A stretch of 64,000 nucleotides of DNA, taken from Sphingomonadaceae bacterium. Lineage in GTDB: Bacteria > Pseudomonadota > Alphaproteobacteria > Sphingomonadales > Sphingomonadaceae. Below are positions 1 through 64,000 of the stretch, piece after piece (positions within the stretch are counted from its first letter, which is position 1; every line of letters begins with the position of its first letter). The notes below the pieces were generated by a model. That model was not told where the DNA came from. It made no database searches and saw only the letters and a program-made list of their open reading frames with translations. The stretch is taken from contig JBDONL010000003.1 in the NCBI GenBank assembly GCA_039831335.1, positions 652,238 to 716,237 of the forward strand. Direction: 5' to 3'. The translations under genes were made by a program, and so were the position numbers.

Positions 1-1203
1 ATCTCATCAGAAGATAGTCTGCGGTCCAAAGCCGATGCGATCATCATGGTCCTCAACGGGAAATTGCCCGCAAAAGACGTATTCTCACCAGAGTTTCTTG
101 CCCAGGTTTCACCTTCGCAGCTGAGTGCCTTGCAAACCCAATTGGTTGCAGCATACGGCCCTCTTCAAGGTGTCGAAAGCATCACCAAGACGGGAGAATT
201 TTCAGCAAAAATCGCTTTGCGCTACGAAAAAGCCGTCGGTTCAGGAGTGATGACAATTGCGCCTGATGCGCCGCATCTGGTCACAGGACTACGCTTGACC
301 AGTTTCGAAACAAAAAACGATACGGCTGCCAAGATTTCAGCCGACCTTCGTGCCTTGTCGGGGACGATCAGTGCCTATTACGGCCCACTAAATGGTGAAA
401 GGCCACTCATCAGCATCAATGAAGATCGCCCGATGGCAGTCGGCTCGGCATTCAAGCTGTTTGTCCTTTCAGCCTTATCGAACTCTATTGAGGCAGATCA
501 GCATCGCTGGAATGAAATTGTACCTCTTACCGCAAAATCATATCCGAGCGGATTGCTGCAATCCTGGCCCAAGGATTCGCCTCTAACGGTGCAATCGCTG
601 GCCACCCTGATGATTCAGATCAGCGATAACACGGCAGCCGACCAGTTGATTGGGTTGTTGGGACGCAGTGCTGTCGAGCGGGAATTTGCTGCCAGCGGTG
701 GGGCAAGCACACCGACATTTCCATTTCTTACGACAAGGGAAATGTTCACGATCAAATCCGACCCCGCATTGCTCGAAACTTATGCCAAAGCTGATACTGC
801 CGACAGACGGAGGCTGCTAGAATCGCTGCCGAAGACGCATACGCCACAAGATCGGGTAATCTCTGCTTTCAGTGGGAAGCCTGTCGCAATTGATCGCATC
901 GAATGGTTCGTCAGCGCCGATCAGATGCGAAAGCTTCTGCAGCGATTGACCGGACCTGATTCAGAAAAAGCAAGAGACATCATGGCCATCAACATCGCGG
1001 TCGGTGACAAGATTCGCCAGAACTGGAGCTATATCGGGTACAAGGGTGGCTCCGAGCCGGGAGTATTGGACATGACTTGGTTGCTGCGCACCAAGGCCGG
1101 TGAGTGGCGTGTTCTGACTCTCGCCTGGAATGATCCTGACAAGCCGGTTGCGACCGAAACCCTGCTGGCGCTGGGTAAGCGGATTCTCTCGTTACCCGAC
1201 TGA
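1..1203 (+). CDS. Class A beta-lactamase-like serine hydrolase (Cpe/LpqF-like), probably 5'-truncated by the window edge
   Basis: ORF 46..1203. The frame stays open back to base 1 and there is no signal peptide at Met46. Motifs: S-x-x-K (SAFK), SDN (ISDNTAAD) and a KTG-like YKGG. Confidence 0.7.
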   Translation: MSSEDSLRSKADAIIMVLNGKLPAKDVFSPEFLAQVSPSQLSALQTQLVAAYGPLQGVESITKTGEFSAKIALRYEKAVGSGVMTIAPDAPHLVTGLRLTSFETKNDTAAKISADLRALSGTISAYYGPLNGERPLISINEDRPMAVGSAFKLFVLSALSNSIEADQHRWNEIVPLTAKSYPSGLLQSWPKDSPLTVQSLATLMIQISDNTAADQLIGLLGRSAVEREFAASGGASTPTFPFLTTREMFTIKSDPALLETYAKADTADRRRLLESLPKTHTPQDRVISAFSGKPVAIDRIEWFVSADQMRKLLQRLTGPDSEKARDIMAINIAVGDKIRQNWSYIGYKGGSEPGVLDMTWLLRTKAGEWRVLTLAWNDPDKPVATETLLALGKRILSLPD

Positions 1204-1274
1204 TGACTTGCCCTTGGCATTGCGTGCCCCTAGCACAGTTGCAAATCGCAATTGGATTTGAGGATCACAGCCAG

Positions 1275-2123
1275 ATGACGCAGCGTTTCGAAGGCACCAG
1301 CTCATATATCGCCACCGAGGATCTCAAGGTCGCGGTCAATGCCGCCGTCACCTTGCGCCGTCCATTGCTGGTCAAGGGCGAGCCCGGGACCGGCAAGACC
1401 GTTCTGGCTGCCGAAGTCGCGAAGGCGATGGGGGCCCCGTTGATCGAATGGAACGTCAAATCGACCACTAAGGCGCATCAAGGTCTCTACGAATACGATG
1501 CTGTTGCGCGCCTGCGTGACGGGCAGCTCGGCGACGAGCGAGTCCACGATATCAGCAATTACATCAAGCGCGGCAAGCTGTGGGAAGCGTTCACCTCGCC
1601 CGAACTGCCGGTGCTGCTGATCGACGAGATCGACAAGGCCGATATCGAGTTTCCCAACGATCTGTTGCAGGAACTCGATCGCATGAGTTTCGACGTTTAC
1701 GAAACGCAGGAGCGGATCGAGGCGAAGGAGCGCCCGATCGTCGTCATCACATCGAACAACGAAAAGGAATTGCCTGACGCATTCCTGCGCCGCTGCTTTT
1801 TCCACTATATCAAGTTCCCCGATCGCGAGACGATGCAGGACATCATCGATGTTCACTTCCCCGGCATCCAGAAGACGCTGGTGAAGAAGGCGATGGACGT
1901 CTTTTACGAAATCCGTGACGTTCCGGGTCTGAAGAAAAAGCCCTCCACCAGCGAACTGCTCGACTGGCTCAAGCTGCTTCTGAACGAGGATATGCCGCTG
2001 GAAGTGCTGCAGGACGCCAATCCGAACAGCGCAATCCCGCCGCTGCATGGTGCCCTGCTCAAGAACGAACAGGATGTCATGCTGTTCGAGCGACTTGCGT
2101 TCATGGCTCGACGACAGAGCTGA
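1275..2123 (+). CDS. MoxR-type AAA+ ATPase (CoxD-like partner of a CoxE-type VWA protein)
   Basis: Walker A GEPGTGKT and Walker B LLIDEIDKA. Start placed at ATG 1275 (MTQRFEG...), not the 1203 ORF start, which directly abuts the upstream gene's stop codon. Confidence 0.85.
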   Translation: MTQRFEGTSSYIATEDLKVAVNAAVTLRRPLLVKGEPGTGKTVLAAEVAKAMGAPLIEWNVKSTTKAHQGLYEYDAVARLRDGQLGDERVHDISNYIKRGKLWEAFTSPELPVLLIDEIDKADIEFPNDLLQELDRMSFDVYETQERIEAKERPIVVITSNNEKELPDAFLRRCFFHYIKFPDRETMQDIIDVHFPGIQKTLVKKAMDVFYEIRDVPGLKKKPSTSELLDWLKLLLNEDMPLEVLQDANPNSAIPPLHGALLKNEQDVMLFERLAFMARRQS

Positions 2124-2135
2124 GCCAAGCCGTCT

Positions 2136-3407
2136 TCAGCACTCGAACTCCGCGGCTTCCGGCACGCGGCTGAACGCGATCTTGACGCCAAGATAGTTGA
2201 GATCGAGCCCGTTCTGCGAGCTTAGCGCCACGGTCTGTTTGCCATAGCGGCGATTGAGGTTGTCGATAGTGTTCCACAGCTTGGCCTGACGCGCGTCGCA
2301 GGCATCTTCCTCGGCAGAAACGAACAGGTCCAGCGGAGGTGCTTCGGGACGCAGATCGTGAAGGTAGCACGTCACGCTTTTCAGCTGTGCGCGCCGATGC
2401 AAGGAGGAGATAATCCGGGGCCAGCCGGCATCCAACTCACGCAGGAAACGCCAGCTGTTCTGGGTGGGGCGAAACAGCGCCTCATGGCCCAGCACGCCAC
2501 CTTCGGCAGGCTTGGCGGTCAACTGCATCGCTCCGGCGTGAAGCCCGTAATAGCGCAAACGGCTTGCGGCCTTGAGCAGCAGCGCGCGTGCCACGATCCT
2601 TGCGTTCTCCGGCTCTCGATACGCGCCAGAAAGGACGCGGCTATGACCGATCATTCGCTTGGCCGCGGGGGCTGCCCGGCGGATATCGTAGCCGTGCAGG
2701 CCGTAATGAAAGCGTTCCCCCTCAACCGAGTTCCAGATCGCCCGCATCTGTTTGGCCTGCAGGTTCCACAATCCCAAAAAATCATGCACTCCGGCGCGTG
2801 AAAGGCGCGCTTCTACGCCAGCGCCGATGCCGGGAATATCGCGGAGCGGCAGGTCGGCCAACGCATCGGGCAGCATGGAATTGTCGATCGAAGTCAGACC
2901 GTCGGGCTTGACCAGTTCACCGGCGAGCTTGGCCAACAAAGGGCTGGCGGCAAGGCCGATGGATGCTTTGAGCGAAACCCCGACACGCTCTGAAATTCCA
3001 CGCTTGATTTCCCGGGCCTTCGCTTTCGCTCGCTCCGGCTCCGTCTCCGTTCGGTCCAGCGCGCACAAGCACTCGTCGATCGAGCAGATCTGCGTGATCG
3101 GGATGTGCCGGGCAATCTCTTCCATCAGCGCCCCATGCACCTCGACATAGCGGTCGTGCCTGGCTGGACGGATGGCTATTTCGGGGCAGAGTTTGCGTGC
3201 TTCGGCAACCGTGGTTCCGCGCGTTATTCCCAGCGCCATGGCCTCGTAACTGGCGGCAATCGCCCCGCTGTGCTCCGAGGCAAGTGGAATGACGATAACC
3301 GGACGCCCGCGCAGCGCCGCATCGTCATGTTGTTCGACGCTGGCGAAAAACGCATTGAAATCTATGAACAAGTACCGCAGCTCATGCGGGCCTGCACGAT
3401 CGAACAT
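2136..3407 (-). CDS. Y-family DNA polymerase (DinB/UmuC-like)
   Basis: N-terminal FIDFNAFFASVEQ and the SIDE catalytic motif typical of Y-family polymerases. 423 aa. Confidence 0.8.
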   Translation of the reverse strand: MFDRAGPHELRYLFIDFNAFFASVEQHDDAALRGRPVIVIPLASEHSGAIAASYEAMALGITRGTTVAEARKLCPEIAIRPARHDRYVEVHGALMEEIARHIPITQICSIDECLCALDRTETEPERAKAKAREIKRGISERVGVSLKASIGLAASPLLAKLAGELVKPDGLTSIDNSMLPDALADLPLRDIPGIGAGVEARLSRAGVHDFLGLWNLQAKQMRAIWNSVEGERFHYGLHGYDIRRAAPAAKRMIGHSRVLSGAYREPENARIVARALLLKAASRLRYYGLHAGAMQLTAKPAEGGVLGHEALFRPTQNSWRFLRELDAGWPRIISSLHRRAQLKSVTCYLHDLRPEAPPLDLFVSAEEDACDARQAKLWNTIDNLNRRYGKQTVALSSQNGLDLNYLGVKIAFSRVPEAAEFEC

Positions 3408-3498
3408 GGCTCCGAAATCTCCGTGAGCGAATCACGTATGAGAACATATACGGAACACTGGAGATTGTCAGCGCCTCTGCGACATTGAAAACCGCAAA

Positions 3499-4899
3499 TC
3501 AGCTCAAGGTATAGGCCAGCTCGAAATCGCCCCAGCGACGGCCGCCGATTGTCACAGTGACGTAGACATTGCGCACCACGCGATAGGTCTTGCCGTCACC
3601 TTCCTGACGATAGACAGCCATCATGTACGGCTTGGTCTTGACCTTGGCGCGTTGGTCGATCGGGTCCAGGATTATCCGGCCGTTGCGGCAGAATTGGGTA
3701 TCATGCGTCTTGTCGCCGGTCGGAGCTTGCGAATGCTTCGTAAGGTGAGTCGGAAGGTGCCCGCGCATATCGGTGCAGGCCGCAGCCACAATCCGCGGGT
3801 CCGATCCTGCAACTTCGTCCAGCTTGTGACGCCAATTATCATGCGCCCAATCCATCAGCCTGTTGCGGAAACGTTGCGGGTTCGATCCTTCGATCAAGAC
3901 ATATTGGTCGTCGAACAATTGCTCCATCGACAATTTGCCAGCGGCAATCGCATCCTCGGCCATCGAGACCACATCGAGCGCATGGCGTTGCGCCATTTCG
4001 ACCATGGCGCTGTCCTGCGGGGAAAGCCCGGCGTGAACGAGGCTGTCGAACATGTCGCTGGCGACCATTTCGAGGTCCTCGACCCGCGCATGAACGGTTT
4101 CGAGCTTGCTTTCGTTGTCGGAAGCAGCCTGGTCGAAGCTTTCGATGACTTGCTGCACGCGGGTAACGTGATCGGTCATCATGCCGGTCGCGCGGGCGAT
4201 CTGGTCGTTCTGCGAATCCACCTCGCCCACCAGACGCGAAACGTCTTCGATGGTTTGTTCGATACTTGCGACGGATGTCTTGGCTTCGGTGCTGGCCTTT
4301 GCTCCGACCTCGATACGCTCGATCACCGATCCGGCTTCATCGCCAAGCGTATCGATCACTTCGGCGATTTCATTGGTTGCCTTGCGGGTTTCGCCGGCGA
4401 GACTTTTCACCTCGTTGGCAACGACAGCAAATGTGCGCCCCGCATCGCCCGCGCGCATCGCCTCGATGGTGGCGTTGAGCGCGAGGATATTGGTCGTCTC
4501 GGCGATCTGCTCGATGTCCTTGGAGCAGCGCTTCACCTGATCCATCGCGGCAGCAAAGCCGGTGACATGCGATGCCAATGCGTCGACTAGTTCGAGGAGG
4601 TCCGAAATCTGCCCTAGCGAGGACTGGATCATATGCGTGCCTTGCGACAGGCGATCGATCGCCCGTGCGGACAGCAGTCTCGCCTCGTCGCTTGCTTCGG
4701 CCACCTTGCGCTGGTCGCGCTCGAGTTCGTGGACCGTGCCCTGAAGCTCGATATGCTCGGCGCGCAAGACGCTGGAGGTGTCGATAACCGCCTGGACGAT
4801 GCCGGCGACGTCGGAGCAGCCCACGGTCACTTTGCCGCACGCTTCCGGTATCAGATCGATGGCCGATGCACCCCTGGCATCCAGCGCGCTCAATTCCAT
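3499..4899 (-). CDS. Soluble methyl-accepting chemotaxis protein with a C-terminal sensor-like domain
   Basis: MCP signalling hairpin core [37 protein letters not shown]. No hydrophobic TM segments. ATG at 4899 with an AGGGGG about 12 nt upstream; an alternative GTG lies at 4944. Confidence 0.8.
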
Positions 4900-5026
4900 G
4901 CGACAGCAACCCCCTAGATCCTGAATTCGCGCTGGATTTACCACACAGAAGTTAGGGGGTGGTTAAGCATAGCAAATGAAATTGCGGGGCTGGCTTCGCG
5001 CCGCGCGCTCGCCTAAGCTGTATGCC

Positions 5027-6208
5027 ATGTTCTTCAACTTCGTCGACGAGCTACGCGCGGCGGGCATTCCCGCCAGCTTCAAGGAGCACCTCACTTTGAT
5101 CGAGGCGCTCGACCGGGACGTTATCGGGCAATCGCCCGAAGCGTTCTATTATTTGTCCCGCGCGACCTTCGTGAAGGACGAAGGGCTGCTCGACCGGTTC
5201 GACCAGGTTTTCCAGCGCGTATTCAAGGGCATTTTCAGCGATTACGGCCAGAACCCGGTCGATATACCGGAAGACTGGTTGAAAGCGGTGGCGGAGAAAT
5301 TCCTGACGCCGGAGGAGATGGAAGCGATCAAATCCCTCGGCAGCTGGGACGAGATCATGGAAACGCTCAAGAAGCGTCTCGAAGAACAGGAAAAGCGCCA
5401 TCAGGGCGGCAACAAGTGGATCGGCACCGGTGGAACCTCGCCCTTCGGCAATTCGGGCTATAATCCCGAAGGCGTAAGGATCGGAGGCGAGAGCAAGCAC
5501 AAGCGCGCGCTGAAAGTGTGGGACAAGCGCGAGTTCAAGAACCTCGACAACACCAAGGAACTGGGCACCCGCAACATCAAGATGGCGCTGCGCCGCCTGC
5601 GCCGCTTCGCGCGCGAGGGCGCGGCGGACGAGCTGGATATCGACCAGACGATCCGCGGCACCGCCAAGCAGGGCTGGCTCGACATCCACATGCGGCCCGA
5701 GCGGCGCAATGCGGTCAAGCTGCTGCTGTTCCTCGACGTCGGGGGCTCGATGGACCCGTTCATCAAGCTGTGCGAGGAATTGTTCAGCGCCGCGACGACC
5801 GAATTCAAGAACCTCGAATTCTTCTACTTCCACAATTGCCTCTACGAAGGCGTGTGGAAAGACAACCGCCGCCGCTGGCAGGAACGCACCAAGACGTGGG
5901 ATGTGCTCCACAAATTCGGTCACGATTACAAGGTGATCTTCGTTGGTGACGCTGCGATGAGCCCCTATGAAATTACCCATCCCGGCGGCAGCGTCGAACA
6001 TATGAACGAAGAAGCGGGCGCCACCTGGATGCAGCGCGTGGTGGAAACCTATCCCGCGACCGTCTGGCTCAACCCCGTGCCCGAAAAGCAGTGGGGCTAC
6101 TCGCAAAGCACCAAGGTGATGAAGCATCTGGTCAAGGACCGGATGTATCCGCTGACGCTCGACGGGCTGGACGATGCGATGCGCGAATTGAGTCGCAAAC
6201 AGGGATGA
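5027..6208 (+). CDS. VWA domain-containing protein, CoxE-like
   Basis: N-terminal MFFNFVDELRAAGIP is typical of the CoxE/VWA family. MIDAS-like LFLDVGGSMD. Start at ATG 5027 inside ORF 4976..6208. Confidence 0.8.
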   Translation: MFFNFVDELRAAGIPASFKEHLTLIEALDRDVIGQSPEAFYYLSRATFVKDEGLLDRFDQVFQRVFKGIFSDYGQNPVDIPEDWLKAVAEKFLTPEEMEAIKSLGSWDEIMETLKKRLEEQEKRHQGGNKWIGTGGTSPFGNSGYNPEGVRIGGESKHKRALKVWDKREFKNLDNTKELGTRNIKMALRRLRRFAREGAADELDIDQTIRGTAKQGWLDIHMRPERRNAVKLLLFLDVGGSMDPFIKLCEELFSAATTEFKNLEFFYFHNCLYEGVWKDNRRRWQERTKTWDVLHKFGHDYKVIFVGDAAMSPYEITHPGGSVEHMNEEAGATWMQRVVETYPATVWLNPVPEKQWGYSQSTKVMKHLVKDRMYPLTLDGLDDAMRELSRKQG

Positions 6209-6212
6209 GCGG

Positions 6213-7055
6213 TTGAGACATTCCCGTTTCGAGGCAATCCGGCTTCGGCTCGAAGCGTTCGATCCCGGCAGCGGATGGAAGCTGTGGCTTTACGAATTCC
6301 TGTTGTTCGTCTTCAAGCAAGGGTGGGCGTGCCTGTTCGGTGCGCTGATGCTGGGCCTGCTGCTGGTGACGCATTTCGTCTATCCAGCAGACGCACCGCT
6401 CTATCGCTATGATTTCCTGACGCTGTGCGCACTACTGATCCAGGTCGCGATGCTGGCCTTCCGGCTCGAAACCTGGGCCGAAGCGAAGGTGATCCTGATC
6501 TTCCACGTCGTTGGCACGGTGATGGAACTGTTCAAGACGAGTACCGGATCATGGCTCTATCCCGAGCCAAGCCTGCTGCACATCGGCGCGGTGCCGCTGT
6601 TTTCCGGCTTTATGTATGCCAGCGTCGGCAGCTATATCGCGCGAGTGTGGCGGATCTTCGATTTTCGCTACACCGGCTATCCTCCACGATGGGCGACCTT
6701 CCTGCTGGCAACGGCAATCTATATCAATTTCTTCGCCCATCACTGGCTACCCGACATCCGGCTGGCACTGTTCGTAGCCACCGTGCTGATGTTCGCGCGG
6801 ACGCGGGTCTATTTCAGGAACTGGCGCAGCCATCGCTGGATGCCGCTGCTTCTCGGATTCTTCCTCGTGGCGGTGTTCATCTGGGGCGCTGAGAACATCG
6901 GCACTTTTGCCCATGCCTGGACCTATCCGGGGCAAGAGGAGCAATGGCACATGGTCGGCGTTGCCAAGCTGGGCAGCTGGTTCCTGCTGATGCTGATCAG
7001 TTTCGTGCTGGTGAGCCTCGTTTCGCCAATCAAAGCTCCCGAAACTATCCAATAG
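6213..7055 (+). CDS. DUF817-like multi-pass membrane protein
   Basis: 280-aa hydrophobic ORF. N-terminal FVFKQGWACLFGALMLGLLL resembles the DUF817 signature. Only a TTG start is available. Confidence 0.6.
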   Translation: MRHSRFEAIRLRLEAFDPGSGWKLWLYEFLLFVFKQGWACLFGALMLGLLLVTHFVYPADAPLYRYDFLTLCALLIQVAMLAFRLETWAEAKVILIFHVVGTVMELFKTSTGSWLYPEPSLLHIGAVPLFSGFMYASVGSYIARVWRIFDFRYTGYPPRWATFLLATAIYINFFAHHWLPDIRLALFVATVLMFARTRVYFRNWRSHRWMPLLLGFFLVAVFIWGAENIGTFAHAWTYPGQEEQWHMVGVAKLGSWFLLMLISFVLVSLVSPIKAPETIQ

Positions 7056-8298
7056 GATCGTCGAGCGAACTTGGCGGCGTGCTGAACCAGCGTGGGCCGC
7101 TATCGGTCATGTGGAAGCAATCCTCGATCCTTATGCCGAATTCGCCGGGAATGTATATGCCCGGCTCATCCGAAAAGCACATTCCGGGTGCCAGCTTCGT
7201 GGTCTCGCCGTGGACGAGGTTGACAGGCTCGTGTCCGTCCAAACCGATCCCATGGCCGGTGCGGTGCGAAGTGCCCGGCAGCTTGTAGCCCGGGCCGTAA
7301 CCAAGCGTTCGGTAATACGCTCGCACCGCGTCGTCGACCTTGCCCGCATCGGTGCCGATCTGCGCCGTTTCGAACGCGATCTCCTGGCCCTTGCGCATCT
7401 GGTTCCAGACAAGGCATTGCTTGGGTGTGGCTTCCCCGAAAACGAAACTGCGCGAGATGTCGGACTGGTAGCCATGCACCGCGCAACCACAGTCGAGCAG
7501 CACCACCGAGCCTTCGCGCACTTCCTGCTTCTGGTGAGACCCGTGCGGATAAGCGCTCGCCTCGCCCAACAGCACCAAAGCGAATTCCGGGGAACCGCCC
7601 ATTTGGGTGGTAGCAGCGTTGATCATCCCACCGATGTCCTGCGGGCTCATACCCGCTTCAATGCGGGGATAGACATGGCGGTAGGCCGCCATGGTGATGT
7701 CGGTCGCGGTCTGCATCAGCGCAAGTTCCGCCGGAGATTTGATCATCCGGCACCCGCGCACGACCGCATCGGCGTTGACGATGCTGGCTCTGGGAAGCGC
7801 GTGCTGCAGGCGGTCGACCGCGAAATAGCGCACCGTCTCCTCGATCCCGATGCGGCCCTTGCCCAGCCCCTGTTGGGTCAACCATGTCCCGAGAATCGCG
7901 AGCGGGTTCTCGTCCTCGTTCCATGTCAGAACCTGTGCCTCTACGCCGAGCGTTTCGCGGACCGAAGGTTCCTCGAAAAACGGGGTGACAATGGCGATCG
8001 CGCCTTCGCGTGTCATGACCGCGCCGGTCAGCCTTTCGCTGCGCCACCATTGGACGCCCGTGAAATAAACCATGCTCGACCCGGCCTCGACCAGCACTGC
8101 GTCGATATTGTGCGCGCGCATCAGCGCGGCGGCGCGGGTGATGCGTGCTTTACGTTCGTCGGGCGAAATCGGGATGGCGGATGCCGCCAGATCGGTGAAT
8201 TCCCCCGTCGCCTCCCTACCTCTGGCAGTCGCGCGCAATGAAATGGTGCTGACAAGCCCTGCCAGCCCGGCAGTTGCGATAAAATTGCGCCGGTCCAC
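7045..8298 (-). CDS. M24 family metallopeptidase (Xaa-Pro peptidase-like), Tat-exported
   Basis: Twin-arginine leader MDRRNFIATAGLAGL. Metal-binding region HRTGHGIGLDGHEP and a C-terminal EPG...IRIED. Confidence 0.85.
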   Translation of the reverse strand: MDRRNFIATAGLAGLVSTISLRATARGREATGEFTDLAASAIPISPDERKARITRAAALMRAHNIDAVLVEAGSSMVYFTGVQWWRSERLTGAVMTREGAIAIVTPFFEEPSVRETLGVEAQVLTWNEDENPLAILGTWLTQQGLGKGRIGIEETVRYFAVDRLQHALPRASIVNADAVVRGCRMIKSPAELALMQTATDITMAAYRHVYPRIEAGMSPQDIGGMINAATTQMGGSPEFALVLLGEASAYPHGSHQKQEVREGSVVLLDCGCAVHGYQSDISRSFVFGEATPKQCLVWNQMRKGQEIAFETAQIGTDAGKVDDAVRAYYRTLGYGPGYKLPGTSHRTGHGIGLDGHEPVNLVHGETTKLAPGMCFSDEPGIYIPGEFGIRIEDCFHMTDSGPRWFSTPPSSLDDPIG

Positions 8299-8319
8299 GG
8301 CCCCCTCCCCTGATGTGCC

Positions 8320-9522
8320 TTACGTGTATAACAAAACCGGAGCGATGTCGTCGCGCCATTGCTGCTCGTCGCGTGTAGCGAGAGCATCGAGATCCCCCGC
8401 CTCAGCAGTTGCGTCGTCGACCCATTCGCGCAAGCCCGGACCGCCGTTGATCACGTCGATCGCGAGCCGGTCGAACTCGTACTCATAGGCAAAGTCGCGC
8501 CACAAATCGTAATCCGGGTAGAGCCGCCGGATCGCCTTGAACGCCAGCGCCTGCAATCGCCACGGTTTGAAGGCGTCGGGATCGTAGAACCGGCCTTCTG
8601 CGTGGATCATGATCCCATTGCACAATTCGCCTGCGTGCTTGTGGAAAGTCGGGGTGAACCAGCATTCACGCAAAGCGCAGCCTGTCATCCATTGCGGTGC
8701 GACGCGTTCCATTTCCGCCAGCACGACTTTGGCGTCGACGTCCGGCGCACCGAACAACACTTCGAGCGGGCGGGTGGTCCCCCTCCCCTCGCTGAGGTTG
8801 GCGCCTTCGAGCAGCACCGTTCCGGCGTAGGCGCGCGCCATGTTGAGGCTGGCGGCATTAGGGCTGGGATTGATCCAGATGCGGTCGGTCGGCCAGCCAT
8901 AACCTGGTGCGGAATGCGGCTCCCAGCCTGTCATTTCGATGACCCGGTAATCGACATCGAGGCCGAATTGGCGGATAAACCAGTGCCCCATTTCGCCCAT
9001 GGTCAGGCCATGGCGCATTGGCATGGGGGCGGCGCCGACAAAGCTCTCCTGTCCTGCAAGCAGCAGAGTTCCCTCGATCGGGCGCCCTGCGGGATTGGGA
9101 CGATCGAGCACCCAGACGCTCTTGCCGTGCCTGGCTGCTTCCTCGAGCAGATAGAGCAGCGTCGTGACGAAGGTGTAGATCCGGCACCCAAGGTCTTGCA
9201 GGTCGAACAGGAACACATCCGCACTCGACATCATCTGTCCGGTCGGGCGACGAACCTCGCCGTAGAGGCTGAACACCGGAATACCATAGGTCGGATCGGT
9301 ATCGTCCGCAGTTTCGACCATATTGTCCTGCTTGTCGCCTTTCAGCCCGTGCTGCGGACCGAATGCGCTCGTCACATTGATCCCGGCAGCTATCAGCGCG
9401 TCGAGGCTGTGCGTGAGGTCCTGGGTTACCGAAGCCGGGTGCGCGACCAGCGCAACCCGCTTTCCGGTAAGTTCTGAGCGCAAGTTCTGTTCTTCCAGCA
9501 GTCGATCGATCCCCAGCTTCAT
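8320..9522 (-). CDS. DUF1343 family protein (NamZ-like exo-beta-N-acetylmuramidase family)
   Basis: N-terminal GIDRLL...LTGKRVALVAHPASV...FGPQHGLKGD matches the DUF1343/YzbB pattern. 400 aa. Confidence 0.75.
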   Translation of the reverse strand: MKLGIDRLLEEQNLRSELTGKRVALVAHPASVTQDLTHSLDALIAAGINVTSAFGPQHGLKGDKQDNMVETADDTDPTYGIPVFSLYGEVRRPTGQMMSSADVFLFDLQDLGCRIYTFVTTLLYLLEEAARHGKSVWVLDRPNPAGRPIEGTLLLAGQESFVGAAPMPMRHGLTMGEMGHWFIRQFGLDVDYRVIEMTGWEPHSAPGYGWPTDRIWINPSPNAASLNMARAYAGTVLLEGANLSEGRGTTRPLEVLFGAPDVDAKVVLAEMERVAPQWMTGCALRECWFTPTFHKHAGELCNGIMIHAEGRFYDPDAFKPWRLQALAFKAIRRLYPDYDLWRDFAYEYEFDRLAIDVINGGPGLREWVDDATAEAGDLDALATRDEQQWRDDIAPVLLYT

Positions 9523-10055
9523 CGGGCAACCTCCTTCGCCAGGGGAATCCGGAAACCGAAGGGATCATGGAAGTCGGGCTTCAAACCGTTATGCGCCATC
9601 GCCCAGTAGGAGGGACGTTTGCCCTTTTCCTCCAGCACCGCGGACAATGCCGCGCGTTCCGCTCCTTGCAGGATGGCCGCATCGATAAAGACGGTTTGCA
9701 TGAAAACGCTGCTTCCCTTGTCGTGTTTGATTTCCGGTCCGTCGCGAAGCACCGGATCATCGGCGCGATTGCGATAGCCGCTGAAACCATAGGCAGCCCA
9801 TTGGCCTGATGGCGAGAAGTTGTATTCGCGATAGCGCCCCTCCCCGTCGTACAGGAAGAGTTCGAAGCAGGTGGTCTTCCACAGATTGTCCGCCTGTCCG
9901 TGACCCTTGAAATCGGGTACTTCGAGAGCACCGCAACCATCGACGCGATAGCGTAGCATCAGTCGTCCGTCGGGCAGTTCCACCCATCGTACGCTGACCC
10001 CAGTCACTTCCTCCGGCGCAAAAGTGGGGTGAGAAACAAGATCGAAAGTTTGCAA
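9519..10055 (-). CDS. Hypothetical protein (possibly DOMON-like), coupled to the DUF1343 gene
   Basis: 178-aa ORF with a TTG start preceded by GGAGGG at about 6 nt. Its stop region overlaps the DUF1343 start by 4 nt (9519..9522). The product name is tentative. Confidence 0.55.
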
Positions 10056-10102
10056 CCAAAGCCCTCCATGCTAGGCGCGCCGCTCTTTTTCAGGATGCAG
10101 CG

Positions 10103-11332
10103 ATGGCTCAATACAAGTCCGAATTGCTCCGCCTACTGGATGAGCGGGGATATATCCACCAAATGACGGATGCGGAGGGGCTGGACGCTCTTGCCGCAAG
10201 CCAGGTGGTGCCGGGCTATATCGGTTTCGACCCCACCGCGCCTTCACTCCATGTCGGAAGCATGGTGCAGATCATGATGCTGCGCCGACTCCAGCAGACC
10301 GGGCACAAGCCTATCGTGGTGATGGGTGGCGGCACCGGGAGGATCGGCGATCCTTCGGGTAAGGACGAAAGCCGCAAACTGATGACGAGCGAAGTCATCG
10401 CCGCCAATGTCGCGGGTATTCGCAAGGTTTTCGACCGGTTGCTGACGTTCGGTGACGGGCCGACCGATGCAGTAATGGTCGATAACAACGAATGGCTGGG
10501 CGAGCTCGGCTACATTGACCTGCTGCGCGATGTCGGCCCGCACTTCACCATCAACCGCATGCTCGCATTCGATTCGGTCAAACTGCGGCTCGATCGCGAA
10601 CAGCCGCTAACCTTCCTCGAATTCAATTACATGATCCTGCAAGCCTACGATTTCCTCGAGCTTGCAAGGCGCTACGATTGCAAGTTGCAGATGGGCGGCA
10701 GCGACCAATGGGGCAATATCGTTAACGGTATGGAGCTCGGGCGGCGCATGGAATCGCGTGAGCTCTACGGCCTGACGTCACCGCTCATAACGACTGCCGA
10801 TGGTGCCAAGATGGGCAAGAGCGCTGCCGGTGCGGTGTGGCTCAACGAAGAGCAATTGCCCGCCTACGATTTCTGGCAATTCTGGCGCAATTGCGATGAC
10901 CGCGATGTGGGCCGGTTCCTCAAGCTGTTTACCGATGTTCCGTTGGACGAAATCGCTCGTCTGGAAGCGCTTGAAGGTGCCGAAATAAACGCCGCGAAGC
11001 AGGTGTTGGCAAACGAAGTTACGCGCCTCATTCGAGGGGAGGATGCCGCGAAATCGGCGGAATCGACAGCCGCGGCCACCTTTGCGGGCGGTGGTCTGGG
11101 CGAGGATCTGCCGGTGCTGCACCTCGGAAACGAGGGAATGCGGATCGGCGCGGCCCTGACCGAACTCGGATTTACCAGTTCAGGTGGCGAAGCGAAGCGA
11201 AAGCTCGCCGAAGGTGCGGTGCGGCTCGATGGCGAAGTCGTGAGCGATCCCGGCGAAATTCTGTCGCTTGACGACGGGGTGGAGGCGCGTCTCAGCCTCG
11301 GTCGAAAGAAGCACGCCATTCTCAAGCGCTGA
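10103..11332 (+). CDS. tyrS: Tyrosine--tRNA ligase
   Basis: HIGH-type motif (APSLHVGS), KMSKS-type motif (KMGKS) and a C-terminal S4-like domain. 409 aa. Confidence 0.95.
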
Positions 11333-11436
11333 CGGCTCTCCAGTACCCCTGCTGGATATCCGCGCCCCGAGCTTAACCGATTATCAGCCTTTTTGGTGCA
11401 CCTAGCTTCCCACCAGAACATTGGAGGGAAGCGTAC

Positions 11437-11775
11437 ATGGCCGCAGGGGCTCAGCTCAGCGTCACCGACCAACGCCGAATGGCGCGGCATCCTGTCGATC
11501 ACCCTGTGATCGCCGAGCATTTCCGCTTGGGCGACATGCGCATGCATATCGCCAACCTTTCTTCGCATGGGTTCATGGTCGACGATGCGCGCGATCTTGC
11601 GCGAGGCGACCGGGTGATCGTGCGCCTGCCGATCATCGGCAGGATCGAAGCCTACGTCATTTGGGTGCGCGAAAACCGCGCAGGTTTCCAGTTCGAACGA
11701 ATAATCCGTGTCGATGATTTCATGGCTGTGATCGATACGCTCCAGCCAAATCCGCGATTGCGTCGGGCGCGCTAA
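11437..11775 (+). CDS. PilZ domain-containing protein
   Basis: RRMARHP (RxxxR) followed by IANLSSHGF (D/NxSxxG), the c-di-GMP binding signature of PilZ domains. Confidence 0.75.
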   Translation: MAAGAQLSVTDQRRMARHPVDHPVIAEHFRLGDMRMHIANLSSHGFMVDDARDLARGDRVIVRLPIIGRIEAYVIWVRENRAGFQFERIIRVDDFMAVIDTLQPNPRLRRAR

Positions 11776-11845
11776 AGCCGAACTTCACCGCTAGTAACAA
11801 TCTGATTGCTTGGCAGCGCGACGATGCGCTGCCAAGGCAGCTTGC

Positions 11846-13129
11846 GTGAGCGACGCTTCCCCCCATCCGCTACGCATTCCTGCGTTTCGCGCCTATTTCG
11901 TATCCCGGTTCCTCAACACCATTGCGGTGAGCGCCCAGGCGATCATCATAGGCTGGCAGGTCTATGGCATCGCGCGCCAGACGATGGACATCAAGGAATC
12001 GGCGTTCCTGCTGGGCATGATCGGGCTGGCGCAGTTCGTGCCTTTGTTCCTGTTGACACCGATCGTCGGGCTGGTTGCCGACACTTACGACCGCCGCTGG
12101 ATCGTTCGCGGAACAACAGCGCTGTTGACGCTCAATGCCCTGATGCTGGGTGCCTTGACCTATTTAGGGGCCCTGACCATGCCCTTCTTGTTCTTCGCCG
12201 CTGTCTTTGTCGGCGTTGCACGGGCGTTTTCCGGCCCGGCGTTTTCGGCTCTTGCACCAAACCTTGTCCCGCGGGAGGTTTTGCCTACCGCCATCGCGGT
12301 CAGTTCGATCGCCTGGCAAACGGGTATGATCGCAGGCCCAAGTGTTGGCGGCGTGCTTTACGCAATCCATCCCGATTTCGCTTACGGTTCGATCTCGGCG
12401 ATGTTTGCGCTTGCGCTGGGCATCCTGATGTTGATCAAGAAGGTTCCACAGCCCCCAGTCCAGAAGGACCGCCGCCCGCTGCATCGCATTGCCGACGGGT
12501 TCAGTTACGTGCGCAACAACCGGTTGGTGCTTGCTGCCATAACGCTCGATCTCTGCGTGGTTCTGCTGGCAGGTTCCACCGCTCTGCTGCCAGTCTACGC
12601 CCGCGACATCCTCCATGTTGGTGCAACAGGTTTCGGCCTGCTCGCCGCCGGTATGGGGATCGGTGCGGCTGCTGGATCGCTATGGTTCACGTTCCGTCCG
12701 ATGAAGACCAATGTCGGCGTGAAGATGCTGATTGCTGTGACGATCTTTGCCTGTGCGATCATCACTTTCGGTGTTTCGACCTGGTTCCCGCTCAGTCTCG
12801 CTGCGCTGGTTGTCGCGGGAGCATCGGATATGGTGTCGGTCTATGTTCGGCAATCGCTCATCCAGTTGCACACGCCGGATGAAATGCGTGGGCGTGTCGG
12901 GGCGATATCGGCGCTGACCATTTCCGCCTCCAATGAACTCGGCGAAGCGGAAACAGGCCTGGTCGCTTCCGTCCTCGGTCCAGTCGGGGCGGTTGTATTC
13001 GGCGGCTGCGCTGCCATCTTGGTCACGATAACCTGGACCTGGCTGTTCCCCGAGCTCCGGCTCGCGCGGACGTTTGATCCCAAGGACGGCCCGTCCCGGA
13101 AACCTAGAGAGGAAGGATCCGCATCATGA
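11846..13129 (+). CDS. MFS transporter (EntS/enterobactin-exporter-like)
   Basis: About 12 hydrophobic segments. N-terminal [19 protein letters not shown] is typical of this MFS subfamily. The start is uncertain (GTG 11846 or TTG 11810). Its stop overlaps the cysK ATG (ATGA). Confidence 0.75.
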
Positions 13130-14043
13130 AAGCCGACAATGTTCTCGCCACCATTGGCAACACCCCACATATCCGGCTTTCCAGGCTGTTTCCCAACCAT
13201 GAGGTCTGGATCAAGTCGGAGCGTTCCAACCCCGGCGGCTCGATCAAGGACCGTATCGCGCTTGCGATGGTCGAGGATGCGGAAAAAGCCGGCAAGCTGA
13301 CACCCGGTGGCACGATTATCGAGCCGACCAGTGGCAACACCGGTATCGGCCTTGCCATGGTCGCAGCAGTCAAGGGCTACAAGCTCGTGCTGGTCATGCC
13401 GGAGAGCATGAGCATCGAACGCCGCCGTCTGATGCTGGCCTATGGCGCCAGCTTCGACCTTACGCCCAAGGAAAAGGGCATGAAGGGCGCAATCGAACGG
13501 GCGCAGGAACTCGTCGGCGAGACCGAAGGCGCGTGGATGCCGAGCCAGTTCGACAACCCGTCAAACTTCGAAGTCCACAAGCGCACCACCGCGCAGGAAA
13601 TTCTTGCCGATTTCAAGGGAAGTCCGATCGATGTGCTTATCACCGGCGTGGGCACAGGCGGGCATCTGACTGGGACAGCCGAAGTGTTGAAAGCCGAGTG
13701 GCCCGGCATGAAAGCCTATGCGGTGGAGCCTGAAGCATCGCCTGTGATTGGTGGCGGCCAGCCCGGTCCGCACCCGATTCAAGGGATTGGTGCCGGATTC
13801 GTACCGGAAAACCTCCACACGCAGGCCATCGACGGCGCGATAGCAGTCGATGCCGAGGTGGCCAAGGACATGGCGCGTCGCTGCGCACGCGAAGAAGGGT
13901 TGCTGGTCGGGATTTCGAGTGGTGCGACATTGGCGGCCATTGCCAAGAAACTCCCCGATCTCGATGCGGGAAGCCGCGTGCTGGGCTTCAACTACGATAC
14001 TGGCGAACGCTACCTATCGGTACCGGAGTTCCTGCCAGAATGA
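13126..14043 (+). CDS. cysK: Cysteine synthase A (O-acetylserine sulfhydrylase)
   Basis: IGNTPHIRL...[15 protein letters not shown]-lysine motif and a GTGGH nucleotide loop. 305 aa. Confidence 0.95.
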
Positions 14044-14750
14044 GCAATTTCGAGACCGTCGCCTATCGCGACGGAGGCACCCCGTTAACCGGACTGTTGG
14101 CGAGGCCCAAGGGTCCGCCAAAAGCTGGCGTCGTGGTCTATCCCACGATCATGAACTCCACGTCCGCGGTGGAAGCCAAGGCGACATTGCTGGCGGATGC
14201 TGGCTATGTGGCCCTGATCGCCGATTTCTACGGTACCAATCCGGCAGATATGGCTGAGTCTCAGGCCCTGGCCGCGCCGTTAAGGGCGGAAGCGCAGGCG
14301 ATGCGTGACCGAATGCGATCCGCATTGATCGCCTTATCCGAAATCGCTGGGGACATTCCCATGGCCGCTATCGGCTTTTGCATGGGTGGGCAGGCAGCTT
14401 TGGAAATGGCACGGGAGGGGGCAGATCTTGTGCTTGCGGCAAGTTTTCACGGACTGCTCGAAACCCATGCTCCGGCTGAACCAGGCGTAATTCTTTCGCG
14501 AATCCTGGTATGCCATGGCGATGCCGATCCGCTCGTCCCGCGTGAACAAGTGCTCCGTTTCTGGGAAGAAATGGATCACGCCGGGGCAAACTGGCATTTT
14601 CACAGCTATTCCGGTGTGAAGCACGGTTTCACCAACCCGCAAGTGCCTTCAGGAATGCCCGCGATTGGCTACGATGCAAGTGCCGACCGCCAGAGCTGGA
14701 AGGCGCTCAATTCTCTTCTGGACGAGTGCTTGAGTGCGCAAGCGCAGTAA
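14040..14750 (+). CDS. Dienelactone hydrolase family protein
   Basis: Alpha/beta-hydrolase with a GFCMGG nucleophile elbow (Cys type, as in dienelactone hydrolases). Overlaps the cysK stop by 4 nt. Confidence 0.8.
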
Positions 14751-14875
14751 TTGAAAGCGTCGAAACGCCGTATCGTCCCAATTTGGGACCCTTAAGGCGT
14801 TGCAAATATTCTTGTGAATGATTAAAAATCGTTAACTATAACGAGTCGCGACCCATCATTTTTGCGGAGTTCGCC

Positions 14876-15475
14876 ATGTTTTCTCGTGCTTACAAGCCTT
14901 TGCTCGCAGCCGCTGCGCTTGCTGGAAGTTTGGGTTTTGCCACATCAGCCCAAGCCGCAGTGACAGTGCTCGGTGTTACATCGGGAACCGACTGTGGGGG
15001 GAAAGGCGGTTTTTCGAACTGTTATGCCAATCCCGACGGTACGATCACTCAAGGAACGACCCAGGGTGGATCGCCTGCGATCTGGAAGATCAATAGCGAT
15101 ACCACGACGGATGTATCGACCATGTTTCCGTCGATTACAGGGTCCGAATTCAGCGTTTCCTATTTCGGCAACACCAATACGCTGAATTTCACCTACACGC
15201 CCGGCACTGACGATCCGACAATTCACTATTTTGCGATCAAGCAGGGCAATTCAACCGCCCTTTATTACGATTCCGACCCGATCACTTCGGGTTCGATCAT
15301 GCTGGATTCGTTGTTCCCGAACAATCCGGGCTTTTCGCATATCACTTTCTTCGACACGGGCGATCCAGGCGTTCCGGAACCGGGTGTCTGGGCACTGCTG
15401 ATTACCGGTTTCTTCGGTATCGGGAGTATGCTTCGCCGCAGGCGCACGCATTTGACACTCGCGTTTAACAAATAG
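14876..15475 (+). CDS. PEP-CTERM (PEPxxWA-type) sorting domain-containing secreted protein
   Basis: N-terminal signal peptide (AAALAGSLGFATSAQA). C-terminal VPEPGVWALLITGFFGIGSMLRRRR, i.e. PEP motif, TM helix and basic tail. Confidence 0.85.
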   Translation: MFSRAYKPLLAAAALAGSLGFATSAQAAVTVLGVTSGTDCGGKGGFSNCYANPDGTITQGTTQGGSPAIWKINSDTTTDVSTMFPSITGSEFSVSYFGNTNTLNFTYTPGTDDPTIHYFAIKQGNSTALYYDSDPITSGSIMLDSLFPNNPGFSHITFFDTGDPGVPEPGVWALLITGFFGIGSMLRRRRTHLTLAFNK

Positions 15476-15512
15476 CGGTTCAGCAAAGGCTTTTAGACCT
15501 TGGACGAAAGCG

Positions 15513-15541
15513 GGGCGGAACCGAAATACTCGGTTCCGCCC
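15513..15541. terminator. Bidirectional intrinsic terminator between convergent genes
   Basis: 11-bp perfect stem GGGCGGAACCG / CGGTTCCGCCC with a 7-nt loop, followed by a T-rich run (gtctttatt) on the plus strand. Confidence 0.7.
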
Positions 15542-15549
15542 GTCTTTAT

Positions 15550-17355
15550 TCATGCTGCGGTATCGAAGGCGTCTTCGCTTAACGCCATGACAGCTTCGCT
15601 GCCGGCCTCAATCTTGCGACGCAGGGCTCCGGCGTCGGGCAGGAAGCGTTCGACATAGTAGCGAGCTGTTGCCAGCTTGGTCTGGTAGAATGCTTTGTCA
15701 CCGCCTCCTGACGACAACTTTGCCTGTGCCACCTTGGCCATGCGCAACCACATCAGTCCGAGCGAGACGATCCCCATGATATGCATGTAGTGATGCGCGC
15801 CCGCGCCCAGATCGTCCGGGTTCTTCATTGCGTTCTGCATGAACCACATGGTTGCGGCTTGCTGTTCACCCAGCGCCTTTTCAAGCTTTTCGGCCAGTGG
15901 CGCGAGAGTTTCATCCGATTTGGCGGTAGTGCATTCCTCGCCGACCATCTTGAAGAAGGCCTGAATTGCCGCACCGCCTTTGTAGGCGAGCTTGCGACCG
16001 CACAAATCCATCGCTTGCACGCCATTGGTGCCTTCGTAAATCTGCGCAATCCTCGCATCGCGTACGAACTGCTCCATGCCCCATTCGCGAATATAACCGT
16101 GCCCGCCGAACACCTGCTGCATATCGGTGGCTACCGCGTAGCCCTTGTCAGTGCCGTAACCCTTGATGACCGGCGTCAGCAGACCGATCATCGCATCGGC
16201 CTCGGCGCGCTCTTCTTCGCTGGTCGCCTTGTGGCTGAGATCGACCAACAATGCGCCCCACAGGCACAATGCGCGCATCCCCTCGGTGAAAGCCTTGGCG
16301 TCCATCAGCATCCGGCGCACGTCCGGGTGGACGATGATGGGGTCGGCCTTCGCTTCGGGATCGGCGGGGCCGGTCAGCGCCCTGCCCTGCCGGCGATCCT
16401 TCGCGTAGGCGACCGCGTTCTGGTAAGCGACCTCGGCCTGGCTCAGGCCCTGAATGCCGACGCCCAGACGCGCGGCGTTCATCATGATGAACATCGCCGC
16501 CAGCCCCTTGTTCTCCTCCCCGACGAGCCAGCCCTTAGCATCGTCATAATTGAGCACGCAGGTGGCGTTGGCGTGGATGCCCATCTTTTCCTCGATCGAG
16601 CCGCAGGAAACGCCGTTGCGCTCGCCCACTGAGCCATCCTCGTTGACGAGGAACTTCGGTACCACGAACAGCGAAATGCCCTTGGTCGAGTCCGGCGCAC
16701 CCGGCAATTTGGCAAGCACCAGATGAATTATGTTGTCGGTCAGATCGTGCTCGCCCGCCGAAATGAAGATCTTCGTCCCGGTAATCGCATAGCTGCCATC
16801 GGCCTGCGGCTCCGCCTTGGTCCGGATCAGGCCGAGGTCGGTGCCGCACTGCGGCTCGGTCAAATTCATAGTGCCGGACCATTCGCCGGAGATCATCTTG
16901 GGTAGGTATTTCTCCTGCTGCTCGGGCGATCCCTTGGCCAGCAGAGCGGACACCGCGCCATTGGTGAGGCCCGGATACATGCCGAAAGCCTGGTTGGCGC
17001 TGGAGATGAACTCCTCCAGCGCAAAGCCGAGAACGTGCGGCATGCCCTGCCCACCGAACTGCTCCGGCTGCGCGAGCGTGCCCCACCCTGCCTCGCAGAA
17101 CTGCTTGTAGGCGTCCTTGAAGCCATCGGGTGTCGTCACCGACCCATCGGCATGGCGCGTGCAGCCCTGCTCGTCACCGGACAGGTTGAGCGGCGCCAGA
17201 ACTTCGGCGCAGAACTTACCGCCCTCACCGATCACCGTATCGATGATATCGGTAGTGGCGCTTTCGAATCCCGGAAGGTTTCCATGGCTGGCGACGTCGA
17301 GCACTTCGTTGATGACAAAGCGGCTGTCGCGCGCGGGTGCGGTGTAACTGGGCAT
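15550..17355 (-). CDS. Long-type acyl-CoA dehydrogenase (about 600 aa, with C-terminal extension)
   Basis: Acyl-CoA dehydrogenase (ACAD) N-terminal, middle and C-terminal domain pattern (TEPQCGTDL, QVFGGHGYIREW, YEGTNG). 601 aa. Confidence 0.9.
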   Translation of the reverse strand: MPSYTAPARDSRFVINEVLDVASHGNLPGFESATTDIIDTVIGEGGKFCAEVLAPLNLSGDEQGCTRHADGSVTTPDGFKDAYKQFCEAGWGTLAQPEQFGGQGMPHVLGFALEEFISSANQAFGMYPGLTNGAVSALLAKGSPEQQEKYLPKMISGEWSGTMNLTEPQCGTDLGLIRTKAEPQADGSYAITGTKIFISAGEHDLTDNIIHLVLAKLPGAPDSTKGISLFVVPKFLVNEDGSVGERNGVSCGSIEEKMGIHANATCVLNYDDAKGWLVGEENKGLAAMFIMMNAARLGVGIQGLSQAEVAYQNAVAYAKDRRQGRALTGPADPEAKADPIIVHPDVRRMLMDAKAFTEGMRALCLWGALLVDLSHKATSEEERAEADAMIGLLTPVIKGYGTDKGYAVATDMQQVFGGHGYIREWGMEQFVRDARIAQIYEGTNGVQAMDLCGRKLAYKGGAAIQAFFKMVGEECTTAKSDETLAPLAEKLEKALGEQQAATMWFMQNAMKNPDDLGAGAHHYMHIMGIVSLGLMWLRMAKVAQAKLSSGGGDKAFYQTKLATARYYVERFLPDAGALRRKIEAGSEAVMALSEDAFDTAA

Positions 17356-17375
17356 TATCTATCCTCTGGTCTGTG

Positions 17376-17831
17376 TCAGCTATCCGAGATCACGCTTTCG
17401 ACGTGAGCGATAAACTCAGTCAGCTCCTTGATCGAACTGTCGATATCGGTGCGCTGGCGTTTCAGCTTTGCGACATGAGCGCGGCACTTCTCTATCGTGA
17501 CACGGCGTTGTTCCGCACGGTCATCGTCGAGATCGTACAGGTCGATCATCTCGCGGATCTCGGTCAGGGAGAAACCGACATTCTTGGCGCGCATGATCCA
17601 CGCAAGGCGCGCGCGGTCACGCTTGGAGTATATCCGGTTGAGGCCGACTCGCGACGGCGCGATCAACCCTTCGTCCTCATAGAACCGCAACGCGCGAGCG
17701 GTGCAGCCGAATTCACTGGTGAGGTCCGAAATGGAAAACTGTTCGCGAGACAGCTTGTCGGGACGATCGATCAACGCGCGGGATTGACCGTTGGGCTCTC
17801 TTTCGGATCTTGAACTGGAAGCACTAGCCAT
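17376..17831 (-). CDS. MerR family transcriptional regulator (LiuR-like by context)
   Basis: MerR HTH FSISDLTSEFGCTARALRFYEDEGLI plus a coiled-coil dimerisation helix. Lies immediately upstream of the acyl-CoA dehydrogenase. Confidence 0.85.
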   Translation of the reverse strand: MASASSSRSEREPNGQSRALIDRPDKLSREQFSISDLTSEFGCTARALRFYEDEGLIAPSRVGLNRIYSKRDRARLAWIMRAKNVGFSLTEIREMIDLYDLDDDRAEQRRVTIEKCRAHVAKLKRQRTDIDSSIKELTEFIAHVESVISDS

Positions 17832-17863
17832 ACTTTTGAGCGTAGCAATGGCTTACGTAAACG

Positions 17864-18262
17864 TCAAGGATTGACGGGAACGAGAGTATCACCATCCAGC
17901 GCCCGAAAGAAACAGACCTGTTCGCCGGTATGGCAAACGGGTCCTGCCGGGATGCATTTGAGCACCAGTGCATCCTGATCGCAGTCGACGAGAATTTGTT
18001 CGACATGCAGAACATTGCCCGAAGTTTCACCCTTTTTCCAAAGCTTCCCGCGCGAGCGTGAGTGGAAATGGGCAAAGCCGGTTTCGCGAGTCGCTTCGAG
18101 TGCTTCGGCATCCATGAAAGCGACCATCAGCACCTCGTTGTCCTTCGCATCGACCACCACTGCTGTCAGCAATCCATTGCCGTCGAATTTGGGCTCAAAT
18201 GGCTGGTCGGTCACTTTGTTCAGATCCTCATCCAGGGGGATTTCTTGTTGCAGGATAACCAC
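17864..18262 (-). CDS. hisI: Phosphoribosyl-AMP cyclohydrolase
   Basis: [39 protein letters not shown]...VDCDQDAL motif set. GTG start. Confidence 0.9.
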
Positions 18263-18552
18263 ATTGCCCCGGAAAATGGATCACAAACTCATAAGGCTGT
18301 TTGAGGTCAAGCGATTTTGCGCAAGTATCCCTTTAGCGAGTTTGAAAGCTCGTTCCGCTGCAACAGAGCGTCGACAGAACGCCAGGTTCAGGGGGCAAAG
18401 TCCGGCCGGACTGCTCAGGGGGTGAGCGCAAGGTCGGCGACGATGAGGGTTGGATCGAGGTGGCCCGTGGGGGAGCCGCCGAACCGGAAACGGAGATCCC
18501 GACGATTTCGTCACGCGGCGCCCGGAGCCAAGGGAGGCTCCGGGCGTTTCGT

Positions 18553-19329
18553 TTATTCACTCGGCCGTTGCAAGCTAACGGGGAGCGCTTCGTCCAGAAC
18601 GCGCGCAAAGCAGGCAATCGTAACAGTTCGCGCTCCGGCTCGCTTGAGCGCCTTGACGCAAGCCGTGCTGGTGGCCCCGCTGGTCAGTACATCATCGACA
18701 AGCACGACATCGCGGCCATCGACTCTCGGTTTCAACCGCTCTGCTACGATGATTGCTCCCTGCAATTCTGTCCTTCGCGCACTAGCGCTTAGCCCACCTA
18801 GAGAAGGAGTAGCTTTGCGCCGGATCAGCACATCGGGATGCAGTTTGCCCTTGCCGAGTCGTTCCAGTTCGCGGCCCAGCAGTGCTGCCTGATTGAATCC
18901 ACGCCGCCACAGTCTCCAACGATGCAATGGCACAGGCACGATTACCCTTTCGCATTCGGATGAGGGCAATCGGGCAGCCATGAGCCGCGCAAGCATCGTC
19001 GCCAGTGCAATTCTCCCACCATGCTTGAATGCAAGCACCAGCTTGCGCGAAGTGGCGTTGTAGAGAGTGGCCGCAGCAATGCCGTCGTGCAACGGTGGCG
19101 TGGCCATGCAAGGTGCGCAAATAGCACCTTCGCCCGGACCCTGTTCGCCGAATGGGCGCTGGCACAAGGCACAACCCGGGTCGGTCGGAATGACCAGCGT
19201 ATTCCAGCAGTCCAGGCACAGGCCCGATTGCTGTCCAATCGCCTCTCCGCAAGCCGGGCAGCGAGGGGGATAAACGAAGTCGATCAGCGGCGCGAGCGAG
19301 GATGTGAGAAACTGCACGCCAGTCACCAT
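18553..19329 (-). CDS. comF: ComF family protein (amidophosphoribosyltransferase-like)
   Basis: N-terminal double zinc-ribbon cysteines (CPACG...CLDC...CALC...CAPC). C-terminal PRTase motif VVLVDDVLTSGAT. Confidence 0.85.
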   Translation of the reverse strand: MVTGVQFLTSSLAPLIDFVYPPRCPACGEAIGQQSGLCLDCWNTLVIPTDPGCALCQRPFGEQGPGEGAICAPCMATPPLHDGIAAATLYNATSRKLVLAFKHGGRIALATMLARLMAARLPSSECERVIVPVPLHRWRLWRRGFNQAALLGRELERLGKGKLHPDVLIRRKATPSLGGLSASARRTELQGAIIVAERLKPRVDGRDVVLVDDVLTSGATSTACVKALKRAGARTVTIACFARVLDEALPVSLQRPSE

Positions 19330-19379
19330 TGACGACCTTCACCCTTGCAAATTGGCTGGCGGAACGTCACGGCAGCGCG

Positions 19380-20138
19380 ATGTCTGAACGTCAGGTTCCC
19401 GAGATCTTTTCGCTCCATCGGCGTAAACTGCGCGACCTTCGGGCAGCGTATCGCCAATCGCAGGGTGAGGATCCCGCCGACTGGCTGAGCCGGGTTATGG
19501 CCGAGGATGTGATTGAGCGCACCGATTTCGTCCGTCTCGCGCCAAAGCGCGTTTGGCTGGCTGGGGATCATTCCGGTACGCTTGAGCAATATTTCAAGGC
19601 CGCGGGGGCGGAGGTGCTTGTGCCACAGGTGGCCGACCTCAATGAAGAGTTGCCGCTCGACGGAGGGCCCTTCGACCTTGCGATTAGTCTCGCGCGGCTC
19701 GGCAGCGTCAACGACCTGCCCGGTGCGCTGATCCACTTGCGCAACGCGCTGGCTCCCGGCGGGATGATGATCGCCATGATGGTTGGCGGCGGCTCCCTGC
19801 CAGCCTTGCGCAGCGCGATGCTGGCGGCGGATGGCGACCGCCCCGCCCCACGCCTGCATCCGCAGGTGGAAAGCCGATCCGCGACCGGCCTGCTTGAACG
19901 CGCCGGTTTCTCCCGTCAGGTCGTTGACGAGCATGGGGTGACCGTTCGCTATCCCGATCTTCGTAGACTTGTAAGCGATCTGCGCGACCAGGCGCTGACC
20001 GGCGTACTTGCGCGCGGCGGCCCGCCGCTCGGGAAAGCGGCGCTGGCGCGGGCCGAAGCGACGTTTTCCGCGCAGGCCGATGACGAAGGCAGGATTGCCG
20101 AGCGTTTTGAAATCCTCACGCTAACCGGCTGGCGATGA
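19380..20138 (+). CDS. SAM-dependent methyltransferase-like protein
   Basis: Start moved to ATG 19380 (MSERQVPEIFSLHRRKLR). The ORF start at 19329 would give zero intergenic distance to the divergent comF gene. Confidence 0.65.
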   Translation: MSERQVPEIFSLHRRKLRDLRAAYRQSQGEDPADWLSRVMAEDVIERTDFVRLAPKRVWLAGDHSGTLEQYFKAAGAEVLVPQVADLNEELPLDGGPFDLAISLARLGSVNDLPGALIHLRNALAPGGMMIAMMVGGGSLPALRSAMLAADGDRPAPRLHPQVESRSATGLLERAGFSRQVVDEHGVTVRYPDLRRLVSDLRDQALTGVLARGGPPLGKAALARAEATFSAQADDEGRIAERFEILTLTGWR

Positions 20139-20142
20139 TGCG

Positions 20143-22815
<2,673 letters not shown>

Positions 22816-22875
22816 GCTATCCTCTGGCTGGTGGGGTCGATTGCATGGTGACGAACCGCCCCTGACAGGTGTGTG

Positions 22876-25281
22876 CTATCCCTCGATCCGCGAGAAATCG
22901 GCAACTTTGTGCACTGCAGCACGAAATTGCGCAAGCAAATCGAGCCGGTGTGCGCGTTTGTTTTCTTCCTCCGCGTTTACCGTCACTTCTTCGAAGAAAC
23001 GGTCGATCGGCGCGCGCAGGCTAGCGAGCGCCGCCATGGCGGCGGAGAAGTCCTCTGCCTCAATGGCCGCACTCGCCCGCGGTTCCGCATCGGCGAGCGC
23101 ATCCATCAGCGCCTGTTCGGCGTGTTCGGGCGGATAGGACAGTTCGCTGGCATGGCGCTCGGCCATCTTGGCATCGACCACTGCCTTCATATCGGGATCG
23201 TCGACCATGGCGAGCGGGTCTTCCTCACCCGTGCGCGCAATCTCGCCCTCCGCGCCATGCCAGTCTTCCTTCCTGAGAATATTGGCCGCGCGCTTGTAGC
23301 CCGCGAGGAGATTGGCGCCGTCCTCGGTGGCGATGAAGGATTGGAGCGCGTGGACACGCGCGAGCAGGCGGACGAGATCGTCCTCCCCGCCGAGCGCGAA
23401 CACCGCGTCGATCAGGTCATGGCGGACGCCCGCCTCGCGTTGCTGAACCTTGAGGCGATCTGCCAGGAATTCCACAACTTCAAAAGCACTCTCAACGACT
23501 GAATCGAGTGCCTCCGGTGGGACTTCTGTCTCGCGAACTAACGCAGCATATTTCGCAACATCAAATTGCGCTTTAGCAAAACCGCTGCGGCTAAAAGCTT
23601 CAAAGTCGCGCTCCACTTTGATTTTGACATCTGACAGCAGCAACGGTGTCAGTAGTGCATTTAAATAAGCAGACTGTAGAAGTTTGAAGAGCGGCAGTCG
23701 TGTTTCATTTACTTGAACGGTCCGCAAAACACCTAATGCCGCTCGGCGGAGTGCGAACGGATCTTTTGAACCTGTCGGAGCCATCGAAAACGCGAAGAAG
23801 GAAACCAACGTATCCAATTTATCCGCCAAACTCACCGCCACCGTCACCGGCGCAGTCGGCACTTCGTCGCCCTGCCCGACTGGCTTGTAGTGATCGCGGA
23901 TCGCGTCGGCCACGGCATCGGGCAGGCCTTCGGCGCAGGCGTAATAGCCACCCATAAGCCCCTGTAGTTCTGGGAATTCACCGACCATTTCGGTGACGAG
24001 ATCGGCCTTGCACAGACGCGCTGCCTGTTCGGCGAGGTCGGCGAGTTGCTTGATCTCTTCGTCATTCCGGCGAAGGCCGGAATCCATCTCTCGGTCATTC
24101 CCGGGGGATGGATGGACCCCGGCCTCCGCCGGGGTGACGGACCGGGGTGTGACGATCCCCTCCTCGACCAACCACCTTGCCAGCTTCGCGACCCGCTCGA
24201 CCTTGTCGGCGACGGTGCCCAGCTTCTCATGGAAGGTTATCCGCTCGAGCTTCTTGGCGTGGTCTTCCAGCGAGGTCTTCTGGTCCAGCTCCCAGAAGAA
24301 CCGCGCATCGGAAAGCCGCGCGGCGAGAACCTTGCGGTTGCCGTCGACGATCGCCGCGCCGCCGTCTTCTGCTGCGATATTGGCGTTGCAGACGAAAGCG
24401 TTGGCGAGCTTGCCGTCCGCATCCTCGCAAACGAAATACTTCTGATTTACGCGCGCGGTGAGCTGGATGACTTCGGGCGGAACATCGAGAAACGCCTCGT
24501 CGAAGCGCCCGAGCAACGGCACCGGCCATTCGGTCAGCCCGGCGTTCTCGATCACCAGCCCTTCGTCCTCGACCAAACGCAAACCAGCGTCTGAGGCGAC
24601 CTTGCTGGCGCCCTCGCGGACCAGCGCAGCGCGCTGCTCGTGATCGACGATTACATGGGCCGCGCGCAGCTTCACAGCATAGTCGTCGGCGTTGCCGATG
24701 GTGACATCGCCCGTGTGGTGGAAGCGATGGCCCAGCGTCACCGCACCACTGGTCACGCCATGCACTTCGCACTCGACCACTTCGTCGCCGAGCAGCGCGA
24801 CGATGCCCGAGAGCGGGCGCACCCAGCGCAAGCTCTCGGTGCTGATCGAAGCCGCACCCCAGCGCATCGACTTGGGCCACGCAAAGTCGCGAATGATCGC
24901 CGGGATCGCCTCGGCCAGCACGTCGCGCACCGCCCTGCCCGGCTTTTCGATCACCGCGAAATAGGTCGGCCGTCCCTTTACGTCGCGCACTTCGAGCTGG
25001 TCGCGAGTGACGCCGTTCTTGCGGCAAAAGCCTTCGACCGCCGGATCGGGCGCACCCTCGGGCGGGCCCTTGGCTTCCTCGCTGACCGCTTCGGTCGCTT
25101 GCGGCAGGTCACGCGCGATCAGCGCAAGGCGGCGCGGCGTGGACCAGACGGTCAACGCGCCCACCGAAACGCCTGCGGCATCCATCTCGCGCCGGAACAG
25201 CTTCTCCAGTTCGGCGCGCGCACCGGCCTGCATCCGCGCGGGGATTTCCTCGCTGCGCAGTTCGAGGAGGAAGTCGGTCAC
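22876..25281 (-). CDS. glyS: Glycine--tRNA ligase beta subunit, carrying an in-frame repeat insertion
   Basis: [17 protein letters not shown]-terminus and the [14 protein letters not shown] motif. Start placed at GTG 25281, forming a GTGA overlap with the glyQ stop. The ORF extends to 25311. Confidence 0.9.
24061..24154. repeat. Nested-palindromic (REP/MITE-like) element inserted in-frame in glyS
   Basis: Left arm 24061..24088 gtcattccggcgaaggccggaatccatc. Right arm 24111..24138 gatggaccccggcctccgccggggtgac; 23 of 28 positions are complementary. Each arm has its own hairpin (TTCCGGC/GCCGGAA and CCCCGGC/GCCGGGG). Alternative-frame translations give VIPAKAGIH and [10 protein letters not shown]-type peptides. 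Confidence 0.75.
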
Positions 25282-26177
25282 AGGCTCCACTCCGGATATT
25301 TCTTGGCCCATTCGGGGGCCATCTTCTCGGCATAGGCTTCGCAGCTCGACCGCGCGAGGTCGCGCACCCGACCCATGTAGCTGGCGCGTTCCTGCACGCT
25401 GATCACGCCGCGCGCCTGCAACAGGTTGAACACGTGGCTCGCCTCGATCGCCTGTTCATAGGCCGCGATAGGCACCTGGTTGGCAAGCGCATTGCGGCAT
25501 TCCGCCTCGGCCTTGGCAAACAGGTCGAACAGCGCATCGGTCTCGGCGACTTCGAAGTTCCACTTCGACATCTGCTTCTCGTTTTCGAGAAACACCTCGC
25601 CATAGGAAACGCCGCGCCCGTTGAAGTCGAGGTCGTAGACATTGTCGACGCCCTGGATATACATCGCCAGGCGCTCCAGCCCGTAAGTCAGCTCGCCCGC
25701 CACCGGCTTGCAGTCGAAGCCGCCCATTTGCTGGAAATAGGTGAACTGGGTGACTTCCATCCCGTCGCACCAGACTTCCCAACCCAGCCCCCATGCGCCG
25801 AGCGTCGGGCTTTCCCAGTCGTCCTCAACGAAGCGGATATCGTGCTTGAGCGGGTCGATCCCGATCACCCGCAGGCTCTGCAGGTAGAGGTCCTGGATAT
25901 CGGGCGGGCTCGGTTTCAGGATCACCTGATACTGGTAATAATGCTGGAGCCGGTTGGGGTTTTCGCCATAACGCCCGTCAGTCGGGCGACGGCAAGGCTG
26001 GATGAAAGCCGCATTCCATGGCTCGGGGCCGAGCGCTCGGAGCGTCGTCGCGGTGTGAAACGTGCCCGCCCCCATGCGCATGTCATAGGGTTGCAGGATC
26101 AGGCAGCCCTGCGCGCTCCAGAAATCATGGAGCGCGAGGATCATGTCCTGAAAACTCTTGTTCGGCTCTCGCTGCAT
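25278..26177 (-). CDS. glyQ: Glycine--tRNA ligase alpha subunit
   Basis: 299 aa. Highly conserved [17 protein letters not shown]...[26 protein letters not shown]. Confidence 0.97.
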
Positions 26178-26322
26178 CGCAGCGGGCCATGGCGAAGGCT
26201 GCGAATTGCGTCAATGGTGGCTGAACGGTGCGCCTTGCCAATTGGTCGGACTTCCATCGACTGTTAAGCCTCGGCCCGCTACTCACAGCGCGATATTCAA
26301 CAGGGACTGGGAAAAGAACCGC

Positions 26323-27264
26323 ATGATCCGCTTCAAATCGCACATTGCCGCCACGCTGGCCGCAACCACTCTGCTGGCGGGCTTCCAGGCCTCGCCCGGT
26401 TTTGCTCAGGCCGCAGCAACCAAGGCCGAGGCTGCACCGGCAGCGCAAGCAGCTTCGACGCTCGCGACGCCCGCGCTGTGGAAGCTGAGCGACAAGGACA
26501 CCACCATCTATCTGTTCGGCACGGTCCACGCGCTGCCCAAAGGTGTTAACTGGGATCATGGCGCTGTTGCAAAGGCGATGGGATCGGCGGAAACTCTGGT
26601 CACCGAAGTGCCGATGAATGCGATGAACGCGCCCGAAACGCAGGCGATGTTCATGAAGAATGCTCAGCTTCCCGACGGACAGAGCTTGCGCGATTTGCTC
26701 AGTCCGGATCAGCGGAAAACATACGAAGAAGCGATGACCAAGCTGGGCCTGCCGGTCGGTGCATTCGACAAGTTCCAGCCATGGTTTGCCAGCCTGACCC
26801 TGACCATGCTCCCTGTGATGAAAGCGGGATACAATCCCGCCAATGGCGTCGACGATCGAATCGATGCCAAATTACCAAAGACGGTAAAGCGTGACGCTCT
26901 GGAAACCGTTCAGTACCAGCTCGACCTGTTCGCCAAAATGCCGCAGGAGACTCAGATCAAGTTCCTCGTTTCGACAGCCAGCGAAGTCGACAATATCGGC
27001 AAGTCGATTGGCGAAATGGTCGATGAGTGGGCCAAGGGCGATGCCGACGGACTGGCCAATTTGATGAACCAGCAACTCGACGACCCCGCTGTCGCCGATC
27101 GACTGCTGTACCAGCGCAATCGCAACTGGGCGAAATGGATCGAGAAGCGGATGGATGAACCCGGCACGGTGTTCATCGCGGTGGGCGCAGGCCATCTGGC
27201 CGGCGACAAGAGCGTCCAGTCCTACCTCGGCAAGGATGGCGTGAAGGTGACCCGCGTCCAGTAA
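26323..27264 (+). CDS. TraB/GumN family protein (secreted)
   Basis: Signal peptide after ATG 26323 (MIRFKSHIAATLAATTLLAG...AQA). LFGTVHALPKG motif and C-terminal FIAVGAGHLAG. Confidence 0.8.
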   Translation: MIRFKSHIAATLAATTLLAGFQASPGFAQAAATKAEAAPAAQAASTLATPALWKLSDKDTTIYLFGTVHALPKGVNWDHGAVAKAMGSAETLVTEVPMNAMNAPETQAMFMKNAQLPDGQSLRDLLSPDQRKTYEEAMTKLGLPVGAFDKFQPWFASLTLTMLPVMKAGYNPANGVDDRIDAKLPKTVKRDALETVQYQLDLFAKMPQETQIKFLVSTASEVDNIGKSIGEMVDEWAKGDADGLANLMNQQLDDPAVADRLLYQRNRNWAKWIEKRMDEPGTVFIAVGAGHLAGDKSVQSYLGKDGVKVTRVQ

Positions 27265-27266
27265 CG

Positions 27267-28133
27267 ATGCGGCTGTTCGCGCTACTCTTCGCTTGCCTGT
27301 GTCTCGCCTCCTGCGGTTCGCGGGAAGCTGCCCCCATGGGCAAGCCCGCGCTGTGGGAGGTGTCGACACAGAACGGACACGTCGCCGGATGGCTGTTCGG
27401 CACGGTGCATGTGCTGCCTGACGGAACCCGTTGGGAAACGCCAAGGCTGGACGAATCGCTCGCCAAAGCAGGCGTGCTGGTCGTGGAGGTGCGCGATCTG
27501 GGCGATTCGGAGGCCATCGCCCGGATATTCCGATCGCTCGCGACCGACGATCCGGGACCGCCGCTGGACCTGCGTCTCGCTCCGGCGGAACGTGCCCGGC
27601 TCGACGCTTTGCTCGAACGCGACGATGTCGATCCGGATCGTTTCGACGGTTTGGAAACCTGGGGCGCAGCGCTTGCCATCGCCCAGCTCGACCAGTCGGG
27701 CGATGCGGCCAACGGAGCCGATCGCGTGTTGCTGAACCGTTTCGAGGGGCGTCCGATCGAGGAACTGGAAGGCGCGCGAGCGCAGCTTTCGATTTTCGAC
27801 CGCTTGCCTGCGAAGGATCAGCACGACCTGCTGATGGGCGTTATCGATGAAAGCAACGCCGGGGCGCAGGCACAGGAGCAGCTCGCACAAGCCTGGTTGA
27901 GGGGTGACACCGCCGCGATCGAGGATCTGTCACGGCGGGGGATCCTGTCCTATCCCGACCTCTACAAAGCGCTGCTGCTCGACCGGAACAAGGCGTGGGT
28001 CGGCAAGATCGCTGGCATGCTGTCGTCGGGCCGCCGCCCCTTCGTTGCCGTCGGTGCGGCCCATATGCTGGGTGATAACGGCCTCCCTGCCCTGTTGCAC
28101 GCGCGCGGTTTCAAGGTCCGCCGCATCCAGTAA
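27267..28133 (+). CDS. TraB/GumN family lipoprotein (tandem paralogue)
   Basis: Lipobox [19 protein letters not shown] and [11 protein letters not shown] motifs parallel those of the upstream paralogue. Confidence 0.8.
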
Positions 28134-28240
28134 AGCTTGCGTTTTGGCCTGTCCCTGCTAATGGCCCGCGCTTCGGCGTCATGGTCATCCCTGGAGGCGT
28201 GGCGGACCGAAGATCCAAAGTACACTCGAAAGGCACACTT

Positions 28241-28906
28241 ATGAGCGATGCTCTGACCCTGCCGGCCGAGGCGCGCGATCGGGCTGGCAAGGGAGCCTCC
28301 CGTCATCTGCGCCGCGAAGGCCGTGTTCCCGCCGTCATCTATGGCGGCAAGGAAGAACCCACCATGATCCATGTCGAAGCGAAGGAGCTGACGCGCCTGC
28401 TCGACACCGGTCACCTCATGAACTCCATCGTCACTCTCGAGCTGGGCGGCAAGAAGATCCGCACCCTGCCCAAGGATGTCGCGCTCAACCCGGTCACCGA
28501 CCGTCCCGAGCATGCCGACTTCCTGCGTCTGGGCAAGGACGCCAAGGTCGAAGTGATGGTCCCTGTCGTCTTCATCAACGAAGAAGCGAGCCCCGGCCTC
28601 AAGAAGGGCGGCGTGCTGAACGTGGTTCGCCACGAGCTGGACCTCATCTGCGAAGCCGACAAGATCCCCGGCGAAATCGAAATCGACGTCACCGGCAAGG
28701 AAGTCGGCGATTCGATCCACATCAGCGAAGTGACGCTTCCGGCCGGTTCGGAAAGCGCGATCACCGATCGCGACTTCACCATCGCGACCTTCGTTGCTCC
28801 GTCCGCGCTCAAGAAGAGCGAAGGCGAAGCGGGTGCGGAGGAAACCGAAGTCACCGAGCAGGATGCCGAGACGGTTGAAGGCGAGGACGAGCAGTCCGAC
28901 GACTGA
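28241..28906 (+). CDS. rplY: 50S ribosomal protein L25/general stress protein Ctc
   Basis: [14 protein letters not shown]-type N-terminus and an acidic C-terminal tail. Start at ATG 28241. Confidence 0.92.
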
Positions 28907-28930
28907 TCGCTTCGATCCCGTAGAACATGA

Positions 28931-28962
28931 ACGCCGGTTCCTGCGGGAGCCGGCGTTTTTGT
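28931..28962 (+). terminator. Rho-independent terminator downstream of rplY
   Basis: Stem CGCCGGTTCC / GGAGCCGGCG (one G-U pair), tetraloop TGCG, followed by TTTTTGTTT. Confidence 0.8.
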
Positions 28963-29016
28963 TTGCGCGTCATGCACTGCACTTGCTTGCGGCGCTTGCG
29001 GAGCTAGAGAAGCGCC

Positions 29017-29586
29017 ATGCAAATCTGGACTGGCCTCGGAAATCCTGGACCCAAATATTCGCTCCACCGGCACAACGTCGGTTTCATGGCGGTCGATATC
29101 ATCGCGGAAATGCACGACTTCGGTCCGGTGCAGAAGAAGTTTCAGGGATGGGTGCAGGAAGGCACGATCGGCGGCCAGAAGGTGCTGCTGCTCAAGCCCG
29201 CCACATTCATGAACGAAAGCGGCCGCTCGGTCGGTGAGGCTCTGCGCTTCTACAAGCTCGGGCCTGAGGCGTTGACCGTATTCCATGACGAACTCGATCT
29301 TGCCCCGTTCAAGGTAAAAGCTCGCATGGGCGGCGGTTTGGCAGGTCACAATGGCCTGAAAAGCATCGACCAGCATCTCGGCCCGGATTTCCGGCGAGTG
29401 CGGATCGGGATCGGTCACCCAGGCCACAAGGACCGCGTCAACGGCTATGTGCTGGGCAACTTCGCCAAGTCCGAAATGGACGACCTGGTGGATATGCTGG
29501 CGGCAATTGGCAGCGAAGCGGATTGGCTGGTCAAAGGCGACAACGAACGTTTCATGAGCGATGTCGCGCTGCGGCAGCAAGGATAG
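29017..29586 (+). CDS. pth: Peptidyl-tRNA hydrolase
   Basis: GLGNPGPKYSLHRHNVGF...GGLAGHNGLKS motifs. 189 aa. Confidence 0.95.
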   Translation: MQIWTGLGNPGPKYSLHRHNVGFMAVDIIAEMHDFGPVQKKFQGWVQEGTIGGQKVLLLKPATFMNESGRSVGEALRFYKLGPEALTVFHDELDLAPFKVKARMGGGLAGHNGLKSIDQHLGPDFRRVRIGIGHPGHKDRVNGYVLGNFAKSEMDDLVDMLAAIGSEADWLVKGDNERFMSDVALRQQG

Positions 29587-29589
29587 GCA

Positions 29590-30009
29590 ATGGCCGATCA
29601 GACTTATATCGAAGTGACGCCCGAACAGGGCGCGCGATTTTTCGGGACGCCCGGCGATGGTCCGGTGGTCATGCTCAACCTCTTGCGCTTTCGCGAGCGC
29701 GCTCAATACGCCCACGCACCGCAACTGGAACCGGAAGGCGGCGTGTCTGGCGCTGAAGCCTATGCGCTGTACGTTTCGGGGATCGAGCCGCTGCTTCAGG
29801 CAAGCGGTGGACGCCTGTTGTTTCAGGGCACGGCCAGTCATTTCCTTATCGGTCCGACCGACGAGCACTGGGATGCGGTGTTGCTGGTCGAGCAGGCGAG
29901 CAAGGAGAGCTTTCTTGCGTTTGCTTCCGATCCGGAAGCTCAGCGCATAACGGCCCATCGCACAGCAGCAATTAAGGACTCCCGTCTATTGCCCGTGTCG
30001 CCAGCCTGA
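29590..30009 (+). CDS. DUF1330 domain-containing protein
   Basis: 139 aa. The VVMLNLLRFRE... pattern is typical of the DUF1330 dimeric alpha-beta barrel family. Confidence 0.65.
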   Translation: MADQTYIEVTPEQGARFFGTPGDGPVVMLNLLRFRERAQYAHAPQLEPEGGVSGAEAYALYVSGIEPLLQASGGRLLFQGTASHFLIGPTDEHWDAVLLVEQASKESFLAFASDPEAQRITAHRTAAIKDSRLLPVSPA

Positions 30010-30016
30010 AGCACGG

Positions 30017-31108
30017 TCACACGAAATGAAGCACGCTCAACAGGGTGATGCTGAGGGCACCAAGTGCCACCAGCGATAGCGTTACCGCTGCCGAGACCCT
30101 GACCCCGGCCGATGCCACCGTCCGGACATCGACCCCTAGCCCGAGCGCGGCCATCGAGATCACCGTCAGTATCCCTGCGGTATGGGAGATCGGCGAGATG
30201 GCGTGCTGCGGAATGAAGCCAAGACTGCGGCACACCACCAGCAGGATGAAGCCGATGATGAACCACGGCACCATCTGGGCCAGGCCGGGGCGCTTGCGCA
30301 CAGGTTCACCGGCAATCGTTTCGCCATGCAATTCGGGTTGCGGGGCAATCCTCGGCGCGACGAACGACAAAACGAGACAGACCGGCCCCAGCATCAAGAC
30401 GCGCACCAGTTTGACGAGCGTTCCTGTTTGTATTGCCAACGCACCAAAGGCGGAGGCGGCGGCAATGACTTGCGGTACCGCGTAAACTGTGAGGCCCGAA
30501 AGCGCACCAAAACCCATCGCGCTCATGCCAAGACCATATCCGACCAGCGGCAGGCCCAGCACCACGAGCACGCCAAGCACGGCAGTAAAGGCAATCGATG
30601 CGGCGACGTCGTCGCTGTCCGCCCCGATAACCGGAGCGACCGCTGCGATCGCGGAATTGCCGCAGATCGAATTGCCGCAAGCCACCAGCAGCGCCATGCG
30701 CACCGGTAACCCAAGCGCGCGCGCAATGCCGAAGCTGGCAAGTATCGCGGTTGCCACGACGATGGCGATGCCTGCCAGCAAGCCGGGCCCGGCTGCCAAT
30801 AGGGTCGCCGCGCTCACAGAGGCACCCAGCAGGACCACTGCAATTTCCAGCAGGAATTTGGCACTGAAGGCAATTCCCTTGTGCCATATGTTAGATGGCG
30901 ACCACGCCGTACGGATTGCAGTCCCCGCAAGGATGGCCAGCACCAGTGCTTCGATCCAGGCCTTGCCGGTCAACGCCGTTTCCGCCGCTTCCAGAGCATA
31001 AGCCAGCGCTGTCACCGCACCGCAAAGCAGGACCCCAGGCGCTATGGCGAGCACCGAAGCGAGCCAGTCGGATGGTTGGTGACGACGATAAAGAGCGACG
31101 GTCGGCAA
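30017..31108 (-). CDS. yeiH: YeiH/UPF0324 family membrane protein (putative sulfate exporter family)
   Basis: 363-aa polytopic membrane protein divergent from a LysR regulator, as in the E. coli yeiE-yeiH pair. Contains GNSICGNSAIAA. Confidence 0.75.
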   Translation of the reverse strand: MPTVALYRRHQPSDWLASVLAIAPGVLLCGAVTALAYALEAAETALTGKAWIEALVLAILAGTAIRTAWSPSNIWHKGIAFSAKFLLEIAVVLLGASVSAATLLAAGPGLLAGIAIVVATAILASFGIARALGLPVRMALLVACGNSICGNSAIAAVAPVIGADSDDVAASIAFTAVLGVLVVLGLPLVGYGLGMSAMGFGALSGLTVYAVPQVIAAASAFGALAIQTGTLVKLVRVLMLGPVCLVLSFVAPRIAPQPELHGETIAGEPVRKRPGLAQMVPWFIIGFILLVVCRSLGFIPQHAISPISHTAGILTVISMAALGLGVDVRTVASAGVRVSAAVTLSLVALGALSITLLSVLHFV

Positions 31109-31216
31109 GCGAAATTCCTTTCGCAGAGACAGCTAGGTTCACGCTTTCAATCGATCAAACCGATAGTTATTATTGTTCCAATCGCTTTTGCTTGTTGATT
31201 AAGGTATGGTTTTGCG

Positions 31217-32101
31217 ATGACGCTAGAACAACTCCGCATCTTCGCCTGTGTTGCCGAACTGGAAAATATGACCGCTGCTGCGAAGAGGTTGAATCTCACA
31301 CAGTCAGCAGTGTCCGCGGCTATTGCGGCCCTTGAAGATCGATACGGGGTCAAACTGTTTCATCGCGTAGGACGCGGGATTGAATTGAATGAGGCCGGTA
31401 AGGCCTTTCTGGTCGAGGCCGGGAATGTGCTGGCGCATTCCGGTGTGGCGGAAACCGTCCTCAAGGAACTTGGCGGTCTGGAACGCGGCAGCCTCCGCGT
31501 CATCGCCAGCCAGACGATAGCGGCGTACTGGCTCCCGCAACGCCTCGCGCTGTTTCACGAACGATACCCTCGGCTGCAAATCGATGTTCGGATCGGCAAC
31601 ACCCAGCAGGCGGCAAACTACGTGCAAGATGGTCTGGTCGACATCGGGATTGTCGAAGGAGATATCGATAACCCCGCCCTCGCCCATTGGGCAATCGGGC
31701 GGGACAAGCTTCAACTGGTGGGGAAGCGCGATTTCACACGCGATGCAATCGATACGGCATGGTTGCAACACGCGCGATGGATCATGCGCGAACCGGGCTC
31801 GGGAACGCGCTCGACCCTCGAACACCATTTGCGGGAACTGGGTGTCGATCCCAAAGCGCTGGATATCGCGCTGGTCTTGCCGTCCAATGAAAGCGTGCGA
31901 ACGGCGGTTGAGGCAGGTGCCGGTATAGCGGTCATGTCATCGCTGGTTACTGATGCCGCAGTTGCCTCGGGCAATTTGAAAGTAGCGTCGTTGCACTTTT
32001 CTCCCCGTGCATTCTATGGCTTGAGGCACAAGGAAAGATACCGGACCAAGGCGTCCGATGCCTTCCTGGAGCTTGCGCAGGAAGTTCGCGACGATCTTTG
32101 A
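31217..32101 (+). CDS. LysR family transcriptional regulator (YeiE-like)
   Basis: N-terminal HTH LEQLRIFACVAELENMTAAAKRLNLTQSAVSAAIAALE plus a LysR substrate-binding domain. Confidence 0.9.
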   Translation: MTLEQLRIFACVAELENMTAAAKRLNLTQSAVSAAIAALEDRYGVKLFHRVGRGIELNEAGKAFLVEAGNVLAHSGVAETVLKELGGLERGSLRVIASQTIAAYWLPQRLALFHERYPRLQIDVRIGNTQQAANYVQDGLVDIGIVEGDIDNPALAHWAIGRDKLQLVGKRDFTRDAIDTAWLQHARWIMREPGSGTRSTLEHHLRELGVDPKALDIALVLPSNESVRTAVEAGAGIAVMSSLVTDAAVASGNLKVASLHFSPRAFYGLRHKERYRTKASDAFLELAQEVRDDL

Positions 32102-32187
32102 ATGACGACAGCGCTGTCCCAGAGCCCTAGCTTTTCGCACTGTCTGCGCCTATTCGCGCCCCGACACCATAATCTCCGGAGTTTTCG

Positions 32188-33288
32188 ATGGGTTTCCGTT
32201 GCGGGATCGTCGGGCTGCCCAATGTCGGCAAGTCGACCCTTTTCAATGCATTGACCGAAACGCAGGCCGCGCAGGCCGCGAACTATCCGTTCTGTACGAT
32301 CGAACCCAATGTCGGCCAAGTCGCCGTGCCGGACGAGCGGCTGGATAAGATCGCGGAAATTGCCGGTTCCGCCAAGATCATCCCGACGCAGCTCGCCTTC
32401 GTCGATATTGCGGGCCTCGTGAAGGGCGCGAGCAAGGGCGAAGGCCTGGGCAACCAGTTCCTCGGCAATATCCGCGAGGTCGATGCGATCGTCCATGTGC
32501 TGCGCTGCTTTGAGGACGACGATATCCAGCATGTATCCAACAAGGTCGATCCGATCGCCGATGCCGAGGTGGTCGAAACCGAGCTGATGCTGTCCGACCT
32601 CGAAAGCCTCGAAAAGCGCGTGCCCGCTGCGGCCAAGCGCGCCACCGGCGGCGACAAGGAAGCGAAGATCGCCGCCAGCGTGCTGGGCCAAGCGCTGGAA
32701 TTGCTGCGCGATGGCAAGCCCGCGCGTCTGACCGAGCCGAAGGACGATGAGGAAGCCCGCATCTTCGCGCAAGCGCAATTGCTGACTGCCAAGCCCGTGC
32801 TCTACGTCTGCAATGTCGCCGAAGAGGATGCGGCCGAAGGCAACGCGCTGTCAGCACAGGTGTTCGAAAAGGCGCAGTCCGAGGGAGCCGAGGCGGTCGT
32901 CGTTTCCGCCGCCATCGAGAGCGAGCTGGTGGCGATGCCAGCCGAAGAACGCGGCGAGTATCTGTCAGAGCTTGGCTTAACCGAAAGCGGCCTGAGCCGG
33001 GTTATCAAGGCCGGATACAAACTGCTTGGTTTGCAGACGTTTTTCACCGCAGGCCCGAAGGAGGCGCGAGCGTGGACTTTCCCATCCGGCGCCAAGGCTC
33101 CGCAGGCGGCAGGCGAAATCCACACCGATTTCGAGAAAGGCTTCATCCGCGCCGAAACCATCGCCTATCACGACTACGTCACATTGGGGGGTGAAAGCGC
33201 CGCGCGTGACGCGGGCAAGCTGCGTCAGGAAGGCAAGGAATATCTCGTGCAGGACGGCGATGTCCTGCATTTCAAGTTCAACGTCTGA
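32188..33288 (+). CDS. ychF: Redox-regulated ATPase YchF
   Basis: GIVGLPNVGKSTLFNALT P-loop and a C-terminal TGS-like domain ending DGDVLHFKFNV. 366 aa. Confidence 0.95.
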   Translation: MGFRCGIVGLPNVGKSTLFNALTETQAAQAANYPFCTIEPNVGQVAVPDERLDKIAEIAGSAKIIPTQLAFVDIAGLVKGASKGEGLGNQFLGNIREVDAIVHVLRCFEDDDIQHVSNKVDPIADAEVVETELMLSDLESLEKRVPAAAKRATGGDKEAKIAASVLGQALELLRDGKPARLTEPKDDEEARIFAQAQLLTAKPVLYVCNVAEEDAAEGNALSAQVFEKAQSEGAEAVVVSAAIESELVAMPAEERGEYLSELGLTESGLSRVIKAGYKLLGLQTFFTAGPKEARAWTFPSGAKAPQAAGEIHTDFEKGFIRAETIAYHDYVTLGGESAARDAGKLRQEGKEYLVQDGDVLHFKFNV

Positions 33289-33298
33289 GGCCCGCAGA

Positions 33299-34855
33299 AT
33301 GTTTACTCGTCGCTCACTGATCCGCACGGCCGCCACTGGCTTTGCGGCTGCAAACCTTGCTGCACCGGGCATCCTGCGCGCGCAAAGCTGGTTTCGCGAT
33401 TATCCGTTCAAGCTGGGTGTGGCTTCGGGTGAGCCAGCCAGCGACGGTTTCGTAATCTGGTCTCGGCTTGCACCCGAGCCTTACGAGCGGCATGCGGGCG
33501 TGCCGATGTCGGCTCTGCCCGTCGATTGGGAAGTGGCCGAAGACGACCGTTTCCGCACTGTCGCTGCCAAGGGAACGGCCATTGCTCGCCCGGAATTGGG
33601 CCACAGCCTTCATGTCGAAGTGTCCGGGCTGAAACCCAACCGTCCCTATTGGTATCGCTTCACCGTCGGCAGCGATCGTTCGCTCACCGGTCGCGCCCGC
33701 ACCCTGCCCTCAGCGGGTGCCGCAGTCGATCAGCTGCGGTTCGGCGTATGCGGTTGCCAGCATTACGAAAGCGGCTTCTTCACCGCCTATCGCGATATCG
33801 CCGAAGACGATCTCGCCTTCGTGTTCCATTACGGCGACTTCATCTACGAATACAGCTACGACTACAATTACGGGCCGGATCGCCTGCCAGTGCCCAAGGT
33901 CCGCCAGCACCGTTTGCGCGAGGTCTATTCGCTGGACGATTATCGCCAGCACTATGCGCAATATATGACCGACCTCGACTTGCAGGCGGCTCGTGCATCG
34001 CAGGTGTTCCTGCCGACCTTCGATGACCACGAGATCGAGAACAATTGGGTCGACGACTATTCTCAAGACCCCGATGTTCCGCAGGCCGTGTTCGCCCTGC
34101 GCCGTGAAGCTGCCATGCAGGCGTGGTATGAGAACATGCCGGTGCGGCGCACGATGATCCCCAACGGCAAGTTGATCCATGCCAACCGCCGCCTGGATTA
34201 CGGCAATCTGATGTCGATGAACCTCCTCGACACGCGCAGCTTTCGTTCGGACCAGCCCTGCGGAGACAAATGGGGCGTCACTCCTTGCGCCGGTGTCTAC
34301 GACAAGAATGCGCAGATCATGGGAGCCGCACAGGAAAAGTGGCTCGACGACAATCTGATGCAGAAAGACGCGACGTGGAACTGTATCGCGCAGCAAGTCA
34401 TGGTCATGCCCCTGAACCGCCGCACCAGCGACAGTCAGCCAGAGCTCATGTATAACCTCGACAGCTGGGCGGGTTATGCCGTTCCCCGCGAGCGGCTGAT
34501 GGCGCGTCTTGCAAAGGTCGATAACGCAGTGGTGCTGACCGGTGACGAACATCAGAATTACGCGGGGCTGTTGCTGTCCAAGGATAAGCCGGTGGGGGTC
34601 GAATGCGTGCTGACCTCTGTCACCAGCGGCGGCGACGGGCAGGATCAACGACCGGGAAGCGATCGCATCCTGTCGGAAAATCCGCAGCTCAAATTCATCA
34701 ACGATCAGCGTGGCTACGGTGTCTGCACCGTCAAGCCCGATGCATGGCAAACCGATTTCATGGTGCTCGACAAGGTTTCGACGCATGATGGCACGTTGAG
34801 CCGCCGCGCAAGTGCCGTGATGGAGGCCGGACCGGTGAACCTGTCGATCACATAG
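33299..34855 (+). CDS. phoD: Alkaline phosphatase D family protein, Tat-exported
   Basis: Tat leader MFTRRSLIRTAATGFAAANL from ATG 33299. PhoD-type metallophosphatase motifs (GDFIYEY, DDHEIENN). The upstream part of ORF 33026.. overlaps ychF and was discarded. Confidence 0.88.
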   Translation: MFTRRSLIRTAATGFAAANLAAPGILRAQSWFRDYPFKLGVASGEPASDGFVIWSRLAPEPYERHAGVPMSALPVDWEVAEDDRFRTVAAKGTAIARPELGHSLHVEVSGLKPNRPYWYRFTVGSDRSLTGRARTLPSAGAAVDQLRFGVCGCQHYESGFFTAYRDIAEDDLAFVFHYGDFIYEYSYDYNYGPDRLPVPKVRQHRLREVYSLDDYRQHYAQYMTDLDLQAARASQVFLPTFDDHEIENNWVDDYSQDPDVPQAVFALRREAAMQAWYENMPVRRTMIPNGKLIHANRRLDYGNLMSMNLLDTRSFRSDQPCGDKWGVTPCAGVYDKNAQIMGAAQEKWLDDNLMQKDATWNCIAQQVMVMPLNRRTSDSQPELMYNLDSWAGYAVPRERLMARLAKVDNAVVLTGDEHQNYAGLLLSKDKPVGVECVLTSVTSGGDGQDQRPGSDRILSENPQLKFINDQRGYGVCTVKPDAWQTDFMVLDKVSTHDGTLSRRASAVMEAGPVNLSIT

Positions 34856-34911
34856 TCCGGGCACGATCTTGCCCCCGCTTCGTATTGAAGGAAAGAATTC
34901 ATGGGGCAGGC

Positions 34912-35718
34912 ATGGCAATCGACAAATCAGAAAAATTCACTTGGCTGGTGCGCGTCGGGTATTTCAGCCGCGCCCTGCTCTATGGTGTGCTGGGCTTGCT
35001 GGCACTGACCAGCGCGCAGAAGATTGCCAATGGCACCAGCGGGGTGTTCAAGGCGATCGAAGACTACCCGGCGGGCAATGTTCTCCTCTGGATCATGGTA
35101 GTGGGTCTGGCCGCTTACGCCCTGTTTCGGTTCAGCTCATTCGCGTTCGATATCGAAAACAACGGTTCGGACGCAAAGGGGTGGATGCAACGGATCGGCC
35201 ACGGGGGAAGCGCCATCGGCCATCTGGTGTTTGCCTATATCGCCTACCAACTCGCCTCGTCGCACGGTCATGTACAGGCTGGTGGAGGTGCGCGGAAAGC
35301 GGCATCGGGATTGCTTTCGGCAGAGTTCGGCGGTGTCATTCTGGGCCTGCTGGGTATCGCATTTATCGCCACCGCATTCTTCCAGGCAAAGAAGGGGATC
35401 AGCGGAGAGTTTATGAACCGTATTGCCGGAAGCGCACCATCGGGAACCCGCTGGCTGGGCCTTGCCGGATATTGCGCCAGAGCGGTTGTCTATGGCGTCG
35501 TTGGATGGTCGCTGTTCAAGGCAGGCTTTCTGTCCGGCGGCGCCGATCAGGTAAAAACACTCGGTGCCGCAGTGGAGAGCCTTGCGGGTAACGGCATCAT
35601 TTTTAAACTGACTGCGATTGGCTTGCTCCTGTTCGGTGCATTCAGTCTGATCCTGTCACGCTATCGCATCATCCCGGATCTCGACGAAAGCAGGCTCAAA
35701 CCTGCCTTTCGAAGCTGA
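34912..35718 (+). CDS. DUF1206 domain-containing membrane protein
   Basis: Three repeats of the pattern G(Y)xxRAxxYGVxG followed by a TM helix (RVGYFSRALLYGVLG, GHGGSAIGHLVFAYIA, LAGYCARAVVYGVVG). Confidence 0.7.
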   Translation: MAIDKSEKFTWLVRVGYFSRALLYGVLGLLALTSAQKIANGTSGVFKAIEDYPAGNVLLWIMVVGLAAYALFRFSSFAFDIENNGSDAKGWMQRIGHGGSAIGHLVFAYIAYQLASSHGHVQAGGGARKAASGLLSAEFGGVILGLLGIAFIATAFFQAKKGISGEFMNRIAGSAPSGTRWLGLAGYCARAVVYGVVGWSLFKAGFLSGGADQVKTLGAAVESLAGNGIIFKLTAIGLLLFGAFSLILSRYRIIPDLDESRLKPAFRS

Positions 35719-35793
35719 ACAAAAGCCAGCCTGTAACGATGCACAACAATTTCGGTATTGCCCGGACAGGCCTGCTGGGCCATTCCCGTACTC

Positions 35794-36258
35794 ATGATCC
35801 ATTATGAAGACATCGAGATCGGCCACCGGCAGTCCTTCGGTCGCTATGAAGTGACGCGCGAGGAAGTGGTCGATTTTGCCAGCAAGTACGACCCGCAACC
35901 GTTTCACCTCGACGACGATGCGGCTGCGCAAACCTACTTTGGAAGACTTTCGGCGAGTGGGTGGCACACCTGCGCGATGACCATGCGAATGTTGGTCGAG
36001 AATATGAGCGTGGTCGAGCAGGCGGGGCTTGGCAGCCCCGGTGTCGATAATCTGCGTTGGATCAAGCCCGTCTATCCGGGTGATACGCTACGCTGTGAAA
36101 CCGAGGTGATCGAGAAACGACGCAGCAAGTCACGCCGTGACATGGGCCTCTTCAAATCGCGCTGCCGGACCTTCAACCAAAACGACGAAATGGTGTTGGA
36201 GATGGTCAGTAACGGTCTGATCCGTGTACGAGACCCCGACTCTCCAATCGAAAATTAA
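35794..36258 (+). CDS. MaoC family (R)-hydratase-like dehydratase
   Basis: Hot-dog fold pattern FASKYDPQPFHLD...SGWHT...PVYPGDTL. Start at ATG 35794. Confidence 0.8.
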   Translation: MIHYEDIEIGHRQSFGRYEVTREEVVDFASKYDPQPFHLDDDAAAQTYFGRLSASGWHTCAMTMRMLVENMSVVEQAGLGSPGVDNLRWIKPVYPGDTLRCETEVIEKRRSKSRRDMGLFKSRCRTFNQNDEMVLEMVSNGLIRVRDPDSPIEN

Positions 36259-36806
36259 AAGCGCTTACCTAGCGTTTCGAGAACGAAGTCGGCACGGTCT
36301 GGCACAGTGCCGCGCGGTACTTCGATCGGATCGTAGCCGGCTTCGACCCACGCTTTGGCGACACGTTCATAATCCTTGACCGCCTTCTCATAGCTGTGGC
36401 GACGATCCTCGTCGTTCTCGTAGATATCTTCCCACGGCGGTGTAATGAACAAATAATCGTAGCGCCTGTTCGCCACTTCGGACATCGGCATGTCTCCGCC
36501 TGTCGCCACAATTGCAACGGCAGCGTCGACGATCCCGCGGTCGAAGAAGGTCAGGCCAGCCGCCGCATCGTAGTCGCCTATCGACATGGCCAACGCTCTT
36601 TGCGCAAACGCCGCCGGATCGAACCATGGAAGCGCCAAACCGTCTCCGGCGCGTTCCTCGGCAATGATGCGCCGTCCGGGCTCGTGTACAACGCAATGGC
36701 CGCGTCGTTCGAGCTCCGAAAGAAGCGTCGATTTTCCTCCACCGGAACATCCTGAAATCATAACAAACACCCGTTGGCCCGCACGCGCATCACAGGTGTT
36801 TGTCAT
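36255..36806 (-). CDS. P-loop ATPase/kinase-like protein (AAA_28/NadR-like)
   Basis: Walker A ISGCSGGGKSTLLSEL. 183 aa. Overlaps the upstream lipoprotein gene by 4 nt. Confidence 0.65.
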   Translation of the reverse strand: MTNTCDARAGQRVFVMISGCSGGGKSTLLSELERRGHCVVHEPGRRIIAEERAGDGLALPWFDPAAFAQRALAMSIGDYDAAAGLTFFDRGIVDAAVAIVATGGDMPMSEVANRRYDYLFITPPWEDIYENDEDRRHSYEKAVKDYERVAKAWVEAGYDPIEVPRGTVPDRADFVLETLGKRF

Positions 36807-37302
36807 CCTCCGCAGCGCGCCATACCTGCGAGTGCTGCCTCAGCCCGGCCCTTTCCATCCCGAAGGGTCAAAGTTGCGGGATAATCGAACGTATCGCTGA
36901 CCAGCGATTTCCCCTTCTCTCCAATGTCCACATCCAACGAGCGCCTCTTTCCGTCGTAGTGCGCACGCGTGTCCATAGGACCTGGTTTGCTGCCATTGTC
37001 CGATATAAACCGATCCACATCGCCATCGAGCTTCATATATGCTGCATCGGGATAGATCAGTGCGAGTACTGCGCCGCTGTCGCTTTTGCCGTAAATTGTG
37101 CATCCGCCCCCAGTCAGGCCGAGCGTATCGATCTCTTGCGATGAAATCGGTTGGACTTCGGGCGTATCGGGTGGCGGCGCTTGATTGGCCTCGACCTCAG
37201 CTATCGCTTTTTCATCTGCTGCTTTCCGCTCGGCCGGAGACATCTTGTGCCCACACGATGAAAGCGCACAAGCCAGCACGAAAACGGACAGGAACCGACG
37301 CA

Positions 37303-37306
<4 letters not shown>
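36803..37306 (-). CDS. Hypothetical lipoprotein
   Basis: Lipobox VLACALSSCG. 167 aa. Its start overlaps the mutL stop by 4 nt. Confidence 0.6.
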
Positions 37307-40354
<3,048 letters not shown>

Positions 40355-40370
40355 ACTGGGAGGAGCCATC

Positions 40371-41261
40371 ATGGCGCCGAACGCACAGCGGCGCTCGAGC
40401 TATTCTCGCAGGGCGCAATACACGCAGTTTACCGGCTATATCGTCGCCGGGGTCGGAGCACTGGTTGGCGCCGTATTGCTGGCCGTGTCGCTGTGGCATC
40501 CGGCTTTCCTGTCGGGCCTCAGGGATACTGCGCATGATAGCGTTGAGCCTGCTGCCTCCGGCGTGGCCGTGGCGCGCTCCGGCAGCAGGAATCTCATTTC
40601 GAGCGTTGAGGGGTATCTGCGCGCAGGTTCGCAAAATGCTGCGCTCAAGCGTGAAGTGGAGATAGCCCGCATCCGCCTCAAGGAAGCCGCAGCGCTGCGT
40701 CAGGAAAATAACACCCTGAAAGCCCTGCTTGGGTTGCGCGATCAACAGGTCAAGCCCGTGACTGTGGCGAGATTGGTCGGATCGAGTGCGTCTAGCAGCC
40801 GGCGTTTCGCTTACCTGGGCGCTGGTCGCGACAAGGGGGTCGAGATCGGAATGCCGGTGGTCAGTGCGCGCGGCGTCATCGGCCGCATACTCGAGGTCGG
40901 GACGGACAGTTCACGCGTCCTCCTTCTGACCGACAGCGAAAGCGTGGTTCCCGTGCGCCGGTCCTACGATCAGCTGGTCGCCTTCGCCGACGGTCGCGGT
41001 GACGGTCTTCTCCGCATCCGCCTGATCAATCTCGGGATCAATCCGCTCAAGATCGGTGATATGTTCGTAACCAGCGGTGCGGGCGGCTATTACCAGCCCA
41101 ACAAGGCGGTGGCGATGGTCGTCGAGAAGAACTCCGATGGCGGACTTGCACGAATTGTCAGTGACCCCGCTGCTACCGATTTCGTCGCTGTCATGCCAAT
41201 TTTCGAACCCGAGGCATCGAAGAGCGCGCAAACTCCGATCGAACAAAAGGTCGGCCAGTAG
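40371..41261 (+). CDS. mreC: Rod shape-determining protein MreC
   Basis: Position after mreB. N-terminal TM, a coiled coil (ENNTLKALLGL) and beta-barrel domains. Confidence 0.9.
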   Translation: MAPNAQRRSSYSRRAQYTQFTGYIVAGVGALVGAVLLAVSLWHPAFLSGLRDTAHDSVEPAASGVAVARSGSRNLISSVEGYLRAGSQNAALKREVEIARIRLKEAAALRQENNTLKALLGLRDQQVKPVTVARLVGSSASSSRRFAYLGAGRDKGVEIGMPVVSARGVIGRILEVGTDSSRVLLLTDSESVVPVRRSYDQLVAFADGRGDGLLRIRLINLGINPLKIGDMFVTSGAGGYYQPNKAVAMVVEKNSDGGLARIVSDPAATDFVAVMPIFEPEASKSAQTPIEQKVGQ

Positions 41262-41815
41262 TGGAACGCTATGCCCCCAAGGCGCGCAGCGATGCCTATG
41301 GAAGCCGCATCAACCGGCAGCATTCGCCAATTGTCGCGTTGGCGATTCCATGGCTGTCGATCATCTTCGGGTCCGTGCTCCCAGTATTCGTGATCGCGAC
41401 CGCCCTCCCCCTGGTCCCACCTCTGGGCTACCTGATGCTTCTGGCCTGGCGCCTCGTGCGGCCCGGCCTATTGCCCGTGTGGGCAGGAATTCCGCTTGGC
41501 CTGTTTGATGATCTGTTCAGTGGTCAACCAATCGGATGCGGCATTCTGCTGTGGTCGCTAACCATGTTGGCAATTGAAATACTCGATACGCGCATTCCAT
41601 GGCGCACCTTTGTGCAGGATTGGTTCACCGCCGGTTTAGCCGTTCTGGGGTATGTCGGCGCACAGCTGTTGCTTTCGGGTGGCTCACCCTCGCTCGCAGC
41701 GCTCGTTGCTTTGGGGCCGCAGGTCTTGCTGTCGATTCTACTTTTTCCGGCTGCCGCCCGGCTTGTGTCCGGGCTTGATAATGTTCGCCTGAGGCGCTGG
41801 CGGGTGCTGGCGTGA
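41261..41815 (+). CDS. mreD: Rod shape-determining protein MreD
   Basis: 184-aa polytopic membrane ORF between mreC and mrdA. GTG start shares one base with the mreC TAG stop. Confidence 0.8.
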   Translation: MERYAPKARSDAYGSRINRQHSPIVALAIPWLSIIFGSVLPVFVIATALPLVPPLGYLMLLAWRLVRPGLLPVWAGIPLGLFDDLFSGQPIGCGILLWSLTMLAIEILDTRIPWRTFVQDWFTAGLAVLGYVGAQLLLSGGSPSLAALVALGPQVLLSILLFPAAARLVSGLDNVRLRRWRVLA

Positions 41816-43854
41816 AACTTGGCAAGAACCGTCGGAAACGTTTTACCAGTGCAGCCACGCTGGACGCCTCGTTCTCACGGCGCAGTTTTGTCGTGGCAGC
41901 AGGTATGGGCGGTATTGGAACCCTGCTTGCCTCGAGGGTCGGCTATCTCGCGGTAATCGAAAACAAGAAGTACTCGCTCGAGTCCGAAAGCAACCGGGTG
42001 AATCTTTCTTTGATCCCGCCGCGGCGTGGCTGGATACTCGATCGCAATGGCGCACCGCTAGCGTCCAATCGGGCTGATTTCCGCGTCGATGTCATTCCCG
42101 AACTGATGACCGATCCACAGGGGACCATTACCAGGCTGGGAGATATTCTCGAGCTCGATCCGACAACTGTGGCCGACGTTCACCAGCGCGTGGCGGACGC
42201 GGTCGGCGCGCAGCCGGTCGAAGTCGCCTCCGGGCTCAATTACGACCAGTTCGCAGCCGTCGGCGTGCGTCTTCCCGACCTGCACGGCGTCGTGCCGCAA
42301 CGCGGTTTCTCACGCTATTACCCTACCGGTCCTTCGGTGGCCCATCTGATCGGCTATGTCGGTCAGGCCAATGCGGAAGAATACAAGAAGGACCATGACC
42401 CGCTGTTGATCACGCCGGGCTTCAAGATCGGCAAGGACGGTCTGGAAAAATCGTTCGAGAAGGAATTGCGCGGTGTTCCCGGCGCACGGCGCGTGGAAGT
42501 CACCGCTTCAGGTCGAATCGTAAAGGAGCTGGAAACACGCGAGGACGTTCAGGGTCAATCCGTCAAACTGACGATCGACGGCCCGCTGCAAGACTTTGCG
42601 GCACGGCGCGTAGGACTGGAATCCGGTTCGGTTGCCGTCATCGATTGCCAGACGGGAGGCATTCTCGCACTGGTGTCCATGCCGGCCTATGATCCCAACA
42701 GTTTTGTCGGTGGCATCGGGCGATTGCGCTGGAAGATGCTCAACGAGGACGATCATATACCGCTTCTCAACAAGTCGGTGCGCGGGCTTTATCCGCCCGG
42801 ATCGACTGTGAAGCCGATGGCCACCCTCGCTTTGCAGCAGCACGGCGTTTCGCCCGACGAACACGTCTATTGTGGCGGTGGTTACCAGCTTGGGCGGCGC
42901 TATTTCCGCTGCGATGCCGTCCACGGATCGGTTGATATGCGAACCGCTATCGAGAAGAGTTGCAATACCTATTTCTGGACGATGGTGCATCGCGTGGGTT
43001 ACGACGTGCTGGCCCCCATGGCCCGCACGCTGGGACTGGGCGATGAATTCCAGCTTCCTGGCACGTCGCAGCGCTATGGCACCATCCCGACGCCGGAATG
43101 GAAAATGCGCCGCTTTCACCAGGAATGGACCGCAGCCGACGGTCTCAACGCAGCAATTGGGCAAGGATATGTGCTGGTCAATCCGCTGCAGCTGGCGGTG
43201 ATGACCTCGCGTATCGCGACCGGCAAGAACCTTGTTCCTTCACTCGTTTATGGCAACAAGCGCCCTGTCGGCCCTTCGCTGCCGTTTACCCCGGAGCAGT
43301 TGCAGGTGACGCATGAAGGCATGTTCCGAGTGGTCAATGGTTCAGGCACTGCCTCTATTGCGCGCCTGAATCTTGACGGAATTCAGATGGCCGGGAAGAC
43401 CGGTACTGCGCAAGTGCGCAAACTTGTCTCCCGTGGTCACGTCGGAGACTGGAAATCTCGCGATCACTCCCTGTTCGTCTGTTTCGCGCCATTCGATAAT
43501 CCGCGTTACGCGATTTCCGTAGTGATCGAACACGGCACCTTCGGGTCCGTCGCTGCTGCTCCAATTGCACGTGATGTGATGACGTATCTGTTCGATCCAG
43601 AGAAAGCGCTGGATACGCTTCACAAGCTCGAACAGGGATGGGGTGGAACACCCGATGAAAGAATGCGGAGGCGCTATCTTGCCTTCATCGGAGATCAGGG
43701 TGTCGACGACCCACCGCCGCCGCCGCCAGACCTCGATATTGCGTCGCGAGTCGATGCGGAAAGTCGCGTTGTTGGAATGAAGCCCGGTAGCGCTGAGAAA
43801 GAGACTCCATCCCCCTCGCCTGACGCGAGTGGAACTCCTATAACCACGGCGTAA
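41812..43854 (+). CDS. mrdA: Penicillin-binding protein 2 (elongasome transpeptidase)
   Basis: Transpeptidase motifs STVK (PGSTVKP), SCN (KSCNTYF) and KTGTA. GTGA overlap with mreD. Confidence 0.93.
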   Translation: MKLGKNRRKRFTSAATLDASFSRRSFVVAAGMGGIGTLLASRVGYLAVIENKKYSLESESNRVNLSLIPPRRGWILDRNGAPLASNRADFRVDVIPELMTDPQGTITRLGDILELDPTTVADVHQRVADAVGAQPVEVASGLNYDQFAAVGVRLPDLHGVVPQRGFSRYYPTGPSVAHLIGYVGQANAEEYKKDHDPLLITPGFKIGKDGLEKSFEKELRGVPGARRVEVTASGRIVKELETREDVQGQSVKLTIDGPLQDFAARRVGLESGSVAVIDCQTGGILALVSMPAYDPNSFVGGIGRLRWKMLNEDDHIPLLNKSVRGLYPPGSTVKPMATLALQQHGVSPDEHVYCGGGYQLGRRYFRCDAVHGSVDMRTAIEKSCNTYFWTMVHRVGYDVLAPMARTLGLGDEFQLPGTSQRYGTIPTPEWKMRRFHQEWTAADGLNAAIGQGYVLVNPLQLAVMTSRIATGKNLVPSLVYGNKRPVGPSLPFTPEQLQVTHEGMFRVVNGSGTASIARLNLDGIQMAGKTGTAQVRKLVSRGHVGDWKSRDHSLFVCFAPFDNPRYAISVVIEHGTFGSVAAAPIARDVMTYLFDPEKALDTLHKLEQGWGGTPDERMRRRYLAFIGDQGVDDPPPPPPDLDIASRVDAESRVVGMKPGSAEKETPSPSPDASGTPITTA

Positions 43855-44969
43855 TGGGCGTGATCCCCACCTCGATTGCACGCCAGCCGTGGCGGATGCT
43901 GATTCCGCTCACCGCGCTGGTCTGCTTCGGCGCGCTGGTGCTTTATTCTGCCGGAGGCGGCGGGTGGATGCCCTACGCAGCACCGCACCTGGTGCAGTAT
44001 TTCGTGTTCCTCGTGATGGCCTTCGTGATGACACGTTTTCCGCGCGATTTCGTCGCTTTGATGGCGTTTCCGGCCTACGCCGTGATACTCGTGCTGCTTG
44101 TACTGGTCGAAGCCGTGGGCGCGATGGGCGGTGGTAGCCAGCGCTGGCTCAATCTCGGCTTCATGCAATTGCAGCCTTCCGAATTGATGAAGCCTGCGAT
44201 CGTTCTCGTACTTGCGCGATTTTACGGTTCGTTGCCGGTAGGCGAAGTACCCAGTTGGCGGGCCCTTATTCCCGTCGTCTCGCTGCTTGCCTTTCCGATG
44301 ATCCTCGTCGGTCTGCAGCCTGACCTGGGCACAGCCCTGGCCATCGGTTTTGGCGGAGCAGTGGTCATGTTTCTCGCAGGATTGCCGCTGCGCTGGTTTG
44401 TCGGGGCGGGTGTCGCCGGAGCGGCGATGGCTCCGGTCGCCTTCTTCTTCGTCCTGAAGCCATACCAACAAAAGCGGGTGTTCACTTTTCTCACTCCCGA
44501 AAAGGATCCTCTCGGGGATGGCTATCACATCACCCAGTCGAAGATAGCGATCGGTTCGGGCGGATGGTTCGGCAAGGGTTTTGGCAACGGCACGCAAAGC
44601 CACCTCAACTATCTGCCCGAACCGCATACCGATTTCGCCTTTGCCACAATGGCAGAGGAGTGGGGATTTATCGGCGGTTTGTTCGTCCTGATCGTATTTG
44701 CGCTGATCCTGCGCTGGGGTTGGAACGTCGCACGCAGCTCGCGCGATCGTTTTTCGCAACTGCTCGCCGCCGGTATGGTGGCGACGATCTTCTTCTACGT
44801 CGCAATCAATCTGATGATGGTGATGGGCCTCGCGCCGGTAGTGGGTATTCCGCTGCCCTTCGTCAGCCATGGCGGGTCGTCGATGATGACCAACATGATC
44901 TGCATCGGAACGCTGATGATGATCGATCGCTGGAACCGCATGGCTCCGCGCAGCGGTCTGCGCGGGTGA
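43854..44969 (+). CDS. rodA: Rod shape-determining protein RodA (SEDS glycosyltransferase)
   Basis: SEDS family pattern (LQPSELMKP, PEPHTDFAF, LPFVSHGGSS). TAATG overlap with mrdA. Confidence 0.93.
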   Translation: MGVIPTSIARQPWRMLIPLTALVCFGALVLYSAGGGGWMPYAAPHLVQYFVFLVMAFVMTRFPRDFVALMAFPAYAVILVLLVLVEAVGAMGGGSQRWLNLGFMQLQPSELMKPAIVLVLARFYGSLPVGEVPSWRALIPVVSLLAFPMILVGLQPDLGTALAIGFGGAVVMFLAGLPLRWFVGAGVAGAAMAPVAFFFVLKPYQQKRVFTFLTPEKDPLGDGYHITQSKIAIGSGGWFGKGFGNGTQSHLNYLPEPHTDFAFATMAEEWGFIGGLFVLIVFALILRWGWNVARSSRDRFSQLLAAGMVATIFFYVAINLMMVMGLAPVVGIPLPFVSHGGSSMMTNMICIGTLMMIDRWNRMAPRSGLRG

Positions 44970-45080
44970 AAATCTCAAAAGAAACGAAAAGACCCCCTTT
45001 TCATTCGTGACGCGATAGTTATATGCGGCGCCTCCCGAGTCGAGTGCAACGCATCGCTCGGGCGCCGTAACCGGCCAGGT

Positions 45081-45156
<76 letters not shown>

Positions 45157-45416
45157 TTTTTCAATAGTTCAGCTCAATCTTGCCGATTTCGGAGCGAACA
45201 ACTTTCGACATTAGGCGGGTAGAAAACAGTTTGCGTCTGATCGCTTGAGCTTTAGCTCATCGTACCGGGTTCGTGCGAGACATCACAGCCTTGGCACGTA
45301 GTTCCCCATAGTCATGATCGAGGTTGCGACACGCGTTGTCACAACCCGCATAAGACTAAAAGCGTTGACAGGGAATCGCTTCGCAGATCGCAATCATACT
45401 CAAAGAATGATGGGTA

Positions 45417-46202
45417 TCAGGCGAAGACATCCGCCAGCGCTGTGCCCGACGGCCCTTCTTTCCATGTCAACAACTCAACGTAGAGAGAGGTTTGTGCGGT
45501 GCTCCACACCGTCATAACAATTGTCGACATGAAGAGACTGAAGACGAGGAAGCTTATGGGGAGGTGACCCTGCTCCAATTGGGACAGGCCACTGAACCCG
45601 GCCAGCCCAAATGCGATCCCGGTGAAAATCCAGTACACGATGACTATGATAGCTTCGACCGCGAACACTTTCCAACGCGCCCCTTTGGTAAGCGCACGGC
45701 TTCTTGAAAAGGCACCGAACACACCGGTCTTTTCATGCACCAACGCCGGTGCAGCAATGGCCCACATACAATAGAGCATGACGCCTGGGACAATCAGCAA
45801 TATGAACCCCAGGCCCACGCCCAAGCCCATGAGGATGGCCAAGCCTATAAGTGGAAGAATAGCACCAAGGCCCGTCTGTATGCACTCACCGAAACTGGCC
45901 TTATGACCATGTGTGTGCGCGATGGTAGCCCGTACCAAAGCGCCTTGGACCAGCGATTGAAGCACGATCGAAACGATCGCTCCGATAATCGCCAGGCCGA
46001 CCACGCCCAGTTGCTGATAGTGTGTTATGGCGCCCCCACGCCAGGACATATTAAACCAGTTGAAAACGACCGAGGGCAGTCCGCCGAAAATCAGCGCTAT
46101 ACCGAACATTACTACCGAATTGTCTGCCAAGACCGAGAAGGTCCGGCTGAATACGCGTCCGATTGAAACCTGCTGGTTGTCTTCGATTGCCTGCGTTGCC
46201 AT
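45417..46202 (-). CDS. Hypothetical polytopic membrane protein
   Basis: 261-aa ORF with about 6 hydrophobic helices and no recognised catalytic motif. Confidence 0.6.
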   Translation of the reverse strand: MATQAIEDNQQVSIGRVFSRTFSVLADNSVVMFGIALIFGGLPSVVFNWFNMSWRGGAITHYQQLGVVGLAIIGAIVSIVLQSLVQGALVRATIAHTHGHKASFGECIQTGLGAILPLIGLAILMGLGVGLGFILLIVPGVMLYCMWAIAAPALVHEKTGVFGAFSRSRALTKGARWKVFAVEAIIVIVYWIFTGIAFGLAGFSGLSQLEQGHLPISFLVFSLFMSTIVMTVWSTAQTSLYVELLTWKEGPSGTALADVFA

Positions 46203-46344
46203 CCCTGCGCCCCTTTTTCCTTATTTGAATGGCAGCTTAAGACCATTGCGATTTTTGTCCAGCGCCATTCTGCGCCATTGCACATGGCGGTAAACCGGTT
46301 AGTTTCATGCGCCTAAGGGGTCGTAACAGGGGTTGTCGATACAC

Positions 46345-47052
46345 ATGGCCGTGCCATCCGGTCTTGATCTTTCGGGGGTGTCCGACCCGCGCTTTGTCGC
46401 AGCACACCAGGCTCTGGTGAATGATAACGCAGTGCAGTTCGATCTCCAGAAGGCGCCTCCTCCCCCACAACCTCCACAATGGTTGTCGACCCTCGGTCAT
46501 TGGGTCGAAGACATACTGAAGCCAATCGGTCGCTTCTTCGAATGGCTGACCAGCTTCATGCCGAATGCTCCGGTCGCCCGCGTATTGTTGTGGCTTGTCA
46601 TCATCGCGATCGTCAGTGCGGCCTTGTGGCTCATCATCAATCGTCTCCAAGGCAAATCGCTCTGGTCAAAACGTGCACGCGCTCAGCACGATGAACCAGG
46701 AGTAGCGAATGAAAGCGATTGGGTACCAGACCGGAATGCCGCATTCGACTGGCTTGCCGAAGCCGACCAATTGGCCGCAAATGGTGCCTTTGCCGAGGCG
46801 ATACACCACCTTTTGTACCGCAGCATCGAGGATATCGAGCACCGCCGTCCCGAGCTTGTCCGACCGGCTTCAACGAGCCGTAATCTTGCGGCTGCAAGCG
46901 CAATCCCATCGGAAGCGCGAGCCGGTTTTGGGCAAATCGTCGCGCTTGTGGAATACAGCCTGTTTGCAGCCAAATCGGTCAATGAAGCTGATTGGGTAAC
47001 AGCACGCGATGCCTATCACGATTTCGCCATCGCACGAGCTTGGCAGGTATGA
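46345..47052 (+). CDS. DUF4129-like membrane protein, first gene of the MoxR/DUF58 operon
   Basis: Central TM (VLLWLVIIAIVSAALWLII) and a helical C-terminal domain (HHLLYRSIEDIEHRRPELV...STSRNL). Start at ATG 46345 or TTG 46333. Confidence 0.6.
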   Translation: MAVPSGLDLSGVSDPRFVAAHQALVNDNAVQFDLQKAPPPPQPPQWLSTLGHWVEDILKPIGRFFEWLTSFMPNAPVARVLLWLVIIAIVSAALWLIINRLQGKSLWSKRARAQHDEPGVANESDWVPDRNAAFDWLAEADQLAANGAFAEAIHHLLYRSIEDIEHRRPELVRPASTSRNLAAASAIPSEARAGFGQIVALVEYSLFAAKSVNEADWVTARDAYHDFAIARAWQV

Positions 47053-48323
47053 GCGATATTGGCCCAAACTCAGGCGACAGAAGAATTTTTTCGGTCGCCA
47101 CTGTCGCCATCCTACTGGCGATCGGCATTGCAAGTTTTTTCGGAGCGCTGTTGCTAGGCGCTTATGCGCCCGTTCTTCGCCAGAGTGGAGGCGGCGGTGA
47201 ACATGCCATGTCGCGTTCCGCAGTAGGCTTTGCCGGAATAGTCCGACTCGCCTCCGACATGGGTCGCAATCCAGAAATAATTCGGCAGCAATCCCGCTGG
47301 ATGAATGCTCAGCTGGTGGTGGCCACGCCAGAATCCGCTTCCATTCCCATCGGCGACCTCCTGACAACGAGACAATACAAGACGACACTGCTGGTGTTGC
47401 CGAAATGGGAAACCGTTGCGGATGATGGTCATCGCGGCTGGGTTCGCATCAAAGGCCTGCTGCCGCGAAGCGAACCGGAAGGCGTTCTCGCGCCGGGGGA
47501 CGATTACACCATCGCAAGGCGCGACAAGTCAGTGGGTCAACTGACGAATGCGGCTGATATACCGGGAAAGATCGTTTTTGCCGCACCCAAGCATCTTCAA
47601 GTTATTACGAGCTACAAACCCGGCGGAAGTTCTTCCACATCATCTACCTCCAAAGCCGGTGATGACGCCCCCCTCCCGCAGAAGTTCGAACCATTGATAA
47701 CAGACGGTAAGGGTGGAACTGTACTTGGAAGGCTGGGTAATCTCTACATTCTTGCGGACCCGGACCTGATCGACAATGCCGGGTTGAAAGACGAGCGCAA
47801 TGCAGCATCGGCGCTCATGTTGCTCGACTGGCTCAACCGGTTGCACCCGCAGTCGATCGGGTTCGACGTTACGCTTAACGGCCTGGGTGGCAGCCGCAAC
47901 TTGCTCGAGCTTGCTTTCGGGCCACCTTTTCTCGCGGTAACATTATCGCTGCTCGCTGTTGGGCTGCTGCTCGGTTGGCAGGCAATTTGGCGCTTCGGAG
48001 CCGCACAACAGCGTGAACGCGCAATTCCCTTCGGCAAGGCCGCATTGGTCGAGAACGGGGCGGCTCTTATTCGCAAGGCCCGACGAGCCAGGCACTTCGG
48101 CGGCCGATATGCCTCCGTGATCCAGGAACAGGCGGTGCAGGCGTTCGGAGTTCCCGCGCGCATAAAGGGTGACGCGATCACCTCCTACCTCGACGAAATC
48201 GACGAACACAATCGCTTCTCGGACCTGGCCTTCGCGGCACAAGAAGCTGGGGACGAAACCGAAATGCTCGACGCCGCACAGGCGCTCTATAGATGGCAAC
48301 AGGAGAAACTGGATGACACTTGA
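47049..48323 (+). CDS. DUF4350-like membrane protein
   Basis: ATGA overlap with the upstream gene. N-terminal TM (VATVAILLAIGIASFFGALLLGAY), a large extracytoplasmic domain, a second TM (FLAVTLSLLAVGLLLGW) and a cytoplasmic tail. The family call rests on architecture and context. Confidence 0.55.
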   Translation: MSDIGPNSGDRRIFSVATVAILLAIGIASFFGALLLGAYAPVLRQSGGGGEHAMSRSAVGFAGIVRLASDMGRNPEIIRQQSRWMNAQLVVATPESASIPIGDLLTTRQYKTTLLVLPKWETVADDGHRGWVRIKGLLPRSEPEGVLAPGDDYTIARRDKSVGQLTNAADIPGKIVFAAPKHLQVITSYKPGGSSSTSSTSKAGDDAPLPQKFEPLITDGKGGTVLGRLGNLYILADPDLIDNAGLKDERNAASALMLLDWLNRLHPQSIGFDVTLNGLGGSRNLLELAFGPPFLAVTLSLLAVGLLLGWQAIWRFGAAQQRERAIPFGKAALVENGAALIRKARRARHFGGRYASVIQEQAVQAFGVPARIKGDAITSYLDEIDEHNRFSDLAFAAQEAGDETEMLDAAQALYRWQQEKLDDT

Positions 48324-49269
48324 CGAAGTCAAACAACTGACGAGGGACATCCGGCAGGAAGTGGGCAAGGCAGTCGTCGGTCAGGACAGGACTGTCGATC
48401 TCCTTCTGGCCGCGCTGCTATCGGGCGGCCACGTGCTGCTCGAAGGGCCGCCCGGAACTGCCAAGACGCTGCTGGCACACAGTTTTGCCGAAGCGGTCGG
48501 AATGCGTTTCGGTCGTATCCAGTTCACTCCCGACCTGATGCCGGGCGATATTATCGGCGCCAACCTTTTCAACTTCCAGACCTCGACGTTTACTCTCACC
48601 CGAGGGCCGATCTTCACCGAGATGCTACTCGCGGACGAGATCAACCGCACACCGCCCAAGACACAGGCAGCGTTGCTAGAGGCCATGCAGGAACGAACCG
48701 TCACAATCGACGGCCAGAGCCTGGCCTTGGGGGACCGCTTTACAGTCATCGCAACGCAGAACCCGATCGAGCAGCAAGGAGTTTACCCCCTGCCCGAGGC
48801 ACAGCTCGATCGTTTCCTGTTCAAGCAATTGGTCGATTATCCTTCGCTTGAAGAGGAACAGCGGATCATTGCCGCGCATGGCCATGTCGGTGATCGTATG
48901 CGTCCGGAGGCATGGGGCGTCGGCAAGGTCACGAACGCAGAATCTGTTGGAAAAGCTGTTGCCGCCGTTCGGGAGGTCAAGCTGGTTGATGAGGTGGTCC
49001 AGTATATCGCCGCGCTTATCCGCGGCACTCGCAGCGTGGCGGAGCTCGAAAACGGCGCTAGTCCACGTGCCGGAGCCCTGCTTGCTGGCGCTGCGAGAGC
49101 GTGGGCGGCAATGGACGGCAGGGATTTTGTCGTTCCCGACGACGTGCAGGCGCTGGCTCCCGCACTTCTGCGGCATCGTCTGATCCTTTCTCCGGCCGCA
49201 GAGATCGATGGGCGGCAGGTTGAAGACATCCTCGCAACCATCATCGATTCCATTGAGGCGCCGCGTTGA
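48313..49269 (+). CDS. MoxR family AAA+ ATPase
   Basis: Walker A LEGPPGTAKT, Walker B LLADEINR, and ATQNPIEQQGVYPLPEAQLDRF (sensor and arginine-finger region typical of MoxR). 11-nt overlap with the upstream gene. Confidence 0.92.
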   Translation: MTLDEVKQLTRDIRQEVGKAVVGQDRTVDLLLAALLSGGHVLLEGPPGTAKTLLAHSFAEAVGMRFGRIQFTPDLMPGDIIGANLFNFQTSTFTLTRGPIFTEMLLADEINRTPPKTQAALLEAMQERTVTIDGQSLALGDRFTVIATQNPIEQQGVYPLPEAQLDRFLFKQLVDYPSLEEEQRIIAAHGHVGDRMRPEAWGVGKVTNAESVGKAVAAVREVKLVDEVVQYIAALIRGTRSVAELENGASPRAGALLAGAARAWAAMDGRDFVVPDDVQALAPALLRHRLILSPAAEIDGRQVEDILATIIDSIEAPR

Positions 49270-50579
49270 TTTACCCCGCACGTCCGGCGATTCTGGCAGC
49301 ATTGGCGGGAGCGCCGATCGCGCTGGCCATTGCCGGATTTCTGCCTGGGCTGTGGTATATCGGGCTTATCTGGTCTTGCGCTGTGCTGTTGCTCGTAGCG
49401 GTTGATGGCGCGCTGGGACCTCGCCCCGCCACGGCTAGGGCCGAAATCAAATTGCCCGGTACTGCTTCGGTTGGAACCGCTTTCGAGGCGCTCGCCAAAA
49501 TACATTTCGATGCCGAGCAAGCCCCATCTTCGGTGGAGGTCGCACTTGGCATGGCATCGATTCTAGAAGCCACCAAGAATGTAGAGATCGTACAGATCGA
49601 TGGACGCCACGGAACGGGTCATTTCGAAGTCACTCCCCTGCGACGGGGTACGGCGCATTTTCCCCGTATCTGGATAAGATGGAGAGGACCTTTCGGCCTG
49701 GCCTGGAAGCAGCGGGTGATTAACATAGATGCTGGGGTGGCGGTCCTGCCCGACATCGAGACGGCACATCGCCGCGCGGGCGAAATCTTCCGTCGCCATG
49801 CCCTCCAGGGACTACTGCTGCAAATTGATCGTGGTGACGGGACAGATTTCGATACGCTGACCGAATACAAGCCGGGAATGGACAAGCGGGCAATCGACTG
49901 GAAGCAATCGGCACGCCACATCAAATTGCACGCAAAGGAATTCCGGACCGAACGCAACAACCAGATCGTCTTTGCAATCGATGCAGGGCGTCAGATGTCG
50001 GACCCGATCGCCGGGCTTCCGCGACTTGATAGGGCCGTTTCCGCAATGCTCCAGAACGCTTGGATTTCGCTCAAGCTCGGCGATCGCGCAGCGTTGTTTT
50101 CGTTCGATTCCCTTCCTCGTCTTGCAAGCGGTTTCGTTGCTGGAACCCGTGCCTTCGGTGAGCTCCAACGGCTGGCTGCGCAAATCGACTACAGTTCCGA
50201 AGAGCCCAACTACACGTTTGCCCTTGCGACCTTGTCCCGGCGTCTCAAGCGCCGCTCAATGGTTGTGCTTATTACCGAATTCACCGATCTAACTGCTGCC
50301 GATTTCCTGATCGATGCGGTGTCCCGCTTGATGCGCAAGCACCTTTTGATGATTGTGGTCTTGCGCGACGAGGACCTTGAAACATTCGCTTCACACGAGC
50401 CGGTGAGCACCGACGACGTTACCCGGGCCGTGACCGCCGCCGCACTGTTGCGGGAACGGCTGCTGGTGCTCACTCGCTTGCGCCATCTTGGAGTCAACGT
50501 TGTGGAGAGTGAACATGATCGCCTCGGCGATCGCATCACCGCGGCATACCTCGATCTCAAGCGGAGAAACCTGCTGTGA
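49266..50579 (+). CDS. DUF58 domain-containing membrane protein
   Basis: Two N-terminal TMs, DUF58 signature DFDTLTEYKPGMDKRAIDWKQSARH and a VWA-like fold with IVFAIDAGRQM at the MIDAS position. TTGA overlap with moxR. Confidence 0.85.
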   Translation: MIYPARPAILAALAGAPIALAIAGFLPGLWYIGLIWSCAVLLLVAVDGALGPRPATARAEIKLPGTASVGTAFEALAKIHFDAEQAPSSVEVALGMASILEATKNVEIVQIDGRHGTGHFEVTPLRRGTAHFPRIWIRWRGPFGLAWKQRVINIDAGVAVLPDIETAHRRAGEIFRRHALQGLLLQIDRGDGTDFDTLTEYKPGMDKRAIDWKQSARHIKLHAKEFRTERNNQIVFAIDAGRQMSDPIAGLPRLDRAVSAMLQNAWISLKLGDRAALFSFDSLPRLASGFVAGTRAFGELQRLAAQIDYSSEEPNYTFALATLSRRLKRRSMVVLITEFTDLTAADFLIDAVSRLMRKHLLMIVVLRDEDLETFASHEPVSTDDVTRAVTAAALLRERLLVLTRLRHLGVNVVESEHDRLGDRITAAYLDLKRRNLL

Positions 50580-51592
50580 GCACTCCCGTCGAATCCGATG
50601 ATATCTATTTCAACACCACACGGCTGCGGCTTGCGCGCGAGGCGGATTGGGACCGGCTTGATCACATCATAAGCCAGCTGGAAAAGAAATCCGCCAAATC
50701 GCTCGACGATGATGATTTGCTGGCGTTGCCAGTGCTGTATCGCGGTGCGTTGTCTTCCCTGTCGGTGGCGCGCGAGACGTCCCTCGATCGCTCGCTAACC
50801 CGCTACCTCGAACAGCTGTGCACCCGTGCCTACTTCCAGATCTACGGGGTGAAGGTATCGGGCTGGCGACAGGTCGCGAACTTTTTTGCCGAGGGATGGC
50901 CCGGCGCGGTGCGCAACATATGGCGCGAAACACTGGTGGCCCTGTTGCTGACCGTGCTTGGGACTCTCTTGGGATATTTGCTTGTACGCGGTGATCCGAG
51001 CTGGTTCTTCGACCTCATGCCAGGAGGGATGGCACAGGGGCGCGATCCCGCAGCCTCTGCGCAGGCACTCTCCCAAACGTTGTATGATCCGGGCAAGGAG
51101 GGTTTTCTCGGGATATTTGCCACAGCGCTGTTCACGCATAATTCGCAGACAGCGCTTTTCGCCTTCGCGCTGGGTTTCGCGTTCGGGCTACCGACCGCCA
51201 TGCTGCTTATCTACAATGGCGTGATGCTCGGGGCGCTGTTCGCCGTATTTGCCCCCAAGGGCCTTGGTGCGTCATTTGCGGCCTGGATCATGATCCACGG
51301 GACCACTGAGTTGTTCGCCATCATGCTGGCAGGTGCGGCCGGTTTTCGCATCGGCACTGCAGTGGCTTTTCCCGGCCCTCTCGCTCGTCTCGATGCGGCC
51401 GTGCAGGCAGGCAGGACTGCCGGGCTGGTCATGCTCGGTGTGGTAACAATGCTACTCGTGGCGGGTATCCTCGAAGGTGTCGGTCGGCAGACGATCCTTG
51501 TCGACTGGCAACGCGCTGCAATCGGTTCCGCGATGCTGTTTTGCTGGTTGACATATTTCTACCTTCCACGGCGGCACACTCATGATCGGTAA
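50576..51592 (+). CDS. Stage II sporulation protein M-like (DUF95) membrane protein
   Basis: Cytoplasmic N-domain plus about 5-6 TMs, with the characteristic IMIHGTTELFAIMLAGAAGFRIG. GTGA overlap with DUF58. Confidence 0.75.
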   Translation: MSTPVESDDIYFNTTRLRLAREADWDRLDHIISQLEKKSAKSLDDDDLLALPVLYRGALSSLSVARETSLDRSLTRYLEQLCTRAYFQIYGVKVSGWRQVANFFAEGWPGAVRNIWRETLVALLLTVLGTLLGYLLVRGDPSWFFDLMPGGMAQGRDPAASAQALSQTLYDPGKEGFLGIFATALFTHNSQTALFAFALGFAFGLPTAMLLIYNGVMLGALFAVFAPKGLGASFAAWIMIHGTTELFAIMLAGAAGFRIGTAVAFPGPLARLDAAVQAGRTAGLVMLGVVTMLLVAGILEGVGRQTILVDWQRAAIGSAMLFCWLTYFYLPRRHTHDR

Positions 51593-52457
51593 GGCAAAAT
51601 CCCCACGCCGAAAGCGACGTACGCTGAAACGCAATTTCGTCACGCCTGAAGGTGTCGACCTTCAACTTACACTCGGCTCGGCTGGCGAACGCGCGGGTGC
51701 GTTTCTGATCGACCTGATAATTATGTTCGCAATCCTGATCGCAGCAAGTCTTATTACTGCCGCGCTCTTCAATGGTTTTGGTAGCGATGCTGATCCGGTG
51801 TTCGCAATCATCTGGCTGCTCGGTTTCTTCATGCTGCGCAATTTCTGGTTCACCCTGTTCGAGATGGGCGGTCGAGGCGCTACGCCCGGGAAACGCCTGT
51901 TGGGTTTGCGAGTGGTCGCTCGCGACGGTGCAAGACTGAGCGGGGCGGCGGTCGTCACCCGCAATGCCTTGCGCGAGATCGAGATTTTCCTGCCATTCTC
52001 GCTGCTGGCAGCTACCGGAGCAGAGGGAAGCAATACCGATGCCTATATCTGGGCAGCTCTCTTATGGAGCGGATTGTTCCTGTTCCTGCCACTGTTCAAT
52101 CGCGACCGATTGCGTGCCGGTGACATGCTGGCTGGCACCTGGGTGGTTCAGGTTGTCAAAAACGATCTGGCGTTCGATCTCACCGCAGCCACGAACGAAC
52201 GGCAGCGCACCCATTTCACCGACCAAGCGCTCGACCTGTATGGCGAATTCGAACTTCAGACTCTGGAGGACGTGCTGCGAAGGAACGATCCCGAAGCAAT
52301 CCGTATCGTTGCCAAGACTATCCGCAGCAAACTTTCAATGCCGGATGAAGGAGACGATTATGACTTCCTGTTCGACTATTATGCCGCCCTTTGCGCGCGC
52401 CTCGAAAAAGGCCTGATGCTCGGGAAGCGTCGGACCGACAAATTCGAGAATGCGTGA
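51582..52457 (+). CDS. RDD family membrane protein with a C-terminal soluble extension
   Basis: RDD pattern (RAGAFLIDLII ... RDRLRAGDMLAGTWVV). 11-nt overlap with the upstream gene. Confidence 0.75.
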   Translation: MIGKAKSPRRKRRTLKRNFVTPEGVDLQLTLGSAGERAGAFLIDLIIMFAILIAASLITAALFNGFGSDADPVFAIIWLLGFFMLRNFWFTLFEMGGRGATPGKRLLGLRVVARDGARLSGAAVVTRNALREIEIFLPFSLLAATGAEGSNTDAYIWAALLWSGLFLFLPLFNRDRLRAGDMLAGTWVVQVVKNDLAFDLTAATNERQRTHFTDQALDLYGEFELQTLEDVLRRNDPEAIRIVAKTIRSKLSMPDEGDDYDFLFDYYAALCARLEKGLMLGKRRTDKFENA

Positions 52458-52548
52458 GGAGGTCATACGATAACACAGGAGCGAATGTTAACGTCACGCG
52501 ACACAAACGGCGCAACGCTGTGATGGTGGTGTGACATCAGCTCTCGAC

Positions 52549-52566
52549 ATCACATCTTGATGTGAT
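52549..52566. promoter_or_regulatory. Perfect 8-2-8 inverted repeat immediately upstream of ribBX (candidate operator)
   Basis: ATCACATC-TT-GATGTGAT ends 11 nt before the ribBX ATG. Additional TGTGAT/TGTGAC copies lie at 52519 and 52530. Confidence 0.4.
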
Positions 52567-52577
52567 ACATATGGGGT

Positions 52578-53843
52578 ATGAGCACGGTAATCGAACGCGT
52601 TCGCGCATTGGTCGCGAATGAGACCATGACCCGCAGCGGCCTCGCGCGCGCAGCGGGCCTCCACGCCAACACATTGCGCGACTGCACCGACGAGTCATGG
52701 AACCCGACGACCGAGACGCTCGCCAAGCTCGGACAGTTCCTCGAACAACATGACGACAGTCCCGTTCTCGTCGGGATCGAGGAGATTATCGACGAGGCGC
52801 GCAATGGTCGAATGTATATCCTCGTCGACGATGAAGATCGCGAGAATGAGGGTGATCTCATCATCCCCGCGCAAATGGCCACGCCTAACGCCATCAACTT
52901 CATGGCAACTCACGGTCGCGGATTGATCTGCCTCGCGCTTGATCGCAAGCGTATCGATGCCCTCGATTTACAGCCGATGAGCCGCAACAACAGCGAATCC
53001 ATGCAAACGGCATTCACTGTTTCGATCGAAGCACGAGAGGGCGTGACGACAGGTATTTCCGCGGCCGACCGGGCTCGCACAATCGCAGTGGCGATCGATT
53101 CCGGTAAGGGTCCGCAGGACATAGTCTCGCCGGGACATGTGTTTCCCCTTGCCGCACGCGATGGCGGCGTGCTGGTGCGCGCCGGTCATACCGAGGCAGC
53201 GGTCGATATCTCCCGCCTTGCCGGCCTCAACCCCTCCGGCGTGATCTGCGAGATCATGAACGGGGATGGCAGTATGGCGCGGCTCGAAGACCTGATCGCA
53301 TTCGCGCGGCGCCACTCGCTCAAGATCGGGACGATCCGCGACCTGATCGCCTATCGCATGCGCAATGATCACCTTGTCGAACTGGTCAGCGAGAGTGCGC
53401 TAACATCCGACTATGGCGGCGATTGGCGCGCAATGAGTTATCGCAGCAAGGTGTCCGGTGCCACCCACGTTGTGCTTCAGAAGGGTCATGTCGATCCGAC
53501 CGAACCAACGTTGGTTCGAATGCACGCAATTTCGATCTTCGACGATGTGCTGGGGCAGACGGGCACACGCAAGCGCCAGTTGCAACGCTCGATGGATGCG
53601 ATCGGCGAAAACGGCACAGGGATCGTGGTCGTCATCATGGGCAACAGTCCAGAGGGAATTCAAGCCGAAATCGGACGCCGCCCCCACCCGGATGGCGAAT
53701 TACGCGATTACGGCATCGGCGCGCAGATATTGGTCGACCGGGGAGTCAGCGAGATGATCCTGCTCACCGACAGCGAGCGCACGGTCGTCGGCCTTGAAGG
53801 TTACGGCCTCAAGGTCGTAGGCCGCCAATCCATTCCAGCTTGA
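52578..53843 (+). CDS. ribB: RibBX-type 3,4-dihydroxy-2-butanone-4-phosphate synthase (degenerate GTP cyclohydrolase II (GCH II) domain) with an N-terminal HTH-like extension
   Basis: DHBP synthase core [19 protein letters not shown]...GHTEAAVD. The C-terminal GCH II-like domain lacks the Zn cysteines ([17 protein letters not shown]). About 60 aa of N-terminal extra sequence. Confidence 0.88.
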
Positions 53844-53853
53844 GGAGCCTGCC

Positions 53854-54273
53854 ATGGCCCAGTTTCTTATCGTCGAAGCACGTTTCTATGCGCATCTCAA
53901 CGACCAGCTTATCGACGGGGCACGCAAGGCGCTTGAGGCGAAGGGACATTTGGTCGAGGTGTTGACCGTTCCGGGAGCGCTGGAAATACCCGGTGCCATT
54001 GCACTCGCTGCTGAAAGCGGTCGCTACGATGGCTTTGTCGGCATTGGCGTTGTGATCCGTGGGGAAACCTATCACTTCGAGATCGTTGCAGGGGAGAGCG
54101 CGCGTGGGATCATGGCGCTGACCATGGACGGTATCGCCATCGGCAATGGTATCCTCACCGTCGAAAACGAAGCGCAGGCCCAGGTCCGCGCCGATCCCGC
54201 GCAAAAGAACAAGGGTGGCGAAGCGGCCGAAGCGGCCATGGCGCTGCTCGCATTACGGGATAAATTTGCATGA
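53854..54273 (+). CDS. ribH: 6,7-dimethyl-8-ribityllumazine synthase
   Basis: 139 aa. [10 protein letters not shown]...IRGETYHFE motif. Confidence 0.9.
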
Positions 54274-55193
54274 TGAACCATCCTGCCCTCTCCGGGATTC
54301 CCCTCGTCCTTGGTGGTAACGTATTCGGCTGGACCGCCGACAAGGACACCAGCTTTGCCGTGCTCGACGCTTTCTACGAGGCCGGAGGCCGGATGATCGA
54401 CACGGCCGATGTCTATTCGGCGTGGGTTGATGGCCATAAGGGTGGGGAATCGGAAACGGTGCTTGGCGAGTGGCTCGAAAGCCGCGGCGTGCGCAAGGAT
54501 ATGCGTATACACACCAAGACCGGAATGCTGGGCGGCAAGGAGCTCTACGAGCCAGAGCGCGTGCTCAAATCGCTCGATGCCTCGCTCGAGCGGCTACGCA
54601 CAGACTATATCGATCTGTAATACGCCCACCGCGATTATGAAGAGCTGACTCCAGACGTAATCGTGACCGCTTTCGACGGGGCCGCCAAAAGCGGGAAAGT
54701 TACATCGCTTGGCGCGTCGAACTTCGGTTCCGACCGACTTAAGGCGATGCTCGATACAGCATCCACAAAAGGTGCGGCCCCGTTCAGCGTTCTGCAAAAC
54801 GAATACAATCTCGTGAGCCGCGACGGCTTTGGGCGCGACCTGCAGGATTTGTGCAAGTCGAAATCCATCCCGATGCTGCCTTATTTCGGATTGGCTGCGG
54901 GCTTCCTGACCGGGAAATATCGCAAGCCGGAAGACTTCGAGGAAGGAGCACGAGGCGCTGGGATCAAGAAGTTCCATGAAAAGGGCGCGAGCGTCCTCAA
55001 AGTTATGGACGCGATTGCGGAGGAAACCGGTGCGGGCCATGCGGCTATCGCGCTCGCATGGTTGCGTGAGCAACCCGCCATCGGTGCGCCAATTGCGAGT
55101 GCGCGCAAGCCCGAGCAGCTAACCGACCTGATCGCGTCGACCAAACTCGATCTCAGCGATGCGCAAATCCGGAGCCTCACTGAAGCGCTCTAG
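54270..55193 (+). pseudogene. Aldo/keto reductase interrupted by one in-frame TAA
   Basis: ORFs 54270..54620 and 54663..55193 are in the same frame. The sequence reads ...LRTDYIDL-TAA-YAHRDYEE..., where AKR family members have DYIDLY(Y/Q)xH. TAA at 54618..54620. Confidence 0.75.
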
Positions 55194-56272
55194 GCACCAT
55201 CGAGGAATTGGGTCAGTCCAAACGGACTGTATGGCCCGAGGATCAATTGTTCGAACACTCCGATGCCCGTCGCGTCTCCGCTGACTCGGACGGGCATCTG
55301 GACGTGGAGGTTTTCGGGAGCGAGCGGATCGATCTGATTCAGCAGGATATCCTCGCGCTCGATCTTTTGCGAACCGTGATACATGCCGTGGCCCCAGACC
55401 GGATGGGTATAGCCTAGCCCGCGCATCTGGAAGCGGCCCAGAACCTCGAGCCTCAAATCCTGTGGCGCGCCGTCGATCTCGATCGTGAGCTGCCCGCTTT
55501 GCGGCCATCGCGTTCCTGCTTCGAGCTGTGTCGCCAATGTCCCCTGCCCTTCCAGGATGCCCGATGCGGCGGCACCATCCGGCGCCCATGCAGCGCGCGT
55601 GTTCCATGCGTGGCCTCCAGTATCGGCATTGAGGTGGAAGAACAGGCTGCCCCGATCGAGGTTGAGCGGCGTCCACTGCCAGAAAAACGCCGGCGCCGGT
55701 GTGCCCGGCATGGGCTGTGGGTCACGTGCGCCGATGGGTCGGACGCCCCAACTGCGATCGCGCGTGCCCATCGTTCCTGCTGCCAGATCGCGGCGCTCAC
55801 CATCGACCTCGATCCACCCCGAATAATGGCCATTCTGGGTCAGCCGCGTATAGTCCATGAAAGCACGCGGCCCGATCCGGTGGATGAAGCGCGGCTCTTC
55901 GATGGGGAATGCCTTTCCGGTAAACGCGATCTTAGCCGAAATTCCCTCGAAGCTATCCACTCGAACGACGAGCCTGTTCAGCGGTTCGAGGATCTCGATG
56001 CTGATCGGTCCGACCGACAGGTCCATCCGTTCCATGCCCAATTCCCGGCTGGCATGAATACAATGCTGTGTGCCGCCACGAACGACGTTGAAGTGAGCAT
56101 CGATGATGTCGAGATGAGGGTACACTCCGAGAGCGATTGCAAAGAACTCGCCGCCATCGGGCGCATATCCGTTGAAGAAATAGCGGTCGTAGAAATTCCG
56201 ATCAGTGCCGGAGTATGCGATCGGTTCACTGGTTTGATGGATCGGAAATTCGTCGCCCTTGCTCAACGCCAT
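55190..56272 (-). CDS. Conserved hypothetical protein, coupled to the phosphotransferase gene
   Basis: 360-aa ORF with no TM or signal peptide. Contains a GTRDRSWGVRP motif. Its ATG lies 1 nt after the stop of the upstream kinase-like gene. Confidence 0.6.
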   Translation of the reverse strand: MALSKGDEFPIHQTSEPIAYSGTDRNFYDRYFFNGYAPDGGEFFAIALGVYPHLDIIDAHFNVVRGGTQHCIHASRELGMERMDLSVGPISIEILEPLNRLVVRVDSFEGISAKIAFTGKAFPIEEPRFIHRIGPRAFMDYTRLTQNGHYSGWIEVDGERRDLAAGTMGTRDRSWGVRPIGARDPQPMPGTPAPAFFWQWTPLNLDRGSLFFHLNADTGGHAWNTRAAWAPDGAAASGILEGQGTLATQLEAGTRWPQSGQLTIEIDGAPQDLRLEVLGRFQMRGLGYTHPVWGHGMYHGSQKIEREDILLNQIDPLAPENLHVQMPVRVSGDATGIGVFEQLILGPYSPFGLTQFLDGA

Positions 56273-56273
56273 T

Positions 56274-57335
56274 TCAGCTATCTCCTTTCAGCGCGCCGAT
56301 ACTGTCATGTTCGAGTGCGAGCGAGGCGGCACCTCGCGCCATCGACAGGAAGTTGGCGTCGCCACGCTCGGTCCTCTCGACAAAGGCGGCACTGAACACC
56401 GCCGTCGACAACCCATGCAGGGCACCAATCCGATAGTCGCGGCGAAACACATCGTCGGTGAACTGCACACCATAATTCGCCATCTCACCACGGTAGAGCG
56501 TGAGTAATTCGAATTCGTGACGGGAACGAAGCTTGTCCCCAATCCCGCAGCCGAGAAAATAGCCGATATCGACAAGCGGATTGCCGACCGCCACGGTTTG
56601 CCAGTCGAGTATCGCGATCGGCTCTGTACCTCCCTTGATGTCGAACAGCATGTTATCGAGGCGGAAGTCGCCGTGCACGATGCACAACTTCTCTGTCGGG
56701 CGATGGAACCACAAGGGCGCGACTTCTGCAAACCTCGCGCACACCGCCATCAGTTCGGGTTCGAGGCTCGTCGCGTAGCGATCGTAGAATATTGCCTGCG
56801 CTTGCGCGTAAAGCGGGATCAACTGGTCAGGCAATCCCTCCTTTGTGGCGATCCAGGGTCTGTCGAGTACCTCTGGGCGCTGCCAACTCGGTCCGTGAAT
56901 TCTTGCGGCCTGCACAATGGCTGCCCGCGCATCCTCCAACGAACAACCCGCAACCTGGTCTCCACCACGGGCAGGACCGAGATCCTCGAACACCAGCAGG
57001 CATTCGCTGCCATCCCCGCTGACATCGGCGAAGTGGACTTTCGGTGCCCGCACATCGAGCGTAACGATAATGTCGCGGTAAAAGCCCACCTCCTTCGTAT
57101 AGAGGCCGAACATTGTCGCAGTACCGCGACTGGTGGCGTCGGCGGCGGCGAATTTCGCCGCTACGCTCTTCGGTCCGACCTTCCCGGTCTTATCGACTTG
57201 CAGGTGAAACCTCACGCTATCGCCGACTTGTCCCGTCCCGATAGGTTCCCAATGCATCGTCTCGATTGTGCAACCGAGCCTATCGCCCAGCCAGGCTTCG
57301 CTTACCGCATCGGGGCTCGCTGGAAATGCGTCCAC
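56274..57335 (-). CDS. Phosphotransferase family protein (APH/choline-kinase-like fold)
   Basis: Catalytic loop IVHGDFRLDNMLF and ILDWQ metal-binding motif. GTG start preceded by GGGAGAG. Confidence 0.85.
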   Translation of the reverse strand: MDAFPASPDAVSEAWLGDRLGCTIETMHWEPIGTGQVGDSVRFHLQVDKTGKVGPKSVAAKFAAADATSRGTATMFGLYTKEVGFYRDIIVTLDVRAPKVHFADVSGDGSECLLVFEDLGPARGGDQVAGCSLEDARAAIVQAARIHGPSWQRPEVLDRPWIATKEGLPDQLIPLYAQAQAIFYDRYATSLEPELMAVCARFAEVAPLWFHRPTEKLCIVHGDFRLDNMLFDIKGGTEPIAILDWQTVAVGNPLVDIGYFLGCGIGDKLRSRHEFELLTLYRGEMANYGVQFTDDVFRRDYRIGALHGLSTAVFSAAFVERTERGDANFLSMARGAASLALEHDSIGALKGDS

Positions 57336-57407
57336 CCCACTCTCCCGTAATTATTATGGGACGAGGCTATCGCTGGGCATGGAAGGTGGCAATGCCGTTT
57401 TTGTGTG

Positions 57408-57442
57408 AGAGCGAGGGAGGCGCATATGTCCCGCCTCCCTCG
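57408..57442 (-). terminator. Strong hairpin downstream of the M13 peptidase gene (terminator-like, no U-tract)
   Basis: 13-bp perfect stem AGCGAGGGAGGCG / CGCCTCCCTCGCT with a 9-nt loop. On the minus strand it is followed by an A-rich rather than U-rich tract. Confidence 0.45.
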
Positions 57443-57450
57443 CTTGACGC

Positions 57451-59544
57451 TTAGTAAATTGTCACCCGCTTGTCAGGGGCGAGGTAAAGCTTGTCGCCCT
57501 TCTCCACGTTGAAGGCCTTGTACCACGCATCCATGTTGCGCACCGTCAGCGCGCGATACTGGCCCGGAGCGTGTTCGTTGGTGACCACCTGCTTGCGCAA
57601 TGCGGCATCGCGCGTTTTTGTCGCCCAGGTCTGTGCAAAGGCGAGGAAGAAGCGCTGGTCGCCGGTTAAGCCGTCGATCACCGGTGCGGGTTTTCCGTTC
57701 AGCGAAGCGTGATAGGCTTCATAAGCGGCGGTCAGGCCGGCCAGATCGGCAATGTCCTCACCCAGCGTCAGCTCTCCGTTGACATGCAGGCCGGGGAAGG
57801 GCTCGTACTGGTCGAACTGCTTGGCCAGTGCCTGACCGTTCTCCTTGAACTTCTTCTTGTCGGCATCGGTCCACCAATTGCGCATCGCGCCAGTGGAATC
57901 GAAGGCCGCACCGTTGTTGTCAAAGCTATGGCTGATCTCGTGCCCGATCACCGCGCCGATAGCGCCGTAATTATAGGCAGGGTCGGCCTTGGGATCGAAG
58001 AACGGCGGTTGCAGGATTGCGGCGGGGAAGTTCAGCGCATTCTGCACCGGCAGGTTCACCGCATTGACGAGTTGGGCGTTCATCCACCACTCGCTCTTGT
58101 CCTGCGGCTTGCCGATCTTCGCGAGCTGCTGCTTGTAGCGTAGCATTTCGGCGGCCTGCTTATTGGCATAGGCGCTATTTGGCGAGACCTGCAGCGCGGT
58201 ATAGTCCGTCCACTTGTCGGGATAGCCGACGCCTACCGTCATACCCGTGACCTTGGCTTTGGCTTCTTTCTTGGTCGCCGGGGCCATCCATTTGATCTGG
58301 TCGATATGGTTGGCGAACGCTGTCTTGATATTCGCCACCATCCCCTGGATCTCTGTCTTGGCCGAAGCAGGGAAATATTTGGCGACATAGAGCTTGCCGA
58401 GCGCATCGCCCATGTCCGTATTGAGCGCGGCAATCGCACGCTTTGCGCGCGGACGCTGTTGCTCGGTGCCGGTCAGTTCCTTGCCGTAGAAGGCAAAGTG
58501 CAGCCGGTCGAGTGTACCGGGCAGAACGTCGGTGTTCGCATCGATCTGGTGGAAGACCAGCCAGTCCTTCCACGCATCCAAAGGCTGCGAAGCAACCAGA
58601 GCAGCGAGCTTGGGAATGGCGGTCGGGTTATAGGCGTCGAACTTATCGACCTGCCCGAGCTGCGCTGCGTCGAAGAACGTCTTCCAGTCGAGCCCCGGTG
58701 CCTTCTTGGCGAAATCGGCCTGTGTCCAGAGCTGCGAAGCTTTCGTCCAGTCGTTGCTTTCCTCGCGGCTAGCATGCGCCTGTGCGATCTTCACTTCCAG
58801 ATCGTAGACCTTCTGCGCCTTGGCGGCAGCGTCGGGAATGTTCGCGGCCTTGAGCAAATTCTCGATATAGCTGCGATAGTCCTTCCGATAACTTGCCATC
58901 TTGGAGTCGGACGACAGGTAGTATTCCCGATCGGGCATCCCCAGCCCGCCCTGCAGGATATAGGGCACGACATCGCCGCCTTTGAGCGCCTGAGTCACGA
59001 ATACGCCGAAGAGATTTGGCGTCTGGAAGTTAACAGCGTTAAGGGGATCGACATCCGCCCGGATCTGGCTCCCCAGCACTTTGGCAAGCTGGGTCTTGTC
59101 GGTGATGGCATCGAATTTCGCGAGCGTCGGCTGAACCGGGTTCATTCCGGCGGTATCGATCGCCTTCGTGTTCATATAGGCATCGTAGAACGCCTTGACC
59201 TTCGCGGCGTCAGTGCCGGAAGCCGGAGTGGATTTCTCAATCTCGGCGATCAGACTCGCGAGTTCCTTGTCGGTCTTCTCGCTGGCGATCCAGAACGCAC
59301 CGATTCCCGACCGATCGGCAGGGATCTGGGTGTTCTTCATCCAGGTACCATCGGCGTAATTGTACCAGTCGTTGCCGGGCTTGACCGACGTCTCCATCCA
59401 ATCCTTACGAACGCCAAGTTCCGTGCCGGGCTTCGTTTGCGTTGCTTCGGTTGAAGCGGACTGGTCCTTGGGCTGGCTGCACGCAACAGGACCAAGCAGG
59501 ATGACGCTGCTCGCTAGCAGCGTAGCGGTGAGGCGGTTTTTCAT
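57451..59544 (-). CDS. M13 family metallopeptidase (PepO/endothelin-converting-enzyme-like) lipoprotein
   Basis: HEISHSFD zinc motif and a downstream GEDIADLAG (ExxxD). Lipobox LLGPVACS. 697 aa. Confidence 0.92.
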   Translation of the reverse strand: MKNRLTATLLASSVILLGPVACSQPKDQSASTEATQTKPGTELGVRKDWMETSVKPGNDWYNYADGTWMKNTQIPADRSGIGAFWIASEKTDKELASLIAEIEKSTPASGTDAAKVKAFYDAYMNTKAIDTAGMNPVQPTLAKFDAITDKTQLAKVLGSQIRADVDPLNAVNFQTPNLFGVFVTQALKGGDVVPYILQGGLGMPDREYYLSSDSKMASYRKDYRSYIENLLKAANIPDAAAKAQKVYDLEVKIAQAHASREESNDWTKASQLWTQADFAKKAPGLDWKTFFDAAQLGQVDKFDAYNPTAIPKLAALVASQPLDAWKDWLVFHQIDANTDVLPGTLDRLHFAFYGKELTGTEQQRPRAKRAIAALNTDMGDALGKLYVAKYFPASAKTEIQGMVANIKTAFANHIDQIKWMAPATKKEAKAKVTGMTVGVGYPDKWTDYTALQVSPNSAYANKQAAEMLRYKQQLAKIGKPQDKSEWWMNAQLVNAVNLPVQNALNFPAAILQPPFFDPKADPAYNYGAIGAVIGHEISHSFDNNGAAFDSTGAMRNWWTDADKKKFKENGQALAKQFDQYEPFPGLHVNGELTLGEDIADLAGLTAAYEAYHASLNGKPAPVIDGLTGDQRFFLAFAQTWATKTRDAALRKQVVTNEHAPGQYRALTVRNMDAWYKAFNVEKGDKLYLAPDKRVTIY

Positions 59545-59642
59545 TGTTATTCTCCCGAAGGGGCTCAGACGGATCGCACTAGCGCGTGTTCCTGCCGCTC
59601 AGATGAACGGAATCGGACCGCGCGAGTGGTACAAGGGATTAA

Positions 59643-61094
<1,452 letters not shown>

Positions 61095-61098
61095 TTAT

Positions 61099-61725
61099 AT
61101 GGCGGAACAGACAGACACCCCGAAGCCCAGGAAGCGCTCAACCACTACGCGCAAACCCGCAGCATCCAAAGCCAAGCCAAAGGCCAGCAAGGTAAAGGAA
61201 ACAACTGCCATGACAGAGACAACATCATCGCTCGCTCCGGCAACCGATCACAAGGCCGAGGCGAAATCGCGTTTCAATGCCGCGCTGGAAGAAGCAAAGG
61301 CCGGGGCTGCCGCGCTCAAGGCTGAAGCTGGCGATCGCGCGAATGCCTACCGGTCGCAAGCCCGCGGCAAGGGCAAGGATTTGTCGAAAGATGCCAAGGC
61401 CTATGCCGATGAAGCCAAGGTGCGCGGCAAGGAACTTGCGACACAAGGCAAGGGTAAGCTCAGCGAAGGCTTGACGGCGCTTGGTCAGACGGTGGCCGAG
61501 AATGCTCATGTCGTCGATGAACGACTTGGTGCGAAATACGGCGATTACGCTCGTAGCGCGTCACGCAGCCTTCAGGAAACGGCGACCAAACTCGATCAGA
61601 AGAGTGTCGAGGAACTGGGCGAAGACGCACGCGAAATGGTCCGCAAAAGCCCTGGAATGGCCGTGGGCATTGCCGCAGTGTTCGGCTTCATGCTTTCGCG
61701 CCTGTTCACCCGGTCACGTCGCTGA
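61099..61725 (+). CDS. Tail-anchored DUF883/ElaB-YqjD-like protein with a Lys/Pro-rich N-terminus
   Basis: C-terminal KSPGMAVGIAAVFGFMLSRLF membrane anchor, a helical Ala/Lys-rich middle and N-terminal PKPRKRSTTTRKPAASKAKPKASK. Confidence 0.7.
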   Translation: MAEQTDTPKPRKRSTTTRKPAASKAKPKASKVKETTAMTETTSSLAPATDHKAEAKSRFNAALEEAKAGAAALKAEAGDRANAYRSQARGKGKDLSKDAKAYADEAKVRGKELATQGKGKLSEGLTALGQTVAENAHVVDERLGAKYGDYARSASRSLQETATKLDQKSVEELGEDAREMVRKSPGMAVGIAAVFGFMLSRLFTRSRR

Positions 61726-61754
61726 CAGCGCAAGATCGGGGCAGGTTCGGGGGC

Positions 61755-62174
61755 GTGACGCGACCGCAGGACGTTAATAAGTCAGACGCTAGGCGGGTGC
61801 CGCAGGACCTGCCTGACGACTATGAAACGGACAACACGGCTGACGAACCATCGTTGGTTGAAGACGTGTCGGCACTTTTCGAAGACGGCAAGACGTATAT
61901 CGAAGCAGAGTTGGCGTTTCAGAAAAGCCGCGCCGGATTCATAAGCGACAGGCTCAAGCGTGCAGGTATTATCGGGCTGGTTGCTTTCGGCTTGCTCCAT
62001 CTTGCTGCGATCGCATTCACCATCGGCCTGGTGCTGTCATTGTCGACATTGGTTGGACCCTGGCTGGCAACGGTTATCGTAGTCGTCGCGTTTGGCGGAC
62101 TAGCTGGCTTTTTGCTGACAAGGCTGCGCGGATACTTCGCGGATATCGGCTCCGCCTTCGAGGATCCGCAATGA
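61755..62174 (+). CDS. Holin-X/YqjE-like (DUF1469) membrane protein
   Basis: Two TM helices (IIGLVAFGLLHLAAIAFTIGLVL, ATVIVVVAFGGLAGFLL). Positioned after a DUF883 gene, as in E. coli yqjD-yqjE. GTG start. Confidence 0.6.
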   Translation: MTRPQDVNKSDARRVPQDLPDDYETDNTADEPSLVEDVSALFEDGKTYIEAELAFQKSRAGFISDRLKRAGIIGLVAFGLLHLAAIAFTIGLVLSLSTLVGPWLATVIVVVAFGGLAGFLLTRLRGYFADIGSAFEDPQ

Positions 62175-62491
62175 CAGATTTGCGTCACCGGATGCAGGAA
62201 GACAGGCTGGTTCGCGATTCTGCGCGGGCACTCCTTCATGCGGATATTGATAACCTGCGCAGCGATCTTGCCCGCAAGAGCATCGGCGAAAGAGCTTTGG
62301 ACCGCGTCGCTGATGGAGCGATCGATGTTTATGATGAAGCGATAGAGGTCGCTGCCGACCACAAGGGTGCACTCGCCGCCATCGTCGCTGCTCTTGCCGT
62401 GTGGTTTGCCCGTCACCCCTTGCTGGCCATGTTCGCGGAAGAAGACGAAGATGAGGTCGGCGAGACAGACCCGGAACAAGATCACCCGTAA
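62171..62491 (+). CDS. Hypothetical small membrane protein
   Basis: ATGA overlap with the upstream gene. One TM (GALAAIVAALAVWFA) and an acidic tail. Confidence 0.5.
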   Translation: MTDLRHRMQEDRLVRDSARALLHADIDNLRSDLARKSIGERALDRVADGAIDVYDEAIEVAADHKGALAAIVAALAVWFARHPLLAMFAEEDEDEVGETDPEQDHP

Positions 62492-62531
62492 GTCCGTTCG
62501 ATTATCAAGAGCTCGAACGCGGAGACTATTC

Positions 62532-63050
62532 ATGAGCGAAGAAACCGGAACAAAAATCATCACGGACGAAGAAAGGCGCGAGGCGCTGCGCCAGAAGATC
62601 GCCGCGAGCGAAGAGCGCAACGCCCAACGTACTTTTGCCGATCAGGCCAAGGATGTTGCCGATAGCGCGCTCGATTATGTCCGCGAAAATCCGCTCAAAT
62701 CGGTTGCGGCAGTGACGCTAGGAGCATTGGTGATTGGAGCGATGACTCGACGCGGTCGCAAAGCTGCTACCAAGGCGGGCAAGCGGACGAGCAAGTTCGC
62801 TGCTCTCGCCAGCGATGCGGCAATTGCCTACGCGATGAGCCTGATCGATGCGGCAGGTGATGCTGCCGAAACCGGGCAGCGCAAATTGTCCGAATTCGGT
62901 GATACGGTTGAAGACAGGGCGCGCAAGTTACGGCGCTCAGCATCGGAAGAAACCCGAGAGATCAGCGGCCAGGTGCAGAAAATGGCGCGCAAGACAGGCC
63001 GCTCGACGCGCAAAAGGATCAAGGATCTGCGCTCCCGTCTCACCCATTAA
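62532..63050 (+). CDS. Hypothetical single-TM protein (second YqjD-like paralogue?)
   Basis: ATG 62532 preceded by GGAGAC. Central NPLKSVAAVTLGALVIGAMTRR, similar to the DUF883 anchor motif. Confidence 0.55.
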   Translation: MSEETGTKIITDEERREALRQKIAASEERNAQRTFADQAKDVADSALDYVRENPLKSVAAVTLGALVIGAMTRRGRKAATKAGKRTSKFAALASDAAIAYAMSLIDAAGDAAETGQRKLSEFGDTVEDRARKLRRSASEETREISGQVQKMARKTGRSTRKRIKDLRSRLTH

Positions 63051-63146
63051 TTTCATCAATTGGCATGTTTGGCGGTGCGGCGGGGTTTTCCTGTCGTACC
63101 GCTTTCCCTATGGGCCTTCTGATTCCTCCCCAATCAAGGCTCAATC

Positions 63147-63371
63147 ATGCCCGAACAAAAACAATTGCTCCATCTTGTGATGGGCGGCCGGGTCAAGGAC
63201 CCGCGCAGCCTCGAATTCGAAGACCTCAAGGCGATCGATGTCGTCGGAGTGTTTCCCAATTACTCGAGCGCGCTGGAAGCATGGCGCGGCGCGGCGCAGC
63301 GCACAGTGGATGACGCGGAAATGAAGTATGTGATCGTCCACCTTCACAAGCTGCTCGAGCCGGAAGAGTAG
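63147..63371 (+). CDS. DUF4170 domain-containing protein
   Basis: 74 aa. LLHLVMGGRVKDPRSLEFEDL...VVGVFPNYSSA is typical of the small alphaproteobacterial DUF4170 family. Confidence 0.7.
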   Translation: MPEQKQLLHLVMGGRVKDPRSLEFEDLKAIDVVGVFPNYSSALEAWRGAAQRTVDDAEMKYVIVHLHKLLEPEE

Positions 63372-63384
63372 GTGCGACACAAAC

Positions 63385-63411
63385 AGAGGCGGGCTGGTTC
63401 GGCCCGCCTCT
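63385..63411. terminator. Bidirectional terminator hairpin between DUF4170 and greA
   Basis: 10-bp perfect stem AGAGGCGGGC / GCCCGCCTCT with a 7-nt loop, lying between convergent genes. Confidence 0.7.
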
Positions 63412-63422
63412 AATTCGTTAGC

Positions 63423-63890
63423 TCAGATGAATTCGATCTTTTCGACGAGATAGAACTTGTCGCCTGATGGCACGGTCACCTCGACCTCATCTTCGACCTG
63501 CTTGCCGATCAAAGCACGACCCAGGGGCGAATTATAGCTGATCCGCCCCTTGTTCGCATCCGCCTCAGTCTGGCCGACAATCTGGTAACGCACAGGCTTG
63601 TCGTCCTCGTCGAGCAGCGTCACCGTTGCGCCGAAAACAATCCGGTCGCCCGAAAGCGTGGTGGGATCGATGATCTGCGCCCGGGTCACCTTGTCCTCGA
63701 TCTCGGCGATTTGTGCTTCAATCTGGCCCTGCCGCTCCTTGGCGGCATGATATTCCGCGTTTTCGGAAAGATCGCCATGCGCGCGCGCTTCCTCGATCGC
63801 ATCGACCACCTTGGGGCGTTCCGCACGCAGCAACTTCAAGTCAGCCGTAAGCTTTTCGTAGCCCTCGGCCAGCATGGGCACCTTGTCCAT
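63423..63890 (-). CDS. greA: Transcription elongation factor GreA
   Basis: 155 aa. [14 protein letters not shown] coiled-coil tip and C-terminal [14 protein letters not shown]. Confidence 0.95.
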
Positions 63891-64000
63891 GGGCGTATAA
63901 ATCCTTTTCTGTCCCCTTGGCTCCCGGGCAAGTCCACCCCGGGCCGCTTCACGAGCAGCGCCGATCAGGCAGAATGTCGGGAGTGAGTGTTAATCTGTTT

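Follow-up and report, generated by a model that had tools for sequence, protein, structure and literature searches.

In the 64-kb stretch of DNA analysed here (the window), the beta-subunit gene of glycyl-tRNA synthetase, glyS, carries a repeat segment at positions 24060-24154. We are highly confident that this segment is an inverted dimer of CGTC-1-type REP units, accompanied by two partial copies of the unit head, which lies in frame in glyS as a near-neutral passenger. Among the explanations considered, an insert that is translated and tolerated in this way is the most likely.

The host gene was identified from the ORF list and its translation. It occupies positions 22876-25281 on the minus strand and encodes 801 residues when counted from the GTG at 25281, while the longest ORF (22876-25311, minus strand) starts at an ATG at 25311 and encodes 811. 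The product is 81% identical to GlyS of Porphyrobacter algicida over 99% of its length, contains the Pfam domains PF02092 and PF05746, and matches the solved structure of E. coli GlyS (7yse_C) with E = 3e-96. The alpha subunit gene, glyQ, is located at 25278-26177 on the same strand. Its TGA stop overlaps the GTG start of glyS (junction sequence ...GAGTGGAGCCTGTGACCGACTTC), and the junction in the window is therefore without a repeat element. Neither a T-run terminator nor a promoter-like site was found in glyQS.

The segment consists of two inverted 27-nt units and two partial copies of the unit 5' end. Both complete units are built from a CGTC tag, an 8-bp stem with a 4-nt loop, and a CCA tail. 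Unit 1 (24060-24086, plus strand) reads CGTC / ATTCCGGC / GAAG / GCCGGAAT / CCA and is antisense to glyS, the translation of which is (E)MDSGLRRND at this place. Unit 2 (24113-24139, minus strand) reads CGTC / ACCCCGGC / GGAG / GCCGGGGT / CCA, runs in the sense of glyS and is translated as (S)VTPAEAGVH. The unpaired CGTC tags point outward and the CCA tails inward, with a 26-nt spacer (24087-24112) between the tails. This spacer holds one of the partial head copies, GTCATTCCCGG, at 24094-24104 on the plus strand. The other, the 15-nt CGTCACACCCCGGTC at 24140-24154 on the minus strand, is found directly upstream of unit 2 in the sense of the gene, and its CGTC belongs to glyS itself (...ATC GTC A..., Ile-Val codons). 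The inverted arms (24060-24088 and 24111-24139) are 29 nt long, 22 nt apart and 83% complementary, and each contains a perfect hairpin with 8 bp and a 4-nt loop (24064-24083 and 24116-24135). An earlier note on this DNA had described a nested palindrome in glyS with 23 of 28 arm positions complementary, a hairpin of its own in each arm and extra copies of the terminal motif, and its description agrees with ours on all of these points.

The CGTC-1 REP family was defined by Di Nocera, De Gregorio and Rocco (2013, BMC Genomics 14:522; PMC3733652). Its hallmarks are the CGTC tag, an 8-bp stem, a 4-nt loop and an unpaired 3' tail with the consensus CCA; the stems almost always open with complementary A/T at their first two positions, and the units commonly form inverted pairs with a spacer of about 20-100 bp (PMC3733652). 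The tags in glyS are found at 24060-24063 (plus strand) and 24139-24136 (minus strand), and both units have a 4-nt loop and a CCA tail. In unit 1 the stem ATTCCGGC/GCCGGAAT is perfect and begins with A followed by T. The stem of unit 2, ACCCCGGC/GCCGGGGT, is likewise perfect and begins with A followed by C, a common variant that is also present in L001, L002 and L005. The spacer of 26 nt is within the range of the family and of the other loci, where 152 units in 120 loci among the matches listed gave 40 inverted pairs with spacers of 12-125 nt.

The same unit is widespread. The exact 27-mer was found in at least 120 genome stretches from many taxa in a public genome scan, the hosts among the matches listed including Sphingomonas, Allosphingosinicella, Devosia, Dyella, Micavibrio and Bradyrhizobium, and a looser 26-mer in at least 120 viral contigs in a viral scan; both scans report breadth of distribution and not counts per genome. 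Related genomes hold intergenic and arrayed copies (L008 at 21055-21131, and L187), in line with the suggestion of the earlier note that a widespread palindromic repeat is involved. For intragenic copies the ten longest unit-spanning ORFs from 120 genome loci among the matches listed were inspected. Eight were rejected, with the unit at the end of the ORF, since they look like stop-to-stop artefacts of intergenic copies, and so was L143, where the unit lies just upstream of a likely internal start and the ORF again looks like such an artefact. The long ORF of L158 has the unit at residues 51-84.

That the segment is an ordinary loop expansion of this lineage whose palindromes arose by chance, or an artefact of assembly, has a negligible probability in our judgement. 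The presence of a single CGTC dimer in the window would fit such an origin, but the segment is an exact match to a defined repeat family, the identical 27-mer is spread over the other genome stretches, and the same dimer architecture recurs in independent assemblies. Moreover, the unit pattern had no matches in 100 dinucleotide-preserving shuffles of the window, and the RNA of the coding strand folds with -72.2 kcal/mol (z = -3.96), a stability reached by none of 200 shuffles. Chance and artefact are refuted by these observations. The fold is also pronounced when the 126 nt between the conserved anchors are considered (z = -6.0), and each of the nine filled alleles that were examined forms a long hairpin (z from -3.0 to -7.4).

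Comparison with orthologues showed that the segment has been added to the gene. In a set of 114 Erythrobacteraceae GlyS sequences, which is dominated by one species group, the site is empty in 13, as in E. coli. The short form in these reads ...IVK(G/D)AD(A/P)DM..., with G-A-D in common with E. coli, and the empty allele of L004 is GGCGTGGTCAAGGGCGCCGATGCGGACATG. Compared with L004 and the protein alignment, the extra sequence in the window covers approximately 24046-24150 (minus strand), the borders being ambiguous by a few bases, and encodes roughly residues 385-416 of the 811-residue ORF. With the same anchors, 126 nt in the window stand against 30 nt in empty-site orthologues, a net gain of 96 nt or 32 codons. 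No stop interrupts the glyS frame anywhere in the repeat segment, and four of the six reading frames through the element are free of stops; the element leaves the frame of glyS intact thanks to a net length divisible by three and to these stop-free frames. The note's claims of an open frame with exactly the peptide quoted, of about 31 added residues and of other-frame peptides such as VIPAKAGIH were all borne out on translation, and the orthologue alignment that it had proposed as a check agrees with its view of the segment as an insertion.

The insert is located in the HD domain, which in E. coli GlyS comprises residues 341-540 (PMC8464048). Alignment with 7yse_C breaks at query residues 384/426, corresponding to E. 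coli 378/385, and the conserved blocks are separated by 41 residues in the window, 6 in E. coli, where the note had placed them almost next to each other, and 11 in T. daxensis. In the alignment with the E. coli and T. daxensis proteins, two helices of the HD domain are matched and the insert sits between them. An AlphaFold2 model based on a 24-sequence alignment, of low confidence (mean pLDDT 48.8, pTM 0.27), shows residues 374-406 as coil, flanked by helices 357-373 and 407-432. The peptide of about 32 residues is rich in Pro, Gly, Ser, Asp and Arg, a composition typical of a disordered segment. We suggest that the repeat is transcribed and translated into an unstructured loop between the two helices, which the enzyme would tolerate.

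Alternatively, the peptide might have acquired a function as a loop of GlyRS that contacts, for example, tRNA, the alpha subunit or a partner protein. Its location invites the idea, as it lies 8 residues before the position equivalent to Ser393/Lys394, on the helix lining the conserved HD cavity, which contacts U73/C74 of the tRNA, and the site is filled in 101 of the 114 orthologues. However, the peptide differs completely between lineages, in repeat family, in frame and in length (27-43 extra residues), its composition is that of a disordered segment, and empty alleles are scattered over the tree. A functional loop is thus very improbable. The high proportion of filled sites could mean that a long loop is favoured, with the reservation that the sampling is dominated by one species group.

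The filled sites are not uniform. CGTC-type dimers occupy 93 of the 114, in several subtypes and with at least two frames per arm, while three unrelated nested-palindrome families account for another eight (5 + 2 + 1). Two of the palindrome families of relatives, the F-type and the D-type, are absent from the window. Sequence comparison shows that exactly this position of glyS is occupied by different palindromic elements in different members of the Erythrobacteraceae, and that the ancestral state of the site is empty. The right junction is (E/D)LAD(L/M)AEQ in every filled allele and ADPDMAEQ in the empty ones. A second palindrome site, at the glyQ-glyS junction, was found in 7 of 10 loci.

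In the window and L001 the host genes are 75.6% identical, whereas the REP arms are identical at 26/27 and 30/30 positions, and the spacers of the otherwise identical dimers are unrelated. L001 also has three 15-nt head units in tandem where the window has one. Such conservation of the arms would not be expected under free neutral drift and counts against a passenger; it speaks for recent arrival, homogenisation or a DNA- or RNA-level constraint. One such constraint would be a cis-acting hairpin in glyQS, serving as a ribosome pause for folding of the HD domain, in mRNA processing or stability, or as a protein-binding site, with the peptide as a by-product. Besides the arms, which are far better kept than gene and spacer, the conservation of the 27-mer across phyla, the second palindrome site at the junction and the very stable fold would agree with this role. 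On the other hand, the 13 empty orthologues and the remaining bacteria manage without the element, and the unrelated palindrome families, spacers and frames at the site imply that no specific sequence is required. Nor does the window have an element at the junction or a terminator-like T-run, and an Rfam search at a permissive threshold gave as best match a miRNA model, a generic hairpin, with 26 bits against a gathering threshold of 128. A cis-acting role is consequently improbable, and a near-neutral passenger, comparable to the Rickettsia palindromic elements, remains our preferred explanation. Such an insert may persist because imprecise deletion in an essential gene would be lethal, whereas intergenic copies are freely lost.

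How the dimer came to glyS can be envisaged in two ways. One is insertion at, or beside, the ATCGTCA that glyS itself contains and that coincides with the CGTC(A) repeat head. The other is import of a filled allele via homologous recombination. The latter would involve an allele or patch from other Erythrobacteraceae and no insertion in the lineage of the window; what looks like a hotspot would in that case go back to one or a few old insertions, with shuffling of alleles and replacement in place, rather than to repeated targeting. It concerns arrival only and is otherwise compatible with a REP dimer as passenger. We regard import as possible but on balance doubtful. It would explain why the same heterodimer is found in the window and in the distant L001, with the ACCCCGGC-stem unit to the left and the ATTCCGGC-stem unit to the right in equal orientation and frame, when P0002, the nearest relative of the window, carries a different element at the site, and it is in keeping with the common right junction of the filled alleles. 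The alleles of L005 and L249 share about 95% DNA identity as far as the sharp borders of their two different dimers, which shows that replacement at the site can be recent; extra mismatches between them, extending some 12 nt past the element on the left side, also agree with import. In opposition to import, the junction and the internal site tend to hold one and the same family per genome (CGTC-1 in L002, L005 and L249, D-type in L007), which fits insertion by whichever family the genome carries. The empty alleles are also polyphyletic in a protein NJ tree, which is not a robust test.

It is rather unlikely, in our opinion, that the position after ...RWLVEEGIV and the glyQ-glyS junction are true insertion targets which at least four unrelated nested-palindrome families have entered repeatedly and independently. 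If they were, the coincidence of ATCGTCA with the repeat head would fit insertion next to CGTC, in the manner of IS200/IS605-type single-strand transposases at a tetranucleotide, and the near-perfect conservation of the arms would point to a trans-acting machinery that is still active. The glyS locus would then be a natural trap for the movement of CGTC repeats and for the enzyme that mobilises them. No transposase has been reported for CGTC repeats, and neither a RAYT nor any other transposase has been found flanked by CGTC units (PMC3733652). When all ORFs of 110 aa or more located no further than 400 nt from a unit were clustered, no recurrent transposase-like ORF was found beside the units of 240 loci among the matches listed, a test of low power, and the only recurring neighbours were spurious GC-rich ORFs and phage head genes. 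The missing transposase and the single dimer in 64 kb both count against our preferred explanation, the CGTC-1-type passenger.

Further along glyS there is a hypervariable segment, HV2, which has a low GC3. It has no palindromic structure, its cassettes show no DNA similarity to one another, and among 1.84 billion representative proteins it matched a single one, a spurious repeat protein. An origin from a compensated frameshift was rejected, because the total GC is low and not merely its phase.

The closest known case is published. In Additional file 3, Di Nocera et al. 2013 record a CGTC-1 dimer for glyS of Erythrobacter litoralis HTCC2594 (ELI_05865, residues 398-423, VVPAKAGTSLGQSAKTNEIPASAGMT), and further CGTC-1 dimers in ileS, truB, rsmE and dnaE2 (PMC3733652). 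The E. litoralis dimer is found in the same gene, bacterial family and repeat family, is likewise inverted and translated in frame, and appears to occupy the same site, judging by its position and its near-identity to the 'A2' inserts (P0108, VVPAKAGTAIGQGATSTAIPASAGMT). It differs in stem subtype (CCCGCG, compared to CCGGCG...GCCGG in the window) and in the frame of the right arm (IPASAGMT, compared to MDSGLRRND), and the window has in addition the partial head copies and a different spacer. As the E. litoralis dimer has already been published, the window provides one more example and not a new type.

Ogata et al. in 2000 and 2002 reportedly found that Rickettsia palindromic elements (RPE) lie in frame in housekeeping genes, where they are translated and tolerated. 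RPE-1 is about 100-150 bp long, and Rickettsia has dozens of intragenic copies. The window dimer is similar in being palindromic and in frame in a housekeeping gene with an intact ORF, but it is shorter than RPE-1 and there is one copy in 64 kb; the RPE hosts are obligate intracellular bacteria, while the host of the window is a free-living marine alphaproteobacterium. Di Nocera et al. equate CGTC-1 with RPE-6 and with Neisseria dRS3, and RPE-4 with CGTC-4, so that RPE share the CGTC tag and the superfamily with the window dimer (PMC3733652). The parallel to Rickettsia drawn in the earlier note is thereby closer than an analogy, with the relatedness to RPE-6 taken from that classification (PMC3733652) and not from a sequence comparison of our own.

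The dRS3 repeat, ATTCCC-N8-GGGAAT, has the CGTC, an ATTCC-type stem, a 4-nt loop within N8 and a CCA tail in common with the window units (PMC3733652). In Neisseria it forms large intergenic clusters (NIMEs), and no such context exists in the window. The dRS3 repeats also serve as integration sites for phages and IS elements, a context that the window dimer does not have. REPINs are GTAG-tagged REP doublets moved by REP-associated tyrosine transposases, RAYTs (Bertels and Rainey 2011, PMC3116915; Nunvar et al. 2010). They too consist of two inverted REPs with a short spacer that form one long hairpin, and are presumed to be non-autonomous mobile DNA, but the tag in the window is CGTC instead of GTAG, and no RAYT with flanking CGTC units has been found either in the literature (PMC3733652) or in the low-power test on the 240 loci among the matches listed. 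A MITE was considered and rejected; inverted termini are present, but the flanks (...GGGAT/CGTC ... GACG/AAGAG) are not direct repeats, so there is no target-site duplication.

As a single observation the insert matters little, since in-frame REP/RPE insertions in housekeeping genes are documented, one of them in Erythrobacter glyS. The comparative picture is more useful, with one defined site in many states (empty, several subtypes and frames, unrelated families), sharp borders of the replaced segment and at least one recent exchange. The HD domain of bacterial GlyRS appears to tolerate much unstructured sequence near the cavity for the tRNA acceptor end, which is relevant to proposals for drugs against this cavity. 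The site in glyS also offers a natural system for two questions, how CGTC repeats move or are exchanged without a known transposase, and whether essential genes may be refuges in which such elements survive longer than their intergenic relatives.

The element inside glyS is composed of two palindromic REP units in inverted orientation, one on the plus strand (24060-24086: CGTC, ATTCCGGC, GAAG, GCCGGAAT, CCA) and one on the minus strand (24113-24139: CGTC, ACCCCGGC, GGAG, GCCGGGGT, CCA), each reading as tag, stem, loop, stem and tail. An earlier note, made from the sequence alone, had described two inverted arms, a hairpin within each and additional copies of the terminal motif, and all three were recovered: the 29-nt arms (24060-24088 and 24111-24139) are 83% complementary across a gap of 22 nt, each contains a perfect 8-bp stem with a 4-nt loop, and partial motif copies lie at 24094-24104 and 24140-24154. 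Translation of glyS through the segment, and of the other frames, reproduced the peptides quoted in that note; four of the six frames are open across the element. On the coding strand the element folds with -72.2 kcal/mol (z about -4.0), and the 126 nt between the conserved anchors with z = -6.0. No unit matches were obtained in 100 shuffles of the window, and a search of the window itself located one dimer in 64 kb.

Di Nocera, De Gregorio and Rocco (BMC Genomics 2013, PMC3733652) defined the CGTC-1 family by four parts: a CGTC tag left unpaired, a stem of 8 bp, a loop of 4 nt and a CCA tail. Both units have all four, and the window element is a CGTC-1 dimer. According to the same study the family is mainly alphaproteobacterial, usually takes the form of inverted dimers, lacks an associated transposase, and includes Neisseria dRS3 and Rickettsia RPE-6, so that the Rickettsia parallel drawn earlier is one of family relationship (PMC3733652). 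The proposed membership in a widespread repeat family was also borne out, as the exact 27-mer of the window variant occurs in at least 120 genome stretches (scan matches L129-L248), among the matches listed in Allosphingosinicella, Sphingomonas, Devosia, Dyella, Micavibrio and Bradyrhizobium; a looser 26-mer occurs in at least 120 viral contigs. Most units in the listed matches are intergenic, and pairing is frequent: the 152 units include 40 inverted pairs. The exact 27-mer was also seen in assemblies, archaeal MAGs included, that are labelled as very distant phyla, for example Bathyarchaeota (L140, L178), Chloroflexota (L152), Cloacimonadota (L133) and Bacteroidetes (L153), which may reflect extreme conservation, horizontal spread or mis-binned contigs. 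In a Devosiaceae MAG (L187, 880-2400) many CGTC-type units are densely packed into an intergenic array, with long spurious ORFs rich in repeat peptides including SFRRRPES; clusters of CGTC repeats have been described as rare (Di Nocera et al., PMC3733652). Rfam returned no family matching the element. No mobilising enzyme is reported in the literature, and none was found among ORFs near units in 240 loci, a test of low power.

The host gene is a full-length glyS orthologue with an undisrupted frame. Its longest ORF spans 22876-25311 on the minus strand (811 aa), and the annotated product starts with GTG at 25281 (801 aa); the protein is 81% identical to GlyS of Porphyrobacter algicida over 99% of its length and 70-80% identical to many Qipengyuania and Erythrobacter proteins. 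Structural alignments break at the element, residues 384 and 426 corresponding to 378 and 385 in E. coli GlyS (7yse_C), and residues 382 and 426 to 686 and 698 in the T. daxensis structure (7lu4_A), so that 41 residues occupy the site in the window protein as compared to 6 in E. coli or 11 in T. daxensis. When the orthologue alignment suggested in the earlier note was carried out (114 parsable among the best 120), 13 of the 114 had a short form, ...IVK(G/D)AD(A/P)DMAEQ..., sharing G-A-D with E. coli ...QIGADVNHA. The same anchors enclose 30 nt in the empty allele and 126 nt in the window, for a net gain of 96 nt (32 codons). The element is thus a derived insertion that has kept the frame.

The site is polymorphic and its contents turn over. 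Over the 114 orthologues it was CGTC-type in 93, empty in 13, and occupied by three unrelated nested-palindrome families in the others (five D, two E, one F). DNA of the site was extracted from nine orthologous loci (L001-L008 and L249), five of which carry CGTC-type dimers of several subtypes: stem CCGGCG in L001, as in the window, CCCGCG in L002 and L005, CCCAGC in L249, and a longer-looped variant in L006. Their reading frames differ, the left arm being translated as VTPAEAGV or RHSREGGNP and the right arm as MDSGLRRND or IPASAGMT. Three further loci hold the unrelated palindromes, F-type in P. algicida (L003), D-type in L007 (RPEPVEGPSF...STSSART) and E-type in L008. Long-hairpin folds were present in all nine filled alleles (eight loci and the window; z from -3.0 to -7.4). 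The repeat head of CGTC-type alleles coincides with an ATC GTC A (Ile-Val) that belongs to glyS itself. The left-unit head of L001 (11209-11253) consists of three tandem 15-nt partial copies (CGTTAAACCGCACTC / CGTCACCCCACACCC / CGTCATCCCGCACCC) encoding PHPV(T/I) repeats, the window counterpart being a single 15-nt copy (24140-24154), a pattern suggestive of slippage at the CGTC head or of repeated abortive events there. Elsewhere in the L001 gene (Qipengyuania sp. DY56-A-20) there is a further in-frame nested palindrome at residue ~286 (locus ~10856-10954, columns 320-346 of the GlyS alignment; ...CCCCTCCCGCTTGCGGGAGGGG...CCCCCTCCCGCAGGCGGGAGGGGG..., z = -9.2), of the same family as the main-site element of P. 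algicida; 20 extra residues in the orthologue P0095 (columns 204-223) are not palindromic.

A CGTC-1 dimer in glyS of Erythrobacter litoralis (ELI_05865, residues 398-423) has already been published, together with dimers in ileS, truB, rsmE and dnaE2 of that organism (Di Nocera et al. 2013, PMC3733652). The peptide of that insert closely resembles the A2 inserts (a CGTC-type allele) aligned at the site studied here, for instance that of P0108. The published dimer and these near-identical peptides support the earlier interpretation, and the observation itself is confirmed; the window element is another CGTC-1 dimer in glyS, a phenomenon known from E. litoralis.

Palindromic elements occupy a second site, the glyQ-glyS junction, which is filled by CGTC-1 dimers or D-type elements in seven of ten loci (L001, ~9750-10000; L002, 9909-9987; L005, 9903-9990; L006; L007; L008, 9909-9987; L249, 5903-5990). 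It is empty in L003, L004 and the window (25278-25281), where the TGA stop of glyQ (25278-26177, minus strand) overlaps the glyS GTG start. Junction and internal site hold the same family in L002, L005 and L249 (CGTC-1) and in L007 (D-type), and different families in L006 and L008. A small junction ORF of 40-44 aa is called in L002, L005, L006 and L249. In L002 this ORF uses the former start codon, which overlaps the glyQ stop, and runs across the element until its end overlaps the new glyS start, which is preceded by GGAGG; from these overlaps, translational coupling may be kept via a repeat-encoded bridge ORF.

A second variable region of glyS, HV2 (23461-23739, minus strand; residues 525-617), lies between DPFALRRA and DRLKVQQRE at the boundary of the HD and anticodon-binding domains, and may be a more unusual feature of the gene than the REP insert. 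Its GC and GC3 are 0.47 and 0.39, as compared to 0.65 and 0.77 in the remaining glyS. A 28-residue short form is found in 67 of 117 orthologues, with normal GC3 in the three such loci examined as DNA, and a long form of 43-113 residues in the other 50, in 34 mutually unrelated BLASTP clusters (GC3 0.51-0.62 in six other loci). The cassettes showed no similarity to each other as DNA and no palindromes. That of the window resembles the cassette of P0004, a member of another clade; a search of 1.84 billion representative proteins gave no credible homologue.

In E. coli numbering the REP insert lies between residues 378 and 385 of the all-helical HD domain (341-540, H11-H22; PMC8464048). Eight residues further on comes the degenerate HD doublet, Ser393/Lys394, in a helix lining a conserved cavity (PMC8464048, PMC9908026); in the complex, U73/C74 of the tRNA lie over this cavity (PMC9908026). 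An AlphaFold2 model from close relatives was poor (mean pLDDT 48.8) and was used for secondary structure alone, giving helix 357-373, coil 374-406 and helix 407-432 (801-aa numbering). The connection between helices in which the insert lies varies naturally in length, and the insert is probably surface-exposed. It would be translated into an unstructured, near-neutral loop rich in Pro, Gly, Ser, Asp and Arg; that the peptide has instead been co-opted as a protein loop seems highly improbable.

The element may have inserted beside the CGTC(A) of glyS, or a filled allele may have been imported; the many states of the site may stem from repeated targeting or from exchange of alleles. In a neighbour-joining tree of the conserved GlyS core, empty alleles are scattered, the A-type window is sister to the F-type P0002, and A2 alleles are nested among nearly identical B alleles; L005 (B) and L249 (A2) share ~95% DNA identity up to sharp borders flanking two different dimers. 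Arrival purely by recombination is possible, if on balance unlikely. The heterodimer of the window recurs in the distant L001 in the same orientation and frame; its arms are identical at 26/27 and 30/30 positions, although the genes are 75.6% identical and the spacers unrelated. That the arms are so much better conserved than the gene is what a near-neutral passenger by itself chiefly leaves unexplained; a cis-acting RNA or DNA role of the element is judged quite unlikely. Once present, the passenger insert would persist because imprecise deletion within an essential gene would be lethal. In ~250 kb of inspected Erythrobacteraceae sequence (the window and nine glyS loci, picked for glyS), nine of ten CGTC-1 dimers, including the window's own and excluding the atypical L006 dimer, were located in glyQS. 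Such lethality would account for this excess, although the choice of loci for glyS makes it only suggestive. The finding is of modest interest, raised somewhat because several families occupy exactly the same site of an essential gene, with recent exchanges among its occupants.

Follow-up and report, generated by a model that had tools for sequence, protein, structure and literature searches.

A conserved MoxR/DUF58–SpoIIM–RDD membrane gene cluster in a Sphingomonadaceae bacterium and its possible role

Gene content and protein families

The cluster lies in a 64,000-nt stretch of DNA from a Sphingomonadaceae bacterium (the window), where six plus-strand genes, g1 to g6, span 46345 (or 46333, depending on the start of g1) to 52457 (Table 1). 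A sequence-only reading of this DNA had described six ORFs and five overlapping stop/start junctions, each of which was re-found as given in an ORF and sequence check of the window. The families that it had named proved right in a Pfam scan combined with orthologues: g3 to g6 were assigned directly, and g1 and g2, which stay below threshold in the window, were confirmed via their orthologues. MoxR is, as had been proposed, the sole recognisable enzyme among the six, and no other co-encoded enzyme was found in the cluster.

Table 1. Genes, junctions and control-region features of the cluster (window coordinates)
Feature	Position	Strand	Basis or remark
g0, polytopic membrane protein, UPF0259/GPDPase_memb/DUF7847-like, 261 aa	45417..46202	-	weak Pfam matches and neighbourhood
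g0/g1 divergent intergenic control region	46203..46344	.	97% identical to Q. algicida
TGTCCAG box, candidate -35/-10 for g0	46256..46262	.	minus strand: TGGACA, 16 nt, TAAGCT (reverse complement of 46234-39)
Dyad CGCCAT-N5-ATGGCG	46273..46289	.	spacer and left arm overlap -35-like hexamer
Promoter-like TTGCAC-N16-TAGTTT for g1-g6	46278..46305	+	conserved pattern
g1, bitopic DUF4129-like, 235 aa	46345..47052	+	ORF opens at TTG 46333
Junction g1/g2	47049-52	+	ATGA
g2, DUF4350-like, 424 aa	47049..48323	+	orthologues PF14258
Junction g2/g3	48313-23	+	11-nt overlap
g3, MoxR-family AAA+ ATPase, soluble, 318 aa	48313..49269	+	AAA_3, AAA_lid_2
Junction g3/g4	49266-69	+	TTGA
g4, DUF58 protein, 437 aa	49266..50579	+	DUF58
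Junction g4/g5	50576-79	+	GTGA
g5, SpoIIM-family polytopic membrane protein, 338 aa	50576..51592	+	SpoIIM 2.6e-31
Junction g5/g6	51582-92	+	11-nt overlap
g6, RDD-family membrane protein, 291 aa	51582..52457	+	RDD 2.9e-18

The g1 protein itself matches DUF4129 below threshold (E=0.017), while its orthologues (36-55% identity) carry PF13559, NCBI naming agrees, and the homologues at the same position match DUF4129 well (Nonomuraea, 5.6e-12; Nocardia, 7e-12). A crude hydropathy and positive-inside analysis, on which all topologies given here are based, predicts a single TM (aa 80-98) followed by a basic C-terminal helical domain that is probably cytoplasmic. The gene most likely starts at ATG 46345 rather than at TTG 46333, because a nearly identical database protein (98%) is 235 aa long and the Shine-Dalgarno-like AGGGG stretch abuts the TTG with zero spacer.

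The g2 protein likewise matches DUF4350 below threshold (E=0.022); orthologues of approximately 50% identity carry PF14258, NCBI naming agrees, and the Nonomuraea homologue at this position gives a strong DUF4350 match. Its predicted layout consists of TM1, an alpha/beta domain of about 250 aa that is probably periplasmic, TM2, and a helical cytoplasmic tail of about 115 aa, which is conserved at least as well as the periplasmic domain. In a fold search, the AF2 model (pLDDT 79) weakly matched class-I glutamine-amidotransferase-like folds and the IFT52 GIFT domain but nothing at a significant level, and the alignment contains no invariant Cys or His. The periplasmic domain, apparently the only sizeable one of the system, is probably GldG/GIFT-like and devoid of a catalytic triad.

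The g3 ATPase matches AAA_3 (2.5e-61, 205.8 bits) and AAA_lid_2 (5.9e-22), with 2R44 as its nearest solved structure (7.7e-67), and scores 22.8 bits with the RavA model, whose cut-off is 681. The Walker A (GPPGTAKT, 48445-68) and Walker B (LLADEINR, 48625-48) motifs claimed for it are present. The g4 protein matches DUF58 (5.7e-19) and VWA_2 (1e-05), has a predicted N-terminal TM hairpin ahead of the DUF58/vWA-type domain, and has no sequence relative that could be found in the PDB. Its MIDAS is degenerate (D-x-G-x-x-M, 49971-50000); the cross-phylum alignment, which also supports the TTG start, shows an invariant D-x-G where DxSxS is expected. With the canonical MIDAS serines missing from this vWA domain, substrates may not be captured in the usual metal-mediated way.

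The g5 protein begins with a helical domain of about 115 aa (DUF8413), and PF28475 together with PF01944 occurs in all of the best 120 g5 profile matches. Its AF2 model is all-helical (pLDDT 90) and gave no significant match in a fold search against the PDB. In g6, a C-terminal helical domain of about 110 aa is conserved in the alignment across distant loci. Natural SpoIIM-RDD fusions occur in three separate 50%-identity clusters (P0177, P0194 and P0195) and a DUF58-SpoIIM fusion in one, which argues for physical association. In Bernardetia, SpoIIM and RDD are paired without MoxR.

The divergent g0 gene, missed by the sequence-only reading, adds a facultative seventh member to the cluster. Its Pfam matches are weak (GPDPase_memb, 5e-05; UPF0259, 1e-04), and the protein has about 5-6 hydrophobic segments. 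In a family profile search, a g0-family copy adjoins the cluster in 51 of 70 loci and is absent from the other 19; further copies are found in Nonomuraea and Nocardia. The placement varies, being downstream in the Deltaproteobacteria MAG and on the same strand in locus L005, and locus L006 has four g0 paralogues.

Conservation and the intergenic region

Gene order is identical in all 70 complete loci, mostly from Sphingomonadales, and the same set is present in Rhizobium and Paracoccus replicons, a Deltaproteobacteria MAG, two metagenome genomes, a Planctomycetota MAG, Nonomuraea and Nocardia. In scans of the last two, Nonomuraea showed the seven families without exception and in unchanged order, and Nocardia the set except a recognisable DUF4350. 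RefSeq already annotates the genes with these family names. The five junctions, in gene order, overlap in 66/70, 67/71, 39/73, 72/79 and 80/84 related loci, in excess of chance. The kept overlaps and uniform order uphold the proposal of one co-functional operon; that of stoichiometric co-expression was deduced from the overlaps, and is lineage-specific in its details (actinobacterial SpoIIM and RDD genes form a separate divergent pair). The six to seven genes are the unit, because flanking genes are not conserved. The cluster has the GC content of its surroundings and is flanked by housekeeping genes (mre/rodA, rib), not by a defence island. It is best read as a conserved, vertically inherited unit. 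The loss of g1-g4 and of half of g5 in Hephaestia mangrovi shows that the system is dispensable in at least one lineage.

The region between g0 and g1 reads better as back-to-back divergent promoters than as an operator. On the g1 side, TTGCRC occurs within -160 to -20 in 45 of 69 loci (4.8 expected) and the full TTGCRY-N15-17-TMNNNY pattern in 27 of 69 (1.1 expected), although a simple sigma-70 scan did not pick up the TTGCAC-N16-TAGTTT of the window. On the g0 side, the TGTCCAG 7-mer is found in 23 of 69 upstream regions (1.2 expected), and a looser GTCCAG box in 25 of 48 loci with a divergent g0 against 2 of 21 without it. The box may represent a g0 promoter element, with a spacing that does not fit in all genera.

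The sequence-only reading had instead proposed that a dyad and three GCCATT repeats could act as an operator, in which case a dedicated repressor would bind here. The dyad exists at 46273-89 and overlaps the -35-like hexamer, a common position for repressor sites; among the repeats, two are direct GCGCCATT copies, but the third GCCATT is on the minus strand (46228-33). The motif occurs 50 times in the whole window against 46 expected, which is no enrichment, and no regulator gene is adjacent. The proposal is not supported, since conservation is lacking already in the 94%-identical locus of Qipengyuania algicida: four of the five substitutions in 153 nt of upstream sequence fall in the claimed elements, and the dyad becomes CACCAT/ATGACG, with 4/6 complementary positions. 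An alternative pairing between 46263-68 and 46284-89 survives two changes without a mismatch in these two sequences, a double change that would favour an operator. Other genera, however, keep TGTCCAG and TTGCGC-N16-T(A/C)NNN(T/C), readable as divergent promoter elements, and a repressor site is quite unlikely.

Proposed function and alternative readings

The reading given somewhat better than even chances is an inner-membrane-associated MoxR/vWA chaperone system of three modules, acting on co-encoded membrane partners and, on the best reading, housekeeping in character. The mechanism is proposed by analogy with the MoxR-vWA pairs RavA-ViaA, CbbQ-CbbO and NorQ-NorD and with midasin. The soluble g3 ring would be recruited to the membrane by TM-anchored g4, whose DUF58/vWA domain is predicted to face the cytoplasm. 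The bitopic partners, g1 with its cytoplasmic helical domain and g2 with its periplasmic domain and cytoplasmic tail, could couple trans-membrane events, and SpoIIM (g5) and RDD (g6), often with the UPF0259/DUF7847-like g0, would form the polytopic core. MoxR ATP hydrolysis may then drive, via DUF58, the assembly, remodelling or gating of a SpoIIM-RDD membrane complex, so that the target would be an envelope- or membrane-level process rather than the maturation of a soluble enzyme. Conservation is as high in the cytoplasmic parts as in the periplasmic domain, in line with such a chaperone. In agreement with the claim that no component has an experimentally defined role, no experimental mechanism for the cluster was found in the literature.

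A dedicated export or secretion apparatus is unlikely. In it, MoxR/vWA would assemble or energise a polytopic channel and a GldG-like DUF4350 would deal with the exported polymer or protein on the outer side of the membrane, which fits the predicted membrane location of all partners and the weak GIFT/GATase-like matches of g2. This reading follows the model put forward for the archaeal arCOG01314 system, whose clusters also contain the DUF4350-MoxR-vWA triad and whose DUF4350 is reported to be GldG-like (Makarova et al., 2015, PMC5898192). However, the cluster encodes no cargo, S-layer/Ig-like surface protein, outer-membrane component or signal-peptide protein, none of these recurs in the flanks, and no similarity to a solved transporter was detected for the SpoIIM model. 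MoxR ATPases are not known to act as translocases.

Another reading is a membrane-proximal protein quality-control or unfolding system akin to MoxR-vWA-TgpA/YebA-like operons, in which g1 would be a peptidase-less remnant (TM plus DUF4129) and MoxR would extract or unfold membrane proteins. In TgpA-type transglutaminases, which belong to MoxR-DUF58 operons, DUF4129 forms the C-terminal module. A membrane-proximal degradation role was proposed for the TgpA-type operon (Zhang and Aravind, 2012), and TgpA is reported to be important for P. aeruginosa viability (PMC3507681). This reading is unlikely, as none of the seven proteins shows a transglutaminase or peptidase domain in Pfam scans and TgpA operons have nothing equivalent to the conserved SpoIIM-RDD pair.

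A trans-envelope sensor or signal transducer, with an envelope cue sensed by periplasmic DUF4350 and relayed by MoxR-vWA as proposed for MoxR-vWA-beta-propeller (Esr) systems, is improbable. The g3 protein does exceed the Pfam bpMoxR cut-off (46.8 bits against 27), the cytoplasmic tail of g2 is conserved, and a 2026 preprint describes Esr clusters containing MoxR-vWA that mediate an actinobacterial response to epibionts; but the AAA_3 score of 205.8 bits is far higher, PADLOC was negative, and no kinase, phosphatase, FHA protein, transcription factor, beta-propeller or effector lies in or near the cluster at any locus examined. Many MoxR-vWA systems are reportedly conflict systems (Kaur et al., 2020), yet an anti-phage or conflict role is highly improbable for a cluster of uniform order that is widespread in Sphingomonadales, with host-like GC, housekeeping flanks and no PADLOC match but generic AAA+; there is no sign of defence-system character.

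Comparison with known systems

As had been claimed, the genes are arranged differently from those of RavA-ViaA, CoxD/E and BatA-E. The Bacteroides/Leptospira Bat (BatA-E) aerotolerance operon also has a MoxR (MRP-type) ATPase and a DUF58 protein, which stand at its head, a make-up reportedly set out by Snider and Houry in 2006. It continues with TM-anchored vWA proteins (BatA, BatB) and TPR proteins, neither of which is present here. RavA-ViaA, CbbQ-CbbO, NorQ-NorD and CoxD-CoxE share the logic of an AAA+ MoxR-family ring with a vWA adaptor, but they act on a defined enzyme, for example a respiratory complex, Rubisco, cNOR or CO dehydrogenase, whereas no client enzyme is encoded here, and the MIDAS of g4 is degenerate in comparison with these characterised pairs. 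The MoxR-DUF58-TgpA operon (P. aeruginosa tgpA) has the MoxR and DUF58 pair in common with the cluster and is membrane-proximal; it has a transglutaminase/peptidase core, whereas the cluster has none and adds DUF4350, SpoIIM and RDD. As for SpoIIM of the B. subtilis DMP engulfment complex, g5 is a clear PF01944 member, but its subfamily has the additional N-terminal DUF8413, and its partners are RDD and MoxR/DUF58. The inspected loci showed no SpoIID or SpoIIP gene adjacent to the cluster, and the host is a non-sporulating alphaproteobacterium.

The cluster type has already been noted in comparative genomics and is not new, though still uncharacterised. DUF4350-MoxR-vWA neighbourhoods were predicted to form a secretion or membrane-remodelling complex by Makarova, Galperin and Koonin (2015, PMC5898192), who also mentioned bacterial SpoIIM-vWA-COG0714 neighbourhoods. 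The archaeal arCOG01314 clusters share the core triad of membrane-anchored DUF4350, COG0714 MoxR and a vWA protein, add Ig-like/S-layer-type proteins (pfam07760) that are absent here, and have a DUF4350 with a signal peptide and one C-terminal TM in place of the N-terminal TM anchor of g2. DUF4129, RDD and UPF0259-like proteins do not appear among the arCOG01314 components in the consulted excerpt of Table 2 of that paper.

In mycobacteria, a M. chelonae cluster with the same products (membrane protein, DUF4350, MoxR, DUF58, SpoIIM and RDD) was mapped to Rv3689, Rv3691, Rv3692, Rv3693, Rv3694c and Rv3695 of the M. tuberculosis moxR2 region, a correspondence taken from a published table in which Rv3690 has no entry (PMC8191103). 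RNA-seq of M. chelonae showed a strong coordinated down-shift over about 12 contiguous genes (PMC8191103), which could reflect a deletion instead of co-regulation. Purification of the divisome-associated protein Rv0954 also recovers Rv3694c and Rv3695 (PMC8093794), and Rv3691 belongs to the genes that BCG needs for slow growth and induces during it (PMC2685279). The actinobacterial divergent SpoIIM and RDD pair follows DUF58, whereas these genes are the translationally coupled tail here, and g0 is co-directional and directly upstream of DUF4129 in actinobacteria but divergent in this cluster.

Gene content and coupling of the cluster

The six plus-strand genes at 46333-52457, numbered g1 to g6, encode DUF4129-like, DUF4350-like, MoxR, DUF58, SpoIIM and RDD proteins, and a seventh member, g0, is a divergent gene on the opposite strand. 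The sequence-only reading had described the six as linked by stop/start overlaps, and this was borne out, with all five junctions exactly as claimed. Operon status and co-functionality of the cluster are well supported, and GC content is even across the region. The g1 start is most likely ATG 46345, because a database protein that is 98% identical has a length of 235 aa and an AGGGG Shine-Dalgarno-like stretch abuts TTG 46333 without a spacer.

Features of the cluster and its flanks, with junction overlap counts in related loci
Feature	Position	Strand	Detail
tRNA gene	45081-45153		72 bits; between rodA and g0
g0, 261-aa polytopic membrane protein	45417-46202	-	weak GPDPase_memb and UPF0259 matches
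Promoter-like TGGACA-N16-TAAGCT (g0)	within 46232-46305	-	
Alternative dyad CGCCAT...ATGGCG	46263-46268/46284-46289		arms 15 nt apart
Dyad of the sequence-only reading	46273-46278/46284-46289		
Promoter-like TTGCAC-N16-TAGTTT (g1)	46278-46283, 46300-46305	+	
g1/g2 junction	47049-47052	+	ATGA; overlap in 66/70 loci, 53 of them 4-nt
g2/g3 junction	48313-48323	+	11-nt overlap; overlap in 67/71 loci
g3 Walker A	48445-48468	+	
g3 Walker B	48625-48648	+	
g3/g4 junction	49266-49269	+	TTGA; overlap in 39/73 loci, further 18 with gaps <=30 nt
g4 degenerate MIDAS D-x-G-x-x-M	49971-50000		aa 236-245
g4/g5 junction	50576-50579	+	GTGA; overlap in 72/79 loci
g5/g6 junction	51582-51592	+	11-nt overlap; overlap in 80/84 loci
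g6-ribBA spacer	52458-52577		
Inverted repeat ATCACATC/GATGTGAT	52549-52556/52559-52566		in g6-ribBA spacer
Aldo/keto reductase, first ORF	54270-54620		profile positions 1-105
Aldo/keto reductase, second ORF	54663-55193		profile positions 122-289

In a profile-HMM check, the family labels proposed for the six proteins held for g3 to g6, with clear Pfam matches, and are likely right for g1 and g2, which match below threshold themselves and are supported by orthologues. The g3 protein is a MoxR (MRP-type) AAA+ ATPase, matching AAA_3 (PF07726; 205.8 bits, 2.5e-61) and AAA_lid_2 (PF17863; 77.6 bits) in the Pfam scan; its MoxR motifs, GPPGTAKT, LLADEINR, ATQNP and GASPRAG, are intact, sensor 1 and sensor 2 included, and its nearest solved structure is Cytophaga MoxR 2R44 (7.7e-67). 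In the same scan, g4 matches DUF58 (PF01882; 68.6 bits, cut-off 23.4; 5.7e-19), g5 SpoIIM (PF01944; 109 bits; 2.6e-31) and g6 RDD (PF06271; 66.9 bits, cut-off 24.1; 2.9e-18). The IDWK.SAR signature of g4 is kept across phyla, and its VWA_2 score of 26.6 bits lies just below the cut-off of 27. The g5 subfamily is marked by an additional N-terminal domain, PF28475/DUF8413, which is assigned to g5 because aligned homologues carry it (PF28475 and PF01944 are precomputed for 120 of the 120 best profile hits); it was not matched in the Pfam scan of g5 itself, and the family may be absent from the Pfam copy used.

The g1 protein matches DUF4129 (PF13559) at E=0.017 and 15.6 bits, below the cut-off of 24.8; its orthologues bear PF13559, one being named a DUF4129 protein by NCBI, and actinobacterial homologues at the g1 position reach 45-46 bits. 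Similarly, g2 matches DUF4350 (PF14258) at E=0.022 and 15.5 bits, below the cut-off of 30.4, aligned only to the last 34 profile positions, while its orthologues (~50% identity) bear PF14258 and are named DUF4350 proteins, and the Nonomuraea homologue at this position has a full-length match of 104 bits. By orthology, g2 likely belongs to DUF4350.

Conservation, surroundings and the upstream region

Species-representative genomes were scanned with the RDD protein as the anchor, which gave at least 315 loci, of which the best 80, mostly from Sphingomonadales, were kept and their genes mapped by phmmer; cross-phylum breadth comes from contig look-ups and PLSDB. Among these best 80 of at least 315 loci, order and strand are identical in all 70 that hold the six genes, and 14 shorter loci end at contig edges. 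The nearest genome is that of Qipengyuania algicida, with a 95% identical g6 protein and 93.9% identical DNA over 7.4 kb, which places the source of the window among the erythrobacterial sphingomonads. The sole exception among loci with sufficient flanks is Hephaestia mangrovi (locus L048, 8714-10861), in which g1-g4 are missing at the site through a deletion from g0 into mid-g5, leaving g0 next to a g5 fragment (residues 132-333).

Beyond Sphingomonadales, the DUF4129-DUF4350-MoxR-DUF58-SpoIIM-RDD order was found in a Deltaproteobacteria MAG, in two large metagenome genomes and on RefSeq-annotated Rhizobium chromids; a short contig of a Planctomycetota MAG carries MoxR-DUF58-SpoIIM-RDD, and DUF58 adjoins SpoIIM on Paracoccus plasmids. 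Nonomuraea possesses seven of the seven families, GPDPase_memb/DUF7847, DUF4129, DUF4350 (1e-29), MoxR and DUF58, followed by a divergent SpoIIM/RDD pair, and the arrangement in Nocardia resembles it without a recognisable DUF4350. A cluster of Mycobacterium chelonae whose genes bear these product names has been mapped to M. tuberculosis Rv3689, Rv3691, Rv3692, Rv3693, Rv3694c and Rv3695 (PMC8191103); its co-regulation was discounted, as a deletion may account for the log2 changes of -6 to -9, which extend over contiguous genes (PMC8191103). The six- to seven-gene architecture is common to three phyla or more, and M. tuberculosis is among its carriers. In Bernardetia sp. (Bacteroidota; locus L088, 6953-9731), RDD is paired divergently with a SpoIIM gene of 617 aa, and neither MoxR nor DUF58 lies close by, which suggests that SpoIIM-RDD is an older, self-standing module.

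A copy of the g0 family adjoins the cluster in 51 of the 70 loci by profile search, at times duplicated, downstream or co-directional. In one metagenome genome (locus L006, 10964-14475), four tandem g0 paralogues (GPDPase_memb/UPF0259/DUF7847) directly follow the RDD gene, and duplicated copies also occur in loci L013, L064 and L067. No other recurrent flanking family was found in the survey, the largest cluster (19 loci) being apparently a g0 antisense ORF by its coordinates. A sulfatase-related gene follows RDD in some loci (L001, 15894-16910; L087, 10407-12092), as an FGE-sulfatase in seven loci of Sphingomonadales and as an arylsulfatase in Rhizobium, and is too rare for partner status.

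In the window, mreC, mreD, pbp2 and rodA lie upstream, followed by a tRNA gene, by which the MoxR cluster is set apart from the elongasome operon, and then g0. A functional link to mreCD-pbp2-rodA was rejected, since rodA is near in one surveyed locus, on the other side and on the opposite strand, and the tRNA lies between. The downstream genes are ribBA, ribH and an aldo/keto reductase split in two ORFs, the split probably being due to a frameshift, to an interruption of the gene or to an error in sequencing; a link to ribBA was likewise rejected, as the adjacency is found in the sister species only. The g6-ribBA spacer has nested inverted repeats (ATCACATC/GATGTGAT, GTGTGACATCA/TGATGTGATAC and TGTGATG/CATCACA), and no FMN riboswitch was found there at the Rfam gathering score, though ribBA is next.

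The region upstream of g1 had been read as a possible operator formed by a dyad and GCCATT repeats. Both the dyad and the direct GCGCCATT repeats exist, but they are altered in Q. algicida: within the 153 nt that precede g1, five positions are substituted, and four of these changes affect all three copies of GCCATT and the two arms of the dyad, which is only 4/6 complementary there. An operator of this kind is improbable, and its dyad overlaps the -35 element of a putative g1 promoter. The stretch from 46232 to 46305 would rather represent compact back-to-back divergent promoters for g0 and g1. Among 69 upstream regions, which come from related loci and do not give independent counts, TTGCRC is present in 45 (4.8 expected), TTGCRC followed after 15-17 nt by T(A/C)NNN(T/C) in 27 (1.1 expected) and the 7-mer TGTCCAG in 23 (1.2 expected). 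The TGTCCAG box tracks divergent g0 across genera, and the looser GTCCAG box occurs in 25 of the 48 loci with a divergent g0 versus two of the 21 without. The alternative dyad of the table is perfect in Q. algicida as CGTCAT...ATGACG, positions 46265 and 46287 having changed as a pair, a retention that, in two sequences, may be due to chance.

Protein architecture and a proposed mechanism

By hydropathy and the positive-inside rule, g1 is predicted to have one TM followed by a basic helical DUF4129 domain, and g2 a TM, an external alpha/beta domain of ~250 aa, a second TM and a helical tail of ~115 aa. The predicted g4 layout is an N-terminal TM hairpin with ~390 cytoplasmic residues, that of g5 an N-terminal domain of ~115 aa with 5-6 TMs, and that of g6 a basic N-terminus, 3-4 TMs and a C-terminal domain of ~110 aa. 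MoxR is soluble, and almost all soluble mass other than the DUF4350 domain is predicted to lie on its side of the membrane. The g2 cytoplasmic tail and the g5 N-domain are conserved at least as strongly as the external parts.

The g2 model (pLDDT 79) gave weak fold matches (E>=0.08), all of one kind, namely class-I glutamine-amidotransferase-like, the IFT52 GIFT domain and beta-galactosidase, which agrees with the GldG/flavodoxin-like assignment for DUF4350 by Makarova et al. (PMC5898192). The GATase triad is absent from g2, which has no invariant Cys or His. For g5, the model is of high confidence (pLDDT 90) and found no significant neighbour in a PDB fold search (E>=0.55, TM<=0.25); the g4 DUF58 sequence gave no PDB matches. 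Hidden homology between the cytoplasmic helical domains of g5 and g6, and between those of the g2 tail and g1, was rejected, with hhalign probabilities below 1%. The canonical MIDAS DxSxS...T...D is degenerate in g4, the first motif of which reads D-A-G-R-Q-M-S, and D-x-G takes the place of DxSxS in eight of eight DUF58 sequences from proteobacteria, actinobacteria and two metagenome genomes (at least two phyla). This invariant D-x-G suggests that the DUF58 vWA domain may interact with its partner independently of metal.

Fused proteins were found when the g5 family was represented at 50% identity: three SpoIIM-then-RDD proteins of 632-656 aa and one DUF58-then-SpoIIM protein of 693 aa. Their domain order is the gene order, and they are metagenomic gene calls. 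These Rosetta-stone fusions point to possible DUF58-SpoIIM-RDD contacts. The balance tips slightly towards a mechanism in which a membrane-tethered MoxR/DUF58 chaperone would act on the co-encoded SpoIIM-RDD(-g0) core, with the DUF4129 and DUF4350 proteins serving as bitopic couplers toward the periplasm.

A wider and unlikely proposal is that all seven proteins belong to one trans-membrane machine powered by MoxR, in which SpoIIM-RDD would be the core, DUF58 the adaptor and the GIFT-like DUF4350 the periplasmic domain, and that it is an unrecognised player in envelope growth or division across Alphaproteobacteria, Planctomycetota and Actinomycetota, including Rv3689-Rv3695 of M. tuberculosis. 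The divisome-associated Rv0954 co-purifies with Rv3694c and Rv3695 (PMC8093794), which would be the first visible trace of such a machine if it were real. No SpoIID or SpoIIP, the DMP peptidoglycan-hydrolase partners, was seen among the inspected cluster neighbours.

Relation to known MoxR systems

Few AAA+ systems are as widespread as the MoxR-vWA pairs, whose clients are mostly unknown. The architecture seen here is widely conserved and had been noted previously, and the cluster is an ordinary example of it and not a new kind of system; the earlier observation is confirmed and its interpretation borne out in part. What is added here is the conserved unit as three modules with the seventh gene included, the Rosetta-stone fusions and the systematically degenerate DUF58 MIDAS motif, which together make the system directly testable in tractable hosts, among them Sphingomonas, Caulobacterales, Rhizobium and M. 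smegmatis. The value of the cluster lies in a well-defined problem with such hosts and an M. tuberculosis counterpart, the copy in the window being otherwise ordinary.

A full-text literature search found no mechanism assigned to the cluster. Omics hints are scattered: besides the co-purification with Rv0954, Rv3691 was required for slow growth of BCG and induced in it (PMC2685279). In the work of Makarova, Galperin and Koonin (2015; PMC5898192), archaeal DUF4350-MoxR-vWA clusters are predicted to form a secretion or membrane-remodelling complex, and bacterial SpoIIM-vWA-COG0714 neighbourhoods are noted. That the window cluster is an export apparatus seems improbable. MoxR-vWA-transglutaminase operons have been proposed as membrane-proximal degradation systems (Zhang and Aravind, 2012), and quality control without a peptidase is a shade less probable here than export; a system of the MoxR-vWA-TgpA/YebA-like type has a multi-TM transglutaminase protein, and Transglut_core was detected neither in g1 and g2 at E<=10 nor in the other cluster proteins at E<=0.01. 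A cluster that senses the state of the envelope is a fainter prospect again. Esr gene clusters containing MoxR-vWA reportedly mediate an actinobacterial response to epibionts (2026 preprint). A defence role is very improbable for the present cluster, given the negative PADLOC result; g3 scores 46.8 bits for bpMoxR against 205.8 for AAA_3, and no beta-propeller, kinase or FHA genes were found in the neighbourhoods inspected, unlike in the MoxR-vWA-beta-propeller conflict/Esr systems.

In the Bat system (BatA-E), TM-vWA (BatA/B) and TPR (BatC/E) proteins come after MoxR and DUF58, and the present cluster and its flanks have no extra vWA or TPR. RavA-ViaA is also distinct, as g3 reaches 22.8 bits for the RavA equivalog NF010054 against a cut-off of 681. 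The DUF4350, MoxR and vWA triad of the archaeal arCOG01314 predicted secretion/remodelling system is present in the window cluster, and the Ig-like/S-layer (pfam07760) membrane proteins of that system are absent; the cluster looks like a bacterial sister architecture of that system and not a member of it.
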